In this document: piece by piece, positions 1-64,000 of the stretch
Position numbering within the stretch: position 1 is the stretch's first letter
How the letters are laid out: every line of letters starts with the position of its first letter
The notes under the pieces: model-generated
Database searches by the model: none
What the model saw: the letters and a program-made list of their open reading frames with translations, nothing else
What the model was told of the DNA's origin: nothing
Source: an uncultured Bacteroidia bacterium
GTDB taxonomy: Bacteria > Bacteroidota > Bacteroidia > Bacteroidales > UBA932
Direction: 5' to 3'
DNA length: 64,000 nucleotides
Assembly: GCA_902784435.1 (NCBI GenBank)
Contig: CACZUR010000001.1
Span: 16,144-80,143 of the forward strand
Translations under genes and position numbers: made by a program

Positions 1-985
1 TGTCACGCCCTGCTATGCGGCGGGCTTCCCGCCAGTAGGGGAAGAAGGGGAGGCCGTCCGGGGTGGAGTACACGTCATGGGCGATGCCTAAGTTCTTGTA
101 ACCCAGTTCTTTCTGGAGGAAGTAGATGTAGCCCAGCGTGCGCTGTTTGGCCAAAAGCACCACGGAATCCCGCTGGGTGGGCGTCATGTCCAGGTATTCG
201 GCAAAGTAATCGTTGGCGCAGACGGGCCAGTTGAGCATCATGTATCCGTCCGGAAGGCGGCCGTAAGAAAGCATCATCTGAGGACTCCAAAGCTGCTGCC
301 CGTAAGGATTGACTCCGTCGATATTCCGGGCCAGGGGATTGTCGCAGCAGTTTTCGTAAAGCTCCCGTCTGTAGCCTTCGGGTTCCTCCATGGGCACCTC
401 TTCGTCGTGGAACTTGACAATGGCCACATAGGTGAAATCTTGGGCCGATACCCGGTCCTTAAGCTCCTCGCAACCGGCTATCCCGGCCACATCGCCCAGC
501 TCTGTGCCGTCGATGACGATGCGCCCCTTCACGGAAGAGCCATCCTCCAGGCGCAGGAGCCAGCCATCGGCCTTTTTCTGAAGGCTCCGGAGTCCTGTGT
601 TGAAGCGCAGCTGTACGCCAGCGTTTTGGGCCATGTTTTGGAGGACTTCCTTGCCCACACGGGGATTGAAAAGGATGTTGGACACCCAGCCGGATTTGAG
701 CGCCTCGTAGCCACCGTAGCGGGCGGCGAGCGAATCGGTGAATTCTCCGAATAGACCGCCCCTCAGGCGATAGTTTCCGTCGATGGCGCTGACCCCGGCC
801 GAGGTAAGCATCCCGCCCAGCCAGGGCGTCTGCTCTACGATCAGCACGTGCGCGCCATTTCTTGCCGCCTCGATGGCTGCGGTGGTTCCTCCGGCGCCGC
901 CGCCTACGACAACGACATCGTAGGAAGGAGTGCAAGAAAGGACTGTGGCGAGCGCCAACAGTCCTGTAATCAAGCGTTTATTCAT
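1..985 (-). CDS. FAD-dependent oxidoreductase lipoprotein (FAD_oxidored-like), 3' end outside the window
   Basis: Translated by hand (absent from the ORF track): MNKRLITGLLALATVLSC lipobox, DVVVVGGGAGG FAD-binding motif, WLGGMLTSAGVSAIDG, IDGTELGD, PYWREARRI. Frame is open to position 1. Confidence 0.85.
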   Translation of the reverse strand, partial: MNKRLITGLLALATVLSCTPSYDVVVVGGGAGGTTAAIEAARNGAHVLIVEQTPWLGGMLTSAGVSAIDGNYRLRGGLFGEFTDSLAARYGGYEALKSGWVSNILFNPRVGKEVLQNMAQNAGVQLRFNTGLRSLQKKADGWLLRLEDGSSVKGRIVIDGTELGDVAGIAGCEELKDRVSAQDFTYVAIVKFHDEEVPMEEPEGYRRELYENCCDNPLARNIDGVNPYGQQLWSPQMMLSYGRLPDGYMMLNWPVCANDYFAEYLDMTPTQRDSVVLLAKQRTLGYIYFLQKELGYKNLGIAHDVYSTPDGLPFFPYWREARRIAGRD

Positions 986-2684
986 CCTTCTTCTCTTCTC
1001 TTTCCGGTTCGTCGCCGTGGGAGTTCTTGTACTTGAAGCGGCGGATCTTCTGGGTGGCGGTTTTTTCGAAGGGCTCCTTCATGGCGTCTACTTCGCCAAT
1101 CTTGGAATTCTTGCCCACGGTCTTGTTCACCCAGTCCAGGACGGCCTTCTTGCGGGCTTCCAGCTCCTCGAACCACTTGTCTTCCGTGGCCTGGTCCCAG
1201 TTGATGGCATTGTCCGTGAATTTGACCAGGGCCACCAGTTTGCCGTCGCGCTCCATGACCAGGCTCTCTTCCACGCCTTCGATGTTGTTGATGACCTGCT
1301 CAATCTCTTCCGGGTAGATATTCTCTCCGGAAGGCCCCAGGATGGTATTGTTCAGGCGTCCCTTGATGTAGTAGATGCCTTCTTCGTCCATGGTGGCCAC
1401 GTCGTTGGTGTGGAACCAGCCTTCGTCGTCCAGCACCTGCAGGGTGCGCTCCGGGTCTTTGTAGTAGCCCAGCATCACGTTGTGGCCGCGGACCACAATC
1501 TCTCCTTCTCCGGTCTCCGGATTCACATTGTCCAGCCGGATCTCTACCTTGTAGGAAGCCGGGCCGATGGACCCCAGGTGCTTTTTCTTGTTCACCATCA
1601 CGTTGCACACCAGCGGCGCCGTTTCCGTGAGGCCGTACCCAACGGCGTAAGGGAACTTGCAGTCTATGAGGAACTTCTCCACGGCCGGATCCAGTTTGGC
1701 GCCGCCAATCCCCAGGAAGGTGAGCTTGCCGCCGAAGGAACTGACCATGCGCCGGCCGATGAACCAGTGCAGGATGTGGGGGATGCTTTTATCGGCCCAG
1801 GAAAGGACGCGGCTCTTCTGGATGGTGGGCCATACGCTGTTTTTGACCACTTTCTCGATGATCAGGGGAACGGAGCACACGATGGTGGGCTTCACCTTCT
1901 TCATGGCCGCCATCAGGATGGACGGGGTGGGCGGTTTCTGGAGGGTATAGCAGGTGGCGCCCACATAGAAGGAATACAGCGTGGAAACGCTCATCTCATA
2001 GGTATGGGCGGCCGGAAGGATGCTCAGGAAACGGTCTTTCCGGAACGCGGGTTTGGCTTTGAAGGCAGCCGCCAGGTTGCTGGAAAGGTTGCGGTGGCTG
2101 AGCATGACGCCTTTGGCCTTGCCGGTGGTTCCGGAGGTGTAGATAATGCAGGCCAGGTCGTCGGGCTGGGGGTCTTTGACCCAGCCGTTGCACTTGAAAT
2201 CGTCCTTTTCCTTCTTGATGAACTCGAAGGTTTCTATGTCGATGATGAGGGTGAGCTTTTGCCGGCACTCCTCACTGAGCTTCCCCATCATCCGCTGCGA
2301 GATGAACAGCACCTTGGACTCCGAGTGGGTGAGGATGTTGGTGAGTTCGGTCTCCGAACTGTCCGGCAGGATGGGGACCGCTACGCGGCCGAAGGCGGTG
2401 GCGCTGAAAAAGGCTACCACCCAGTTGGGCATGTTCTGGGACAGGATGGCCACACGGTCTCCGTGCTTGATGCCGAAGCGCGTCATGCGCAGCGACAGCT
2501 GCTCGGTCTTGCGGCGGAATTCCTCGTAGGTGTATGACTGGCCGCCGTCCACGTACTGGAAGGCGACTTTCTTTGCATAATTGGTGGTGGCGTAGTCAAA
2601 CACCTTGCGCAGAGTGGTGCAGGTGTTCTCGCGGCTGCGATACTTGCGCCAGGCCTTGTACGGGCTTTTGATTCTTTTTGCCAT
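978..2684 (-). CDS. Long-chain fatty acid--CoA ligase (AMP-binding)
   Basis: YTSGTTGKAKG, GYGLTET and GENIYPEEIE adenylate-forming motifs. Confidence 0.9.
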   Translation of the reverse strand: MAKRIKSPYKAWRKYRSRENTCTTLRKVFDYATTNYAKKVAFQYVDGGQSYTYEEFRRKTEQLSLRMTRFGIKHGDRVAILSQNMPNWVVAFFSATAFGRVAVPILPDSSETELTNILTHSESKVLFISQRMMGKLSEECRQKLTLIIDIETFEFIKKEKDDFKCNGWVKDPQPDDLACIIYTSGTTGKAKGVMLSHRNLSSNLAAAFKAKPAFRKDRFLSILPAAHTYEMSVSTLYSFYVGATCYTLQKPPTPSILMAAMKKVKPTIVCSVPLIIEKVVKNSVWPTIQKSRVLSWADKSIPHILHWFIGRRMVSSFGGKLTFLGIGGAKLDPAVEKFLIDCKFPYAVGYGLTETAPLVCNVMVNKKKHLGSIGPASYKVEIRLDNVNPETGEGEIVVRGHNVMLGYYKDPERTLQVLDDEGWFHTNDVATMDEEGIYYIKGRLNNTILGPSGENIYPEEIEQVINNIEGVEESLVMERDGKLVALVKFTDNAINWDQATEDKWFEELEARKKAVLDWVNKTVGKNSKIGEVDAMKEPFEKTATQKIRRFKYKNSHGDEPEREEKKDE

Positions 2685-2690
2685 AGGGAT

Positions 2691-3284
2691 TTACTTTTCA
2701 GGAACAGCAAACTGGTCTTTGTGGAAACCCTGTACGCCCAGCGGCCGATAATGGTCGTAGATGCGCTGCATATCGGCCTTGGGATCATCCGTGATCTCGA
2801 AGGGTTCGCCCACGCTGATGCGTTTGCGCCCCCAGTCGTAGTAACCCAGATACACGGTGGCGCCGGTTTCCCGGGCAATCAGGTGATAGCCGCTTTTCCA
2901 GCGCTTGACCAGCGAACGGGAGCCTTCCGGGGCCAGGGCCAGGTGGAATTCGTCCACCCCTTCCATGACGTCGATGAGGCTCTTGACCGTGGTGGCCGGG
3001 CTGGAAAGGTCTGTGGGGACGGCACCGCAGGCCCGGAGAATGGGCCCCAGGGGCCAGACGAAGAAACTCTTCTTGACCATGATGTGGGCTACCTTGCCAA
3101 ACTGGGTATAGAACAGATAGCTTACGAGGAAATCCCAGACAGTGGTGTGAGGGACGCCCAGGACGATGGCCTTGGGTTCTTTCATGGGACCGCCTACGCT
3201 TTCCCAGCCCATTTTCTTGAGCAGCCAGCCGCAGAACTTGGCCCAGCGGGGCCCTACCTTTGTCTTGATTATCTTCTTTGCCAT
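2691..3284 (-). CDS. PlsC-like acyltransferase
   Basis: PHTTVWD (HxxxxD) and APEGSR motifs. Confidence 0.85.
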   Translation of the reverse strand: MAKKIIKTKVGPRWAKFCGWLLKKMGWESVGGPMKEPKAIVLGVPHTTVWDFLVSYLFYTQFGKVAHIMVKKSFFVWPLGPILRACGAVPTDLSSPATTVKSLIDVMEGVDEFHLALAPEGSRSLVKRWKSGYHLIARETGATVYLGYYDWGRKRISVGEPFEITDDPKADMQRIYDHYRPLGVQGFHKDQFAVPEK

Positions 3285-3287
3285 AGC

Positions 3288-5198
3288 TTAAATGTTTACG
3301 TCTTCCAGTTCCTTTTCACTTCTGAGGTTTTCCATCACGAAGGTCTGGCGTTCATAGGTATTGATGCCCATGTAGAACTCCATGATGGTTTGGATGGATT
3401 CTTCGTCGGAGAGTTTTACCTGGTCCAGGCGCATTTTCTCGCCGATGAAGTCTATGAATTCGTCCGAGGAGATTTCTCCCAGACCCTTGAACCGGGTGAT
3501 TTCCACGCCCGTCTTCAGGGCGGTCACGGCTTTGTCCCGCTCTTCGATGGAGTAGCAGTAGCGGCGTTCCTTTTTGTTGTGCACGCGGAACAGGGGCGTC
3601 TGCAGGATGTACACGTGGCCGCGGCGGATGAGTTCCGGATAATACTTCATGATGAAGGTGAGCACCAGCATGCGGATGTGCATGCCATCGTCATCGGCAT
3701 CCGTGGCCACGATGATGTTGTTGTAGCGCAGGTTGTCCAGGTCTTCCTCTACGCCCAGGGCAGAGATGAGGAGGTTCAGTTCCTCGTTTTCCGCCACTTT
3801 CTTGCGGCTTTCCTTGAAACAGTTGATGGGTTTGCCGCGCAGGGAGAAGACGGCCTGGTTGTTGGCGTTGCGCACCTTGGTGATGGTACCGGAAGCGGAG
3901 TCTCCCTCCGTGATGAAGATGGAGGTTTTCTCCCGCTGGTCTTCCATGCCCTTGGGGAAGCGGTTGTCCGAGAAGTGGTAGCGGCAGTCCCGCAGTTTGC
4001 GGTTGTACACGGCCGTTTTCTTGGCCCTTTCGCGGCTTTTCTTCTGGACGCCGGCAATTTCTTCGCGCTCGGCCTGGGAGGCCTTGATTTTTTCCTCGAT
4101 TACCGGAACGATGTCCATGTGCATGTGCAGGTAGTCGTTCAGGTTCTTGGTGACGAAGTCATTCACGAAGGTGCGGATGGTGGGGCCGCGGTCTACGGAG
4201 GTGGTGCCGTCCGGGGACTTCACCTGCTTTTCCCACATGTAGGTGGAGCCCAGTTTGGTTTTGGTCTGGCCCTCGAAGATGGGCTCCTGGATTTGGATGG
4301 AAATGGCGCCCACGATGCCCTGGCGGATGTCTTCGGGCTTATAGTCTTTCTTGAAGAAGTCCTTGAAGGTTTTGGCGATGGCTTCGCGGTAGGCGGCCAG
4401 GTGCGTGCCGCCGTCGCGGGTGTTCTGGCCGTTCACGAAGGTGGCGATGTTTTCTCCGTAACTGTTGCCGTGCGTGAGCACCACCTCGATGTCTTCCCCT
4501 TCCAGGTGCACCAGCGGGTACAGGGGCGTTTCGCTCATGTTTTCCGTGACCAGGTCCAGCAGGCCGTTTTCGCTCTTGTACAGCGTGCCGTTCAGGTTCA
4601 GGGTAAGGCCTTTTTTCAGGTAGGAGTAGTTCTTGACCAGGGCCTCTACGAATTCCATGTGGAAGGCGAAGTCGTTGAACATTTCCTCGTCCGGGGTGAA
4701 GCGGATGTAGGTGCCGTTTTTCTCATTGGACGGGACGATGGCGCTTTCCAGCAGGTTGCCCCTTGTGAAACGGGCATAGGAGCACTGGCCTTCCCGGTAG
4801 GAGGCCACGTAGAAATCCACCGACATGGCGTTTACGGCCTTGGTGCCCACGCCGTTCATGCCCACGCTCTTCTTGAAGTTGGTGTCGTCGAACTTGCCGC
4901 CGGTGTTGAGCTTGGACGTGGCGTCCACCACCTTGTTCAGGGGAATGCCGCGGCCGAAGTCCCGGACGGTGACCGTTTTGTCTTCGATGGTGATATCGAT
5001 GCGCTTGCCGAATCCCATGGAGAATTCGTCCACGGAATTGTCGATGATTTCCTTCAGAAGTACGTAAATGCCGTCCCCTTGGCGGTCTCCGTTGCCCAGA
5101 CGGCCGATATACATGCCGGCACGGCGCCGGATATGTTCGTTCCATTCCAGGGTCTGGATGGAGTCGTCGTTATAAGTGGTATTGATATTTTCTGCCAT
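3288..5198 (-). CDS. parE: DNA topoisomerase IV subunit B
   Basis: HIRRRAGMYIG, EIIDNSVDE, EGDSA, TDADDDG and RFKGLGE motifs; Bacteroidetes ParE type. Confidence 0.9.
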   Translation of the reverse strand: MAENINTTYNDDSIQTLEWNEHIRRRAGMYIGRLGNGDRQGDGIYVLLKEIIDNSVDEFSMGFGKRIDITIEDKTVTVRDFGRGIPLNKVVDATSKLNTGGKFDDTNFKKSVGMNGVGTKAVNAMSVDFYVASYREGQCSYARFTRGNLLESAIVPSNEKNGTYIRFTPDEEMFNDFAFHMEFVEALVKNYSYLKKGLTLNLNGTLYKSENGLLDLVTENMSETPLYPLVHLEGEDIEVVLTHGNSYGENIATFVNGQNTRDGGTHLAAYREAIAKTFKDFFKKDYKPEDIRQGIVGAISIQIQEPIFEGQTKTKLGSTYMWEKQVKSPDGTTSVDRGPTIRTFVNDFVTKNLNDYLHMHMDIVPVIEEKIKASQAEREEIAGVQKKSRERAKKTAVYNRKLRDCRYHFSDNRFPKGMEDQREKTSIFITEGDSASGTITKVRNANNQAVFSLRGKPINCFKESRKKVAENEELNLLISALGVEEDLDNLRYNNIIVATDADDDGMHIRMLVLTFIMKYYPELIRRGHVYILQTPLFRVHNKKERRYCYSIEERDKAVTALKTGVEITRFKGLGEISSDEFIDFIGEKMRLDQVKLSDEESIQTIMEFYMGINTYERQTFVMENLRSEKELEDVNI

Positions 5199-5323
5199 GA
5201 ACCAACTCAGTTTCCTAACCTACAAATATAATACAATTCCGCGGGATAAACAAAGTTTGCCTTTTGTCAGATATTTCTTAACTTTGTTGTTTGTAACAGA
5301 GAACCAATTAAACACAAATGCAT

Positions 5324-6232
5324 ATGAAAAAGATTCTCATTCTTACGATGGCGGCCCTGGCGCTGTTCTCCTGTGGCAAAAAGGACGGCCCCTCTACCCG
5401 TCCCATGATCAGCTGGGAGGGCAACTCCAGCTTCGCAGAGCAGGAAATCGGTACCGCCCTGGATGCCAAGGTGGCCGTGAGCTTCCCGGAAGGAATCGGC
5501 ACGCTCCAGATCAAGTGCTCCACCGTCCCGGCAGAGATCAAGGGCATTATCAGCCCCTGGATCGGCACCTATGCCAACAAGGCCCAGCTGCTCCTGGATC
5601 TGCAGGCCGATACCCAGGTGGCTTCCATCTTCAAGAGCAAAGGCTATGCAAACCCGGTGGGGGACGGCCTCAAGACTGCCACTTCCTGCACCATCGACTT
5701 CGGGAAACTCACCCAGGACCTTACGGAAGGTCAGGTACTGGCCGCCAACAGCAAGTTCGTTTTTGACGTAACGCTCACGGATGCCAAGGGAACCTCCGTC
5801 AACCGTTCGGTGAAGTTCCGCTTTACGCCCGCCCCGATGTTCCCCAACGATGTCCCTTCGTCTTATGCCCTCGAGCAGGGTGACACGCGTACGCTGGAAT
5901 GGAAGATCGAAATTCCCGGCAAGGCAGAGGCCTTCACCATCGATTTCAGCGGCGCCAAGGCCGACAATGGCATTCTGAGTTACATCAAGAAGCGCAACGA
6001 CAACAAGACCACGATCGATCTGATCGACAACGCCAATGTGAAGTCGGCCTTTGACCTGGATCCGGTTGCCAAGGGTGCTACCTCCACAACGCTCAAGCTC
6101 ACCAACCTGATGAAGAATCTGGGCTATGAAGCCACGATCGGCTCCAGCACCACGGTTACCTTCCGTGTCGTAGACCAGCTGGGCAAGGAAAGCATCCACG
6201 TGCTCACCCTGACCGTAGCGCAGCCCCAGTAG
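5324..6232 (+). CDS. Hypothetical lipoprotein with two repeated Ig-like domains
   Basis: MKKILILTMAALALFSC lipobox; two similar ~140-aa halves. Confidence 0.75.
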   Translation: MKKILILTMAALALFSCGKKDGPSTRPMISWEGNSSFAEQEIGTALDAKVAVSFPEGIGTLQIKCSTVPAEIKGIISPWIGTYANKAQLLLDLQADTQVASIFKSKGYANPVGDGLKTATSCTIDFGKLTQDLTEGQVLAANSKFVFDVTLTDAKGTSVNRSVKFRFTPAPMFPNDVPSSYALEQGDTRTLEWKIEIPGKAEAFTIDFSGAKADNGILSYIKKRNDNKTTIDLIDNANVKSAFDLDPVAKGATSTTLKLTNLMKNLGYEATIGSSTTVTFRVVDQLGKESIHVLTLTVAQPQ

Positions 6233-6233
6233 T

Positions 6234-7379
6234 TTAGCGGACTTCGCCGGCCACGAACAAGTTGACCAGCGGCCGCAGCGGCGAATTGGTCGTGAGACTG
6301 ATCATGATCACGTTTTCCCCTTTCTCCAGCAAGGAAGTGTCCAGCGTAAAGCGGACGCTTCCTTTTTCGTTGGCATCGATATCGGTCAGCGGCGCGGCGA
6401 GGGAGAGGGCGCTGCCTTCCAGATCGGCCTTGAAAAAGTGCAGGGCGCGCTTTCCCTTGTTGGTGCAGCGGAATTCCACATCCAGTTTTTCTCCCGCTTT
6501 TACAGGGCCGAAACTGACGGTGCTGTTGTCGAAGTAGGGGACGGCGGCGGTGCTCCTTTCCTCGCTGGTGAGCGCGGTGAAATTCTCCTGTGTCCACACC
6601 AGGACGGTGAGCGGGGCGGATGCTTTTTGCCCGTTCAGGACGGGCGTGGCGCGGTATTCGTTGCGGCCGTAAAGGGAAGGGTCGGCCTGGACGGTGTACG
6701 AAAGGGTGGCGGTGCCGCCGGAGGGAATGGGATTGGGTTTCACGCTCATGCTAAGCTGGGCCGATGCATCGGCAAAAGAGACGTCCAGCGGTTTTTTCCC
6801 CAGATTGGCTACGATGGCGGTTTCGCTCACGGAGAGCCCCTGCTTCAGGGTGCCGGCCTTGAAAGAGCGGGTCTTCAGACCAAAATCCCCGAGCTTTTGC
6901 GCTCCGTAGAGCTGGCTCAGGGATTTTTTCTTTTCGTGCACTACGCCTCGCAGGCGCAGGATGACGGGCCGCTTGATGCCGGAGATATACACCGTGAGGG
7001 TTTTGTCGAAGGGCATGGGGCCATCCTCGTTCTTGTAAGTGGCCGATATGCTGCCGGTTTTGCCGGGCTGGATGCTTTCCCGGGTCCATTTGACATCTGT
7101 GCAACCGCAGGAAGACACGACCTCGAAGATGGCGATGGGCTCACTGCCGTCGTTGGTGAGCGTGAAAGTGCAGGTGAGGGGACCGTCCGTTACGGAGACA
7201 TCCCCGAAGTCGTGCACGGTCTTGTCCCAGGAGACGGGGGTGTCGGCGGGGGATACCTCTTCCGACAGATCGAAGTCTTCGGAGAGGACCAGTTCCATCT
7301 TTGGCGCGTGATTTGATACGGCATTCCCGCAGGAAAACAGGACGATGGCGGATATGAAGCTTAAAAATGTCATTTTCAT
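6234..7379 (-). CDS. DUF1573 domain-containing lipoprotein
   Basis: HDFGDV...SSCGCT...IQPGKTG signature repeated in degenerate form; LFSC lipobox. Start moved to MKMTF. Confidence 0.85.
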   Translation of the reverse strand: MKMTFLSFISAIVLFSCGNAVSNHAPKMELVLSEDFDLSEEVSPADTPVSWDKTVHDFGDVSVTDGPLTCTFTLTNDGSEPIAIFEVVSSCGCTDVKWTRESIQPGKTGSISATYKNEDGPMPFDKTLTVYISGIKRPVILRLRGVVHEKKKSLSQLYGAQKLGDFGLKTRSFKAGTLKQGLSVSETAIVANLGKKPLDVSFADASAQLSMSVKPNPIPSGGTATLSYTVQADPSLYGRNEYRATPVLNGQKASAPLTVLVWTQENFTALTSEERSTAAVPYFDNSTVSFGPVKAGEKLDVEFRCTNKGKRALHFFKADLEGSALSLAAPLTDIDANEKGSVRFTLDTSLLEKGENVIMISLTTNSPLRPLVNLFVAGEVR

Positions 7380-7473
7380 ACGTGCAAAGTTACACACAGT
7401 TCTTTTGTATTTCAAATTTAATGCCTATTTTTGCCTCACGGAAAACAACACAACAACTATAAATTTTTAAACT

Positions 7474-7647
7474 ATGCCTAGAATTATCAATCCCGACCTT
7501 TGTGTCTCCTGCGGCTCCTGCGCCGAAGTTTGCCCTGTGGGCGCCATCACTGCCGGTGATGCCGCATACCAGATCAATCCCGACGAATGCATCGATTGCG
7601 GCGCCTGCGAAGGCACCTGCCCCAACGAAGCCATTTCCGAAGCATAA
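7474..7647 (+). CDS. 2[4Fe-4S] ferredoxin (57 aa)
   Basis: MPRIINPDLCVSCGSCAEVCPVGAITAGDAAYQINPDECIDCGACEGTCPNEAISEA, with two CxxCxxCxxxCP motifs. Absent from the ORF track, probably because of its size. Confidence 0.95.
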   Translation: MPRIINPDLCVSCGSCAEVCPVGAITAGDAAYQINPDECIDCGACEGTCPNEAISEA

Positions 7648-7663
7648 CTTCGAAAATTACTCC

Positions 7664-7705
7664 ATAATAGTAAAGCCTCGCCAGTTGGCGAGGCTTTACT
7701 ATTAT
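7664..7705. terminator. Bidirectional terminator-like hairpin
   Basis: Perfect 20-bp inverted repeat ATAATAGTAAAGCCTCGCCA / TGGCGAGGCTTTACTATTAT between convergent genes. Confidence 0.8.
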
Positions 7706-7719
7706 ACTCACAGGGTGCG

Positions 7720-10584
7720 TTATTCGGCTTCTGCGGTGGCGGCAGGCTTCATGACCATCTCGATGAAGTTGCCCTGAGCCAGGATTTCGTTCATCAGGGA
7801 GGTGATGTCCTGCTTGGTGAGGTTGTTGATGGCCTCTTCGTACAGTTTGTCGCGGTCCTGACCGTAGGTGAGGTACAGCTCGATGTTGTTCCGCCACCAG
7901 GCGTTGCGCTGACGGCTTTCCGGCAGGTTCTTCTGGAGGTTGAGTTTGGCCATGTTCAGTTCCTCGTCGGTAGGGCCGTTCTGGGCCAGTTCCTGGAAGC
8001 CCTTGATGGCCAGGGCGCGCAGCTTGTCGCACAGGGCGGGCTTGCAGTCGAAGCCTACCAGGAACATGGCGTTCTGCTTGGGACGACGGCGGATATTGCC
8101 CTGGGAGCTGGCTCCGTAAGTACCGCCTTCCTCTTCACGCAGGCTTTCGGTGTAGTGCATGTCCAGGATGTAGGAGATGGCATCCATGGCAGCATCCTTG
8201 GTGTAAGTGTACTCGATGTCTGCATTGTACACCTGGTAGACGGTGCTCTTGGGCGTCTGCATGTCTACCTCGATGATGCGCTCAATCTTGCCCTTGGCCA
8301 GGTCTTCGCGGGGATCCACCCACTGGAGGGCTTTCTTGCCCTTGGGCAGGGAGCCGATGTATTTTTCTACCAGCGGCTTGATGGCTTCGGGATTCACGTC
8401 ACCCACCACCACGAAGGTGGCGCCGGCGGCATCGGCAAAGAGTTTCTTCCAGTTCTTTTCCACCGTGGCCAGGTTGGCACGCTTCACGATGTCCTCGGAG
8501 AGCATCTGACGGCGGGCGTTGTTGCTGTACATGACGTTGTACAACTCTTTCTGGAACTTGTAGTTGGGCTGGTTCTGGAGGTTGGGGAGGATGGCGTTAA
8601 TCTGGTCGATGCCATTCTGCCACTCCTCGGGGTCGAAGCGGGGCTGCGTGTAGTACAGGTATACCAGCTGCAGGGCCGTCTCGAAGTCCTTGACGGTACT
8701 GTTGCCGTTGATACCGTTCTCCAGCTGATCGAAGTAAGGGGTAACGCTCAGGTTCTTGCCGGTGAGCATTTTGGAGACGGTTGTGCCGGAGAAACCTGCA
8801 ACGCCGCTGTTGTTCTGGAACAGGCCGAAGATGTTGTCTTCGAAGGAAGCGATGTCGTCCGTGGAAACCAGGGACAGACCACCGTCCTTGACCAGGTTGA
8901 ACAGGATCTGGTCCTTCTGCAGGTCCGTCGGATAGACAATGACCTTCACGCCGTTCTTGAGCGTCCATTCGGAAGCGCCGTAGATGGTGCTGCCGCTCTT
9001 GGCGATCTTGGAACCCTTGAGGCGGGCAGGATCCAGGAAGGCTTCGGGAATATCTTCACCCGCGGGGGCGGCAATATCGGAAGCTTCCACTTCCTTGATC
9101 ACCTGGAGCAGCTGCTCTGCGGTAGGGGTGGCGATGCCTTCTTTCTGAGGACCATTGTAGATGATGACCATATTGTTGGCATCCCACAGCTGGGAAGCGG
9201 CCTGGCTCAGGGCGGCGGCATTGAACTGGCCTACGATGGCCTGGAACAGTTCCAGCTCTTCCTGGGGCTCCATGAGGGGCTCCTTGTCAAAGAAGTTGGA
9301 GATGATGGGATAGACGAATTCCGGGTTCTGACGGGTGCTGGCGCGGTTTACGCGGGTTTCCAGCATGGACAGGTAGTCGGCCTTGACGCGGTTGAATTCG
9401 GCGTCGGTGATGCCGTATTTCTTCAGGCGCACCAGTTCTGTATAGAAGGCACGGAAACCATCCAGGATATTGCCTTCGCGCAGGGCGACATCTCCCATGA
9501 CGGCGTCGATGTCCTCATAGATGAGGCTGCTGACAGAGAAGGATCCGGACAGGAAGGGAGAGTCGGCTTTGGAAGTGATATCCTGGAAACGCTCGCGCAT
9601 CACCATGCGGATAGCGGTCTTGATGGCATCCGTGGCTTGGCCAAGGGCCGTGGCGTTCACGGCCTCGGGCATGGCTTCGCTGTGCCAGATCAGTTCTATG
9701 GAAGGATTGGTGGTTTCTGGATCCGTGACAATGCCCACGCGGGGTTCGGCATGGTTCGCAATGCTCTGGATGGGCTTTTTCAGGGGATTCTCCTTGGCGG
9801 GGATGGCGCCGAAGATTTCCTTGATCTTGGCCTCGGTGCGGGCAACGTCCACATCGCCCACCACAATCACGGCCTGGTTGCCGGGGTGGTACCAGGTGTG
9901 GTAGAAATCCACCAGGGATTCGGGCTTGAAGGTTTCCAGGTGCTCCTGCGTGCCGATGAGGGTGCACTGGGCCAGCTTGGAATCCGTGCCGAAGTAGTAG
10001 GGGAGAGAGGCCTCCATGCTGCGCCACTGGGCGTTGCGGCGGGTGCGGCGCTCCTCGATGATGACACCGCGTTCGGCGTCAATCTCTTCCGGCTGGTTGA
10101 GCACGAAGTGGGAATAGTCCGCCAGGATCATGAGGCAGCTGTCCACCACGCTTTCCCGCTGGACGGGGATGTTGTTGAGCATGTACTGGGTTTCCTCGAA
10201 ACCGGTGGAAGCGTTGATATTCCGGCCGAATTCCGCGCCGATGGAACGCAGGTAGTTCAGGATACTCTTTCCGGGGAAGTGCTCTGTTCCGTTGAAGCAC
10301 ATGTGCTCCAGGAAGTGAGCCAGGCCATCCTGCTCCGGCTGGTTCTCCTGAATGGCGCCCACGTTGGTGGCCAGGTAGAACTCTGCGCGGCCGGCAGGAA
10401 GCTCGTTATGACGGATGTAATAGGTGAGACCGTTGTCCAAATGGCCGATGGTGTATGCGGCCGAGTTGGGAAGCTGCGGCATCTGGGCAATGACTGCCTC
10501 CATCTGCTCGCGGGAAGGCTGCTGCGCCAGGGCCATGACAACCGTCATAGCCAGGGCGGTGAGGGATACAAAGAATCTTTTCAT
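7720..10584 (-). CDS. M16 family zinc protease (PqqL-like)
   Basis: Signal peptide, GLAHFLEHMCFNGT inverted zincin motif, LREEEGGTYG. Confidence 0.9.
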   Translation of the reverse strand: MKRFFVSLTALAMTVVMALAQQPSREQMEAVIAQMPQLPNSAAYTIGHLDNGLTYYIRHNELPAGRAEFYLATNVGAIQENQPEQDGLAHFLEHMCFNGTEHFPGKSILNYLRSIGAEFGRNINASTGFEETQYMLNNIPVQRESVVDSCLMILADYSHFVLNQPEEIDAERGVIIEERRTRRNAQWRSMEASLPYYFGTDSKLAQCTLIGTQEHLETFKPESLVDFYHTWYHPGNQAVIVVGDVDVARTEAKIKEIFGAIPAKENPLKKPIQSIANHAEPRVGIVTDPETTNPSIELIWHSEAMPEAVNATALGQATDAIKTAIRMVMRERFQDITSKADSPFLSGSFSVSSLIYEDIDAVMGDVALREGNILDGFRAFYTELVRLKKYGITDAEFNRVKADYLSMLETRVNRASTRQNPEFVYPIISNFFDKEPLMEPQEELELFQAIVGQFNAAALSQAASQLWDANNMVIIYNGPQKEGIATPTAEQLLQVIKEVEASDIAAPAGEDIPEAFLDPARLKGSKIAKSGSTIYGASEWTLKNGVKVIVYPTDLQKDQILFNLVKDGGLSLVSTDDIASFEDNIFGLFQNNSGVAGFSGTTVSKMLTGKNLSVTPYFDQLENGINGNSTVKDFETALQLVYLYYTQPRFDPEEWQNGIDQINAILPNLQNQPNYKFQKELYNVMYSNNARRQMLSEDIVKRANLATVEKNWKKLFADAAGATFVVVGDVNPEAIKPLVEKYIGSLPKGKKALQWVDPREDLAKGKIERIIEVDMQTPKSTVYQVYNADIEYTYTKDAAMDAISYILDMHYTESLREEEGGTYGASSQGNIRRRPKQNAMFLVGFDCKPALCDKLRALAIKGFQELAQNGPTDEELNMAKLNLQKNLPESRQRNAWWRNNIELYLTYGQDRDKLYEEAINNLTKQDITSLMNEILAQGNFIEMVMKPAATAEAE

Positions 10585-10713
10585 CTATTATAGGAGTTAT
10601 GAAAAATAATCTCGTGTATTAGTTTAATAGTACACCGCAAAGGTAGAAACTATTTTTTATTAATCAAACAAAAATAGCTATTTTTGCGTAAAGAAATGCA
10701 AAAATTTTAGTAT

Positions 10714-10968
10714 ATGTTGGAAGACAGCAAAATCCGTGCTTTCCTGACCATTGTCCAGCTGGGCAGCTTTACGGCTGCGGCCAGGAAACTGGGCCTTACC
10801 CAGCCGGCCGTAAGCGCCCAGATCGCCTCCCTTGAACAGGCCCTGGGCGTCACGCTGTTCGAAAGGGGACGGGAGCTGTCGCTCACTCCGCCTGGGGAGC
10901 ATTTCCTGGGGTACGCCCTGCGCATCCAGGAAGCCTACAATCTGGCCAACCAGGCCTTTTCTGACTAA
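10714..10968 (+). CDS. LysR-type HTH-only protein (84 aa)
   Basis: GSFTAAARKLGLTQPAVSAQIASLEQALGVTLFER; no effector-binding domain. Confidence 0.8.
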   Translation: MLEDSKIRAFLTIVQLGSFTAAARKLGLTQPAVSAQIASLEQALGVTLFERGRELSLTPPGEHFLGYALRIQEAYNLANQAFSD

Positions 10969-10974
10969 AACAAA

Positions 10975-11012
10975 CAAAAACGTGTAGCCGAAGCATCGAC
11001 TACACGTTTTTG
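10975..11012. terminator. Bidirectional intrinsic terminator
   Basis: CAAAAACGTGTAGCCGA-agca-TCGACTACACGTTTTTG between the convergent LysR-type and PFOR genes. Confidence 0.85.
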
Positions 11013-11032
11013 CATACGTTACAGAACCGGGA

Positions 11033-14000
11033 TTACTTTCCGGCCAGGCGCTTGTAGGTGTTCAGGCGGACCTTGGCAAACTCTTCCGTCTTCTGGAGGA
11101 GTTCCTGGGCATTCTCCGGGAACATCTTGTACAGGGAAGCGAAGCGTACCTCGCCCTTCAGGAAGTCCTGGAACTTGGACCAGTCGGGTTCCTTGCTGTC
11201 CAGGGTGAAGGGATTCTTGTCCGTGCCTTCCAGGGCCGGGTTGTAACGGTACAGGTGCCAGTAACCACATTCTACGGCCAGTTTCTCTTCCTTCTGGCTC
11301 AGGCCCATGCCGGCCTTCAGGCCATGGTTGATACAAGGGCTGTAGGCAATGATCAGGGACGGGCCGTCGTAGGCCTCGGCCTCCTTGATGGCGTTGAAGA
11401 ACTGTACCGGGGAAGCACCCATAGCCACCTGGGCCACATATACGTAGCCGTAGCTGATGGCCATCATGCCCAGATCCTTCTTGCGGATCTTCTTGCCGGA
11501 AGCGGCGAACTTGGCGATGGCGCCCACCGGAGTGGCCTTGGAGCTCTGACCGCCGGTGTTGGAGTACACCTCGGTGTCCAGCACCAGGACATTCACGTTT
11601 TCGCCGCTGGCCAGCACGTGGTCCAGACCGCCGTAACCGATGTCGTAGGAGGCACCGTCACCGCCGATGATCCACTGGCTGCGGGCCGGGATAAAGTGCT
11701 GGTATTCCACCAGTTTCTTGCAGGTGTCGCAGCTGCACTCCTGGGCCAGGGGCACAATCTTGTCGGCTACTTCGCGAGTAATGGCGGGATCCTGGGGGGC
11801 TTCCAGCCACTGGGCGGCCAGGGCCTTGATATCCTGGCTGCAGCACTCGCATTCCAGGGCCTGCTTCATGGTGGAGGCCACGGTTTCGCGGGCACGGTCG
11901 CTACCCAGTTTCATACCCAGGCCGAATTCGCAGAAGTCCTCGAACAGGGAGTTGGCCCATGCGGGACCGTGACCCTTTTCGTTGGTGCAGTACGGGCTGG
12001 CCGGGAAGGAAGCGCCGTAGATGGAAGAGCAGCCCGTGGCGTTGGCCACCATCATGTGGTCGCCGAACAGCTGGGTAATGGTTTTGATGTTGGGGGTTTC
12101 ACCGCAACCGGCGCAGGCGCCCGAGAACTCGAACAGAGGCTGGGCGAACTGGCTGTTCTTCATGTTGGCCTTCTTGTCCACGTACTCCTTGTAACCCACC
12201 TTCTTGTTCAGGTAGTCAAAGGCGGCCTGGTCTTCCTTATCATTGATATAAGGAACCATCTTCAGGGCCTTTTCAGGCTTGGACAGGCACACATCCACGC
12301 AGTTGCCGCAACCGGTGCAGTCGTCCACGGAGATGGCGATGGCATACTTGTAATCCTTGAGGTTGGCTTTGCCCTGGGCCAGTTTCACGCTGGCAGGGAC
12401 CTTGGCGGCCTCTTCTTCGGTGAGCAGGAACGGGCGAATGGCGGCGTGCGGGCACACGAAGGCGCAGGTGTTGCACTGGATACATTTTTCGGCGTCCCAG
12501 GTGGGAACGTTCACGGCCACGCCGCGTTTTTCGAAGGCGGCGGTGCCGGCGGGCATGGTACCGTCGGCATAGGGCAGGAAGGCGCTCACCGGAAGGGTGT
12601 CGCCGGCCTGGGCGTTCACGATGTCGGCCACGTCTTTCACGAAGGCGGGAGCCAGGCGGTCCTTGTTGGGATTCTCGAACTTGGCGGTCAGGTTGGCCCA
12701 TTCGGCCGGAACCTTGATTTCGGTGTATTCGCCGCCGCGGTCTACGGCTGCGTAGTTCATGTTCACCACGTTTTCGCCCTTCTTGCCATAGGACTTCACG
12801 ATGGCGTCTTTCATGTACTTCACGGCATCGTCGGCCGGAATGATGCCGGTGATGCGGAAGAAGGCGCTCTGGAGGATGGTGTTGGTGCGTCCGCCCAGGC
12901 CGATCTCTGCGGCAATCTTGGTGGCGTTGATGATGAACACGCGGATGTGCTTGCGGCCAATGACGGCTTTCACGTTGTCCGGGATGTTCTTGATGGTCTC
13001 TTCCTCATCCCACAGGGAATTCAGGAGCAGGGTGCCGCCGTCCTTGATGCCCTTCAGGACATCGTATTTCTTCAGGTAGGAAGGTACGTGGCAGGCCACG
13101 AAGTCCGGGGTGTTCACCAGATAGGGAGCCTTGATGGGCTGCTGGCCGAAGCGTAGGTGGGAGCAGGTGTAACCGCCGGATTTCTTGGAGTCGTAGTCAA
13201 AGTAAGCCTGGCTGTAGAGGTCTGTGTGCGAGCCGATGATCTTGATGGTGTTCTTGTTGGCACCCACGGTGCCGTCCGAACCCAGGCCATAGAATTTGCA
13301 CTCGGTGGTGCCGGGCTTCACGATGGAAACCTCGCTCTTGATGGGCAGGCTCTTGAAGGTGACATCGTCCACGATGCCGATGGTGAAGTCCGTCTTGGGC
13401 TCCTTGGCATCCAGGTTGTCGTACACGGCCACGATCTGGGCGGGGGTGGTGTCCTTGGAGGACAGGCCGTAACGGCCGCCGATGATGAGGACATTGTCCT
13501 TGCCCTGGAAGAGGGCCTTCACGTCGGTGAACAGGGGTTCTCCCACGGCGCCGGGTTCCTTGGTGCGGTCCAGGACGGCGATGCGGCGGACGCTCTTCGG
13601 GAGCACGGAGAAGAAGTACTTCTCACTGAAAGGACGATACAGGTGTACGGTGATGAGGCCGTACTTGCGGCCGCGGCCGGCCAGGTAGTCGATGGTTTCC
13701 TTGATGGTCTCGGTGACGGAACCCATGGCCACGATGATGTTCTCGGCGGTAGGGTCTCCATAATATTCGAAGGGACGGTAGCTGCGTCCGGTGAGCTCGG
13801 AGATTTCACCCATGTAGCGGGCCACGATGTCCGGGATGGCATCGTAGTACTGGTTGCGGGTTTCCAGGGCCTGGAAGTAGACGTCGCCGTTCTGGGCGGT
13901 GCCGCGGGTGACGGGGGCGTCCGGGTTCAGGGCACGGGCGCGGAACTTGGCCAGGGCCTTGGTGGATACCATGTCACGCAGGGCGTCCTCGTCCAGGGCC

Positions 14001-14557
14001 TCGATCTTCTGGATTTCGTGGCTGGTACGGAAGCCGTCGAAGAAGTGCAGGAACGGGAGGCTGCTTTTGATGGCGCTCAGATGGGCCACGGCGGCAATGT
14101 CCTGGGCTTCCTGGACGGAACCGGAGGCAATCATCGCAAAGCCGGTCTGGCGGCAGGCCATTACATCCTGGTGGTCGCCGAAGATGGACAGGGCGTGGCT
14201 GGCCAGGGCGCGGGCGCTCACGTGGAACACGGTAGGCAGCATTTCGCCGGCTATCTTGTACATGTTGGGAATCATGAGCAGCAGACCCTGCGAGGCGGTG
14301 AAGGTAGAGGTAAGGGCACCTGCCTGGAGGGAACCATGCACGGCGCCGGCGGCGCCTGCTTCGCTCTGCATCTCCGTCACCTTTACGGTTTCTCCCCACA
14401 GGTTCTTTTTGCCGTGGGCGGCCCACTCGTCGATGTTCTCTGCCATCGTGGAGGACGGGGTGATCGGGTAGATGGCGGCATGCTCGCTGAACAGATACGC
14501 AATGTTGGAAGCGGCATAGTTACCATCACAGGTGATGAATTTCTTTTCTTTTGCCAT
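11033..14557 (-). CDS. nifJ: Pyruvate:ferredoxin (flavodoxin) oxidoreductase
   Basis: IYPITPSS, MQSEAGAAG, two ferredoxin motifs, FSGACAGCGE and GGDG TPP motif. Confidence 0.97.
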   Translation of the reverse strand: MAKEKKFITCDGNYAASNIAYLFSEHAAIYPITPSSTMAENIDEWAAHGKKNLWGETVKVTEMQSEAGAAGAVHGSLQAGALTSTFTASQGLLLMIPNMYKIAGEMLPTVFHVSARALASHALSIFGDHQDVMACRQTGFAMIASGSVQEAQDIAAVAHLSAIKSSLPFLHFFDGFRTSHEIQKIEALDEDALRDMVSTKALAKFRARALNPDAPVTRGTAQNGDVYFQALETRNQYYDAIPDIVARYMGEISELTGRSYRPFEYYGDPTAENIIVAMGSVTETIKETIDYLAGRGRKYGLITVHLYRPFSEKYFFSVLPKSVRRIAVLDRTKEPGAVGEPLFTDVKALFQGKDNVLIIGGRYGLSSKDTTPAQIVAVYDNLDAKEPKTDFTIGIVDDVTFKSLPIKSEVSIVKPGTTECKFYGLGSDGTVGANKNTIKIIGSHTDLYSQAYFDYDSKKSGGYTCSHLRFGQQPIKAPYLVNTPDFVACHVPSYLKKYDVLKGIKDGGTLLLNSLWDEEETIKNIPDNVKAVIGRKHIRVFIINATKIAAEIGLGGRTNTILQSAFFRITGIIPADDAVKYMKDAIVKSYGKKGENVVNMNYAAVDRGGEYTEIKVPAEWANLTAKFENPNKDRLAPAFVKDVADIVNAQAGDTLPVSAFLPYADGTMPAGTAAFEKRGVAVNVPTWDAEKCIQCNTCAFVCPHAAIRPFLLTEEEAAKVPASVKLAQGKANLKDYKYAIAISVDDCTGCGNCVDVCLSKPEKALKMVPYINDKEDQAAFDYLNKKVGYKEYVDKKANMKNSQFAQPLFEFSGACAGCGETPNIKTITQLFGDHMMVANATGCSSIYGASFPASPYCTNEKGHGPAWANSLFEDFCEFGLGMKLGSDRARETVASTMKQALECECCSQDIKALAAQWLEAPQDPAITREVADKIVPLAQECSCDTCKKLVEYQHFIPARSQWIIGGDGASYDIGYGGLDHVLASGENVNVLVLDTEVYSNTGGQSSKATPVGAIAKFAASGKKIRKKDLGMMAISYGYVYVAQVAMGASPVQFFNAIKEAEAYDGPSLIIAYSPCINHGLKAGMGLSQKEEKLAVECGYWHLYRYNPALEGTDKNPFTLDSKEPDWSKFQDFLKGEVRFASLYKMFPENAQELLQKTEEFAKVRLNTYKRLAGK

Positions 14558-14577
14558 AATTTTTGTTTGTGGTTAAT

Positions 14578-15423
14578 TTATTGTTGTTGAATTCTTTTCA
14601 GAAGACCCGTCAGGACGGTTCCGGGGCCCAGTTCCACGAACTCGGAGGCACCGTCCGAAAGCATGTTCAGGACGGTCTGGGTCCAGCGGACGGGGGAGGT
14701 GAGCTGGCGGAGAAGATTCTCCTTGATGAGCACCGGGTCTGACGTGGGAAGGGCCGTTACGTTCTGATAGATGGGGCAGAACGGTGCCCGGAACGCAGTG
14801 GCGTCGATGGCTTGGGCCAGTTCTTCCCGGGCCGGTTCCATCAGCGGGGAGTGGAAGGCACCGCTGACGGGGAGCTTGAGCGCCCGCTTGGCACCGGCTT
14901 CCTTGAGCAGGACACAGGCTTGGTCAACCGCCGCTTCTTCTCCGGAAATGACCACCTGGCCGGGGGAGTTGAAATTGGCGGGTACCACACCGGGGATGGC
15001 GGCGCAGACTTCCTCGATCACCGGGTCCGGGAGGTTGATGATGGCGGCCATGGCACCGGGCGCCTTTTCGCAGCACCGCTGCATGGCCTGGGCGCGCAGC
15101 TGCACCAGACGGAGCCCGTCTTCGAAGTCCAGGGCGCCTGCGGCCACCAGGGCGCTGAATTCTCCCAGGGAGTGGCCGGCCACCATGTCCGGTTTGCGGT
15201 CCTGGCTCTTGGCCAGAACGATGCTGTGCAGGAAAATGGCAGGCTGGGTTACGCGCGTAGCCTTGAGGGCCTCCGCGCTGTCTCCGAACATGATGTCCGT
15301 GAGGCGGAAACCCAGGATGGCGTTGGCGCTTTCCATCAGGTCTTGGTGTGCGGGATATAAATCCTGGGCCATTCCGGGGAATTGGGACCCCTGGCCAGGA
15401 AATATATAAGCGAGTTTACTCAT
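14578..15423 (-). CDS. fabD: Malonyl-CoA-ACP transacylase
   Basis: FPGQGSQ, GHSLGE and AFHS motifs; start moved to MSKLAY. Confidence 0.95.
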   Translation of the reverse strand: MSKLAYIFPGQGSQFPGMAQDLYPAHQDLMESANAILGFRLTDIMFGDSAEALKATRVTQPAIFLHSIVLAKSQDRKPDMVAGHSLGEFSALVAAGALDFEDGLRLVQLRAQAMQRCCEKAPGAMAAIINLPDPVIEEVCAAIPGVVPANFNSPGQVVISGEEAAVDQACVLLKEAGAKRALKLPVSGAFHSPLMEPAREELAQAIDATAFRAPFCPIYQNVTALPTSDPVLIKENLLRQLTSPVRWTQTVLNMLSDGASEFVELGPGTVLTGLLKRIQQQ

Positions 15424-15490
15424 TCGGGTTAGTAAAAGCGATAAGCATACAAAGGTAACAATTTTATCTTGAAATTTCAAAAAGATTGCT

Positions 15491-15498
15491 TATCTTTG
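15491..15498 (+). promoter_or_regulatory. Bacteroidetes -7 promoter box (TATCTTTG) for tRNA-Arg
   Basis: Matches TAnnTTTG, 17 nt upstream of the mature tRNA. Confidence 0.65.
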
Positions 15499-15515
15499 CA
15501 GCCCTGTCCGGTAAT

Positions 15516-15590
15516 GCCCCTGTAGTTTAAAGGATAGAATAACGGATTCCGGTTCCGTTGGTCCCGGTTCGATTCCGAGCGGGGGTACCA
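15516..15590 (+). tRNA. tRNA-Arg (CCG)
   Basis: GCCCCTG/CGGGGGT acceptor stem, anticodon arm ACGGA-TTCCGGT-TCCGT, TTCGATT T-loop (one C-A mismatch in the T-stem) and encoded CCA. Confidence 0.92.
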
Positions 15591-15672
15591 AGATGGCTCA
15601 CAAGCAACTGAAATTCAGTAAACTGTGGGCCATCTTCCGTTTTTTTCCGAATAATCGCTATCTTTGCATGCT

Positions 15673-17127
15673 ATGAATTGGACGATGAGGAACACTTTTA
15701 TTGCCGCAGCGCTGCTTGTGCTGCTTAGTGCGGGGAACTGCACTTCGGAGAAAAAGACAGCGCTGGAACTCCGATCGGAGGCCGATTTGCCGGGCCTCAC
15801 CCTGGCCTATCCCAGCGGAAGCTATTACCAGACCAAGTACGACTCCCGGGAGGACGTGGCCTCTTTTGCCACCAATTCGGAGTCGGATGCCGTGCAGGCC
15901 GTACGGCAGGGAGATGCCGATGTCCTGGTCATCGACGAAGTGGCGCTTACCAAGGACGAAATGAAAAGGCTGGGGCTGAAACTCGCTTTCCGGGGAGAAG
16001 AGTTCTTCGACGTGGCATTTGCCGTGCAGAAAGGAAACACGGAACTGTTGTCGCAGCTGGATCGTTTTATCGCCTCCGCGCCTATGGAGGACATGATCAC
16101 CCATTGGACGGAAGGAACTCCCGCCGTGGAGGAACCCGCCTTCGAAATCGCAGAGGATGCGGCTCCGCTCCGCTGCATCTGCAGCGTGAATATGGCCCCC
16201 ATCAGCTATGTCGGCGACCAGGGGGAGTGGATGGGCATGGATCCCGACATCCTGCGCCGCTTCGCCCATGCCATCGGCAGACCCTTCCAGATGCAGTATG
16301 TCGACTTCGCGGCAGCCATTATCGCCCTGCAGACCGGCCAGGCCGATGTCATGTCGGCCTGCCTGTTCGTGACGGAAGAACGGAAGAAAAACGTAGACTT
16401 CTCCATCCCGTATTATCAGTGCCATCCCGGTTACTTCGTGAAAGATACAGGGAACACGGCCCGTATGGGCATCGGGGAACGCCTGAAAATGAACCTGCTT
16501 ACGGAAGCCCGGTGGAAACTGATTGTGGACGGCCTGCTGGAAACCCTCAAAATCACCTTCCTGTCCATCCTGCTGGGCACCGTCCTGGGCATCGGGCTGT
16601 GCGCGTGTATGCGCAGCCGCCGCAAGGGACTCCGCACCCTCGCCGGCCTGTACGGCGCTTTCATCAACGGCATTCCCACGCTGGTGCTGCTGCTGATTAT
16701 GTTTTACGTGGTGTTTGCCGGAACCGGCGTGAACGCTTCGCTGGTGGCCGTGGTCACTTTCGCCCTCTGCTTCGCCGCATCGTCCGGCGCCATTTTCGAC
16801 ACCGCCATTTCCTCGGTACCCAGGGGACAGACGGAAGCCGGCCTGAGCCTGGGCTTCACCCCCTTCAAGACCTTTACCGGCATCGTCTTCCCGCAGGCGG
16901 CCCAAAAGGGGATTCCGCTCTATGCCGCAGAGTGCGTGGCACTGCTCAAGAGTACCTCCATCGTGGGCTATATCGCCATCCAGGACATCACGCGCGCCAG
17001 CGACCTCATCCGCAGCCGCACCTTCGACGCCCTGATTCCGCTCGTGGTGGTCACCATCCTCTATTTCCTCCTCGCCTGGATCATCCGGCTGCTGTTGAAC
17101 CTTTTCCTGACCCAAAAAATAATATGA
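15673..17127 (+). CDS. Polar amino acid ABC transporter, tandem substrate-binding domains fused to the permease
   Basis: Two SBP_bac_3-like regions (AVRQGDADV; ALQTGQADV...ERKKNVDFS) followed by a HisM/GlnP permease ([22 protein letters not shown]). Start is 15673 or 15685. Confidence 0.85.
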
Positions 17128-18194
17128 TAAGCATCAAGCATTTAAGCAAATCTTTCCGCAATCCGGACGGCAGCGTTATCACCGTCCTGAAAGATGTCAA
17201 CTGCGAGATCGGCCGGGGTGAGGTTATCAGCATCATCGGCCCTTCCGGCACCGGGAAAAGCACCCTCCTGAGGGCCATCAACATGCTGGAACCGCCCACC
17301 GGCGGAGAAATCCGGGTGGACGGGGAGAACATCACGGCCAAGGGCTATCCGCTGCACAAACTCCGCCAGAAGATGGGCATGGTTTTCCAGGGTTTCAACC
17401 TCTTCGAGCACAAGACCGTGCTGGAAAACATCATCTATGCCCCCATGCGGCTGCGGCATGTGCCGGAGGCCGATGCCCGGGAAGAAGCCATGGAACTGCT
17501 CCGGAAGGTGGGGATGGCGCAGAAAGCCGACGTGTATCCTTCCTCCCTTTCCGGCGGTCAGAAGCAGCGGGTGGCCATTGCGCGCTCACTGGCCATGCAT
17601 CCGGAGGTCATCCTCTTCGACGAACCCACATCGGCCCTGGACCCCACCATGGTGGGAGAAGTGCTCAGCGTCATTCGTTCGCTGTCGAAAGAAGGACTTA
17701 CCATGCTCATTGTCACGCACGAGATGCGTTTCGCCCGCGATGTGAGTACCCGGATCTTCTTCATGAACGAAGGCGTCATCTACGAAGACGGTGCCCCGGA
17801 GCAAATCTTCGGGCATCCGGTCCGCAGCGCTACGAAAGCCTTTGTCAACCGCATCCAGAAGCTGGTGTACGAGGTAGATTCCGCGGACTTCGACTTCCTG
17901 CAGATGCACACGGGATTCAACCAATTCTGCATCAAATACAACTTGCCCGTCACGGCCGATGCGGCCTATTCCCTGGTACGGGAATTGCTGTTTGAGCATC
18001 TCCCGGACTTGCGGCCGCTCACCGTCCGGCTCACGTACGCCGAGCTTTCCGGGGAAACGGCCCTGGACTTCATGGCCGAGGGCATTACGGCATCTCCGCT
18101 CCCGGAGGCCGCCAGGGACAGCCTTCGCGGCCGGGTGAAGCAAATGGTGGAAGAACCCACGGCGAGGGGATTCCGAGTGAAACTTATACTATAA
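17124..18194 (+). CDS. Amino acid ABC transporter ATP-binding protein (GlnQ-like) with C-terminal extension
   Basis: [16 protein letters not shown] and DEPTSALD motifs; true start MISIKHL overlaps the permease stop. Confidence 0.9.
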
Positions 18195-18200
18195 ACAGCT

Positions 18201-19139
18201 ATGGTTTACACGTCGCTGACACAACTGATTGGGAAGACACCGCTTCTGAAAGTGAGCGGTTTCGAAGGCCAGTTGGCCACCCTCCTCCTGAAACTGGAGT
18301 GCTTCAATCCGGGCGGCTCGGTCAAGGACCGCGTTGCCCTGGCCATGATAGAGGATGCCGAGAAAAAGGGCGTCCTGGCGCCCGGCGCCACCATCATCGA
18401 ACCCACCAGCGGGAACACCGGTGTAGGACTGGCCTGGGTGGGGACGGTGAAAGGCTATCGGGTGGTGCTTACCATGCCGGAAACCATGAGCCAGGAGCGC
18501 CGCAGCCTGCTCAAGGCCCTGGGCGCCACGCTGGTGCTCACGCCCGGCTCCGAAGGCATGAAAGGCGCCATCGCCAAGGCCGAAGCCCTGCGGGACAGCA
18601 CGCCCGGCGCGGTGATCCTGGGCCAGTTCGTGAATCCGGCCAATCCGGCGGCGCACGAGCGCACCACCGGTGAAGAAATCTGGGCCGACACGGAAGGCCG
18701 CGTGGATATCTTTGTGGCCGGTGTAGGCACCGGCGGCACCGTGAGCGGAACGGGAAAGGCTTTGAAAAAGCACAATCCCGCCATTCAGGTTGTGGCCGTG
18801 GAACCGGAGAGCTCGGCCGTCCTTTCTACGGGCATTCCCGGAAAACACCAGATACAGGGCATCGGGGCAGGCTTTGTTCCCGAGACCTATGATGCAGACG
18901 TAGTGGACTGCATCCTGACCGTTTCGGACGACGATGCCATGGCCGCTTCCCGCAGCCTATCGGCCAAGGAAGGCCTCCTGGTGGGCATTTCCTCCGGCGC
19001 GGCCTTCGCCGCCGCCCTCCGGCTCAGCCGCCGGAAGGAGAACGAAGGAAAGACCATCGTCGCCCTTCTGCCGGACACGGGGGAGCGTTATCTGTCCACT
19101 TCCCTGTACGACTTTGAACATGAACCCCTCCCGCGATGA
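18201..19139 (+). CDS. cysK: Cysteine synthase A
   Basis: NPGGSVKDR, PTSGNTG, GVGTGGT and IQGIG motifs. Confidence 0.95.
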   Translation: MVYTSLTQLIGKTPLLKVSGFEGQLATLLLKLECFNPGGSVKDRVALAMIEDAEKKGVLAPGATIIEPTSGNTGVGLAWVGTVKGYRVVLTMPETMSQERRSLLKALGATLVLTPGSEGMKGAIAKAEALRDSTPGAVILGQFVNPANPAAHERTTGEEIWADTEGRVDIFVAGVGTGGTVSGTGKALKKHNPAIQVVAVEPESSAVLSTGIPGKHQIQGIGAGFVPETYDADVVDCILTVSDDDAMAASRSLSAKEGLLVGISSGAAFAAALRLSRRKENEGKTIVALLPDTGERYLSTSLYDFEHEPLPR

Positions 19140-19870
19140 GCCTTTCCCTGAACAGCACCGTAGGTCATCTGAAAAACATGATGGCCAGCATGAAGGACGT
19201 GGTTTTCCCCCTGTACAGCGACGTGCGGGAGGAAAATGCCCTGCGCAGCGTGTATGACAGCCTGCGATCGGCCACCGATGCCCCTACGGCCGATGCTTTC
19301 ATGGCCCGGATTCCGGAAATCAAGCGCCTGCTGGAGACCGACGTCAAGGCCCTGGCCAAGAACGACCCCGCCGTCAAGAGCGAGCAGGAAATCATCTATT
19401 GTTACCCGGCCGTTACCGCCATGCTGTATTACCGCACGGCGCACGAACTGCTCCTGTCCGGCGTTCCCATCATCCCGCGCATGCTCACGGAGTATGCGCA
19501 CAACGTGACGGGCATCGACATCCATCCCGGAGCGGTCATCGGCGAGGGCTTCGCCATCGACCACGGGACGGGCGTCGTCATTGGAGAAACCGCCATTATC
19601 GGCAAGAATGTAACGCTGTATCAGGGGGTTACGCTGGGGGCCAAGAGCTTCCGTTACGGGGAGGACGGACGTCCGCTGAACATCCCGCGCCACCCCATCC
19701 TGGAAGACGGGGTGACGGTCTATTCCAATACCTCCATCCTGGGGCGCGTGACTATCGGCGAGGGCTCGGTCATCGGCGGCAATGTCTGGCTCACGCATTC
19801 CATCCCGCCCCATTCCTCCATTATCCAGGGCCGTGCACACGAGTCCTTCACCGACGGCGCAGGGATTTAA
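19136..19870 (+). CDS. cysE: Serine O-acetyltransferase
   Basis: DPA, TGIDIHPGA, IDHGTGVVIGET, YQGVTLGA and PRHP motifs. Confidence 0.92.
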   Translation: MSLSLNSTVGHLKNMMASMKDVVFPLYSDVREENALRSVYDSLRSATDAPTADAFMARIPEIKRLLETDVKALAKNDPAVKSEQEIIYCYPAVTAMLYYRTAHELLLSGVPIIPRMLTEYAHNVTGIDIHPGAVIGEGFAIDHGTGVVIGETAIIGKNVTLYQGVTLGAKSFRYGEDGRPLNIPRHPILEDGVTVYSNTSILGRVTIGEGSVIGGNVWLTHSIPPHSSIIQGRAHESFTDGAGI

Positions 19871-19871
19871 T

Positions 19872-20510
19872 ATGAAAAAGGGATTCATACTCGTTCTGTT
19901 TGCCCTGGCGGTCCTCTCCTGTGGAACTGTCAGGAGACAGCCCGCTACGCAGCAGGCGCCCGTGCAGCTGCCCCTGGAAGACCCTGCGGAGATTGCCCGT
20001 TCCGAGGAAAGGGCGCAGCAGGTGCTGGATTCCATCGAGAAAATCAAGTCTATGCCTCCTGTCCAGGCCGCGCAGCCGGCGCCTCCCAAGGAGGAAAGCC
20101 TTTCGTTGGCCGACCAGGTCATCGCCTATGCCCGGAGTTTTCTGGGAACGCCGTACAAACTGGGCGCCAGAGGTCCCAAACAGTTCGACTGCTCCAGTTA
20201 TACCAGCTACGTTTTCCGGCATTTCGGCTACGAGATCACTTCCTACAGCCAGCGCCAGTTCCACGAGGGCAGGGAAGTGGCCGGCTATTCGGAACTGCAG
20301 AAAGGAGACCTGGTGTTCTTCGGGAAGCGGGGGAAGGTGCGGGACATCGGCCATGTGGGCATCGTGGTTTCCGTGGACGAGGAAAGGGGCAGCTTTACTT
20401 TCATCCATGCATCTGTGTCCAAGGGAGTTACGGAAGAAACTTCCTCCCAGCCTTATTTCCTCATGCGGTACATGGGCGCGCGGCGCATCCTTCCGGACCA
20501 GCCCCGTTGA
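19872..20510 (+). CDS. NlpC/P60 (C40) peptidase lipoprotein
   Basis: AVLSC lipobox; LGTPY, FDCSS, GDLVFF, GHVGI and FIHAS motifs. Confidence 0.9.
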   Translation: MKKGFILVLFALAVLSCGTVRRQPATQQAPVQLPLEDPAEIARSEERAQQVLDSIEKIKSMPPVQAAQPAPPKEESLSLADQVIAYARSFLGTPYKLGARGPKQFDCSSYTSYVFRHFGYEITSYSQRQFHEGREVAGYSELQKGDLVFFGKRGKVRDIGHVGIVVSVDEERGSFTFIHASVSKGVTEETSSQPYFLMRYMGARRILPDQPR

Positions 20511-20557
20511 GGCGCTTGCTAATTCGTAAGTTTTGCGTATCTTTGCATTCACGTTCT

Positions 20558-20954
20558 GGGGGTGTTTTGGTTTTGACAGCGCCGATGCAGGACGGTAAGC
20601 ACGTCGGGCGTGGGAGCCTTGCCCGTAAATCTCAGACTCCGAACAATCAGTTGCCAACAACAACTACGCACTCGCTGCCTAATTCGGCCAAGTCCAATTA
20701 GCTTAATCCGCCTCGCCAAGGCTGCGGGGCCGACGAGTATCCCTCGGACCTTCCGCCTCTTAAGGGCCGATCAAGGGGTATCATCCATTTGAGGCTGCTC
20801 CGGAGGACGCCTCTAAATCCGGCTAAGATACAAAGGCTAAGGGAAGCTTCGCCCGCCTTCCGGCAGGGCTTCCTCGAAAACCAAAGGACGGATAAGCGTG
20901 TAGAAAGCCGCCAGGTGCGACGTTTGGACAGCGGTTCGAGTCCGCTCACCTCCA
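20558..20954 (+). ncRNA. ssrA: tmRNA
   Basis: 5' GGGGGTG...TTTGACAG pairs with 3' CACCTCC-A after a GCGGTTCGAGTCCGC T-arm. Tag ORF ANNNYALAA* at 20653-20682. TATCTTTG -7 box at 20538-20545. Confidence 0.95.
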
Positions 20955-20999
20955 CAAATACAGGGGGCACTGCCCCCTCATACACCCCCGCGGCTCCCG

Positions 21000-21109
21000 C
21001 GTTTTTGCTAAAACATTGACATTAAGCAAATTACAACATTTCCTCCAGTCGAAAAATCCCGGAGGAAAATCCACAATTCGCTCATTGTCAAGCAATTGCG
21101 AAAAACGCC
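21000..21109. repeat. 110-nt nested palindromic element, copy 1
   Basis: Gapless alignment to 58488-58597 (71/110 identical by hand count); CGTTTTT...AAAAACG ends and a TTTCCTCC/GGAGGAAA inner stem. Confidence 0.75.
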
Positions 21110-21134
21110 AACAGCAGAGCCACATCACACCCAT

Positions 21135-21230
21135 GGCAAGTACGGAGACCCCGACCAGGAATCCGCCTTCTGCATCCTCAAGTACACCTACGCCGCCTGC
21201 GTACTTGCCGAGAACGAATTCATGGACAGG
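21135..21230 (+). pseudogene. Fragment of N-acetylmuramoyl-L-alanine amidase (Amidase_3-like)
   Basis: GDPDQESAFCILKYTYAACVLAENEFMD resembles the GDPDxExxFxILxxTxxPAVLTENxFMD segment of Bacteroidales phage/ICE amidases. Confidence 0.55.
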
Positions 21231-21346
21231 CGGTGCAGGTTCCGGGGCAGACGGCGCAGGTCCCAAAACAGGGGCTGAACCTGCGCCATCGGGGTGCTAA
21301 GTGGGCTTTTTCGCAACTCCCCAGCCGATGTACGTACATCGGTAGC

Positions 21347-21455
21347 CGTGGCGCTTAATCCGTCAATAATCAGCATGTTAGCACAACTGACGGGTATGAA
21401 ATGCATACCCGTCAGTTGTGCTAATCCTTTAGTATTCATCTGTTTAAGCGCCACG
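21347..21455. repeat. 109-nt nested palindromic element, related architecture
   Basis: Perfect 12-bp outer IR (CGTGGCGCTTAA/TTAAGCGCCACG), two 19-nt spacers, and a perfect 21-bp inner IR (21378-21398/21404-21424). Confidence 0.8.
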
Positions 21456-21459
21456 CTGC

Positions 21460-21681
21460 ACCGCCACCCAGCTCAAAGACCTGAACAGTACGCTGGGCCA
21501 CAGCGTAGAATTGCAGCTGAAATATGTCTTCTCCCCGGACGTTTCGCTCTCTGTGGGCTACACGCAGATGATCGGTACCGAGACCATGGCCATCCTCAAG
21601 CGGGAAGGCGTGAGCAACCAGGCTAACTGGGGCTGGGTGTCCCTGGTAGTGTCCCCTTCGGTCTTCTCCAAAATGTGGTAA
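21460..21681 (+). pseudogene. C-terminal fragment of an outer-membrane beta-barrel (alginate-export-like) gene
   Basis: TATQLKDLNSTLGHSVELQLKYVFSPDVSLSVGYTQMIGTETMAILKR...WGWVSLVVSPSVFSKMW*. No upstream start; in-frame stop lies inside the adjacent palindrome. Confidence 0.65.
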
Positions 21682-21698
21682 TCAGATACGTATCTTTA

Positions 21699-23258
21699 TT
21701 ATTTCCTCACTCGCCGGTATTTTTGATTCGGGTCGTTTGGATTTTCTGGAATTGTTCGTTCCAGTTGTCCTGCATCAATCAACGCTTGAATATATCGTTT
21801 CCTGCTTCGAGATTGGTTCTGAATGCCTAGCCTGTTCATAATTTCTTGTGCAGTGCGCGGTATTGAGCAGAAGTTAAGGATATCCTGTTGCTTTTTGGTT
21901 ACTTGGTGCATTGTTGTCAAGCTTGGTGCATTTTTATCTGGAGGTTGGTGCGTCGTTGTTAAGCTCGGTGCATTTTTACTTGGAGGTTGGTGCGTTATGC
22001 TAGAGGTTGGTGCATTTTTATGATGCTCTTTGCGCGGAATGATTATTATGAACTCCTTCGTTTTCTCATTGTCGTTAAAACGTACTTGAACACCCGTCTC
22101 AAGAGCACGTTTAAGTCCGCTGCCAACACCGGTATAAGGTAACAGGAAGATGGCATTGCTAAACAAGAGATCATTTCTGGGCATTGAGACACCGGAGACC
22201 ATGCTCTCTACAGTCATTCCTGCAGGCAAGTTACCGGGACTGTGAATCTCAACACGGTCATCAAAGATGAATACGCGGACTGGCATTCTCCACACAAGGC
22301 TGCGATGAATCAGAGCGTTTGCGGTAAACTCCATAAGAGCAACAGGCGGAATCTCAAGCTCTCCGACGGAATTGAAGTTCTCCTCTACCTGTACATTCCT
22401 CAAATTCCGACTGAAAAACTGCATGATGGAATTGTACTGATGAAGGATATTCCCCTCCATGTCGGTCTCAGAAAATCTGTCACGATACTCGCTTCCGCCA
22501 ACGGAATTCCCGAAGAAACTGAAACATTTGGCAGTATAGGTGGGGAGGAAGCGCTGGGTAACTTTTGCAAATAGAATAACTGCCGCAACAGTAAACCGCC
22601 CGTCCGGCCTAATAAGTTTTAAGTTTCGGAGAATACTTTCTGCCGTTTTATCCTTGATAAGTAGCGAGGCTATCTCATCGGCGCTCAAATCTGAAGGTCT
22701 TCTCCCATCATCTGTCTGCTTGGACAGTGCATCACGAAACTTTTTGAGCAGGAATCTCTTGATGGCATCCATGTCCATGTCGTCCATTGAGGCGTTGGGA
22801 ACTACAGACTCATCGGCCTCGAAGGTGCCACAATCTTCCATCATGGCCTTTAGCTCCATGTTATCGAAAATTTTACGCTTGTCAGATCCTTGCTTGATCC
22901 AAATGATGCCCCGATTGTCGTGATAGGGTTTGTTCGTTCCCTCTTTGACAGAAGCGATAACAAGATTTCCGCCCTCCATCAAGGACGTATCGGTTTCAAT
23001 GAGAATGGATGGATTGAGCATAGTACTGGCGATATTGCCCAGTGTTTGGGTGGTCTCCTGTGTTTCTTGGAAGGAAAGAGGATTGATAGCACCTGTTTTG
23101 TCGTTGATGCCTATTATAATCCGTCCGCCTCGGTAATTGCTCAAGGCACACATCTCACAAGCCATATCGTAGTTATCGACAACTCTTTCTTTGAATTGGA
23201 CTTTGCCTACTTCTGCTAAATCTCTTAGTTCCAGTATCTCTGTCTCGGTCATAACCAT
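21699..23258 (-). CDS. Schlafen/AlbA_2 + HATPase_c_4 + C-terminal HTH protein
   Basis: VQFKE...ALSNYRGGRIIIGINDK; NALIHR...FDDRVEIHSPG...RN; C-terminal ERTIPENPNDPNQKYR. Visibly lower GC than its neighbours. Confidence 0.8.
   Translation of the reverse strand: MVMTETEILELRDLAEVGKVQFKERVVDNYDMACEMCALSNYRGGRIIIGINDKTGAINPLSFQETQETTQTLGNIASTMLNPSILIETDTSLMEGGNLVIASVKEGTNKPYHDNRGIIWIKQGSDKRKIFDNMELKAMMEDCGTFEADESVVPNASMDDMDMDAIKRFLLKKFRDALSKQTDDGRRPSDLSADEIASLLIKDKTAESILRNLKLIRPDGRFTVAAVILFAKVTQRFLPTYTAKCFSFFGNSVGGSEYRDRFSETDMEGNILHQYNSIMQFFSRNLRNVQVEENFNSVGELEIPPVALMEFTANALIHRSLVWRMPVRVFIFDDRVEIHSPGNLPAGMTVESMVSGVSMPRNDLLFSNAIFLLPYTGVGSGLKRALETGVQVRFNDNEKTKEFIIIIPRKEHHKNAPTSSITHQPPSKNAPSLTTTHQPPDKNAPSLTTMHQVTKKQQDILNFCSIPRTAQEIMNRLGIQNQSRSRKRYIQALIDAGQLERTIPENPNDPNQKYRRVRK
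21903..22020 (-). repeat. 42-nt coding tandem repeat (~2.8 copies)
   Basis: Encodes KNAPTSSITHQPPS / KNAPSLTTTHQPPD / KNAPSLTTMHQ. Confidence 0.85.
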
Positions 23259-23306
23259 TAGGTTTGTTGTGGGACATAGTTGCGTGTTGGCAACAATTTT
23301 CAAGAC

Positions 23307-26300
23307 TCAGTAGCCTATCACGGCATTCCCGATCTCGTAATCCGTGTAAGAACCGTAGTGGACGTGGCCCGATACCGTTTTCATGGTGTCGGGACCGCCC
23401 AGGTGCTCCGGCCGGTTGTCGGGGAACTGGAGCGGAGGCGGCATGTTGGTGTATTCCGTCCACATGGCGGGCGTCTGGAAGTAATAGCCATAGTAGGTGA
23501 GGTTGTAATTCTCGAACAGACCGGCCTGCAGATAGTATTCCGATAAAGTGCTGTACAGGTATTGGATCTGGACGGGACAGTTGGGGAAGGAGATAAAGCC
23601 GGCCGCCCGGAAAGAAGAGATGCCGTACAGGGACAGCCCCGGGACGGTGGAGCGGAAGGGACCTTCGTCCAGGGTCAGGGAGATGGACAGGTCCAGGGCC
23701 CATGCATGCGGATAATACAGGATCAGGTGGTCGAAGCCGGACCCGGTCCCGAAATAGGCCTGGAAGGCGGGATGGGCGTTCACGGCATAGTCGCAGCGGA
23801 TGCCCTTCAGGTCGGCCGATGCCTGTTCCACGCTCTCCCGGAACACAGGATTCAGGTATCGGCCCGTTATGTCGGTATTGCTGAACTGCACGGTGGCGGT
23901 CTGCGTCTCCGTGTAAGGCCCGTCGAACAGCTGTTTGAGCGGGTGACGCCGCCAGTAGCGTTCAAAGGTGAGACGGGCCTGGGCGCTGGCACCCAGCACA
24001 AAGCCCAGGGGGTTCCACATCTGCACGCTCAGCTTGTTGTCTTCGGTGACGACTTCCATCCGGAATCGCTTGTGCAGCACCGTACACACCAGATTCTGCT
24101 CATAGTTCCTGTCCAGGTAGCTGGCGCTGACCGTCAGGGTAACCCGCTTGTCCCCGGCCAGGGGATCCCAGGCCCCGGGCAAATCGTAAGGAACCGCGGT
24201 ATCTTCGTAGGACCGGGGATTTTCGTAGCGGTCTACCCAAAGGTCCAGGCGGTACAGCCCGCTTTGGACCGGCGTGAGGGTATATTGCAGGTAGGGCGCC
24301 TGCCCGGAAGGGATGCTTGCCGATACCGCAGGCGTTGCCGGCAGATTGTCCATCCGCACATAATAGGTTTGCCGGAAACCGTACATCAGGTAGCATTCGC
24401 TGCCGGAGGCCACTTCTTTCTGGGAACAATGCATGGCTGCATAATCGTTGGTTCCGGGCACGGCCTCCTGGATGACGAGTCTTCTGCGGGGAGCGGGGAT
24501 GAGCTCGCACACGGGGAATAGCCTTACCTGTCCGGGAAAGAAGGAATGCGCCACCAAAAGATACATGTTTTCGTCATAGGGAAACGCCTGCGTCCGCTTG
24601 GGAAGGATGTCCAGGTTGTAAAAATCGAAGTCGTAGGCGCCTATGTCACGCAGGACGGAATAGCTGACGAGGAACTGCTGGTCGATGTCATCGTCCCATT
24701 CGTATTCCACCTGGGATTCCAGGAAGAAGTTCTCCCGGTAAAAGCCGGGCCCGGTTTGCCCGTAGGGAGCCCCGCCCAGGCCCGTGAAACTGTGTCCCTG
24801 TCCGTCGCCGCCCCACTCGAAATAGCGGTTGTCAATGACCTTATAGCCCATCCCGGGGTCTGTCAGGGCAAAATAATAGCCTTGCCCGGAGCTCAGGACA
24901 TGCTCTTCGGTAATCCAGGTCTGGACTGTGATATCCTGTATGTCGGGCCTCTCCAGCAGGCAGAACTGAAGGTCCCGCTGGGTAAAGTCCAGGTTTTTCC
25001 GGTACATTTCGAATTCCTCGCCGTTCACGGGATCCTCGCCGGTAATCAGCAGGGTAAAGCGGTTGTAATGTGCCGCCTCGCAGTCCGGAGTATAGGCATA
25101 GACGTACAGCCGGTTGGCCGTGTGGTCGTACCAGAGATGCGGTTTCCGTATGCCGATTTTCCCGTTGAGGCCAAAGATATCGGCATTCCGGCCCAGATCA
25201 ATCCATTCGCTGTTGCGCTCGTGGAAATGCACCCCGTCGTCGGCCGAGAAATGAGCGATGCCGGCCTGGAAGTTATGCCCCACGCCGAAAACGTTTTCCG
25301 GCAGCTGTACCACCATCCACTGACCGCGGTAAGCCGGCTGCCTGAGGATGTGCACATCTTTCCAGAACGAGACGCTGCTGTCGATGGTGATACTGGCCGT
25401 ATCTTCCAGGTCGGCGCCGTCCCCGCCATACAGGGAAAAGACCTGCCCGTCGGTGGCCGTAGACTGTGCTGTCAAGGTAACTATCCCATAGTGAGGCATG
25501 TAAGTGGTATGGCCGGGCGAAGCCTGATTGGCGTTGGCATGGTATTCATAAGTGCTTACCTGAAGCTCTTCCGTAGCCAGTCCGGCCAGGGAAACCTGGA
25601 AGCGGAGCTGGTCCTGGGGAAGGGAAGTCTCGAACCGCACCTGCAGGGATTCCCCGGGCGCCACTTTGAGCGCACCGTCGTACACCCATTGGAAGTTCTC
25701 CGACGCCTCCCGCGGATGCAACTTCAGGGTAATGCTCCGGTGCCGGTTGCGGATGATGTCAAAATTGGCGCACATGGCGGCATCCTGGCCGGGATAAAAG
25801 CGGTATTTGTATTTCTTCCGGCCCGTAACGCCGTCCGAGGCCTCTACCAGAATGTCTACGTAAGAGCAGTGGGCCACCTCGGGGCCCAGTTCCGTAAACA
25901 CGCGGTTCCACTTGCTGGCAGGGCCGATGTCCCCCTGGCAGTTTTCCAGGAAGTACAGCGTGACGGCTTCCGTGCTGCGATCATCGGCCCCGAAACTGTT
26001 CAGGGCCAGGATGTCTTCCTCTGTGGCGAAGTCCACGATGGAAAGCTGGTCCCCCTCTGCCCGGACGCCCGGATCGGTGCCTGTGTAAAAAAACGGCGCC
26101 CGGGTATTGCTCTGGGCAGCAAGTACCTCGGCGGCACTCACCGTCCAGCCCTCCGTCACAAAGTCGCGGATATTGATACGCAGGTCATAGCGGGCAAACA
26201 GGCGCTTCAGGGTCAGTTCCAGGGCGTCGTTCTCCTCGTCCAGGATGCACTGCGTCATTTTCCCGGACATGGGCATGCCCACGTCTTCCAGTTGCAGGAG

Positions 26301-26762
26301 GGACCTGGCGTCCTGGCACTGGAATTCCAGGCTTTCCAGGTCGGTTTCCGTGAGGTCGGTCCTTGTCAGGTATTCTTCCAGCGCGGCCTCCGTTTCCGTA
26401 TCGGGATTCACAATGGCATAGACATCCATGGGCTGGGGGCTTCCGCTGCTGTCCAGGCCGGAGGGAAGCGGCCAGTCAAAGGTGGCTGATGTGGTTTTTA
26501 CGGCAATGGGAGCCCGTCCCGACTCGCTCAGGAAAATGACCCGGGTGTCGGCATCGAAGGCAAACAGATAGGCTTTCCGGAACTCTTCGGCATCGACGGA
26601 AATCACCGATTTGCTGTCGGGGGTTTCGGCCATTAGGCATACGGAGATGGTTTGGAGGGCGGCTTGGCGGGGCCGGTGTTCCGGCTCCGGGGCGGGCAAC
26701 TCTCGCTGGCAGGCTCCCAGTACCACCGGGAGCACGGCCGCTGTCAAAAGGAATCTTTTCAT
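23307..26762 (-). CDS. Large lipoprotein, putative type V pilus tip adhesin (N-terminal fimbrillin/DUF4906-like domain)
   Basis: VLGAC lipobox; VYAIVN, MPMSG, LKRLFARY, LYFLENCQG, CSYVDI and NFDIIRN fimbrillin-type motifs, followed by ~800 aa that I do not recognise. Confidence 0.7.
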   Translation of the reverse strand: MKRFLLTAAVLPVVLGACQRELPAPEPEHRPRQAALQTISVCLMAETPDSKSVISVDAEEFRKAYLFAFDADTRVIFLSESGRAPIAVKTTSATFDWPLPSGLDSSGSPQPMDVYAIVNPDTETEAALEEYLTRTDLTETDLESLEFQCQDARSLLQLEDVGMPMSGKMTQCILDEENDALELTLKRLFARYDLRINIRDFVTEGWTVSAAEVLAAQSNTRAPFFYTGTDPGVRAEGDQLSIVDFATEEDILALNSFGADDRSTEAVTLYFLENCQGDIGPASKWNRVFTELGPEVAHCSYVDILVEASDGVTGRKKYKYRFYPGQDAAMCANFDIIRNRHRSITLKLHPREASENFQWVYDGALKVAPGESLQVRFETSLPQDQLRFQVSLAGLATEELQVSTYEYHANANQASPGHTTYMPHYGIVTLTAQSTATDGQVFSLYGGDGADLEDTASITIDSSVSFWKDVHILRQPAYRGQWMVVQLPENVFGVGHNFQAGIAHFSADDGVHFHERNSEWIDLGRNADIFGLNGKIGIRKPHLWYDHTANRLYVYAYTPDCEAAHYNRFTLLITGEDPVNGEEFEMYRKNLDFTQRDLQFCLLERPDIQDITVQTWITEEHVLSSGQGYYFALTDPGMGYKVIDNRYFEWGGDGQGHSFTGLGGAPYGQTGPGFYRENFFLESQVEYEWDDDIDQQFLVSYSVLRDIGAYDFDFYNLDILPKRTQAFPYDENMYLLVAHSFFPGQVRLFPVCELIPAPRRRLVIQEAVPGTNDYAAMHCSQKEVASGSECYLMYGFRQTYYVRMDNLPATPAVSASIPSGQAPYLQYTLTPVQSGLYRLDLWVDRYENPRSYEDTAVPYDLPGAWDPLAGDKRVTLTVSASYLDRNYEQNLVCTVLHKRFRMEVVTEDNKLSVQMWNPLGFVLGASAQARLTFERYWRRHPLKQLFDGPYTETQTATVQFSNTDITGRYLNPVFRESVEQASADLKGIRCDYAVNAHPAFQAYFGTGSGFDHLILYYPHAWALDLSISLTLDEGPFRSTVPGLSLYGISSFRAAGFISFPNCPVQIQYLYSTLSEYYLQAGLFENYNLTYYGYYFQTPAMWTEYTNMPPPLQFPDNRPEHLGGPDTMKTVSGHVHYGSYTDYEIGNAVIGY

Positions 26763-26775
26763 ATGTAACGCTGTA

Positions 26776-27855
26776 TCAGATTTCTACGTCATCTTCCTGG
26801 TCCCAGCCATCTTGCCAGGTCACTGTGATCAGAAGGGCATCGTCGTCCGGCATATCGATGATTTCCGGATCCCGGGACCCGCGCCCCAGGATGACGATGT
26901 CCCGGGCCGAATAGATATGGTTCCGCGCCATTTCCGGGACATGGACCTGATAATAGAAGGTCTCGTCGTCCAAGGTGGCCTCCAGGACAATCCGGGTGCA
27001 GCGCTTTTCCCATACATCCAGCTGATGCGTGTCGGCACTGGCGGGTGTGGCATTGGGAAAGGCATAGAAGGAACTGAGGACGGTATAGGGCGCATCGGCC
27101 GTAATGACGGCATTGATATCCCTTTTTCCCAGCAGGGCGTCCATGCCCGCCTCGGCGGCTTCTCCCCGGTGCCAGCCTCCGCTGTTGTACCACGATGCCC
27201 GCGCATGGCTTAGCTGCATATAGGTGTAATCTTCTCCATAACAGGTTGTTCTATAGGCGTTTGTGATATAGATATGCCTCAGGGTGAAGGTCTTGGCGGC
27301 CAGCTGTGGCTTGGCGCTGAAATCCACGGCCACGCGGGTGACGTCTATCCGGGACACCAGCCGGGTAACGTTGATGGTCTTGGTCCGGAGTTCCGTATCC
27401 GTGGGTAAGAGGCCGGCCTCTCCGAACATCAGGAGGGAACCCTCGCCGTTGTCGCCCAGGTAGGCCACTTTTTCCGTGAGGTCCTCCGCCGTGCGCACGG
27501 TCGCCGGAAGGAAGGCTCCGGTCCCGTTCTCGGGGTAGTTCACGATGGCAAAGCAGCGGTAGTAGTGCCCCACCAGCAGTTTGAGCGGGATGTCGGAACC
27601 GGACTGGGACGATGCATAGCGGAACCAGCCGTTTTCCCGGTCAAAGGCGAAGACCGCCCATCGGCCGATGGCGTTTTCCGCTCCGCTGCCCGATACGCTG
27701 TCTTTTGTGGCCTCCCCGCCGGCGCGGAAGAGTACTTCCACCCACGTCCCCTTTTCTTCCGGCTCCTCGGAGACCGGCGGCAGGGGACGGGCGCAGGAAA
27801 CCATCAGGCCAACGAGTAATATCTTTTTGATAGACTGTAACATAGGATCACTCAT
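26776..27855 (-). CDS. Fimbrillin-family minor pilin lipoprotein
   Basis: LMVSC lipobox, VFAFD, FAIVN, VTRLVSRI, FYAFPN, TRIVLEA and MARNHIY. Alternative start at 27843. Confidence 0.75.
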   Translation of the reverse strand: MSDPMLQSIKKILLVGLMVSCARPLPPVSEEPEEKGTWVEVLFRAGGEATKDSVSGSGAENAIGRWAVFAFDRENGWFRYASSQSGSDIPLKLLVGHYYRCFAIVNYPENGTGAFLPATVRTAEDLTEKVAYLGDNGEGSLLMFGEAGLLPTDTELRTKTINVTRLVSRIDVTRVAVDFSAKPQLAAKTFTLRHIYITNAYRTTCYGEDYTYMQLSHARASWYNSGGWHRGEAAEAGMDALLGKRDINAVITADAPYTVLSSFYAFPNATPASADTHQLDVWEKRCTRIVLEATLDDETFYYQVHVPEMARNHIYSARDIVILGRGSRDPEIIDMPDDDALLITVTWQDGWDQEDDVEI

Positions 27856-28695
27856 TTAAAATTCATATTTCAGTTCTTCCTGGGTCCAGGGGAATACGGA
27901 AACGCTCACGCTGAACTCCTCATAGTCAATTTCCAGATGCACGTCCGGCAGGTTCTTTTCCGTCCAGGTCAGGTTTCCTTTCTGGAGCAGCAAATCGTAT
28001 AGATTGAAGCGGTGCTGCACGCCGGCATGCTCACTGATGTATTCCCGGCCGCTAAGTTCCAGCATCAGGTCCTGGTCGGCCTGCCGGGGCAGCAGGAATT
28101 CGAAATGGCCGATGCCTTCTTCCGGCGGACTGTATTCGAAGCCGCCCCGCAGGGGAACGCCCGTAAAGGCGTCTATCCCGCAGGTGTTCCCCTGTACGCG
28201 GAGGTCGAAAGGGAAACGTCCCTGGGCCGATACGAAGGTTTCCACCCCCACGAACTGGATGCTCACCCGGGTGTACTCCTTGGTGAATTCCACGGGGACG
28301 ATGAACGACTCCTCCTGCACCTCGGCCAGGTAGGAGTAGCGGAACAGCGGCACATAATTGCTGCCCAGGGGTGCCCGCCAGAGGGCTCCGTCGGAGACCA
28401 GGCCTTCTTCTCCGATGAGTCCGTAACCCTTTACGGCATCCGCCCTGCGCACGGAGAAGAAGAAAAGCCTTTCCCGGATGTCCCGCACGGAGGTCTTGGC
28501 TTCGTCCATGACAGCCCCTTGCGGATGACTGTACACATTGGTATACACCTGCGTGTAGGACTGGAAGTCGGACGGCGGGTTCAGGATGTCGAAAAACAGA
28601 AAACTGGGGCATTCCCGCCGGTCTTCCAGCACCCAGCGGTGGCAGGACAGGAGCGGCAGCGTGGCCACGAGGAGTGTCAGTAGCAATCGTTTCAT
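27856..28695 (-). CDS. FimB/Mfa2-like anchor pilin lipoprotein
   Basis: LLSC-HRWVLEDRRECP (C-x-D-xxx-CP anchor signature), LPRQ and C-terminal VSVFPW. Start moved to MKRLLL. Confidence 0.7.
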   Translation of the reverse strand: MKRLLLTLLVATLPLLSCHRWVLEDRRECPSFLFFDILNPPSDFQSYTQVYTNVYSHPQGAVMDEAKTSVRDIRERLFFFSVRRADAVKGYGLIGEEGLVSDGALWRAPLGSNYVPLFRYSYLAEVQEESFIVPVEFTKEYTRVSIQFVGVETFVSAQGRFPFDLRVQGNTCGIDAFTGVPLRGGFEYSPPEEGIGHFEFLLPRQADQDLMLELSGREYISEHAGVQHRFNLYDLLLQKGNLTWTEKNLPDVHLEIDYEEFSVSVSVFPWTQEELKYEF

Positions 28696-28709
28696 AATCA
28701 GAATCTTAA

Positions 28710-28760
28710 TGGAGGGGGACCCGGGAATCGAACCCGGCGTGGCCCCGCATGGCATCCCCC
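28710..28760 (-). ncRNA. 51-nt tRNA-like element (acceptor stem + T-arm + CCA) in the pilus operon
   Basis: Minus strand reads GGGGGAT-GCCATGCGGGGCCACG-CCGGG-TTCGATT-CCCGG-GTCCCCC-T-CCA. Confidence 0.7.
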
Positions 28761-28773
28761 TGCGGCTGCGCCG

Positions 28774-29910
28774 TTAGAATTCGTAAGAAAGGTTCACCGT
28801 ATCGGTCCAGGGATCCACCGTAATGGTAGGTGTCACACGGCCGGCCTGGATATTGTCGTCTTTGTCGTCATTGTCCTTGCCCAGCATGGTGATGTTCACA
28901 TTCTGGATGCTGTACACCTTGTTGGCCTCCAATACAGGCAGGTCAAACACGTAATAAGTGGGTTTGTCGATGCTCACAGCGGCTTTTTTTACATGCGCCT
29001 TGATCACCACACGCGTCATGCGCGGCGTCCAGGTGTCGCCGTGACTGTCCGTGGTCGTCTTGTTGGGATAGGCAAACAGGCAACGTCCCAGGTTGGTCGG
29101 AGAGGCGGGGCTGGCTACCGTGCACACTTTGGTCCAGGTATCGGAAACCACATCCGGCGCCCCGGAAGCCTGTTTGGTCAGTTTGTTATACCAGTTGCTG
29201 GCCGACTCCAGCGTGGCGTCGGTAGGTTCCAGGATGCCAAAAGCGGAATTGGCAGCGTTGGCCGTGGCCGTTACGCCAAGCCGGGAGACTCCCACCACAT
29301 TCTTCAGATAAATATCCTCTACCTGGAAAGATGCCCCCTCCAGGGAGGTCCCGTTGAAATCCACCGTAATGCTCTCCAGAACAACCATGGACGCGAGGCG
29401 CTTGACCCAGATGCCCATGGTCTGAGGCGTCTGGCTACTGTTTTTGTTTTTGTCATATTCGCCCACCGTAATGGTGTTTTTCCCGGACATGACCAGTTTG
29501 GTGGGGGTGTTTTCGCTCAAGTTGCTGAGCTCTGCCTCGAAATCGGCCAGGGAATACACTCCCTGCGTTTTGTACAGACGGCTGTGGTTCAGGAGGGCAT
29601 ATACGGTCTTGGCGCCGGTCATGGTATTGACGGTGACGGAGGTGCTGTTGTTCACGGGAGTAATGCTCTTGAACAGGTCCGTTTCCAACAGATTCTGGGC
29701 ATTGAACACAAAGATCTGTACAGAACTGATCTGGTTGTCTTTCAGGGAAGTATAATCCGACTTGGTCTGGCTTTCTTCCGGTACGGAGATGTTTACGGTC
29801 AAGCTTTCGGTCGGTACATCGGATACGGCCTCGGGGGAGACGTTTTTCCGGCAGGAGAAGGCGGTGAGCAGGGCTGCAGCCGCCGCAAGGTAAAAGAGGG
29901 TGTGTTTCAT
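28774..29910 (-). CDS. Putative major type V pilin (FimA/Mfa1-like fimbrillin)
   Basis: AFSC lipobox, QTKS, QIFVFN, VYALLN, LVMSG, VKRLAS, LFAYPN, TRVVIKA and C-terminal ITVDPW strand. Confidence 0.8.
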   Translation of the reverse strand: MKHTLFYLAAAAALLTAFSCRKNVSPEAVSDVPTESLTVNISVPEESQTKSDYTSLKDNQISSVQIFVFNAQNLLETDLFKSITPVNNSTSVTVNTMTGAKTVYALLNHSRLYKTQGVYSLADFEAELSNLSENTPTKLVMSGKNTITVGEYDKNKNSSQTPQTMGIWVKRLASMVVLESITVDFNGTSLEGASFQVEDIYLKNVVGVSRLGVTATANAANSAFGILEPTDATLESASNWYNKLTKQASGAPDVVSDTWTKVCTVASPASPTNLGRCLFAYPNKTTTDSHGDTWTPRMTRVVIKAHVKKAAVSIDKPTYYVFDLPVLEANKVYSIQNVNITMLGKDNDDKDDNIQAGRVTPTITVDPWTDTVNLSYEF

Positions 29911-29921
29911 AAAAATAGGTA

Positions 29922-31907
29922 TTAAAGGGTTGAATATGAGTCGTCTTCTTTGTTCAGTCCATAGCGCTGGATGAGTACGTAGATTTCGGGGTCCAGGTTG
30001 CCCCGGAACACATAGGAGTGGTCTTGCCGGCAGGCATCCATGTAGTGCTGGACGGCTTTCTCGTCGTCCTGGTTCCGGGCATACAGCAGGGCCAGCATGT
30101 AGTTTACGGGCGCCGTGCGGGGGAGTTCCTGCAGGATGGAGAGGGCCGACGCGTTGTAGTCCAGCGACACGTAGGCGATGGCCGTGTTGTAGTCCCGGTA
30201 CTCGCGCAGGTATGTGAGCGCTTTCTTGTATTCCCGGTCCTTCAGGTAACGGACGCCTTTCATGTAGGTGGTGTCCAGCTGCGTGGTATGCACGGTATCC
30301 TTGATCATCCCTTTCCTGTGCAGATGGAAGTCGAAACGGACGGTCCGGAGCCGGGGATACAGCTTTTCCCGCAGATAAGGGTAATAGGCCTGCCCCTGCA
30401 GGAGCCGCTCCCGTGCATCGGCATCGGCCACCTCCAGCGACTGCATATAGGAGCGTTTGTCGGTGGCCGACAGCAGCGAATCTTCGTCTACGAGGACGGA
30501 CAGGTAATGCCAGTTTTCACCGTTGGAGCGCGACCGGAAGCGGATTTCCGTCCCTTCCTCATGGCCGATACGTTCCCGTCCGTCGGCCCCTACCATGACG
30601 CTGAAACTGCTCCGGCGGACGGAGTCCCGGTAGTGGCGCACAAAGGTATCGAAGTACGCCGCCACGGACGCCGCCCGTTTCTCCGAGAGCGTAACATTGG
30701 CTTTCTGAGTTCCTTCCGGGGATGCCGACGCCGAGATGACGATGCTGTCCATCTCGAAGCGGCTGCTGCCCATCAGCTCCACGATGTTGTCGCGGATGCG
30801 TCCCATCTCTTCCCGGTTGTGCCCCAGGGCGAGGTCAATCTCGCTGCGGCCCTGGGCAAAATCCACGTAGCAGGCCGTATGGGCGGCCGCCTTTCGCTCC
30901 AGCACCTGCGTCAGATAGCGCTCTTTCTCGTCCACGAAGGCCGACAAAGAACTGATATAGAAGGTCAGAGGCTCCGAACGGGGCATGGTGTACAGGTGGT
31001 TTTCCTGCTCGAAGATGTCTCCGGAAAGCACGATGTCCACCTTGCGTAACCGGGGCCGCGTCTGGATGCTCTGAGTGTACTGGTATACGAAGTTGCCGTC
31101 GATGTCCCGGAGGACCGTGTCCAGGCGGATGCCGCTGGTGAGGATGGGCGCTTTCACCAGTTCCCGGAACTTCTCGCCCCGCAGATGCCACATCTTTTCG
31201 TGCCGATGCCGTTTGAACCAGTAGGTGTAGTGCCGGATGGCATCGGCCTCGGTGGGGCCGAAGAGCGAATGGAAACTGTCCTCGGCCACCAGCGACGTGT
31301 CGCTTTTGAAGCGGTACAGCTCCGGCATGTTCCGGGCAATCCAGATGTTCAGGTTGCGCCAGTCAACGAAGGCGCTGGTGTCCGTGATGATGCTTTTGAG
31401 GTACTTGTCGTAGAGTTCGTACCCCCGCAACTGGCGCTTCCGGAAGTCGCTGCCGGTGATGATGACGGGCTCCAGGCGCACGCTGTCTTCCAGGATGAAC
31501 ATGTCCGGATAGAACTGCAGCTGCCACCGGGAGTCCATCATCTCTTCCGGGACGATGACCTCGAAGCGGAGGTCCACCTTCCCGTGCCGTTCGGCCACAT
31601 TGCGGAACCGGGCGGTAATCACGGCAGCGTTGATGACGTCGGTGGCCACCATCTCGCCGGAGGCCTCGTCCCGCACGGCCTTCATCAGGAGCAGCTGTTC
31701 ACCGTTCTCTCCGGTGACCGTGATGGTGTCCCTCCGGGCCTGTGCAATCACTTTCCGCTCCTCGGCCATCTCGTTGCGGGAGAGCGCCAGCTTGGCCGCA
31801 AGCTGTTCTTTATGAACGGTTTGCAGTTTCCTGGGTCCACCACATCCGATGACTGCGGCCAGAAGGACGGTGCACAGAAGGAAGGAAAGCCAATTGAAAT
31901 GTTTCAT
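29922..31907 (-). CDS. Pilus-associated lipoprotein with DUF3868-like and OmpA-like domains and a TPR-like tail
   Basis: VIGC lipobox; SASPEG...NVTLSEKRA; ENW; LYPRLR. Start moved to MKHFNW. Confidence 0.7.
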   Translation of the reverse strand: MKHFNWLSFLLCTVLLAAVIGCGGPRKLQTVHKEQLAAKLALSRNEMAEERKVIAQARRDTITVTGENGEQLLLMKAVRDEASGEMVATDVINAAVITARFRNVAERHGKVDLRFEVIVPEEMMDSRWQLQFYPDMFILEDSVRLEPVIITGSDFRKRQLRGYELYDKYLKSIITDTSAFVDWRNLNIWIARNMPELYRFKSDTSLVAEDSFHSLFGPTEADAIRHYTYWFKRHRHEKMWHLRGEKFRELVKAPILTSGIRLDTVLRDIDGNFVYQYTQSIQTRPRLRKVDIVLSGDIFEQENHLYTMPRSEPLTFYISSLSAFVDEKERYLTQVLERKAAAHTACYVDFAQGRSEIDLALGHNREEMGRIRDNIVELMGSSRFEMDSIVISASASPEGTQKANVTLSEKRAASVAAYFDTFVRHYRDSVRRSSFSVMVGADGRERIGHEEGTEIRFRSRSNGENWHYLSVLVDEDSLLSATDKRSYMQSLEVADADARERLLQGQAYYPYLREKLYPRLRTVRFDFHLHRKGMIKDTVHTTQLDTTYMKGVRYLKDREYKKALTYLREYRDYNTAIAYVSLDYNASALSILQELPRTAPVNYMLALLYARNQDDEKAVQHYMDACRQDHSYVFRGNLDPEIYVLIQRYGLNKEDDSYSTL

Positions 31908-31911
31908 AGGT

Positions 31912-32466
31912 TCAGAAAATGAGTTGGATGGCAATGCGGGCGTCCGGGAGTACGAATACCTTCCCGCCCTGGTCGGTAATGACCCCGCACAGGGGACAGG
32001 AATACCGTACATACTGCTTCCATCCGCCCCAGGCCCCGATGCCCAGGTCCAGGTTCCAGTTTTCCGTGAGCATGATGGCATAACCGCCGTAAAGACCTGC
32101 TCCATAGGCGTTTCCTTCTTCGGTGTCCCGCCGGAGGATGCCGCCTATGTTGTACACCGAGTAACGGAAGTCGGCGCCGGCCCACCAGCCGGAATAGACG
32201 TGCCAGGGCCAGAAACGGAGGCCTCCCCAATAAGAGTTCTGCCGCATCTGCAGCTGTTTTTCGGGATCTCCCGCCCGCCAGGTCCAGGGGTTCAGCTCCG
32301 TGCCCACGTGCACGGAGTAGTTCTGGGATACGGCGATGGATGCTTCGGCATTCAGCGTGGCAAAGCTGAGCCAGTCTACGGCATTGGTGCCCACGCCGAA
32401 GCGCTGTCCGGTGCAGGGTAGCGCCAGGGCCAGAAGGAGGCCTGCCACCAGGATGGTCTTTCTCAT
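31912..32466 (-). CDS. DUF3575 family outer-membrane beta-barrel protein
   Basis: VGTN...TLNAE...NPW...RFWPW...YNIGG...EG...GY...WNLDLGIG, ending in F. Confidence 0.85.
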   Translation of the reverse strand: MRKTILVAGLLLALALPCTGQRFGVGTNAVDWLSFATLNAEASIAVSQNYSVHVGTELNPWTWRAGDPEKQLQMRQNSYWGGLRFWPWHVYSGWWAGADFRYSVYNIGGILRRDTEEGNAYGAGLYGGYAIMLTENWNLDLGIGAWGGWKQYVRYSCPLCGVITDQGGKVFVLPDARIAIQLIF

Positions 32467-32470
32467 GGGA

Positions 32471-32827
32471 TCAGTCTCTTTGAACTTGCATGGGGAAGTC
32501 GTCCTTTGGAATGATTTCCACGTAGCGGGCCAGGACGTCGTTGCTGGTGCGCTCCACGTTGTCCTGACTTACGTATTTCCGTACGCGCAGGCGGCCGATG
32601 ACCCGCACCCACATGCCTTTTTTGAGCGCGTGCAGGTCTTCAATCCCGTCTACGCCGTTCCAGGCCGATACGTTGAACCAGGTGGTTTCGATGGCCGTAT
32701 TCCGCTCCTTGTCCAGGACGGAGCACTCCGTCACCACCGAAAAGTTGCATACGTAGTTGCTGTTGAAGACGTTTACATCGGCCCGTCCCACAACGCCCCT
32801 GAGTTCGATTTTGTTTAAAAATTCCAT
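32471..32827 (-). CDS. ssb: Single-stranded DNA-binding (SSB-like OB-fold) protein, 118 aa
   Basis: LNKIELRGVVG, FSVVT, ETTWFNVSAW and LKKGMWVRVIGRLRVRKY; no long linker. Start moved to MEFLNK. Confidence 0.75.
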   Translation of the reverse strand: MEFLNKIELRGVVGRADVNVFNSNYVCNFSVVTECSVLDKERNTAIETTWFNVSAWNGVDGIEDLHALKKGMWVRVIGRLRVRKYVSQDNVERTSNDVLARYVEIIPKDDFPMQVQRD

Positions 32828-32914
32828 AGCGATTCTTTCTTTGAAGGTTGAACTGTCGCCGCTCCGGTCTGCGCGCCGTCCGGATCCGGCAGATGCAAAG
32901 TAAGGCAGCGCGCA

Positions 32915-32947
32915 AGGAAAAAAACGCCCGGGGAGTAGCCCGGGCTG
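32915..32947 (-). terminator. Intrinsic terminator upstream of the ssb/pilus promoter
   Basis: Minus strand GCCCGGG-CTACTC-CCCGGGC followed by GTTTTTTT. Confidence 0.65.
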
Positions 32948-33144
32948 CAGTTTTTTATGTTTCAAAGGTTTTCTGACGGTTTTCGCTGTGGTATCATAAG
33001 AAAAAACGCACTCCCTTTGAAAAAACAATAGGTTGTGCGTTTTTTGTGGACCCGTGGAAACAGAAAAGAAATGGGAAATCTTTCAACCGATGCTTGGAGT
33101 TTCCACTTCCGGAGGCCATCTTTGGGGAAAAACGGAAAGCGCTC

Positions 33145-33552
33145 ATGTACGATCTTACAGAACCATTGTCCCAGCCCGAACGCTGTGTCCAGTGCGGAAC
33201 GCTCATCGGCCTGGGAAGGATAGGACGGAAATTCTGCAGCGTCGCCTGCAAGAACAAATGGCACAACCAGCACCGCCTCCCGGACAAGGACCGGGAGGCC
33301 AAACGCGTCATCCGCATCCTGAACAACAACCGGGAACTGCTGCTGCGGCTGATGAACATGAATGTCCACAACATAGACCGGCTCACGCTCATGAACCTGG
33401 GCTACAACCTGAATTATTTTACCTCCGTCCACCGGGCAGGGAGCCGCCTGGTATATGCCTGCCTGGACGTCAAATACGAATTAACCCCCACCCGGATGAA
33501 GAAAATAGAACTTCTGCGGATGGGGGTAGAGGTGTTGGAAGAAAATGACTAG
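33145..33552 (+). CDS. Zn-ribbon (DUF2116-like) protein
   Basis: CVQCG...GR..RKFCSVACKNKWHN, ILNNNRELL, LGYNLNYFT. Start placed at MYDLTEP. Confidence 0.75.
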   Translation: MYDLTEPLSQPERCVQCGTLIGLGRIGRKFCSVACKNKWHNQHRLPDKDREAKRVIRILNNNRELLLRLMNMNVHNIDRLTLMNLGYNLNYFTSVHRAGSRLVYACLDVKYELTPTRMKKIELLRMGVEVLEEND

Positions 33553-34835
33553 GCGGCTTTCTTCTGCTTCTGCGGGTCTTTGAACAGGATCCAGAACAGG
33601 ATGCCTACCACAAAGGCGTAGCCGGCGAAGATGTACCAGGCGTTGGGCCAGTTGGCCGGGGTATTGAATACGTCACAGGCATCTACCACGGCGCCGGCGG
33701 CCAGCGTGCCGATGGTGGCGCCGAAGCCGTTGGTCATCATCATGAACAGGCCCTGGGCGCTGGAACGGATGTCCACCGCGGCATTCTGTTCCACATACAG
33801 GGAACCGGAGATGTTGAAAAAGTCGAAGGCGAAGCCGTACACGATGCAGCTGAGAACGAAGAGCAGCACGCCCGGCATGGCCGGATTACCCAGTCCGAAG
33901 AAGGCAAAGCGGAACACCCAGGCAAACATGGCGATGAGCATGACGTTCTTGATGCCGAATTTCTTCATGGCAAACGGAATGAACAGGATGCAAAGGGTTT
34001 CCGATGCCTGGGAAATGGCGATGAGGGCGTTGGAATTCTTGACGGCGAAGGTATTGGCCAGGGCGGGATCTGCGGCGAAGGAGCCCAGGAAGGTGTTGGC
34101 GTAGCCGTTGGTAATCTGGAGGGAGGCGCCCAGGAGCATGCTGAAAATAAAGAAGATGGCAAACTGCGGGTCCTTGAAAAGGGTGAAAGCCTTGAGGCCG
34201 AAGGCATCGGAGAGGGTTTCGTTCTTCTTGGTCTTGTCGATGGGGCAGGCCGGCATGGTGAGGGCGTAGCCGCAGAGGATGAGGGACAGGACGCCCGAAG
34301 AGATGAGCTGCGTATAGCTGTCCTGCATGGCCACGCCGCCGATGTGCAGGAAGTTGGTGAGGAGCATGCTGCAGATGAAGCCCACCGTGCCGAACACGCG
34401 GATGGGCGGGAACTCCTTCACAGGGTCCATGCCTTCTTTGGCCATGGCGTTGTACGAAACGGAATTCACCAGGGCGATGGTGGGCATGAAGAAGGCCACG
34501 CTGAGGCTGTAGAGGATGAACAGCGGGGCAAACTGCACCTGGCTCCCGGAAATCATGCAGTACACGCCGGCTCCGGCCATGAACAGACCGGCAAAACCGT
34601 GGCACATGGACAGGACCTTCTGGGCCTCCATCTTTTTGTCGGCCAGGATACCCATCAGGGTGGGCATGAAGATGGACACGATGCCCTGCATGGCGAAGAA
34701 CCATTTGATCTGGGACCCCAGGCCGATGTTTCCGAGGTATCTGCCCAGGGAGGTGAGGTAGGCACCCCAGACGGCAAACTCCAGGAACAGCATCGCGATG
34801 AGCTTGAAGGTAACGGGTTTGATCTTGATTTGCAT
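33549..34835 (-). CDS. nupG: Nucleoside:H+ symporter (MFS)
   Basis: MLFLEFAVWGAY, FPPIRVFGTVGFI, SQASE and AQGLFMMMTNG motifs. Confidence 0.9.
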   Translation of the reverse strand: MQIKIKPVTFKLIAMLFLEFAVWGAYLTSLGRYLGNIGLGSQIKWFFAMQGIVSIFMPTLMGILADKKMEAQKVLSMCHGFAGLFMAGAGVYCMISGSQVQFAPLFILYSLSVAFFMPTIALVNSVSYNAMAKEGMDPVKEFPPIRVFGTVGFICSMLLTNFLHIGGVAMQDSYTQLISSGVLSLILCGYALTMPACPIDKTKKNETLSDAFGLKAFTLFKDPQFAIFFIFSMLLGASLQITNGYANTFLGSFAADPALANTFAVKNSNALIAISQASETLCILFIPFAMKKFGIKNVMLIAMFAWVFRFAFFGLGNPAMPGVLLFVLSCIVYGFAFDFFNISGSLYVEQNAAVDIRSSAQGLFMMMTNGFGATIGTLAAGAVVDACDVFNTPANWPNAWYIFAGYAFVVGILFWILFKDPQKQKKAA

Positions 34836-34924
34836 AATATGAATAGTGTTATTGTTATTCTGCAGCTGTTCAATCATACAAAAATACAAATTTTTCCGTA
34901 TTTTTGCAGTATAAAATCATTTTG

Positions 34925-36067
34925 ATGTTCAAATTCTCGCGCATAGCTTCCGATCCCGCTTCCGCCGCCCGCGCAGGGGTCATTTCCACGGACCATGGGG
35001 AAATCCAGACCCCCATTTTCATGCCGGTGGGAACGGTAGGCTCCGTCAAAGGAGTCTATCACCGGGACCTGAAAGAGGATATCGGCGCGCAGATTATCCT
35101 GGGCAATACCTATCATCTGTACCTGCGCCCCGGCCTGGACACTTTGTACAAGGCCGGCGGGCTGCACCGGTTCGAGCACTGGGACCGCCCCATCCTCACG
35201 GACAGCGGCGGCTTCCAGGTGTTTTCCCTCGCCCCCATCCGCAAACTCACGGAGGAGGGATGCCGCTTCTGTTCGCACATAGACGGCAGCAAGCACATCT
35301 TCACGCCCGAAAACAACGTGGACACCCAGCGCATCATCGGGGCCGATATCGTGATGGCCCTGGACGAATGCTGCCCCGGCGATGCAGACCCGGTCTACGC
35401 GGCTAAGTCCCTGAAACTCACCCAGGGCTGGCTGGAGCGTTTTGCCCGGCACTTTGACCAGACGGAGCCCCTGTACGGCTATCAGCAGGTGATGTTCCCC
35501 ATCATCCAGGGCTGTGTGTACCCGGAACTCCGGCAGCAGGCCGTAGAGCATGCCTTACAGTTGGACAACGACAACCGCGGCGGTTATGCCGTGGGCGGCC
35601 TGGCAGTGGGGGAGCCCACCGAAAAGATGTACGAGATGCTGGAAGTCACCTGCCCGCTGCTCCCGCAGGACAAGCCCCGTTACCTGATGGGCGTGGGCAC
35701 CCCGGCCAACATCCTGGAAGGCATCGCCCGCGGAATAGACATGTTCGACTGCGTGATGCCCACCCGCAACGGCCGCAACGGCATGCTTTTCACCTGGAAC
35801 GGCATCATGAACATGCGCAATGCCAAGTGGGCCGCAGACTTCGGCCCGCTGGATCCCCAGGGCGCATCCTTTGTAGACAGCTATTATTCCAGGGCCTACA
35901 TCCGTCACCTGTTCGTGGCAGGGGAAATGTTTGCCGCGATGGTGGCCTCGGAGCACAACCTGGCCTTCTACCTGGACCTGGTGCGTGTGGCAAGGGAACA
36001 CATCCTGGAAGGGGATTTCCTTGCCTGGAAAAACGCCATGGTCCCTAAACTGATGCAGCGCCTATGA
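34925..36067 (+). CDS. tgt: tRNA-guanine transglycosylase
   Basis: TPIFMPVGT, NTYHL, TDSGGFQV, DEC, GGLAVGE and FDCVMPTR motifs. Confidence 0.97.
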   Translation: MFKFSRIASDPASAARAGVISTDHGEIQTPIFMPVGTVGSVKGVYHRDLKEDIGAQIILGNTYHLYLRPGLDTLYKAGGLHRFEHWDRPILTDSGGFQVFSLAPIRKLTEEGCRFCSHIDGSKHIFTPENNVDTQRIIGADIVMALDECCPGDADPVYAAKSLKLTQGWLERFARHFDQTEPLYGYQQVMFPIIQGCVYPELRQQAVEHALQLDNDNRGGYAVGGLAVGEPTEKMYEMLEVTCPLLPQDKPRYLMGVGTPANILEGIARGIDMFDCVMPTRNGRNGMLFTWNGIMNMRNAKWAADFGPLDPQGASFVDSYYSRAYIRHLFVAGEMFAAMVASEHNLAFYLDLVRVAREHILEGDFLAWKNAMVPKLMQRL

Positions 36068-37158
36068 TGGGAATCAAAAAGCTGGACGGCTACATTATCC
36101 GCAAGTTTCTGGTGACATTTTTCATGTCCATCCTCTTTCTTGCGGTCATCATCGTCATCTTCGACATCAGCGAGAAGATTGACGACTTCGTCAAATACGA
36201 CGTCCCCGTCAAAAGCATCATCCTGGACTACTACGTGAACTTCGTGCCGGCGTTTATCAACAAGTACGCGCCCATGTTCGTGTTCCTGACGGTCATTTTC
36301 TTCACCTCCAAGATGACCCAGGACTCGGAGGTGGTGGCCATCCTTTCCAGCGGTATCAGTTACCATCGGCTCATGGTACCGTACCTGATATCGGCCGCCA
36401 TCATCGCCAGCCTGTCCCTGTTCATGGGTATGTGGATCATCCCGCACGCCAACGCCGTCCGGGTAGACTTCGAGATGAAGTACAACACCTATATGAAAAA
36501 CCAGGTGAAGCAGGGGCACGACATGCACTACAAGCTGGAGGACGACCATTTCGTGTACTTCGAAAGCTTCAGCGGCTACAACAATACAGCCTACAACTTT
36601 ACGCTGGAAGACCTTTCCGGCGGGCATCTGCGCTCCAAGATTACGGCCGAATCGGCCCAGTTCGACACGGTGAGCGGTGCCTGGCGGCTGCGCAACTACT
36701 TCATCCGGGATTACGACGAGGGCCTGCAGGACCGCATCCGTTCCGGCCGGCAGATGGACACCGTCCTCAGCCTCACGCGGGACGACTTCTTCATCAACCG
36801 TTTCACCATTGAAAAGCTGAACCAGAAGGAACTGGAACAGCTCATCCAGACGCAGCTGCACCGCGGCGACGCCTCGGTGTCGGACGCCCAGATGGAAAAG
36901 CACAACCGCTATTCGCTGCCTTTCTCCGTGTTCATCCTCACCATCATCGGCGTGGCCCTGTGCACCAAGAAAAAGCGTGGAGGCATGGGCTGGAACCTGG
37001 CTGCCGGAACGGCGCTGGGCTTCTCCTATATCCTGTTCATGCAGTTCAGCAAAATGTTCGTGGTCACGGACACCCTGCCCGCCCACGTGGCCGTATGGCT
37101 GCCCAATTACCTGTACATGGCCATCGCGGCATTCCTGTATCTCAAAGCACCCAAATAA
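36064..37158 (+). CDS. LptF/LptG family LPS export permease
   Basis: [19 protein letters not shown] and six TM segments around a periplasmic domain. Confidence 0.88.
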
Positions 37159-37592
37159 TGAAGGTCAGAATCGTCAACCACTCTCCCTATCCCTGCCCGG
37201 CATATGCCACGGAGCAAAGCGCCGGCATGGACCTGAAAGCCTGCCTGGATCAGCCTGTGGTGCTGCAGCCCCTGCAGCGCGCGCTCATTCCCACGGGCCT
37301 GTACATGGCCATTCCCAAGGGGTACGAAGCCCAGGTGAGGCCCCGCAGCGGCCTGGCCGCCAAGCACGGCATCACGGTACTCAATTCTCCGGGGACGGTA
37401 GACGCCGACTACAGGGGAGAGGTAAGGGTGATCCTGGTCAATCTGTCGGACCGGGCATTTACCGTAGAACCCGGGGAACGCATCGCCCAGATGGTCATCG
37501 CCCGCCATGAACAGGTGGAGTGGGAAGAGGTGGAAGTCCTGGACGAAACGGAACGCGGCGCCGGTGGCTTCGGCAGTACCGGAAAACAGTAA
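37158..37592 (+). CDS. dut: dUTP diphosphatase
   Basis: [21 protein letters not shown] and [10 protein letters not shown] motifs. Confidence 0.96.
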
Positions 37593-37596
37593 TAAT

Positions 37597-38862
37597 ATGG
37601 AAATCAGTCAGCTATATGCTATTTACAAGGCCTCTGAAGGCCTTTGTACCGATACCCGTACCCTTCGGCCCGGCCAGCTTTTCCTGGCGCTGAAGGGGGA
37701 GAATTTCAACGGTGACAACTTCGCCTTGCAGGCCCTGGAGGCCGGTGCCGCCTATGCGGTGGTGTCCGATGCCCTGGAGGCTTCCGACCCCCGCCTCATC
37801 CGGGTCCCGGACACGCTGGCCACGCTGCAGGCGCTGGCTGCGTATCACCGGCAGCAGTTCGATATTCCCGTCATCGGCCTTACCGGAACCAACGGAAAAA
37901 CCACTACCAAAGAGCTCATCAAGGCCGTGTTAAGCGCCAAGTACCGGGTAACGGCGACGGAGGGCAACCTGAACAACGACGTGGGCGTTCCGCTGAGCGT
38001 TTTCCGTATCGGCGAAGACACCGAGATAGCCATCATCGAGATGGGTGCCAGCCATCCGGAAGACCTACGTCCGCTGCTGGCGGTGGCTCAGCCCACCCAC
38101 GGGCTCATTACCAATGTGGGCAAGGCGCACCTGCTGGGCTTCGGCAGTTTCGAGGGGGTCAAACACGCCAAGGGCCTGTTGTACGACTACCTGAAGGAGC
38201 ACGACGGGATTGCCTTTGCCAATGCCGATGACCCCGACCTGCAGGAGATGCTCTGGGAGCGCGGACTCCCGCGCATTCCTTATGGAATGGACGGGGTGAC
38301 CGTGCTGCCCGCATCGGCCCGGTCGCCCTACCTTCAGTTGCAGTTCGCCGGCGGGGTATTGTCCACGCATCTGGTGGGCGCCTACAACGCCAACAACATT
38401 CTGGCGGCCCTCAAAATCGGCTGGTTCTTCGGGGTCCCCGAGGCCGATGCCTGGAAGGCCGTCAGCTCATACATTCCTTCAAACAACCGCTCTCAACTAC
38501 TTAAGACAGAAAAGAATACGCTTATCGTAGATGCCTACAACGCCAATCCTTCCTCCATGGCTGTCGCCTTGGATAACCTGGCTCTGACGGAGGGCCGGAA
38601 GGTGGCTCTCCTGGGAGAGATGCGGGAACTGGGCGCGGATGCTGCCGCCGAGCACAAGAAGATCGTGGAGCGTCTGCAGGGCACGGAGGCCTATCTGGTA
38701 GGGGAAGCGTTTGCCAAGGCCGCAGAGGGTACGGATATTCCCGTATTCGCCAGTTCAGACCAACTGGCGTCCTACCTGCACGAACACCCGCTTGAGGGAT
38801 GCACCGTGCTGGTCAAAGGCTCCCGCGGAACGCGGATGGAAAAGGTTATTCCTTCCCTTTAA
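37597..38862 (+). CDS. murF: UDP-MurNAc-tripeptide--D-Ala-D-Ala ligase
   Basis: DTR, TGTNGKTTTKE, GNLNN, DAYNANP and KGSRG motifs. Confidence 0.95.
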   Translation: MEISQLYAIYKASEGLCTDTRTLRPGQLFLALKGENFNGDNFALQALEAGAAYAVVSDALEASDPRLIRVPDTLATLQALAAYHRQQFDIPVIGLTGTNGKTTTKELIKAVLSAKYRVTATEGNLNNDVGVPLSVFRIGEDTEIAIIEMGASHPEDLRPLLAVAQPTHGLITNVGKAHLLGFGSFEGVKHAKGLLYDYLKEHDGIAFANADDPDLQEMLWERGLPRIPYGMDGVTVLPASARSPYLQLQFAGGVLSTHLVGAYNANNILAALKIGWFFGVPEADAWKAVSSYIPSNNRSQLLKTEKNTLIVDAYNANPSSMAVALDNLALTEGRKVALLGEMRELGADAAAEHKKIVERLQGTEAYLVGEAFAKAAEGTDIPVFASSDQLASYLHEHPLEGCTVLVKGSRGTRMEKVIPSL

Positions 38863-39430
38863 GCAGAAGGCGGGCGGTCAGCCAGGCAAGTCCCCAGCCC
38901 ATCGTGAGCCCGAAGAGGCTTCCCACCAGGATGTCGCCCAGATAATGGGCGGCCAGCATGGTGCGGCTCAGGGCCACCAGGGCGGCCCACACCATCATCA
39001 CACTGCCGTAAATGCCGTAACGGTGCTCCCGGTCATTGAGCTGCAGGCCCAGCCACGAGCAGGTGGCAAAGCCGAATACATTGCTGGCGTGGCTGGAAAA
39101 AAAGCCGTACAGGCCCATGTCCGTGCCGTCCGGGCACAGGACACCGCCGGCCTGCATCCAGGGGTCGTGGCAAGGCCGAAGGCGCATCACGGAGTTCTTG
39201 ACCAGGACGGAAATCTGGTCGGTGAGCACCACCAGCAAAATGAGGGACAGCACTACGGCCAGGCCTTTCTTCCAGCCCAGCCGCCAAATGATGAACGCCA
39301 TGATCAGGGCATACATCGGATACCAGATCTCGGCCTCTGACAGCACGTGCCAGAAGGGATTCAGAAACGGGGGATTGGCCTGGTTCACCCACAGCGTAAG
39401 CTGCTGGTCTAGCTGGACAAGGCTTTCCAT
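38846..39430 (-). CDS. PAP2 family phosphatase
   Basis: K...RLRP, FSSHA and SR...AHYLGD motifs. Confidence 0.88.
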
Positions 39431-40401
39431 AGGGCTTCCTTGAGTTCGTTCAGGCCCGTTTGGGCTACGGAGGAGATAAAGACGTGCGGAATATCGGCCG
39501 GGAGCTTCTTTTCGATCCTGGCGCGCTGCTTCTCATCGATGAGGTCTGTCTTGGTAATGGCCAGCACGCGCTCTTTGACCAGCAGTTCCGGGTTGTATTC
39601 CTGCAGTTCGTTCAGCAGCACCTTGTAACACTTGGCCACATCGGGTTCGTCGGCCGCGATCATGAACAGCAGCACGGAATTGCGCTCGATGTGACGGAGG
39701 AAGCGCGTTCCGATGCCCCTCCCTTCGTGGGCACCCTCGATAATGCCGGGTATGTCGGCCATCACAAAGGAACGGTCGTCGAAATAGCGCACGATGCCCA
39801 GATTGGGTTCCAGCGTAGTAAAGGCATAATTGGCAATCTTGGGCTTGGCCGATGTGACGGCGGCCAGCAAGGTGCTTTTCCCGGCGTTGGGGAAACCCAC
39901 CAGACCTACGTCGGCCAGCACTTTGAGCTCCAGGATGAACCAGCCTTCCACGCCTTCTCCGCCGGGCTGGGCGAAGCGGGGCGTCTGGTTGGTGGCGGTC
40001 TTGAAATGGTCGTTGCCCCAGCCGCCCTTTCCGCCCCGGCACAGGATGTATTCCTGGTCTTTCTCTACCAGTTCGGTGATGACTTCTTCGGTTTCTGCAT
40101 CCTTTACAACCACGCCCTGGGGCACTTCCAGGACGATATCGGCCCCGTTCTTGCCCCGTTTCAGGGCCTCGGCGCCGTTGCCGCCGTTTTCGGCCCGCAC
40201 CACTTTGCGGTAGCGCAGGTGGATGAGGGTCCACAGCTGCGGATTCACCCGGAGGATGATGTGGCCGCCCCGGCCGCCGTCGCCGCCGTCGGGACCGCCT
40301 TTGGGCACATATTTGGCGCGGTGCAGGTGGGCACTGCCGGCCCCGCCGTGTCCGCTGGCGCAGAAGATGCGCACGTAGTCTATGAAGTTGCTTTCTGCCA
40401 T
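39409..40401 (-). CDS. obgE: GTPase ObgE
   Basis: [29 protein letters not shown] and TKTD motifs. Confidence 0.97.
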
Positions 40402-40428
40402 AACGCTGCAAAGGTAACGATTAATATA

Positions 40429-42486
40429 CTACAGGGAGTCCGTAAGGGCAATCTTCACGGCCAGCCAGCTGATATGTGCATCTTCCGGTTTCCGGATATC
40501 CGGGAACGGAACCATGTTATTATGGGTTTGCCGCAATTCGTCCACTGCGCCGTCCGTATAGCCCGACACCTGCAGGGCGGCCATCCAGTGCTGGTGCTCC
40601 TGGGCGGCCAGATAGGACAGATGGGTGTAAGGGTGTCCTTTCTGCGGATAATGGCTGTCTTCGTACACGGCAGGAATGTCCCGGGCGGCTTCCCGGATGC
40701 CAGGCGTGGCAAATTCCTGCAAGGTGTTCACATATAGGGCCCGGCTGATATCCATGGCCTGCCTCCTGCGCAGTTCCTTGCGGCTTTCCAGCGGATTGCT
40801 CCCTTCTTTGGTGAGGCGCAGTTTGCGCTCGTCCCAGGTTTCCCGTACCAGGCCTGCATCCCGGTAGGCGTTCAGGTAATGGATAGAGGCCTCTTTCAGG
40901 GATTTTCCGGAGATATTGTTGCTCTTCCAGATGTCGTCGCCCCGCCCGAAAACGCGCAGGACCTGAACACCCTGGGGGCAGTAAGCCCTGTTGTAGTAGT
41001 CGATGAGCCGGAGGGTTTCACTGTCGGTGTCCGAGCCCCGCATCAAGATGACGAAACGGCTCAGGTCCTTGTGTACGCGGGCTGCCTTCTGCAGCATGGC
41101 AATGCCCAGTTCCACGTTTTTGCGTCCCTGGTCCATGCCGATAACCACATACTGCAGGCTGTCCAGGCGGGCGTCGAAATCCTGCCAGAAGTTGTCTTCT
41201 CCGGCGGCATCGGCCGACCATTCCAGGCCCGGTACCGAGCGCATGGCGGGGGCCTGGCTCAGGAACTGACCCTTGCGCATCTGGATGGCGGGATCTACGA
41301 TGCGGATGCTCATGGGCGCGGGTAGCCGGTCCTTCCCCACGAAAGAACCGTATTCATACAGGAAACGCAGGGCTTCCTGCCCGGAGTCGGCAAAGCCCAC
41401 GATCATGGCCTGCAGGCCCTGATTGACATAGCCCAGGGGCTCTCCCTTGGCATTCAGGGCTTTGTCCACGAAATGGACGGGCATCAGTTCCGGGTGCTCC
41501 AGCTTTAACTGCATGAAGGACAGGTAATGCGGATCTAAAAGCCGGATGCGCTGATGATCCATGCTTGCGCATACCAGAGACTCGTACGAGAGGGACGAAT
41601 GCGCATAGTAAAAGACTTTGGCGGCGATAGCCTTATCCTCTTTTACGGCTTTGAGCAGGGCGAAATTGTCTTCCTCGTTGTCCGAAAGGATGTAGACATT
41701 GCTGTGGGAATTGCACAGCCAGGGTTCCAGCTTGTCCAGCGAAAGGGCTTTGCCCAGGTGGCCGGTCTTTTCCCGCGGCATCTTGCCTTTGAGCAGGACG
41801 AAGGCGTCGCTGCCCAGTTCGTCTTCCAGAGTGCGTTCTTTTTCCCGGCCGAAGATATTGGAGATGAGTTCGCCGATGGAAAGCTCCGATTTGTGGCTGT
41901 GGGCGTCGGGGAATTCCACGAAGATCATCTGCATTCCGCCTTTGGCCCTGTCTTCCTTTAAAATGTTGTATGCCAGGTGTTTGGACTGCTGATTGATGCC
42001 CAGGAAGATGTGGTTTTTACGCTTTTGGCCGGCTTCCCGGCGGTGCATCCTTAACCAGGTGCGGTCCCGCAGACTGCGCGGAACGATGAGCAGCGCGATG
42101 CTGAGGGTGTAGGTGAGTACGAAGAGGAAGATGCTCACATAGGCCAGCAGGAGCAGCGGCTCCCGGAAAATGACGGCGGCAATGATATCGTCAAAGACCA
42201 CGGTATGGCCGATGAACATCTCCAGGGCTGCCGCGGCGGATACCAGCACCAGTTGAATCCAGTTTCCGTCCGTTACCGTGTGCGAAGAGCGGGACAGCAG
42301 GACTACGTGGATGGCAGTAGCTGCCGCCAGCAGGAACAGGAAAATGACGCCGATCACTTTGCGGTGCCCTTTCCGGTTGAGCCGGATGAGCGAGGTGATG
42401 AAACACAGCAGGCAGAATACCAGGACAAGGGCCCAGAGAATCATGGCCGGCGTAGAGACGGGAAAATCTGGCAGGGAATGATGCAT
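40429..42486 (-). CDS. Membrane protein with Rossmann-like domains and a C-terminal RyR-like domain
   Basis: N-terminal TM helices; HIFLGIN and MIVGFADSG Rossmann-like strands; LAAQEHQHW...GY...HNNMVPF RyR-like motif. Confidence 0.65.
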   Translation of the reverse strand: MHHSLPDFPVSTPAMILWALVLVFCLLCFITSLIRLNRKGHRKVIGVIFLFLLAAATAIHVVLLSRSSHTVTDGNWIQLVLVSAAAALEMFIGHTVVFDDIIAAVIFREPLLLLAYVSIFLFVLTYTLSIALLIVPRSLRDRTWLRMHRREAGQKRKNHIFLGINQQSKHLAYNILKEDRAKGGMQMIFVEFPDAHSHKSELSIGELISNIFGREKERTLEDELGSDAFVLLKGKMPREKTGHLGKALSLDKLEPWLCNSHSNVYILSDNEEDNFALLKAVKEDKAIAAKVFYYAHSSLSYESLVCASMDHQRIRLLDPHYLSFMQLKLEHPELMPVHFVDKALNAKGEPLGYVNQGLQAMIVGFADSGQEALRFLYEYGSFVGKDRLPAPMSIRIVDPAIQMRKGQFLSQAPAMRSVPGLEWSADAAGEDNFWQDFDARLDSLQYVVIGMDQGRKNVELGIAMLQKAARVHKDLSRFVILMRGSDTDSETLRLIDYYNRAYCPQGVQVLRVFGRGDDIWKSNNISGKSLKEASIHYLNAYRDAGLVRETWDERKLRLTKEGSNPLESRKELRRRQAMDISRALYVNTLQEFATPGIREAARDIPAVYEDSHYPQKGHPYTHLSYLAAQEHQHWMAALQVSGYTDGAVDELRQTHNNMVPFPDIRKPEDAHISWLAVKIALTDSL

Positions 42487-42729
42487 AACGGTGCGTCTAG
42501 TTTACTTTGCAAATATATTAAAAATAATGGTATTCCCGCTTGCCCGAAGATAGAAAACCCGGGATAAATTATCGCTATTCGATATTAACAAAAATGTTAT
42601 CAATGCAAACAACTATGTTTTATTTACAAATAATCAATGTATTGTTAAATATTTTGGACAGGTGCTCTTATTTCCTTGTTTAAGGCATATGTATTTGCTT
42701 ATCTTGACAATAATCGCTATCTTTGAATG

Positions 42730-43419
42730 ATGGAAATGCTGGTCACAGATTTCTCCGGTACCTATGGTGCGCAAGGATTCCTGCAGGCACTGGAGCAGCG
42801 GCAGGCGGCGGTGGAGCGTTGTGACTTCTCGTCCCTGGACGGCACCTGTTGCTACTGCGATCCGGAGGCCCGCTCCCGACTGGAGGCGGCGCTCCCGGGG
42901 GAATTACCTCGGCTGCGTTTCCTGGACAGCGGAGACTATCATTATATGAGTCTCCTGCTGGCCCTCCGGGAAACGGAACCTTTCAGCCTGGTGCTGCTGG
43001 ACAACCACCCGGACAATCAGGAACCGGTTTTCCCCGGTGTCCTGAGTTGTGGCAGCTGGGTGCGGGATCTCCGGGAGGAGCAGCCCCTGCTGCGGGAAGT
43101 GCTTGCCATCGGCCCGGAAGGCTGCCCGGAAGACATTCCGGAAGGCTGGCTGGAAGCCAGGCGGGAAGAGCGCCTGTATGTGTCGCTGGACAAGGACATC
43201 ATGGACCGGCCTTATGCCCGTACGGACTGGTCGCAGGGGCGGTACACGCTTGCGCAGGTGAAGGACATCCTGGGGCGGCTCATGACCGGGGGAAAGGTAA
43301 TGGCGGCCGATGTGTGCGGGGAAGTGTCCCTGAGCAAGGGCGCCACCCCGGAGGACCTGAGGATTAATTTTGAGACAAACATTGAATTATATAAATTTAT
43401 AATTAACCATTTAAAGTAA
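42730..43419 (+). CDS. Arginase/ureohydrolase-fold protein
   Basis: DSGDYHY, LDNHPD, YVSLDKD and DVCGE motifs. Start is 42727, 42730 or 42736. Confidence 0.7.
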   Translation: MEMLVTDFSGTYGAQGFLQALEQRQAAVERCDFSSLDGTCCYCDPEARSRLEAALPGELPRLRFLDSGDYHYMSLLLALRETEPFSLVLLDNHPDNQEPVFPGVLSCGSWVRDLREEQPLLREVLAIGPEGCPEDIPEGWLEARREERLYVSLDKDIMDRPYARTDWSQGRYTLAQVKDILGRLMTGGKVMAADVCGEVSLSKGATPEDLRINFETNIELYKFIINHLK

Positions 43420-43429
43420 CGCTATAACT

Positions 43430-44548
43430 ATGTCAGACACACAGATTCCGCTGGAGGAGTTGCAGAAAACTTGTCTGTATCAGGCCCATCTGGACCTGAA
43501 CGCCAAGATGAGCCCCTTCGCCGGCTTTATGATGCCCATCCAGTACAGCAACATCACCCAGGAGCACCTGGCCGTGCGTCAGCGGGTGGGAATGTTCGAT
43601 GTATCCCACATGGGAGAGATTTTTGTGAAGGGCCCGGATGCGGAGGCCTTCATCAACCATATCTTCACCAACGAGATCCGGGGTTTCGACCCCGGCAAGG
43701 TGCTCTACGGCATGATGTGCTATCCGGACGGAGGCACGGTAGACGACCTCCTGGTGTACCGGGAATACCTCTCGGACCATTTCCTGCTGGTTGTGAACGC
43801 TTCCAACATCGAAAAGGACTTTGCCTGGATCCAGGAGCAGGCCAAGGGATACGACTGCCGGCTGGACAATGCGTCGGACCGGATCGGCCAGATTGCCGTC
43901 CAGGGCCCCGAGGCGGAGAAAACCGTCATGGAGGTACTGGGCTATCAGGAAGCCGCCCGGTTGGCTTTCTATACGTTCTGTGACGTGGAGTATAACGGGG
44001 AACGCCTGATCCTGAGCCGCACCGGCTACACCGGCGAAGACGGCTTTGAACTGTATACCACGCGGGAAAACACCGTGGAAATCTGGAAACGCCTGCTGGA
44101 AGCCGGCGTAGAGCCCTGCGGCCTGGGTTGCCGGGACACCCTGCGTTTCGAAGCCGGCCTGCCCCTGTACGGGGACGAACTCAGCCCGGAGATCTCTCCG
44201 GTGATGGCCGGTCTGGGGATGTTCTGCAAATTCGACAAGGATTTCGTGGGCAAAGAGGCCCTGCTGGACCAGAAGGCCGGCAACCTGCAGCAGAAGCTGG
44301 TGGGCATCGAAATCGAAGACAAGGCCATTCCGCGCGCCGGCTATCCCGTAGAACTGGAAGACGGCACCCAGGTGGGCGTCGTCACCACCGGCTATCACTC
44401 TATCTCGCTGGAAAAGAGCATATGCTTTGCCCTGGTGAACAAGGAATATGCGGCCCTGGACACCCCGCTGTGGATCCGCATCCGCAAGAAGACCTTCCCC
44501 GGGAAGGTGGTCAAAAAGAGATTTTATCAAACCAACTACAAAAAATAA
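43430..44548 (+). CDS. gcvT: Glycine cleavage system T protein
   Basis: MFDVSHMGE, SRTGYTGEDGFE and LRFEAGLPLYG motifs. Confidence 0.96.
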   Translation: MSDTQIPLEELQKTCLYQAHLDLNAKMSPFAGFMMPIQYSNITQEHLAVRQRVGMFDVSHMGEIFVKGPDAEAFINHIFTNEIRGFDPGKVLYGMMCYPDGGTVDDLLVYREYLSDHFLLVVNASNIEKDFAWIQEQAKGYDCRLDNASDRIGQIAVQGPEAEKTVMEVLGYQEAARLAFYTFCDVEYNGERLILSRTGYTGEDGFELYTTRENTVEIWKRLLEAGVEPCGLGCRDTLRFEAGLPLYGDELSPEISPVMAGLGMFCKFDKDFVGKEALLDQKAGNLQQKLVGIEIEDKAIPRAGYPVELEDGTQVGVVTTGYHSISLEKSICFALVNKEYAALDTPLWIRIRKKTFPGKVVKKRFYQTNYKK

Positions 44549-44554
44549 CACGCT

Positions 44555-44935
44555 ATGTCAAAGATTTTGGAAGGACTCAAGTATTCGGAGTCGCACGAAT
44601 GGGTAAAAGCAGAAGGAAATATCGCCTGGGTGGGCGTATCGGATTTTGCGCAGAAAGAAATGGGTGACATCACCTATGTGGACCTTCCGGAAGAAGGAGA
44701 CGATGTCCTGGCCGGGGAGGAATTCGGCGCGCTGGAAAGCGTGAAAGCGGCCTCGGACCTGATTTGCCCGGTCTCGGGCACCGTGGTGGCCGTGAACGCG
44801 GAACTGGAAGACACCCCGGAAAAGGTGAACGAGGACGCCTATGCCGCCTGGATCATCAAAGTGGAAATGTCGGATCCGTCCCAGGCCGATGCCCTGATGG
44901 ACGCAGCCGCCTATAAGGCTTTCATCGGCGAGTAA
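44555..44935 (+). CDS. gcvH: Glycine cleavage system H protein
   Basis: SHEWV and ESVKAA (lipoyl-Lys) motifs. Confidence 0.96.
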   Translation: MSKILEGLKYSESHEWVKAEGNIAWVGVSDFAQKEMGDITYVDLPEEGDDVLAGEEFGALESVKAASDLICPVSGTVVAVNAELEDTPEKVNEDAYAAWIIKVEMSDPSQADALMDAAAYKAFIGE

Positions 44936-44937
44936 GA

Positions 44938-46266
44938 ATGGCCCAGCTTCCTTATTTACCGCATACGGAAACGGATATCCGGCAGATGCTGGATAGGATC
45001 GGCGTGAAAAAGCTGGAAGACCTGTACAGCGACGTTCCCGCCGAATTCCTGAAAAAGGGCGCCTACGCCCTCCCGGACGCCATGTCCGAGCAGGAAATCC
45101 GCGACTACTTTGCCTCGCTGGAGGCCATGAATGCCTCGCTGAAGGTATTTGTGGGTCAGGGTGCATACGACCACTACACGCCGGCCGTCATCCCGTACCT
45201 GTGCTCCCGTTCGGAGTTCCTTACGGCCTATACGCCGTACCAGTGCGAGATTTCGCAGGGAACCCTCCGCTATATCTTCGAGTACCAGAGCATGATCTGC
45301 GCCCTCACGGGCCTGGACGTGTCCAACGCCTCCATGTACGACGGTCCCACGGCTGCCGCCGAGGCCATGAAGATGGCCATCGCCTGCACCCGCAAAAAGA
45401 CCCGCGTACTGCTGTCCAAGGCCCTTTTGCCGCATGTGATCAAGGTGGTGGAAACCTATGCCAAGTTCCATGGCGTGGAAATGGGCTACCTGGACGCCTC
45501 CGAAGGCCAGACCAGCCTGCAGGCACTGCGGGAAGAACTCTCCAGGGGAGATGTGGCGGGCGTGATCGTCCCGTCCGTCAACCGCTATGGCATCATCGAG
45601 GACCACAGCGGCTTTGCCGATGCCATCCACGCGGAAAAGGCCATCCTGGTGGAATACTGCGACCCGTCGGCCCTGGCGGTGGTCAAGACGCCCGGAGAAT
45701 GGGGCGCAGACATTGCCGTGGGTGACGGACAGTCCCTGGGCCTGCCGCTGTGCTATGGCGGTCCTTACGTGGGCTTTATGGCCGTTAAGAAAGAGCACAT
45801 GCGCAAGATGCCCGGCCGCATCGTTGGCCAGACGGTGGACAAAGAGGGCAGGCGAGTCTTCGTGCTCACCCTGCAGGCCCGCGAGCAGCACATCAAGCGG
45901 GAGAAAGCCACCTCCAACATCTGCTCCAACGAAAGCCTGATGGCCCTTTGGGTCACCATCTACCTTTCGCTCATGGGTCCGGAAGGACTGCGGGAAGTGA
46001 ACCGCATCAGCAGCGACGGCGCCCATTACCTGAAGGCCGAACTCCTGAAAACCGGAAAGTTCGACGACGTTTTCCCGGACAAGCCGTTCCTGAAAGAGTT
46101 TGTCCTCAAGCCCAAAGCGTTCCCGGGCCTGCTCCAGAAACGCCTGGAGGAGGCCGGCTTCTTCGCCGCCCTGGACACGGAGGAAGGCTATGTGAGTTTC
46201 TGCGTCACGGAAAAGCGCAGCAAGGAAGAAACAGACCGCCTGGTCGCAATCGTCAAGGAGGGCTAG
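44938..46266 (+). CDS. gcvPA: Glycine dehydrogenase subunit 1
   Basis: FLTAYTPYQ, NASMYDG and REQHIKREKATSNICSN motifs. Confidence 0.95.
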   Translation: MAQLPYLPHTETDIRQMLDRIGVKKLEDLYSDVPAEFLKKGAYALPDAMSEQEIRDYFASLEAMNASLKVFVGQGAYDHYTPAVIPYLCSRSEFLTAYTPYQCEISQGTLRYIFEYQSMICALTGLDVSNASMYDGPTAAAEAMKMAIACTRKKTRVLLSKALLPHVIKVVETYAKFHGVEMGYLDASEGQTSLQALREELSRGDVAGVIVPSVNRYGIIEDHSGFADAIHAEKAILVEYCDPSALAVVKTPGEWGADIAVGDGQSLGLPLCYGGPYVGFMAVKKEHMRKMPGRIVGQTVDKEGRRVFVLTLQAREQHIKREKATSNICSNESLMALWVTIYLSLMGPEGLREVNRISSDGAHYLKAELLKTGKFDDVFPDKPFLKEFVLKPKAFPGLLQKRLEEAGFFAALDTEEGYVSFCVTEKRSKEETDRLVAIVKEG

Positions 46267-46269
46267 AAT

Positions 46270-47676
46270 ATGAAGTATTACGATAAGCTTATCTTCGAAC
46301 TCTCCAAGGAAGGCCGCTGTGGCTATTCCTTGCCTCAGAATAAGTTCCCTGCGTCACCGGAAGTTCCGCTTCAGCTTAGGCGAGAAGCCCCCCTGGGCCT
46401 CCCCGAAGTAAGTGAACCCGATGTGGTGCGCCATTACACCAATCTGTCCCAGATGAATTTCGGGGTAGATACCGGCTTCTATCCGCTGGGTTCCTGCACC
46501 ATGAAGTACAACCCCAAGATCAACGAGGAAATGGCCGCCCTGCAGGGCTTTGCCGGCCTGCATCCCCTGATGCACGCGGGGCTTGTGAAAGGTGCCCTGA
46601 AGGTTTACCAGGAGATGAACAAGGCCCTTGCCGCCATCACCGGTATGTACACCTTCACCCTGGATCCCTGCGCCGGCGCCCATGGGGAACTCACCGGCCT
46701 CATGATCATGCGCACCTACCATATGCAGCGCGGAGACTTCAAGCGCACCAAGGTCATCGTCCCGGACAGCGCACACGGCACCAATCCTGCATCGGCCGCC
46801 GTCTGTGGCCTGGAGGTGGTGGAAGTGAAGTCGCTGGAGAACGGCCGCATAGACGTAGAGGCCCTGAAGCCGCTCCTCACGGACGAAGTGGCGGGCATCA
46901 TGATGACCAATCCCAACACCCTGGGACTGTTCGAGACGGAAATCAAGACCATCGCCAAGCTGGTGCACGAGGCCGGCGGCCTGCTCTATTACGACGGCGC
47001 CAACATGAACCCGCTCATGGGGGTGGTCCGTCCCGGCGACATGGGCTTCGACATCATGCACCTGAACCTGCACAAGACCTTCTCTACGCCCCACGGCGGC
47101 GGTGGTCCCGGCAGCGGTCCCGTGGGTGTTGCCAAGCACCTGGAAGACTGCATCCCGGACCTTCGCGTGAGCGGTTTCCACGGCAACTTCGGTGTCATCC
47201 TCAGGGCCTATGCCTATATCCTTTCCCTGGGGAAAGACCACCTGAAGAAAGTGGGCCAGTACGCTGTCCTGAGCGCCAACTACATCAAGGAATGCCTCAA
47301 GGACAAGTACAAACTGCCCATCGAGGGTGTGTGCAAGCACGAATTCGTGTTTGACGGCCTCATCCACGACGGTGCCCATGACGATGTCCCCGGCGCCACC
47401 ACCCTGGATGTGGCCAAGCGCCTGCTGGACTACGGTTTCCATGCGCCCACCATCTATTTCCCGCTCCTGTTCCACCAGGCCCTCATGATAGAGCCTACGG
47501 AAACCGAGAGCAAGGAAACCCTGGATGCGTTTATCGGGGTGATGAGAAAGATTGCCGACGAGGCCGCACAGGATCCCATGATCCTGCATGAGGCCCCGCA
47601 CAATACGCCCATTTCCCGCCCGGACGAGACCACGGCGGCCCGTAACCCCATCCTCAAGTATCAGGACGCACAGTGA
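46270..47676 (+). CDS. gcvPB: Glycine dehydrogenase subunit 2
   Basis: [36 protein letters not shown] and IEPTETE motifs. Confidence 0.95.
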
Positions 47677-48902
47677 GAGACCTTCATTCCATACTGGACG
47701 GTTTCCAGAAAATGGAACTGAGAGACCTGGGAAATCTCCTGGGCAGCGACCTCAGTCCCAGGCTCCGGAAATCCCAGCTGGTGGAACAGTTGCACACCTA
47801 CCTGCGCGGGGAACCGCGCAGGTGGATGTCGCATCTGATGGAGCGGGACGTTCGCCTGCTTCGGGAACTGGTTCACGCAGGTCCGGAAAAAGTTCAGTAT
47901 CAGGATTTTGCAGATTATCCATCGCTGCTGGAAGTCTCCGGCCTGGTGCAGTACGACGACTCCGATGAGCACTACCACAAAGTGTGGATCAGCCGCGAAA
48001 TCTATGACATCGTCGCGGCCGAGGTAGACAAAGTGGTGCACATCGGGGAGCGGAACGGGCAGTTCGAGGTGGAGCGGATCGGCCTGGGCTACCTGAACCT
48101 GTACGGCGTCATCCCCACGGAGCGCTTCATTTCGCTCCTGATGGACTGGTATGAGGGCCGATATGGCTCCAATTACGAGCGTCTGTCCCGCATGCTGCAT
48201 CAGTGCCCGCTGGTCAAGATGTACCGCTATACAGACCAGTGGGGAGACTATGTGTGCTCTCCCTGCGTAGAGAATGTAGAGGAAGTCTTTACCCAGCGGG
48301 AACAGCTCCGGCAGCATCATTTCCAGGAGTTTACGGACGCGGATGCCCGGGAGTCCGGGGCCGGCGCGCCCTATTTCACGGTGGCCATGAAAACACCGGA
48401 AGGCATGCGGCTGGAGCAGATGTACCGCCGGGTGGGCTACGAGGGTTATGAACTGGTGAAAGCCGCGCACGACACCTGGCTGGAGGCACAGTACACCGCA
48501 GGGCCCAATGACGCCCTTTTCCAGCCGCTGATGGACAGTCCCATGTGCCAGGAACTGGACGAGGAAAGCTGGCTGCACTGCTGCGAAATCGTCGTAGACT
48601 ATGCCGACAGCGTGCCCAAGTGGTTCCTGTGCGGTCACAGTGCCCGGGAAAAGCACCTGTGCGAGGTGGACTGGGAATCTTTCCGGCGGATGGCCCAGCA
48701 GGCACCAGAGGCCCCGGCTGCCGACGGAGAGTATCCCCGCTGGGAGATGCCCGAACCCACGATTACGGACGGTTTTGCGTCGGAACTCAATTCCGATTTC
48801 CTGCCCTTGGGTTTTGCCATTCCGCATGTGGCGCCCAACGACCCCTGTCCCTGTGGCAGCGGGCTGCGTTACTGCCGTTGTCACGGCAAATACCTTTCCT
48901 GA
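47673..48902 (+). CDS. SEC-C motif-containing protein
   Basis: C-terminal [18 protein letters not shown]; GTG start overlaps the gcvPB stop. Confidence 0.8.
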
Positions 48903-49570
48903 TGGAAGACAGCCTTCTCATCAAGCCTGTGGCTTATTACAGGGGCCCTTTCGGCTCCAAATTCGGCATACCCCGCCAGAGTTCCCTGGCGCCGGACATT
49001 CACGGACGCATTGTCTTTGCAGAGCCTTACCGGGTACGGGAAGCCCTGCGGGGCCTGGATGGTTTCAGCCACATCTGGCTCATCTGGGGGTTCAGCGCCA
49101 ACCGGGCGGCAAAAGGGGAGTGGCAGCCCACCGTAAGGCCTCCCCGGCTGGGCGGCAATGCAGCCATGGGCGTCTGGGCCACCCGATCGCCCTACAGGCC
49201 CAATCCGCTGGGGCTTTCCTGCGTGGAAGTGGAAGGGCTGGACGGCCTGGACATCCTGGTCCGCGGGGCCGACCTGATGGACGGAACGCCCATCTACGAT
49301 ATCAAACCGTATATTACTTATGCCGACAGCCGGCCTCAGGCCGTGTCCGGTTTTGCATCGGCAGCCCCGGAAAAACGCCTGAAAGTGGTCATTCCCCCGC
49401 AACTGCCCCTGAGCCTTTCCCAGCGCCAGGCCCTGGAAGAAATCCTTTCACTGGATCCCCGCCCGGCCTATCAGGACACGGAAGGCAGGGTATACGGACT
49501 CCTGTTCGACGGGATGGACGTGCGCTTCCGCGTAACGGACGGCACGCTGACCGTCATCGGGTTGGATTAA
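48902..49570 (+). CDS. tsaA: tRNA (N6-threonylcarbamoyladenosine(37)-N6)-methyltransferase TrmO
   Basis: KFGIPRQ, VRPPRLGGN, ATRSPYRPNPLGLS, DGTPIYDIKPY and DPRPAY motifs. Start at MEDSLL. Confidence 0.93.
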   Translation: MEDSLLIKPVAYYRGPFGSKFGIPRQSSLAPDIHGRIVFAEPYRVREALRGLDGFSHIWLIWGFSANRAAKGEWQPTVRPPRLGGNAAMGVWATRSPYRPNPLGLSCVEVEGLDGLDILVRGADLMDGTPIYDIKPYITYADSRPQAVSGFASAAPEKRLKVVIPPQLPLSLSQRQALEEILSLDPRPAYQDTEGRVYGLLFDGMDVRFRVTDGTLTVIGLD

Positions 49571-50319
49571 CGGTTGTTTCTGTACTGCGACGGGGTCATT
49601 CCCGTCTTTTTCTTGAAAAAACGGGAGAAGTAGGACTGGTCCACGAGGCCGGTCTTTTCTGCAATGTCCGCAATGGACAGGGACGGGTCTTTCAGAAGCT
49701 GCTTGGCCAGGTTTACGCGGGCAATCTCTATCCAGTCGATGGCCGTGCGGTGCGTGTGGTTCTTGACGGTCTTGTTCAGGTAATTGGGGGTGACTTGAAG
49801 GAGATCGGCATATTCCGAAACGCTGAGGGAAACGGTATCCCGCTGGAACACCAGCTGCAGGAACTTCTCCGGAATCACGGCTACGCGTCCACCCGGGCGG
49901 AGCTGGCTCAGAATCAGGTCTATGGCGCTTTGCAAAAAGGCTTTGTCTTTGTCTTGATGGGCAATGTACATCCGTTTCAAGAGAGAGCCCATGAACACGG
50001 CATCGTCGAACCAGAAACTCTGCTGGATAGGCTTGTCCGAGCGCAGGACAGGGTAGGAGACATCTTTCAGGTAATCCAGGCTGAAACAGCCGTCAAAGCC
50101 CTTGCAGCCGTTAAAATGACGGATGTAGATGTCTTTGTTTTCCGGAACAATCATAAACTGTCCTGCACTGATCAGGAAATTCTTACCCTCCACTTCCACC
50201 AGCACTTCCCCTTCCATGAGAAAGGCAAAGGAAAAGACGTTGTTCCGAAAGGGTTTTGTCCGGGAAACTTCCGTTTGGCCGCTGACCTGCAGCGGCCGGA
50301 TGTCAAAGAAAGATTTCAT
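49567..50319 (-). CDS. AraC family transcriptional regulator
   Basis: YADLLQVTPNYLN and SYFSRFFKKKTGMTPSQYR. Confidence 0.92.
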   Translation of the reverse strand: MKSFFDIRPLQVSGQTEVSRTKPFRNNVFSFAFLMEGEVLVEVEGKNFLISAGQFMIVPENKDIYIRHFNGCKGFDGCFSLDYLKDVSYPVLRSDKPIQQSFWFDDAVFMGSLLKRMYIAHQDKDKAFLQSAIDLILSQLRPGGRVAVIPEKFLQLVFQRDTVSLSVSEYADLLQVTPNYLNKTVKNHTHRTAIDWIEIARVNLAKQLLKDPSLSIADIAEKTGLVDQSYFSRFFKKKTGMTPSQYRNNR

Positions 50320-50331
50320 GGTTTAAGCATA

Positions 50332-52800
50332 TCAGAATTCTACGTCAATGCCCAGATTGACGCTCCAGTTCTTATTCTTTTCCGGCCTCAGATGGGTGGT
50401 TCTCCAGAAGAAGTCCACCCTGAGCAGGCGGAACAGGTTGGAGATGCCCACACCCAGCTCTACATAGGGCGTGTTCAGGTCTTGGGTTTCCTGCAGGGCG
50501 TTGAGCCGGTTTTTCTCGCTGATATCCCCCCAGGCGAAACGGGCGGTAACGACCTCCCGGAGGTCCAACTTCTTGATCAGCGGAATTTTGCCCAGGAAGA
50601 AGCCGTTGAAATTGTGTTCGTAATAGCCGGCCAGCCAGCGGTCCGAGGCAAATTCGTAATAGTCCATGCACGAGAAGGCCGTCCGGTCCATGAAGTAGGT
50701 CTGGTTGCCCTCGTGAAGCTTCAGGAGGGGATGCGGCACATTGCCGAAGATGGCGCCGGCCTCTACCCGCAGTTTTCCAAAGCCGATGGCCGTAGAAGGC
50801 ACTTTCCAGCCCACCACGGCCTGGGTGCGGATGAAGTTGACATCGTTCTGGGAAATTCCTTTGAAACCGCCCGTAACGCCCAGGGTGAGCGTGGGATATT
50901 TGGTGTAAAGGTAGTGCTTGGAGAAGTAGGTGCGGTTCACGCGTTCGTCCTTGGACAGGCGCACGGAAGCGTGGAGCTCGTGTACGGCCAGGCTTTCCAT
51001 CAGGGTGCGTGTCCCGTCCGGGGTGTAGATAGGGACGGCTTCGTTGCTCCACATCCGGCGGGACTCCCAGCCAATCTCTCCGTCCACGATGGGATTGAAC
51101 TCGTGCTCATACAGGATGGAGGCCGACCGGACCATGGTCATGCGGTTGTTGTGGTCCCTGGCGATGATGGAGGAGAACATGTTCTGGGCGCTGAAAACGC
51201 CCGTTCCGCCGCCCAGCTGGGAGAAGTCCTTCTTGTAAGCGGCCGTCAGTTTCCGGGTCTTTTCCCGGTTGAAGATGTATTCTACCTGCGCCCACCCCTT
51301 GGGCATGTGGTCTTTGAATCCGTAGGCGATGTAGCCGGAAAAACGCACCTTCTGCGAGAAGAAATGCGTGGTGCGCCCGCCCAGCTGCACGCGGAATCCT
51401 TCCACATCGTTGTGCACGAAGGTGCGCGCCCATCGGCCAAACTCCACGCCCCAGGCCGGGACGTCCAGATAGCCGGTAATCCAGGTATTGGCAATGTTGT
51501 AGGTCCACTTATAGAAAGGGAGCGTCTGGATGTGGTCCACCATGTCGTAGATGCCCTGTTCGCGCGGGGTGAGCGGATAGGGCCGGGTGTCGCTCCAGAA
51601 AGAATTGTCCCCCTTGACCACATTGCGCATGACAACGGCGTTGTCGGCCGTAAGGGCGTCTTTGTCCGTGATGGGGCCGAATACCGGCGGGTCGTAGGTC
51701 ATGTGCCGGTGCCCCAGGAAAGAGATGAGCTTGGAATTGTCGTTGACCGTGAGGGAAAAGTCAATGAACAGGCGCTCTTCCCCGTAGAACCAGCGGCCGT
51801 CCGGGAGGCGGCGGTTTTCGATGTCCATGTTGATGTGGCGGATCCAGTTCACATTGGAACTCTTGGACAGCTGGACATGGACGGAACGGATGCCGAAATC
51901 CTGTGCGTCTATGTGCATTTCTCCGTCAAAGGTGGGGGAGGTGACCAGTTTCTTGGGGTGGAAGCGGAGCACATAGGTCTTGCGCCCCTCTACCTGCAGG
52001 CTGTCCACCAGGAAGTAATTGTAGAAAATGGCCGATGACGCCGCTGCCGGATTGGGGATGCTCAGGTTGAAGACGTCGATGCTGCGCTTGTAGAAGTTGG
52101 TCCGGAGCAGATAGGAACCGGTGAACTGGCGGACGATGTTGTCTTCGTCCAGGCCGGAAATGCGGCTGGCCCGCATGACTTCCCGGTCGAAGGACGGATC
52201 CTGGGAATGGTACAGGTCCGACACGTTTTCCGAAATCATGGCCGGGATATAGGCCTTTCCGGTGATGGCCGACGTATCCGAATACTGGCGGATGAAGCCC
52301 AGGTTCTTTTCCAGTACGCCCAGCTTGAGGAAGTCCTCCATGTTGGTGACGTCCATCTCTATCTTGGTGTACAGGTGGGTGCTCCAGTCCGAGGCGTTGT
52401 CCGGGTCGTTGACGGCGCGGCAGCGGTCCAGTTTCCGGAGGATGGACTTGATATAGTGGTCGTCGGGCTTGACCAGGGCCGCCTGCAGCTGTTTCGGGTC
52501 CGGGCGCAGGGCGAAATTGATTTCCGTAAAGGCCCCCTGGGTTACTTCTACGGACAGGTTTTCGTAGCCGATGAGCTGGGCGGTGAGCACCCTGGCCTCC
52601 CGGGAACGGGTTTCCAGGCTGTACCGGCCTTCCATGTCCGTGGAAATGCCGATGGTGGTGCCGTCGAAGTATACGCCCACGAAGGGGAGGGGTTCTCCGG
52701 TGTCCGCGTCCCGGACGATGCCGCGTACACGGGTACTCTGTGCCAACGCAAGCGTTGCCACCAGCAGCATGGATATGAGGAGCCCTGCCCTTTTGAACAT
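50332..52800 (-). CDS. Carboxypeptidase-regulatory-like + DUF5686 outer-membrane protein
   Basis: VRGIVRDADTGEPLPFV N-terminus; NDVEGFR, YEFASD, PYVELGVGISN and LRVDF motifs. Confidence 0.88.
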   Translation of the reverse strand: MFKRAGLLISMLLVATLALAQSTRVRGIVRDADTGEPLPFVGVYFDGTTIGISTDMEGRYSLETRSREARVLTAQLIGYENLSVEVTQGAFTEINFALRPDPKQLQAALVKPDDHYIKSILRKLDRCRAVNDPDNASDWSTHLYTKIEMDVTNMEDFLKLGVLEKNLGFIRQYSDTSAITGKAYIPAMISENVSDLYHSQDPSFDREVMRASRISGLDEDNIVRQFTGSYLLRTNFYKRSIDVFNLSIPNPAAASSAIFYNYFLVDSLQVEGRKTYVLRFHPKKLVTSPTFDGEMHIDAQDFGIRSVHVQLSKSSNVNWIRHINMDIENRRLPDGRWFYGEERLFIDFSLTVNDNSKLISFLGHRHMTYDPPVFGPITDKDALTADNAVVMRNVVKGDNSFWSDTRPYPLTPREQGIYDMVDHIQTLPFYKWTYNIANTWITGYLDVPAWGVEFGRWARTFVHNDVEGFRVQLGGRTTHFFSQKVRFSGYIAYGFKDHMPKGWAQVEYIFNREKTRKLTAAYKKDFSQLGGGTGVFSAQNMFSSIIARDHNNRMTMVRSASILYEHEFNPIVDGEIGWESRRMWSNEAVPIYTPDGTRTLMESLAVHELHASVRLSKDERVNRTYFSKHYLYTKYPTLTLGVTGGFKGISQNDVNFIRTQAVVGWKVPSTAIGFGKLRVEAGAIFGNVPHPLLKLHEGNQTYFMDRTAFSCMDYYEFASDRWLAGYYEHNFNGFFLGKIPLIKKLDLREVVTARFAWGDISEKNRLNALQETQDLNTPYVELGVGISNLFRLLRVDFFWRTTHLRPEKNKNWSVNLGIDVEF

Positions 52801-52824
52801 AACTTCAAAAGTAACACTATTTTT

Positions 52825-53634
52825 TTAATTGTACAAGGCCCCCAGGATTCTCAAGGCTAATTTTGTAGGACAAATACGGATGAGGAAAGCGACAAACTTG
52901 TAGTCCAGGCGGGGAACCACCCGTACGGACATGTGTTTCCGGCGCAATTGCCGCAGGATATGCCGGCCGATGGCGGCGGGCGCCATGCCCCCCAGTTCGT
53001 CTTTCTCGATCTGTTTCAGGTTTTTGGCCATCCTTTCCCGGTAGGGCGAATCCGGCTCCTGGGCCGCCAGCGTTTTCTTCCGGGCGGCGGTGAAGCCGGT
53101 GGAAACGTCTCCGGGCAGGATGCAGCAGCACTGGATGCCGGTGCCCTGCAGTTCCATTGCCAGTGACTGGGTCACGGACAGCAGCGCAGCCTTTGCGGCC
53201 GAATAGAAGGCCTGGTAGGGGAGCTGCAGGATGGACATCACCGACCCCACGGTGATGATGCGGCCGTGTCCCTGGCGGCGGAACACGGGAAGGCAGGCCT
53301 GGATGGTTTTCAGGTTGCCGAAGAAAGTGGTTTCGAACTGGCTGCGCACCTCTTCGTCCGAGGCGCCTTCCACCGGGCCGTAAATGCCGTTTCCGGCATT
53401 GCAGACCACGGCGTCCAAGTGACCTTCGGCCGCTACGATATCGGCCACGACCTTCTGGGTGAGCGCTTCGTCGTTGATGTCCAGGACGACGGGAACAATG
53501 CCTTCCTGGGGCGCGTCAATGGCTCCCCGGCGGCTTCCGGCATATACTTTCATGCCGGCATTGGCCAGCAGATGGGCGGTGGCAGCGCCTATTCCGCTGC
53601 TCCCTCCGGTAAGGAGAACTACTTTTACTTCCAT
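52825..53634 (-). CDS. SDR family oxidoreductase
   Basis: TGGSSGIG, NAG and YSAAK motifs. Confidence 0.92.
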   Translation of the reverse strand: MEVKVVLLTGGSSGIGAATAHLLANAGMKVYAGSRRGAIDAPQEGIVPVVLDINDEALTQKVVADIVAAEGHLDAVVCNAGNGIYGPVEGASDEEVRSQFETTFFGNLKTIQACLPVFRRQGHGRIITVGSVMSILQLPYQAFYSAAKAALLSVTQSLAMELQGTGIQCCCILPGDVSTGFTAARKKTLAAQEPDSPYRERMAKNLKQIEKDELGGMAPAAIGRHILRQLRRKHMSVRVVPRLDYKFVAFLIRICPTKLALRILGALYN

Positions 53635-54482
53635 AATTGGGATCGGTTGATGAATGTTTCCGGGAGCGGCATCCCGTAGACGCTTTCGCGGAGAAAAGCC
53701 TTGAACTGATCATCAGGAACGGCGTCCTGCTGCGCTACGCTGATGGCAGGGCCGATACCCATCCGCGGATGGGTGCCGCGCTTGTTGTATACTTCGTGGA
53801 AAAGGCGTACGAAGCGGACGCGGTAATCCACGAGCCCCAGGGCATAGTAAAACCAGGAGTTGTGGTCGAAAAAGCGGATGGGAACCACCGGGACCCGCGC
53901 CTTGCGGATGAGCCGGACGGCGGAATCCTGCCAGTCCCGCTCTTCCAGCGTGAAACCTTTGAAGGGCTTCAGGTCTGCGACGGCACCGGAAGGGAAGAGG
54001 CAGAGGGGTTCTCCGCTGCGGATTTGCGAGAGGGCGCTCTTGATGCCCCGGATGCTGGTGGCCGTGACGCCGCTGCTGGCCGCCGTGGCGGGATTCACGG
54101 AGATGAAATTGGGCGAAAGGCCGTGGATCCACATGAGGAATTCGTTCACCATCACCTTGGTGCCGGGGCGCGCGTGCCCCACGATGTCTACCAGGGCGAT
54201 GCCGTCCAGATGCCCGTACACGTGATTGGATATGGTGATGAACGGCCCCTCGGGGAAGGAGAGCCTTTCCGGGTTTCCGATGCTGAAGTCTATGCCGAAG
54301 GAGTCCAGCAGGCCTTTGGCGAAGTCCGGGCCCGGCTGCACGCCGGCCTTTTCCAGGGCGTCGTGGGAAAGGTTCACTTTGTCGATGGCGGTGAGGCGGG
54401 TGGCCAGTTTAAACAGAAACTTCCCCCGCTTTCCTTTGAAAATGGGGGAGAGTTCCGGTGCCTGTTCTGCCGTGATGATCAT
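53625..54482 (-). CDS. Lysophospholipid/PlsC-type acyltransferase
   Basis: NHVYGHLD, LFPSGAV and VVPIRF motifs; true start MIITAEQ. Confidence 0.85.
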   Translation of the reverse strand: MIITAEQAPELSPIFKGKRGKFLFKLATRLTAIDKVNLSHDALEKAGVQPGPDFAKGLLDSFGIDFSIGNPERLSFPEGPFITISNHVYGHLDGIALVDIVGHARPGTKVMVNEFLMWIHGLSPNFISVNPATAASSGVTATSIRGIKSALSQIRSGEPLCLFPSGAVADLKPFKGFTLEERDWQDSAVRLIRKARVPVVPIRFFDHNSWFYYALGLVDYRVRFVRLFHEVYNKRGTHPRMGIGPAISVAQQDAVPDDQFKAFLRESVYGMPLPETFINRSQLWK

Positions 54483-55201
54483 GATTCCTGTCCGGGTTGA
54501 TGGATGGGGTCTATCCGGGCGTAATACTTGGCGTCCTTGAAGAAAAAGATGATGTAGAACGCCACCAGGATAAGGGCGATGGCCAGGCAGATGTAGTCGA
54601 AGATGCCCAAGTCGAACTCGTTGTGGAAGAGGACGACGTGCTGCTTGAATTCCAGCAGCCAGGGGATATACATGTAGGCCATGCAGACAAGCGCCAGGAT
54701 AATGCGCAGTTCCGTGGGGCCCAGGCCGCCGTAGGTAAGGCGCATCTCGCCTTTGAGGTGGCAGTCTATGTAAACGTACACGCTGAGCGTCAGGTAGCCG
54801 ATGAGGGCCGCCATGGCGAAGGTGAGGTTGACCATGGGGCTTACCCCCACGCCCACGAACATGATGATTTCGTTGATGACGTCTACGGTGTGGTCGATGA
54901 AAAAGCCATAGGTCTTGCGCTGGGTATTGCGGACGCGGGCCAGGCTGCCGTCCAGGGAGTCTCCGAACCAGTTCAGGAACAGGCCGAAGCAGGAAAGCCA
55001 CATCCAGTGAATGTCCAGGTTGGCCAGGCAGAAGCCTGCGAACATGACCAGCGAGCCCAGGAAGCCCACGAAGGTGAGCATGTCGGAGGTGACCCAGGCT
55101 GGCATGCGTTCTGCCAGGAAGACCAGGGCTTTTTTCTCATAAGGGTTCAGGATGGATGTCTGTATGCGTTGGGCCTGAGCACGTTCTTTCTTCTTTGCCA
55201 T
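54479..55201 (-). CDS. CDP-alcohol phosphatidyltransferase
   Basis: DSLDGSLARVRN...GFFIDHTVD signature and GPTELR. Confidence 0.9.
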   Translation of the reverse strand: MAKKKERAQAQRIQTSILNPYEKKALVFLAERMPAWVTSDMLTFVGFLGSLVMFAGFCLANLDIHWMWLSCFGLFLNWFGDSLDGSLARVRNTQRKTYGFFIDHTVDVINEIIMFVGVGVSPMVNLTFAMAALIGYLTLSVYVYIDCHLKGEMRLTYGGLGPTELRIILALVCMAYMYIPWLLEFKQHVVLFHNEFDLGIFDYICLAIALILVAFYIIFFFKDAKYYARIDPIHQPGQES

Positions 55202-55299
55202 AAAGCTTGGGTTTCAGTTTAAAATGGTCAAACAAAGATAGCCATTTTGCCGGGATTTGCCAAAAATTGTATATCTTTGTAAGATTTTAAAAAGCGACT

Positions 55300-55782
55300 A
55301 TGGCCAGAAACTGGAAAGAACTGCTGAACAACTTTGCCAAGTTCATGATCGTGAGCCTGATCGGGACGGTCGTAGACCTGGGACTGCATTCCCTCCTGAG
55401 CGTCTACGTGTTCCAGGACAACTATTGGGGCAGTTACTGGTTGGCTCCGGCCATTTCTTTTGAAATCTCTGTCATTGTCGGCTTTGTCTTTGCCTACTTC
55501 TTCATCTGGAAAGACCGCGTGTCGGAGCGCAGCACCCGCTCGTTCTTCCGTCACCTGGGCGGCTACAACCTGGCCAATATAGGCTGCTTCCTCATCAAAT
55601 TCGTCCTCCTGCAGGCGTTCCATTTCCTGTTCGTGCGCCTGGACTGGCTGCAGTCCTGGGACCTGGAACCCACCTTCTGCAATCTGCTGGGGTCCATCTT
55701 CGGCGGTCTGTTCAACTTCTGGATCAACGAGTTCGTGATCTTTAACAAGAAAAAGGAAAAACAAGAAACAACAAAACAATAA
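55300..55782 (+). CDS. GtrA family membrane protein
   Basis: KFMIVSLIGTVVD...FIWKD...NFWINEFVIF four-TM pattern. Confidence 0.8.
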   Translation: MARNWKELLNNFAKFMIVSLIGTVVDLGLHSLLSVYVFQDNYWGSYWLAPAISFEISVIVGFVFAYFFIWKDRVSERSTRSFFRHLGGYNLANIGCFLIKFVLLQAFHFLFVRLDWLQSWDLEPTFCNLLGSIFGGLFNFWINEFVIFNKKKEKQETTKQ

Positions 55783-55794
55783 ACCCTTCGTATT

Positions 55795-57024
55795 ATGAAA
55801 GATTCCATCATCATCCTTTGCGGCGGCGGCCCGGCTCCGGGCATGAATACCGTCGTTATGTCCGTGGCCAAGACCTTCCTGTCGGGCGGTTACCGCGTCA
55901 TCGGCCTGCACGGCGGTTACAGCGGTCTTTTCTCCAAGACTCCCCGCACGGAAGACATCGACTTCTACAAGGCCGACGCCTACTTCAACCGGGGCGGCAG
56001 TTATCTGCAGATGAGCCGTTTCAAACCCACCGACAAGGATTTTGAAGAAAACTTCAACCTGAGCCTGTTCCAGGACAACAACATCAAGCTGCTGGTCACC
56101 GTGGGCGGCGACGACACCGCCTCCACCGCCAACCGCATCGCCAAATTCCTGGAAGCCAAGCAGTATCCCATCCACAACATCCATGTGCCCAAGACCATCG
56201 ACAACGACCTTCCGCTGCCGCAGAACACCCCTACCTTCGGCTTCAACAGCGCCAAGGACGAGGGTGCCCACCTGGCCCGCACCGTGTATGAGGACGCCCG
56301 CACCAGCGGCAACTGGCTCGTCATCAGCGCCATGGGCCGCAGCGCCGGCCACCTGGCCCTGGGTATCGGCGAGGCTACGCACTGCCCCATGACCATCATC
56401 CCGGAAATGTTCAACAAGACCACCATCACCCTGGACAAGATCGTGAACCTGGCCATTTCTGCCATTATCAAGCGCAAGATCATGGGCATCGGCTACGGTA
56501 CCGTGGTAGTGGCCGAAGGCGTGTTCCACGACCTGGATCCCCAGGAAATCAAGGATGCCGGTGTTTCCATGACCTACGACGAGCACGGTCATCCGGAACT
56601 GGGCAAGATCAGCAAGGCCGTCCTCTTCAACGACATCCTGGAGAAGAGATTCAAGGCCATCGGCCTCAAGGTCAAGACCCGTCCCGTGGAAATCGGTTAC
56701 GACGTCCGCTGCCAGGATCCCATCGGCTTTGACCTCACTTACTGCACGGAACTGGCCATGGGTGCCTACGAGCTCTTCGCCAAGGGCGAAACCGGCTGCA
56801 TGGTATATGTAGACGCTTTCGGAGAGTCTCATCCGCTGTACCTGAAAGACCTGCAGAACGAGGAAGGCAAGATCCCTCCGCGCCGCGTGGCCATCGACGG
56901 CGGCACTGCCCAGAACTACTTCAACCATATCTGCCACTTCATTACCCCGGCAGACTATGAGGCTGCCAGGAAGTATGTGGCGGATCCCGAGGCCTACGAC
57001 TTCAAGAAGATCTTGAACTGGTAG
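55795..57024 (+). CDS. Phosphofructokinase, probably PPi-dependent
   Basis: GGGPAPGMN, GGDD, PKTIDND and MGR motifs. Confidence 0.9.
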   Translation: MKDSIIILCGGGPAPGMNTVVMSVAKTFLSGGYRVIGLHGGYSGLFSKTPRTEDIDFYKADAYFNRGGSYLQMSRFKPTDKDFEENFNLSLFQDNNIKLLVTVGGDDTASTANRIAKFLEAKQYPIHNIHVPKTIDNDLPLPQNTPTFGFNSAKDEGAHLARTVYEDARTSGNWLVISAMGRSAGHLALGIGEATHCPMTIIPEMFNKTTITLDKIVNLAISAIIKRKIMGIGYGTVVVAEGVFHDLDPQEIKDAGVSMTYDEHGHPELGKISKAVLFNDILEKRFKAIGLKVKTRPVEIGYDVRCQDPIGFDLTYCTELAMGAYELFAKGETGCMVYVDAFGESHPLYLKDLQNEEGKIPPRRVAIDGGTAQNYFNHICHFITPADYEAARKYVADPEAYDFKKILNW

Positions 57025-57025
57025 T

Positions 57026-58441
57026 ATGAAACAGATTATTTACCAGGTACTTCCCAGACTCTGGGGCAACGGTAAATTTTCTTCCATCGACACCGGGTCC
57101 TTCCAGTATTGGAAAGGGCTCGGTGTCCATTATGTATGGTACACCGGCATCATCCGGCATGCCAGCGCCAGCTCGGGGGAAAAGGTGGTGAAAGGCGATG
57201 CCGGAAGTCCCTATGCCATCACGGACTACTACGACGTCAACCCCTACCTGGCAGATGATCCCGCCGCTCGTATGGACGAGTTCCGGGACCTGGTGGAACG
57301 CACGCACGCGGCGGGGCTCAAAGTCATCATCGACTTCGTGCCCAACCATGTGGCCCGGGAAAACGTGAACCTGGGAAAAGAGGACGACAAAACCGTCCAT
57401 TGGGCGCCGGAAAACGACTTCTTCTATTATCCCGGGGAGGAACTCAAGCTTCCCGTAGACTGTGGTTTCAAGGAGGCTCCTGCAAAGGCTTCCGGTAATG
57501 CGTTTACATCGGCCCCGGACATCAACGATTGGTGGGAGACCGTGCGCATCAACTACTGCGACTTCCACACCCGCACCTGGGACAAGATGCTGGACATCGT
57601 GCGTTTCTGGGCGGGAAAGGGCGTAGACGGCTTCCGCTGCGATATGGTTGAGATGGTCCCGCCTCCGTTCATGAAGTGGCTCATCGAGCGCATCAAGGCG
57701 GAATTCCCGGAGGTCATCTTCATCGCGGAGGTATACCAGAAAGAGAAATACCGTATGTACGTGGAGGAGGTGGGCTTTGATTTTCTATATGACAAATGCG
57801 GCCTCTACGACACCCTGCGGGCGGTTTCGTGCAGCGGGGCATCGGCCACGGGGATTACCCGTGACTGGCAGTTCCTCGGGGACCTGCAGCCGCACATGCT
57901 CAACTTCCTGGAAAACCACGACGAGCAGCGCCTGGCATCGGATTTCTTCCTGGGCAGCCCTTCCCGGGGCTATGCCGCCCTGGCGGTGAGCGCCCTGCTG
58001 AATACCGCCCCCTTCATGCTGTACTTCGGCCAGGAAATGGGGGAGAGAGGCATGCAGGCCGAGGGCTTCAGCGGCCGGGACGGACGCACCTCCATCTTTG
58101 ACTGGTGCACCGTGCCGGCGCTATCGTCCCCGGACCAGGGTGTCCTGAAGCGCTATCGGGAGGTGCTGGAACTGGCTGTTGCGCCCGCTTTCTCGGAAGG
58201 TCGCACCTTCGACCTGTGCTACTGCCAGGACGTCGGCCCTTTCAACCCGGACCGCCACTTCGCCTGGCTTCGCTCCGACGGCGTCCAGACCTTCCTGGTG
58301 GTTTCCAACTTTGGCGACACGGCCGACATCTCCGTCCGCATCCCGCCGGAAGCCCTGAACTACCTGGGTATCAAGGCCGTCCGCACGGTGTATACCATCA
58401 CCGTGCCCGCCTGGGACTTTACCGTCATTCAGGTGCAATAG
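57026..58441 (+). CDS. GH13 alpha-amylase family glycosidase
   Basis: DFVPNH, GFRCD, IAEVY and ENHDE catalytic regions. Confidence 0.9.
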   Translation: MKQIIYQVLPRLWGNGKFSSIDTGSFQYWKGLGVHYVWYTGIIRHASASSGEKVVKGDAGSPYAITDYYDVNPYLADDPAARMDEFRDLVERTHAAGLKVIIDFVPNHVARENVNLGKEDDKTVHWAPENDFFYYPGEELKLPVDCGFKEAPAKASGNAFTSAPDINDWWETVRINYCDFHTRTWDKMLDIVRFWAGKGVDGFRCDMVEMVPPPFMKWLIERIKAEFPEVIFIAEVYQKEKYRMYVEEVGFDFLYDKCGLYDTLRAVSCSGASATGITRDWQFLGDLQPHMLNFLENHDEQRLASDFFLGSPSRGYAALAVSALLNTAPFMLYFGQEMGERGMQAEGFSGRDGRTSIFDWCTVPALSSPDQGVLKRYREVLELAVAPAFSEGRTFDLCYCQDVGPFNPDRHFAWLRSDGVQTFLVVSNFGDTADISVRIPPEALNYLGIKAVRTVYTITVPAWDFTVIQVQ

Positions 58442-58449
58442 TTTCCCTT

Positions 58450-58476
58450 CGTCATGCCCGGCTCCGACCGGGCATC
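58450..58476. repeat. REP-like palindrome (CGTC-type)
   Basis: CGTC-ATGCCCGG-CTCCGA-CCGGGCAT-C, 8 nt after the GH13 stop. Confidence 0.6.
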
Positions 58477-58487
58477 TTCGCATGGAC

Positions 58488-58597
58488 CGTTTTTGTTAAG
58501 TACCTGATTTTTAAGTTGTTATGCATTTTCCTCCTGGTCAAAATGCCGGGAGGAAAATGCGTAAATCGTTTATATTCAACAACTTAAGAAAAACGCC
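58488..58597. repeat. 110-nt nested palindromic element, copy 2
   Basis: Outer CGTTTTTGTTAA/TTAAGAAAAACG, 19-nt spacers and a 20-bp inner stem with G-U pairs; homologous to 21000-21109. Confidence 0.75.
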
Positions 58598-58662
58598 TTC
58601 CGTCGCATTCAAATTGAGTTTCTGTGAGTTTGAGCAATCCGTTATGGGGAGCATCATTCGGA

Positions 58663-59400
58663 CTAATGCTCGCAAGCAGTGACTCGCCGTCTGAACTCCG
58701 CCACGGTGACGGCGGTGGCGACGGCGGCGTTGAGGGATTCGGAGCCGGGATCGTCGGCGGGGAAGGGAGGGATGTAGAGGCGGTCGCTCACGCTGGCTGC
58801 GACGGCGGGGGAGATGCCGTTAGCCTCATTGCCGATGACAATCACCGAAGGCCTTTCCACACCGTTGGAAAGGCTTTTTTGGTAGAGGTTCTCCCCGTCC
58901 AGGAAGGTGCCGTAGACATTGCCGCCGGCAGACAGGACGCCCTTGCAGAACGCCGGTATTTCCGTATAATGGAAACGCACGCGGAAGATGGCGCCCATGG
59001 TAGCCTGCACCACTTTGGGGTTGAACACGTCCACCGTGTCCGGCGAGGCAAAAACGGCGTCGATCCCGAACCAGTCGGCTATCCGCAGGATGGTGCCCAG
59101 GTTACCCGGGTCCCGGATGCCGTCCAGGGCCAGAAAAAGGCCTTTTGCGGGCACATCGTCCCGCAATAGGTCTTCGGGCCGCCGCACCAGTGCCAGGGCC
59201 GGAGAAGGGGAGGAAAGGCTGGAAATGCGGGCCATGGCGGCCTCTCCGATATCGGCCTTCCGGTACACTTTCTCTACGGTGAAACGGGAGGCCAGGGCTT
59301 CGGCCACCAGTTTTTCCCCCTCTGCCACAAAAAGGCCGCTGCTATCGCGGAACTTCTTCTGGGACAGGGACTTGATGAACTTTATTTCGTTATTCGTCAT
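58663..59400 (-). CDS. TrmH/SpoU family RNA methyltransferase
   Basis: DPGNLGTILR, GNEANG and ESLNAA SPOUT motifs. Confidence 0.92.
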   Translation of the reverse strand: MTNNEIKFIKSLSQKKFRDSSGLFVAEGEKLVAEALASRFTVEKVYRKADIGEAAMARISSLSSPSPALALVRRPEDLLRDDVPAKGLFLALDGIRDPGNLGTILRIADWFGIDAVFASPDTVDVFNPKVVQATMGAIFRVRFHYTEIPAFCKGVLSAGGNVYGTFLDGENLYQKSLSNGVERPSVIVIGNEANGISPAVAASVSDRLYIPPFPADDPGSESLNAAVATAVTVAEFRRRVTACEH

Positions 59401-59415
59401 AGGGCCGATGAAGGA

Positions 59416-61623
59416 TTAGAACGGGTACCCGATACCGAAGTGGATGGCCGTATTGCCGCCGCTGAACCATTCCTTGGGCGCTACCCAGCGGTTGCCCTCC
59501 GGGCGGGCAGGGTCGTGCAGACGGATGCCGGCGTCGACGCGCAGCAGCAGGAATTCCAGGTTGATGCGAAGTCCCAGGCCCCAGTTCAGTCCCAGGCTCT
59601 CCGGCAGGTATTTGATGTTGAAATAGCCGCCATACCATCCGATGGGCTCGGGATCCTCAGGTTCTGCCTGTCCGGAAGAGAGGGCATAGTCCCAGATGTT
59701 GCCGCAGTCCAGGAAGGCGGCACCCTCGAATTTCCAGAACAGCGGGAAACGGTATTCTGCGTTGGCTTCCAGTTTGATGGCGCCCAGCTGGGTGGGAATG
59801 ACGAAGAAGTCCTGCAGGGAAGTGTCCGTACCGGGGCCCAGCGTGCGGGCCTGCCAGCCGCGCATGGAGGAGGAACCGCCGCTGTAGAACAGCTTTTCCA
59901 TGGGCAGATAAGTGGAATTCCCGTAGCCGTAACCGGCGCCCGCCAGCAGACGGAGGGCAAGGGAGTGTTTGTCCTGGTTGCCGAAGCGGAACGTCTTGCC
60001 CAATTGCAGTTCCCCGCGTACATACTGGCTGTAGGGGGTTTCCCAGATGGTCCGTTCATTGAATTCGTTCATGGGCATCAGGCGGTTGAACAGGCTGAGC
60101 ACATTGCCGGAAAGGTCTATGCTCAGGCGGGCATAATGGTAGGGCCGCATGGGAATGGCCGACGGATCCGTGGTGTAATACAGCATGCTGCTCACGCCCA
60201 TGTCGAAGTTGTCGGAGAACAGCTGGAGCATATAGGGGTTGTCTCCGAAATTCACGAAGAAATACTCCGAATCCGTGACGAAAACGCGGGCGATGTTGGC
60301 GCGGAGCGGCGTAAAAGTATAGAAGAAATAGGGCGTGAAACGCCCGTTGTAAGCGAAGGAAGTGGAGATGACCGTCCTGCGGAAGTCCGGCCTGTCCTGG
60401 TAGTTGAAACTGAGGCCCACGTCCGTACGCGGGATATAAGGCCCGTCAAAAATGCGGTTGGGCAGGCCGATGAACTTGGGGAAGCGCAGGGTGGTGGATA
60501 CACTGAACTCCGTAGACCGGGTATTGTCCGAAGGCCGGAACTGGAAATTGCCTTTGACCGCCAGGTTCAGCAGTTCTCCGCCGTGGAAAATGTTCCGGTG
60601 GAAGTAGGTGAGCTGCGGGGACAGGCCGATGAGGCCGGTGGAGTTCACGGAAGCCTCCAGGTTGGTCTTGAAGCCCTGCAGGCCCGAATTGCGCAGGGAA
60701 ATGTTGCAGTCCACCAGGTCCTGCCCGCGGGGCGTCATTTCTATGTTGACCCCGGAGAGCATGTTCACGCTGGCGAAACGGGTGTAGGTTTCGTTGATTC
60801 TTTTCTCGCTGTAAAGCTGGCCGGGACGCAGCTGATTCAGGTTTTCCAGGACGGAAGGCCTGATTTTCAGGCGGTTGGGATGGGAAATGGTCACATTCCC
60901 GATGGAATACTTCCGGTGCTCCCGGGCGGCGTCCGGGGTATCCCCCAGGGCGTAATCCCGGACCGACACCTGCAACCGGGCGTCGCTTTTGCCCGAAAGG
61001 GTATCGGCCTCGAAGGCATAGAAACTCTTGGTGAAGCCGTAGTAGCCCTGATCGCGCAGATACCGGGCACTGCGCTCCGCCTCTGCTTCCAGCGCTTCTT
61101 CCGACAGATACTGGCCCACGGCCAGGGTGGAGTTGGGGAGGTCTTTCCGGTAGTCCTGGCGGAAGGTCCCGTATTCCGGAATCTGATAGTCGATGGCGCT
61201 GATTTTATAGCGTTTGCCCAGGGTTACGTAATAGTTCACAAATACCTTTCGGCCTTTCACCTGGACTTCGCTTTCCACCTCGGAACCGTAGTAGCCGATA
61301 TAGCGCAGGTGGTTTTGGATGCCCGTAATGCTCTTGGATACGGCGGCAGGGTCGTAGATGACGGGCGCGACGCCCAGTTTCCGGAAAAAGGGGCTCCAGT
61401 TGTACACGGACAGCAGGGGATTCACCCCCAGGATATAGGAATTGGGCTTCTGGGAAATGTACGAGGCCAGCGTAGGGTCCTTGAAAGAAGGGTCGTTCAC
61501 CTTGACCGTATTCTTCCGCAGCAGGTACTGGCCGTCTTCCAGGGAACGGGTGGTGCTGCATCCGGCCACGATGACCGCAGCGGCGGCAGCCACTCCAAGA
61601 AATATGAGTTTTCCCCGTTTCAT
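59416..61623 (-). CDS. Omp85 family lipoprotein (TamL-like)
   Basis: VAGC lipobox, POTRA-like regions, YSGGSSSMRGW, EYRFPL and C-terminal IGYPF. Confidence 0.88.
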   Translation of the reverse strand: MKRGKLIFLGVAAAAAVIVAGCSTTRSLEDGQYLLRKNTVKVNDPSFKDPTLASYISQKPNSYILGVNPLLSVYNWSPFFRKLGVAPVIYDPAAVSKSITGIQNHLRYIGYYGSEVESEVQVKGRKVFVNYYVTLGKRYKISAIDYQIPEYGTFRQDYRKDLPNSTLAVGQYLSEEALEAEAERSARYLRDQGYYGFTKSFYAFEADTLSGKSDARLQVSVRDYALGDTPDAAREHRKYSIGNVTISHPNRLKIRPSVLENLNQLRPGQLYSEKRINETYTRFASVNMLSGVNIEMTPRGQDLVDCNISLRNSGLQGFKTNLEASVNSTGLIGLSPQLTYFHRNIFHGGELLNLAVKGNFQFRPSDNTRSTEFSVSTTLRFPKFIGLPNRIFDGPYIPRTDVGLSFNYQDRPDFRRTVISTSFAYNGRFTPYFFYTFTPLRANIARVFVTDSEYFFVNFGDNPYMLQLFSDNFDMGVSSMLYYTTDPSAIPMRPYHYARLSIDLSGNVLSLFNRLMPMNEFNERTIWETPYSQYVRGELQLGKTFRFGNQDKHSLALRLLAGAGYGYGNSTYLPMEKLFYSGGSSSMRGWQARTLGPGTDTSLQDFFVIPTQLGAIKLEANAEYRFPLFWKFEGAAFLDCGNIWDYALSSGQAEPEDPEPIGWYGGYFNIKYLPESLGLNWGLGLRINLEFLLLRVDAGIRLHDPARPEGNRWVAPKEWFSGGNTAIHFGIGYPF

Positions 61624-61690
61624 CCATACAAAAGTAATACTTTTTACTTATATTTGCACGACAGTAAATGAAATAAACCAAAACAGACGG

Positions 61691-63088
61691 ATGAAAAATA
61701 AGTACATCGACCTTATCGACCAGACCTTCGACTTCCCGCAGGACGAATTCATGGTCGTTGACGGACATCTGATGTTCAATGACATCGACCTGATGGAAAT
61801 CATCGAAAAGTACGGTACCCCCCTGAAACTCACGTATCTGCCCAAGATTTCCTCCCAGATCCAGCGGGCCAAGCGGCTGTTCAAGGTGGCCATGGCCAAG
61901 GCCGATTATCAGGGCGAATACCACTATAGCTACTGCACCAAGAGCTCGCAGTTCGCCTTCGTGGTGCACGAGGCCCTCAAGAACGACATCCACCTGGAAA
62001 CCTCGTCGGCCTACGACCTGGACCTCATCGAGGCCCTGGAAAAGGACGGCTCCGTGAACAAGGAAGACCTGTACATCATCTGCAACGGCTTCAAGCGCCC
62101 GCAGTATATCCAGAACATCGCCAAACTGCGCCACAACGGCTGGAAGAACATCATCCCGGTGCTGGACAACAAGAACGAGTTCGAGGACCTGGCAGACCTC
62201 ATCGAGGAAGATACCATGATGGGTATCCGCATCGCCTCGGAAGAAGAGCCCAACTTCGACTTCTATACCTCCCGGCTGGGTATCCGCTATTCGGATATCC
62301 TCCGTTTTTACAAGGACACGGTGGCCAAATACCCCAATTTCCACCTGAAGATGCTCCATTTCTTCATCAACACGGGCATCCGGGACACCGCCTATTACTG
62401 GAACGAACTGTCCAAGTGCGTCCGGGTATACTGCGAACTCAAGGCCATCTGCCCGGAACTGGACAGCCTGAACATCGGCGGCGGCCTTCCCAACAAGACC
62501 TCCCTGGCGCAGGACTTCGACTACGAGTACATGGTGGAAGAAATCATCAACCAGATCAAAGTCACCTGCAATGCCTTCGGCGTAAAGGAACCGGACATTT
62601 TCACGGAATTCGGCAGCTTCACGGTGGGGGAGAGCGGCGCCACCATCTTCAAGATCCTGGACATCAAGCAGCAGAACGACCGCGAAAAGTGGTACATGAT
62701 CGACAATTCCTTCATGACCTGCCTGCCGGACACCTGGGGCCTGAACCAGCGCTTCATCCTGCTCCCCATCAACAAATGGAACGACGAGTACCAGCGGGTG
62801 TTCCTGGGCGGCCTCACCTGTGACAGTCAGGATTTCTACAACGCAGACTATCACGCCAACGCCATCTTCCTGCCCACCATCCGCAGCCGGCGGGAAAACC
62901 TGTATATCGGCTTTTTCCATACGGGAGCCTATCAGGAAGCCCTTTCCGGCTACGGCGGCATCAAGCACTGCCTCATGCCTTCTCCCCAGCACATCCTCAT
63001 AGACCGGGACAAGGAAGGCAATCTGATCACCTCTGTCTTCGCCGAGGAACAGAGCGCAGAATCCATGCTTAAGATGCTGGGTTATTGA
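61691..63088 (+). CDS. speA: Arginine decarboxylase (short Bacteroidetes type)
   Basis: YCTKSS PLP-Lys, CNGFK, LHFF, NIGGG, TEFG, LTCDS and TGAYQE motifs. Start at MKNKYID. Confidence 0.85.
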   Translation: MKNKYIDLIDQTFDFPQDEFMVVDGHLMFNDIDLMEIIEKYGTPLKLTYLPKISSQIQRAKRLFKVAMAKADYQGEYHYSYCTKSSQFAFVVHEALKNDIHLETSSAYDLDLIEALEKDGSVNKEDLYIICNGFKRPQYIQNIAKLRHNGWKNIIPVLDNKNEFEDLADLIEEDTMMGIRIASEEEPNFDFYTSRLGIRYSDILRFYKDTVAKYPNFHLKMLHFFINTGIRDTAYYWNELSKCVRVYCELKAICPELDSLNIGGGLPNKTSLAQDFDYEYMVEEIINQIKVTCNAFGVKEPDIFTEFGSFTVGESGATIFKILDIKQQNDREKWYMIDNSFMTCLPDTWGLNQRFILLPINKWNDEYQRVFLGGLTCDSQDFYNADYHANAIFLPTIRSRRENLYIGFFHTGAYQEALSGYGGIKHCLMPSPQHILIDRDKEGNLITSVFAEEQSAESMLKMLGY

Positions 63089-63136
63089 TTTTTGAAAATA
63101 AATAATTATATTTGCAATTATTAAATTCAGGTACCT

Positions 63137-63976
63137 ATGAAAAAAACTCTTGCTGTCTTAGTCGCATTGGCAGTCTCAGTAGCTGCTTTTGCACAGGTTA
63201 AGAACCAGAACGTCCTGTTCAAACACGTATCCCTGGGCGTCGGTATCGGCGACGACCTCCATGCAGAGGTGGCCACCACCCTCACTCCCTGGTTGCAGAT
63301 GCGCGTGATGTACTCCACGCTCATGCCTTATGTCAGCCTGGTGAGCCCCCTGGCAGACAAACTGATGCCGGGTGCCACCCTCTCTCCGCTGCATGTCCCC
63401 GTAAACGTGAATTACAAGAGCGCGGAGATTAACATCGACAGGGTAGACATCGACGGTTCCATCAACTGGCACGACATCAACCTGCTCTTCGACCTGTATC
63501 CCGCCCGCAACTCCGTGTTCCACTTCACCGTGGGCGCCATGTTCGGACTTGCACCCAAGATGATGGTCGCAGAGGGAAAGCCTACTCCCGCACTGAACCA
63601 GGCAGACTGGACCACCACCCGTTTCATGGGCGTTACCACCAACAAGCAGGGTAACATCGACATGGAGGCCCGCTTTGGCATGAGTGCCGTTAAGCCCTAT
63701 GTCGGTATCGGTTTCGGTCGACCCGTCACCAAGAACAATGCCGTAGGCGTCAACTTCGACCTGGGTGTCGCCTACATCGGCGGTATCCATATCTACTCCA
63801 AAGACTACTATCAGAATCCGGATGCTCCCGTTGACGTAGAAATCAACTCGGCCTGGGTGAACAGCGAACCCAAGGTAAAAGATCAAGTGGGTGCCTATAC
63901 CCAATACATCGACTTTGTCAACTCGCTCCCGGTGCTGCCCGTCATGCGTATCACCCTGAACGTACGTCTCTTCTAA
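63137..63976 (+). CDS. Hypothetical outer-membrane beta-barrel protein
   Basis: Signal peptide, DLYP...FHFTVG, PYVGIGFGR, FDLGV and C-terminal VRLF. Confidence 0.75.
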   Translation: MKKTLAVLVALAVSVAAFAQVKNQNVLFKHVSLGVGIGDDLHAEVATTLTPWLQMRVMYSTLMPYVSLVSPLADKLMPGATLSPLHVPVNVNYKSAEINIDRVDIDGSINWHDINLLFDLYPARNSVFHFTVGAMFGLAPKMMVAEGKPTPALNQADWTTTRFMGVTTNKQGNIDMEARFGMSAVKPYVGIGFGRPVTKNNAVGVNFDLGVAYIGGIHIYSKDYYQNPDAPVDVEINSAWVNSEPKVKDQVGAYTQYIDFVNSLPVLPVMRITLNVRLF

Positions 63977-64000
63977 TTCTTAAAAAAATTTAAAACTTCC

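Follow-up and report, generated by a model that had tools for sequence, protein, structure and literature searches.

Some rumen and gut Bacteroidales have a conserved, covarying tRNA mimic between the major-pilin and anchor-like cistrons of their type V pilus operons

Bacteroidales, among them gut commensals and Porphyromonas, adhere by fibres known as type V pili. Hundreds of major pilins are required per anchor or tip subunit, all from one operon, and how this is achieved is poorly understood for these pili. In the window, which is the whole stretch of 64,000 nucleotides analysed here, the gene of a major pilin is separated from the gene of a putative anchor by a gap of 78 nt, and most of this gap is taken up by a sequence resembling the acceptor and T-arm half of a tRNA. 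The locus raises the question of whether this is an RNA structure under selection and, if so, what a tRNA mimic does in the middle of a pilus mRNA. A covarying tRNA mimic at the exact boundary of the major-pilin and anchor genes offers a concrete and testable mechanism for the unequal output of the two subunits.

The host genome is a metagenome-assembled genome (MAG) of 2.23 Mb with a completeness of 82.6%, and its relatives are rumen Bacteroidales MAGs. Matching DNA is present in bovine and sheep gut metagenomes. The original prediction had placed the gap in a type V (FimA/Mfa) pilus operon, and the genes identified around it agree with this. The gene directly upstream (positions 28774 to 29910, minus strand) codes for a FimA-like major pilin of 378 aa with a lipoprotein signal, which matches PF06321 (FimA) with E = 2.2e-7. 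For this pilin, 138 homologues at 43-94% identity were identified, nearly all of them belonging to PF06321. The downstream gene (27856 to 28695, minus strand) codes for a lipoprotein of 279 aa, which is Mfa2/DUF5119-like and is considered a putative anchor. No Pfam match was obtained for this protein; it resembles clusters with PF08842 or PF17145 by Atlas language-model features only, and its Mfa2 assignment is a lead only. In addition, the operon encodes SSB-like, OmpA/TPR-like, 359-aa and 1151-aa proteins, the last with a weak match to DUF4906, and both DUF3575 and SSB are present in homologous loci.

On the minus strand, the TAA stop codon of the pilin gene (28776 to 28774) is followed by 13 nt, by the element itself (28760 to 28710), by a further 14 nt and by the ATG of the next gene at 28695. 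The 5' acceptor strand GGGGGAU (28754 to 28760), as read from the sequence and the predicted fold, faces the 3' acceptor strand GUCCCCC (28714 to 28720), and the T-arm between them, CCGGG-UUCGAUU-CCCGG (28721 to 28737), consists of a 5-bp stem with the loop UUCGAUU. A linker of 16 nt (28738 to 28753), with a GG dinucleotide about 5 nt 5' of the T-stem, stands in place of the D, anticodon and variable arms. The 3' acceptor strand is followed by U73 (28713) and an encoded CCA (28712 to 28710). Nucleotide -1 (28761) is an A that is able to pair with U73, giving an 8-bp stem. In the minimum free energy (MFE) fold, a 4-bp hairpin, CGGC-GCA-GCCG (28763 to 28773), is located between the stop codon and the element, and the 14 nt behind the element (28696 to 28709) form an A/U-rich leader of the downstream gene. 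The base-by-base reading of the 78-nt gap given in the original prediction was borne out exactly.

All 12 stem pairs of the window element are standard, with U7-G66 being a wobble, and the acceptor/T-arm fold was obtained with ViennaRNA both as the MFE and as the centroid structure. The folding energy is no better than that of GC-matched dinucleotide shuffles (z = +0.39), so that fold stability is not usable as evidence and significance has to come from comparison. In strain variants from metagenome contigs (L068, L078 and runs X5, X7 and X20), the gap differs only at positions 28768-28769 in the loop of the small hairpin, which reads GCA or CAA, while the element is identical to that of the window. 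For X5 and X7, 28-37 differences were counted in the flanking coding sequence over a 2-kb stretch, with the element unchanged.

An ATG at 28755 lies within the element and is in frame with the downstream gene, so that the ORF listing gives a product of 299 aa; for a homologous locus, the public gene call likewise begins inside the element (L111:1785, 298 aa). A coding N-terminal extension from this ATG was rejected, since it is missing from relatives and linker lengths differ by non-multiples of three. By such an in-frame ATG, automatic annotation can bury the RNA in a falsely extended N-terminus.

As in tRNAs, an acceptor stem of 7 bp stacks on a T-stem of 5 bp, the T-loop has the form UUCRANN and the tail is of the N73-CCA type. 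However, it was called a tRNA by ARAGORN neither in the window nor in 12 related loci, and the Rfam tRNA model gave no match to the window element at E <= 10. Together with the 10-20 nt left between the acceptor and T stems, this upholds the earlier statement that the element is not a decoding tRNA. No model of Rfam 15 reached its threshold on the window element. The only models touching it are mascRNA-menRNA (RF01684) and a 17-nt T-arm piece of tmRNA, for which the T-arm alone gave a local match of 14 bits. An intrinsic (Rho-independent) terminator was also considered and rejected, since the gap contains neither a U-tract nor a terminator-like site, and the tail reads UCCAUUAAGAUUC. What was found is a conserved tRNA-mimicking acceptor/T-arm structure inside a longer transcript, between cistrons, as in t-elements and mascRNA. 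This bacterial operon-internal tRNA mimic is a new RNA family absent from Rfam 15.

The comparison started from metagenome contigs encoding the closest pilin homologues, and species genomes and JGI metagenomes were scanned with a pilin profile, which gave 65 more loci. About 20 distinct homologous or paralogous pilus operons share this architecture and its location, and their pilins are between 94% and about 28% identical to that of the window. In the relative with a 94% identical pilin, U7-G66 is replaced by C-G, and at 77% pilin identity G5-C68 is replaced by A-U. At 59% identity the whole acceptor reads AGGGGGC/GCCCCCU. Further loci have diverged in the acceptor (CGCAGAG/CUCUGCG, CGGAGGC/GCCUCCG, AGGAGAC/GUCUCCU) and in the T-stem (CGGGG/CCCCG, UCGGG/CCCGG, AGGGG/CCCCU). 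A strict pattern scan was performed, demanding a perfect 7-bp acceptor, a perfect 5-bp T-stem, the T-loop U[UC]CRANN and a linker of 4-90 nt. In 355 kb of homologous loci, read on both strands, all 24 of the 24 matches lay shortly behind the stop codon of a pilin gene, on the same strand as that gene. Applied to the whole own genome of 2.23 Mb, the same scan returned the true tRNAs, about 21 weak chance matches and the window element.

A covariance model was built from seven sequences, rebuilt from 11 and used to align 15 distinct elements, three of which (L110, L111 and L117) lie outside the model. Covariance-model alignments were used in place of plain MAFFT, which on 11 elements misplaced the 5' acceptor strand. 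Among the 15 elements, standard pairs occupy 99.4% of the cells, and compensatory double changes were found in seven of the 12 stem pairs (23 cells), affecting five of the seven acceptor pairs and pairs 1 and 2 of the T-stem. The covariation score was reached by none of 500 shuffles, and when the 3' partners were slid by 1-3 columns as a control, pairing amounted to 75% or less. G-U wobbles occur on the sense strand only, which shows that selection acts on the RNA of the sense strand, the mRNA. The 35-nt core is 71-97% identical to that of the window, compared to 30-52% at the four-fold degenerate sites of the adjacent pilin gene.

With the rebuilt model (R2), a genome-wide search of another MAG recovered L117 with new stem sequences. 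The operon of L117 is paralogous, with a pilin 33% and a next gene 36% identical to those of the window. This MAG (G301) contains two distinct pilus operons, L040 and L117, each with a tRNA mimic of its own, one being a long form with a 59-nt insert and the other a short form with the acceptor AGGGAGC/GCUCCCU. These results show that the element is a selected, strand-specific RNA structure that mimics the acceptor/T-arm half of a tRNA and is conserved between the major-pilin and anchor-like cistrons in some rumen and gut Bacteroidales. Structural conservation and covariation, whose absence would have refuted the original prediction, are thus present in homologous operons, and a tRNA mimic under selection within an mRNA is well supported by covariation, by conservation and by the lack of a relic origin.

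The last of these points concerns the view that the sequence is a relic or recombination site at the DNA level, for example a decayed tRNA gene, an att remnant or a cassette boundary. The long forms described below do resemble decayed cloverleaves (L062), the pilin genes are hypervariable and a tmRNA gene is located 8 kb away. However, none of the 39 tRNAs called by ARAGORN in the host shares the stems of the element, and near-identity to the 3' half of a host tRNA, which the original prediction had named as the mark of an att-site relic, was not found. No sequence within three mismatches of its 28-nt 3' half was found in 150 sampled genomes of the family, their tRNAs included. The stems of the host tmRNA are different (GGGGGUG/CACCUCC and AGCGG/CCGCU). 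The element is present in one copy only in its own genome, with no second copy or direct repeat, and BLASTN and pattern searches of the 150 family genomes yielded no copy either. Compensatory changes and sense-strand G-U pairs point to selection on RNA pairing, the core is far more conserved than the adjacent four-fold degenerate sites, and the GC content of the operon is that of its flanks. A relic or recombination site is therefore largely refuted and hardly credible. An att-site relic was rejected, as the element resembles neither a host tRNA nor the nearby tmRNA, is single-copy and has no bounding repeat. An island inserted at the tmRNA gene was likewise dismissed, since the 3' end of the tmRNA is not repeated and the GC content of the operon does not depart from that of the flanks.

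The features kept among 17 distinct elements are those of the tRNA elbow and tail. In the T-loop, U54, C56, G57 and A58 are invariant and position 55 is U in 16 of the 17, with positions 59-60 being free, which amounts to the canonical T-loop motif. In the tail, C74 is found in all 17 elements; position 75 is C in 11, A in five and U in one, and position 76 is A in 14. Thus CCA is encoded in 11 elements, and CAA, CUC or CAC replaces it in the other six. The same tail pattern, C74 with CCA or CAA, is found in the trailers of the host's own tRNA genes: about six of 39 encode CCA and most do not, C74 is present in nearly all, and CAA is the trailer of many. Position 73 varies (U in nine, A in three, C in three and G in two). 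A standard pair between positions -1 and 73 is formed in 13 of the 17 (AU in eight, GC in three, UA and UG in one each), a sequence pattern which suggests an 8-bp stem like that of tRNA-His.

The region between the two stems is less constant. Short-form linkers comprise 10-20 nt, and in every one of them a GG is found a few nt before the T-stem, possibly mimicking G18-G19 of the D-loop. The GCC/GGC mini-hairpin that had been noted in the window linker could not be aligned across clades. In many linkers a stem of 3-4 bp can close a loop containing GG, with a register differing by clade, and in some it cannot; a conserved linker mini-hairpin is a possibility only. Long forms carry inserts of 39-64 nt between the acceptor and T stems, and such cloverleaf-like versions are located at the same place in divergent operons with pilins about 28-29% identical. 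The gut long forms L062 and L066 have a 6-bp acceptor, the T-loop UCCGACU and cloverleaf-like folds. The long forms were called tRNA by no tool, and Rfam gave nothing for them at E <= 1.

The distance from the pilin stop codon to the element ranges from 6 to 105 nt, with 6-16 nt in most loci and 6-12 nt in several lineages. On the other side, the next start codon lies 17-25 nt from acceptor position 72 in all loci that have an element and whose start is in view; for L080, L083, L110 and L117 this was read by hand. The small hairpin in front of the element is present only in the closest clade (L031, L033, L037, L068) and is absent or replaced in the other clades.

Many sister operons lack the element, which is thus facultative, and for the short form at least four gains or losses were counted on the pilin tree. 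In a sister clade of 13 members, the next gene overlaps the pilin stop codon by 11 nt. In L042-L050, L052, L056, L077, L081, L084 and L086 the gap is missing, and the next gene starts inside the pilin gene, at an ATG 11 nt from its end (ATGAATTCTAG-type overlap); this arrangement is presumably a translationally coupled alternative. When model R2 was applied to 150 family and 150 order genomes with strict filters and 37 candidates scored per genome, only the own genome and one true tRNA were returned.

Which role the mimic has in the operon can be approached from the features that were kept. For a plain hairpin, neither an invariant T-loop nor C74 nor a host-like trailer would be needed; these features fit those read by tRNA-processing enzymes. 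Model substrates consisting of an acceptor stem and T-arm are cleaved by bacterial RNase P. Grounds for a processing role also come from the host genome, in which the RNA of a type A RNase P (171 bits) and a gene resembling RNase Z (262 bits, just below the curated cut-off) were identified. Precedents of tRNA mimics cut by RNase P and RNase Z in t-elements and mascRNA (PMC3790967, PMC4919922) count in the same direction, as do the position at the pilin stop codon, the covariation, the sense-strand wobbles, the conservation of the core, the recovery of L117 and the existence of the long forms. From this analysis, tRNA-maturation enzymes may cut the operon mRNA at the element and sever the pilin part from the distal genes, as the original prediction had proposed, and a probability of about 0.5 is assigned to this reading. 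The host enzymes would recognise the element as a pre-tRNA; RNase P, with its type A RNA, would cut on the 5' side after position -1 or -2, and RNase Z or exonucleases would act on the 3' side. The abundant major-pilin message would be separated from the distal low-copy genes, both parts would decay and be translated independently, and the downstream message would keep a short leader of fixed length, about 14-22 nt.

Several observations count against such processing. U(-1) is usual in bacterial pre-tRNAs, but nucleotide -1 of the element is mostly an A paired with U73. Sister operons devoid of the element, with genes abutting or overlapping by 11 nt, are numerous. A CCA-adding enzyme (PF01743) was not found in the host MAG, although the majority of its tRNA genes depend on one; this is probably a gap in the 82.6%-complete assembly. 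In several lineages the element begins 6-12 nt after the stop codon with no protective hairpin in front of it, so that a cut would leave the pilin mRNA with an unprotected 3' end close to its stop codon, which looks unfavourable for the subunit needed in the largest amount.

This last point gives real weight to the idea that the element stays on the pilin mRNA as a tRNA-shaped, CCA-ended terminus, serving as a 3' cap or exonuclease barrier. Here, no productive cut by RNase P would take place; the terminus would result from a cut or from decay further downstream, would be trimmed or repaired like the end of a tRNA, and would protect the pilin message by selective processing and stabilisation while the distal part decays. 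The short distance between stop codon and element (6-16 nt in most loci) is more in keeping with a 3' cap than with a 5' cut. Other homologous operons have at this position plain GC hairpins, a terminator-like hairpin with a U-run (L053) or a 10-bp hairpin followed by GUACCAA (L101 and L102), and intergenic stem-loops that control stoichiometry have been documented in other bacteria (PMC10311766, PMC9045158). However, RNase P would be expected to cleave a canonical acceptor/T-arm helix with CCA well and so to remove the cap, and a simple barrier requires neither the invariant T-loop nor C74; a stable cap is thus an unlikely, though serious, explanation. The constant distance of 17-25 nt to the next AUG, compared to the variable upstream distance (6-105 nt) and linker (10-64 nt), could instead point to a translational insulator or spacer. 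By holding the A/U-rich start region of the next gene free of structure and at a fixed spacing, or by uncoupling terminating ribosomes from re-initiation, such an element would tune translation of the anchor gene in an organism that makes no use of Shine-Dalgarno pairing, and it would fit the use of overlapping, coupled genes in operons lacking it. However, the spacing could be a mere minimum leader left by compaction, and neither a T-loop motif nor a CCA/CAA tail is required for this role, which is regarded as rather improbable.

Processing by tRNA-maturation enzymes, the preferred reading, might also set the ratio of major to minor pilins and release a small RNA of ~51 nt, as the original prediction had proposed, in the form of a stable CCA-ended minihelix. 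That this RNA is itself active, either charged by a synthetase (for example in a His-like manner in lineages with G-1:C73) or as a decoy that draws off a tRNA-binding factor, is very unlikely. The original prediction had considered aminoacylation possible, and this is weakened by the variation of N73 and the replacement of CCA in six of the 17 elements; with N73 varying and CCA often being CAA, conserved aminoacylation is unlikely. Still less probable is that the excised minihelix is the purpose of the element, as a trans-acting product that is aminoacylated, CCA-tagged or a decoy. An encoded CCA, which is absent from most host tRNA genes, is found in 11 of the 17 elements, G-1:C73 is present in three elements as in tRNA-His, and the U73 of the window clade is shared with tRNA-Gly and tRNA-Cys. 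However, neither N73 nor the acceptor sequence is conserved, so that the elements share no one synthetase identity, CCA is missing from some of them, and the element is single-copy, bound to one position of one operon and was not found in the 150 family or 150 order genomes sampled.

Related principles have been described in other systems. In plant mitochondria, tRNA-like t-elements in the untranslated regions of mRNAs are located at the ends of the mature transcripts (Forner et al. 2007, PMC1920247; PMC3790967) and are cut in vitro by RNase P (PRORP1) and RNase Z (PMC3790967). Like the pilus element, they are mimics of those parts of a tRNA that are read by tRNA-processing enzymes, embedded in an mRNA. 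However, t-elements are organellar, are cut by an RNase P made of protein alone and are unrelated in sequence to the pilus element, which is found in a bacterial host with an RNA-based type A RNase P and is a candidate cleavage site between two cistrons. For the MALAT1 and MEN-beta RNAs, as cited in PMC4919922, a cut by RNase P makes the 3' end of the upstream RNA (Wilusz et al. 2008), and RNase Z together with CCA addition releases the small RNAs mascRNA and menRNA. These share the acceptor stem, the T-arm and the reduced central arms with the pilus element, and their model, RF01684, is the only one in Rfam that aligns with the window element from end to end. The score of 18.3 bits (E = 0.64) lies far below the gathering threshold of 42.5 bits, so that membership is not indicated, and the long forms gave no match to this model. 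Moreover, mascRNA and menRNA belong to mammalian nuclei, where the long noncoding RNA is protected by an upstream triple helix; no conserved equivalent of this helix is present by the pilus element.

In bacteria, the tna, secG, rbs and his operon mRNAs of E. coli were described, as cited in PMC4919922, to be cut by RNase P between cistrons (Li and Altman 2003, Alifano et al. 1994), and by that account these sites resemble the proposed role in being intercistronic, in lying on operon mRNAs of a bacterium and in affecting relative expression. The pilus element differs from them in being an explicit mimic of acceptor, T-arm and CCA. The E. coli sites are not known to be canonical tRNA mimics or conserved covarying motifs. 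Intercistronic stem-loops set subunit stoichiometry in the cip-cel operon (PMC10311766) and in ABC importer operons (PMC9045158). Like the pilus element, they are structured and follow the gene of the most abundant subunit; however, they are plain hairpins or internal terminators, whereas the pilus element has no U-tract and has tRNA-specific features. The tRNA-like domain of tmRNA (RF00023) also combines an acceptor stem, a T-arm and a CCA-type end in the absence of an anticodon arm. In contrast to tmRNA, the element has no mRNA-like domain and no G3-U70 pair, and the stems of the host tmRNA are different, as given above. The full-text literature searched contained no account of a tRNA-like element in pilus operons of Bacteroidales, and the earlier remark that such an element was not known for type V pili agrees with this.

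If the proposed cut is true, the principle of t-elements and mascRNA, by which tRNA mimics serve as punctuation of mRNAs and which so far applied to organelles and mammalian nuclei, would reach free-living bacteria. If the minihelix were active as well, the output of pilus subunits would be coupled to the state of the translation apparatus, as a bacterial form of "tRNA punctuation". In engineered Bacteroides operons, the element could find use as a compact natural part for insulation or processing.

Other structures were observed at the same position. In L053, a GC-rich hairpin followed by UUUUU (L053:3607-3660), resembling an intrinsic terminator, is located in the gap between the pilin gene and the next gene, which suggests that this position is generally used for 3'-end formation or attenuation. 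Behind a distantly related pilin, two covarying hairpins were identified (L101:3068-3160 and L102:2057-2150), the second having 10 bp and a 6-nt loop, with GUACCAA following it; this second hairpin is possibly a CCA-tailed helix with the same kind of function, reduced still further.

In six loci from same-genus genomes (L011, L012, L015, L016, L017 and L020), a shorter operon is present, consisting of genes for a TPR/OmpA-like protein, a FimA-like protein of 323 aa and an Mfa2-like protein of 266 aa, with no tRNA mimic between pilin and anchor. About 100 nt after these genes, a tRNA-Leu(CAG) gene follows on the same strand and then a 2-hydroxyacid dehydrogenase gene. This tRNA gene was considered as a relative of the element and rejected, as it is a normal tRNA gene behind the shorter operon and unrelated. 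In the window, the tmRNA gene (20558-20955, about 8 kb from the element) encodes the tag ANNNYALAA and has CAA rather than CCA after A73. It is followed by a Schlafen/AlbA_2-HATPase-Fic_C gene (21699-23303) of lower GC content (0.46-0.50), which abuts the last pilus gene.
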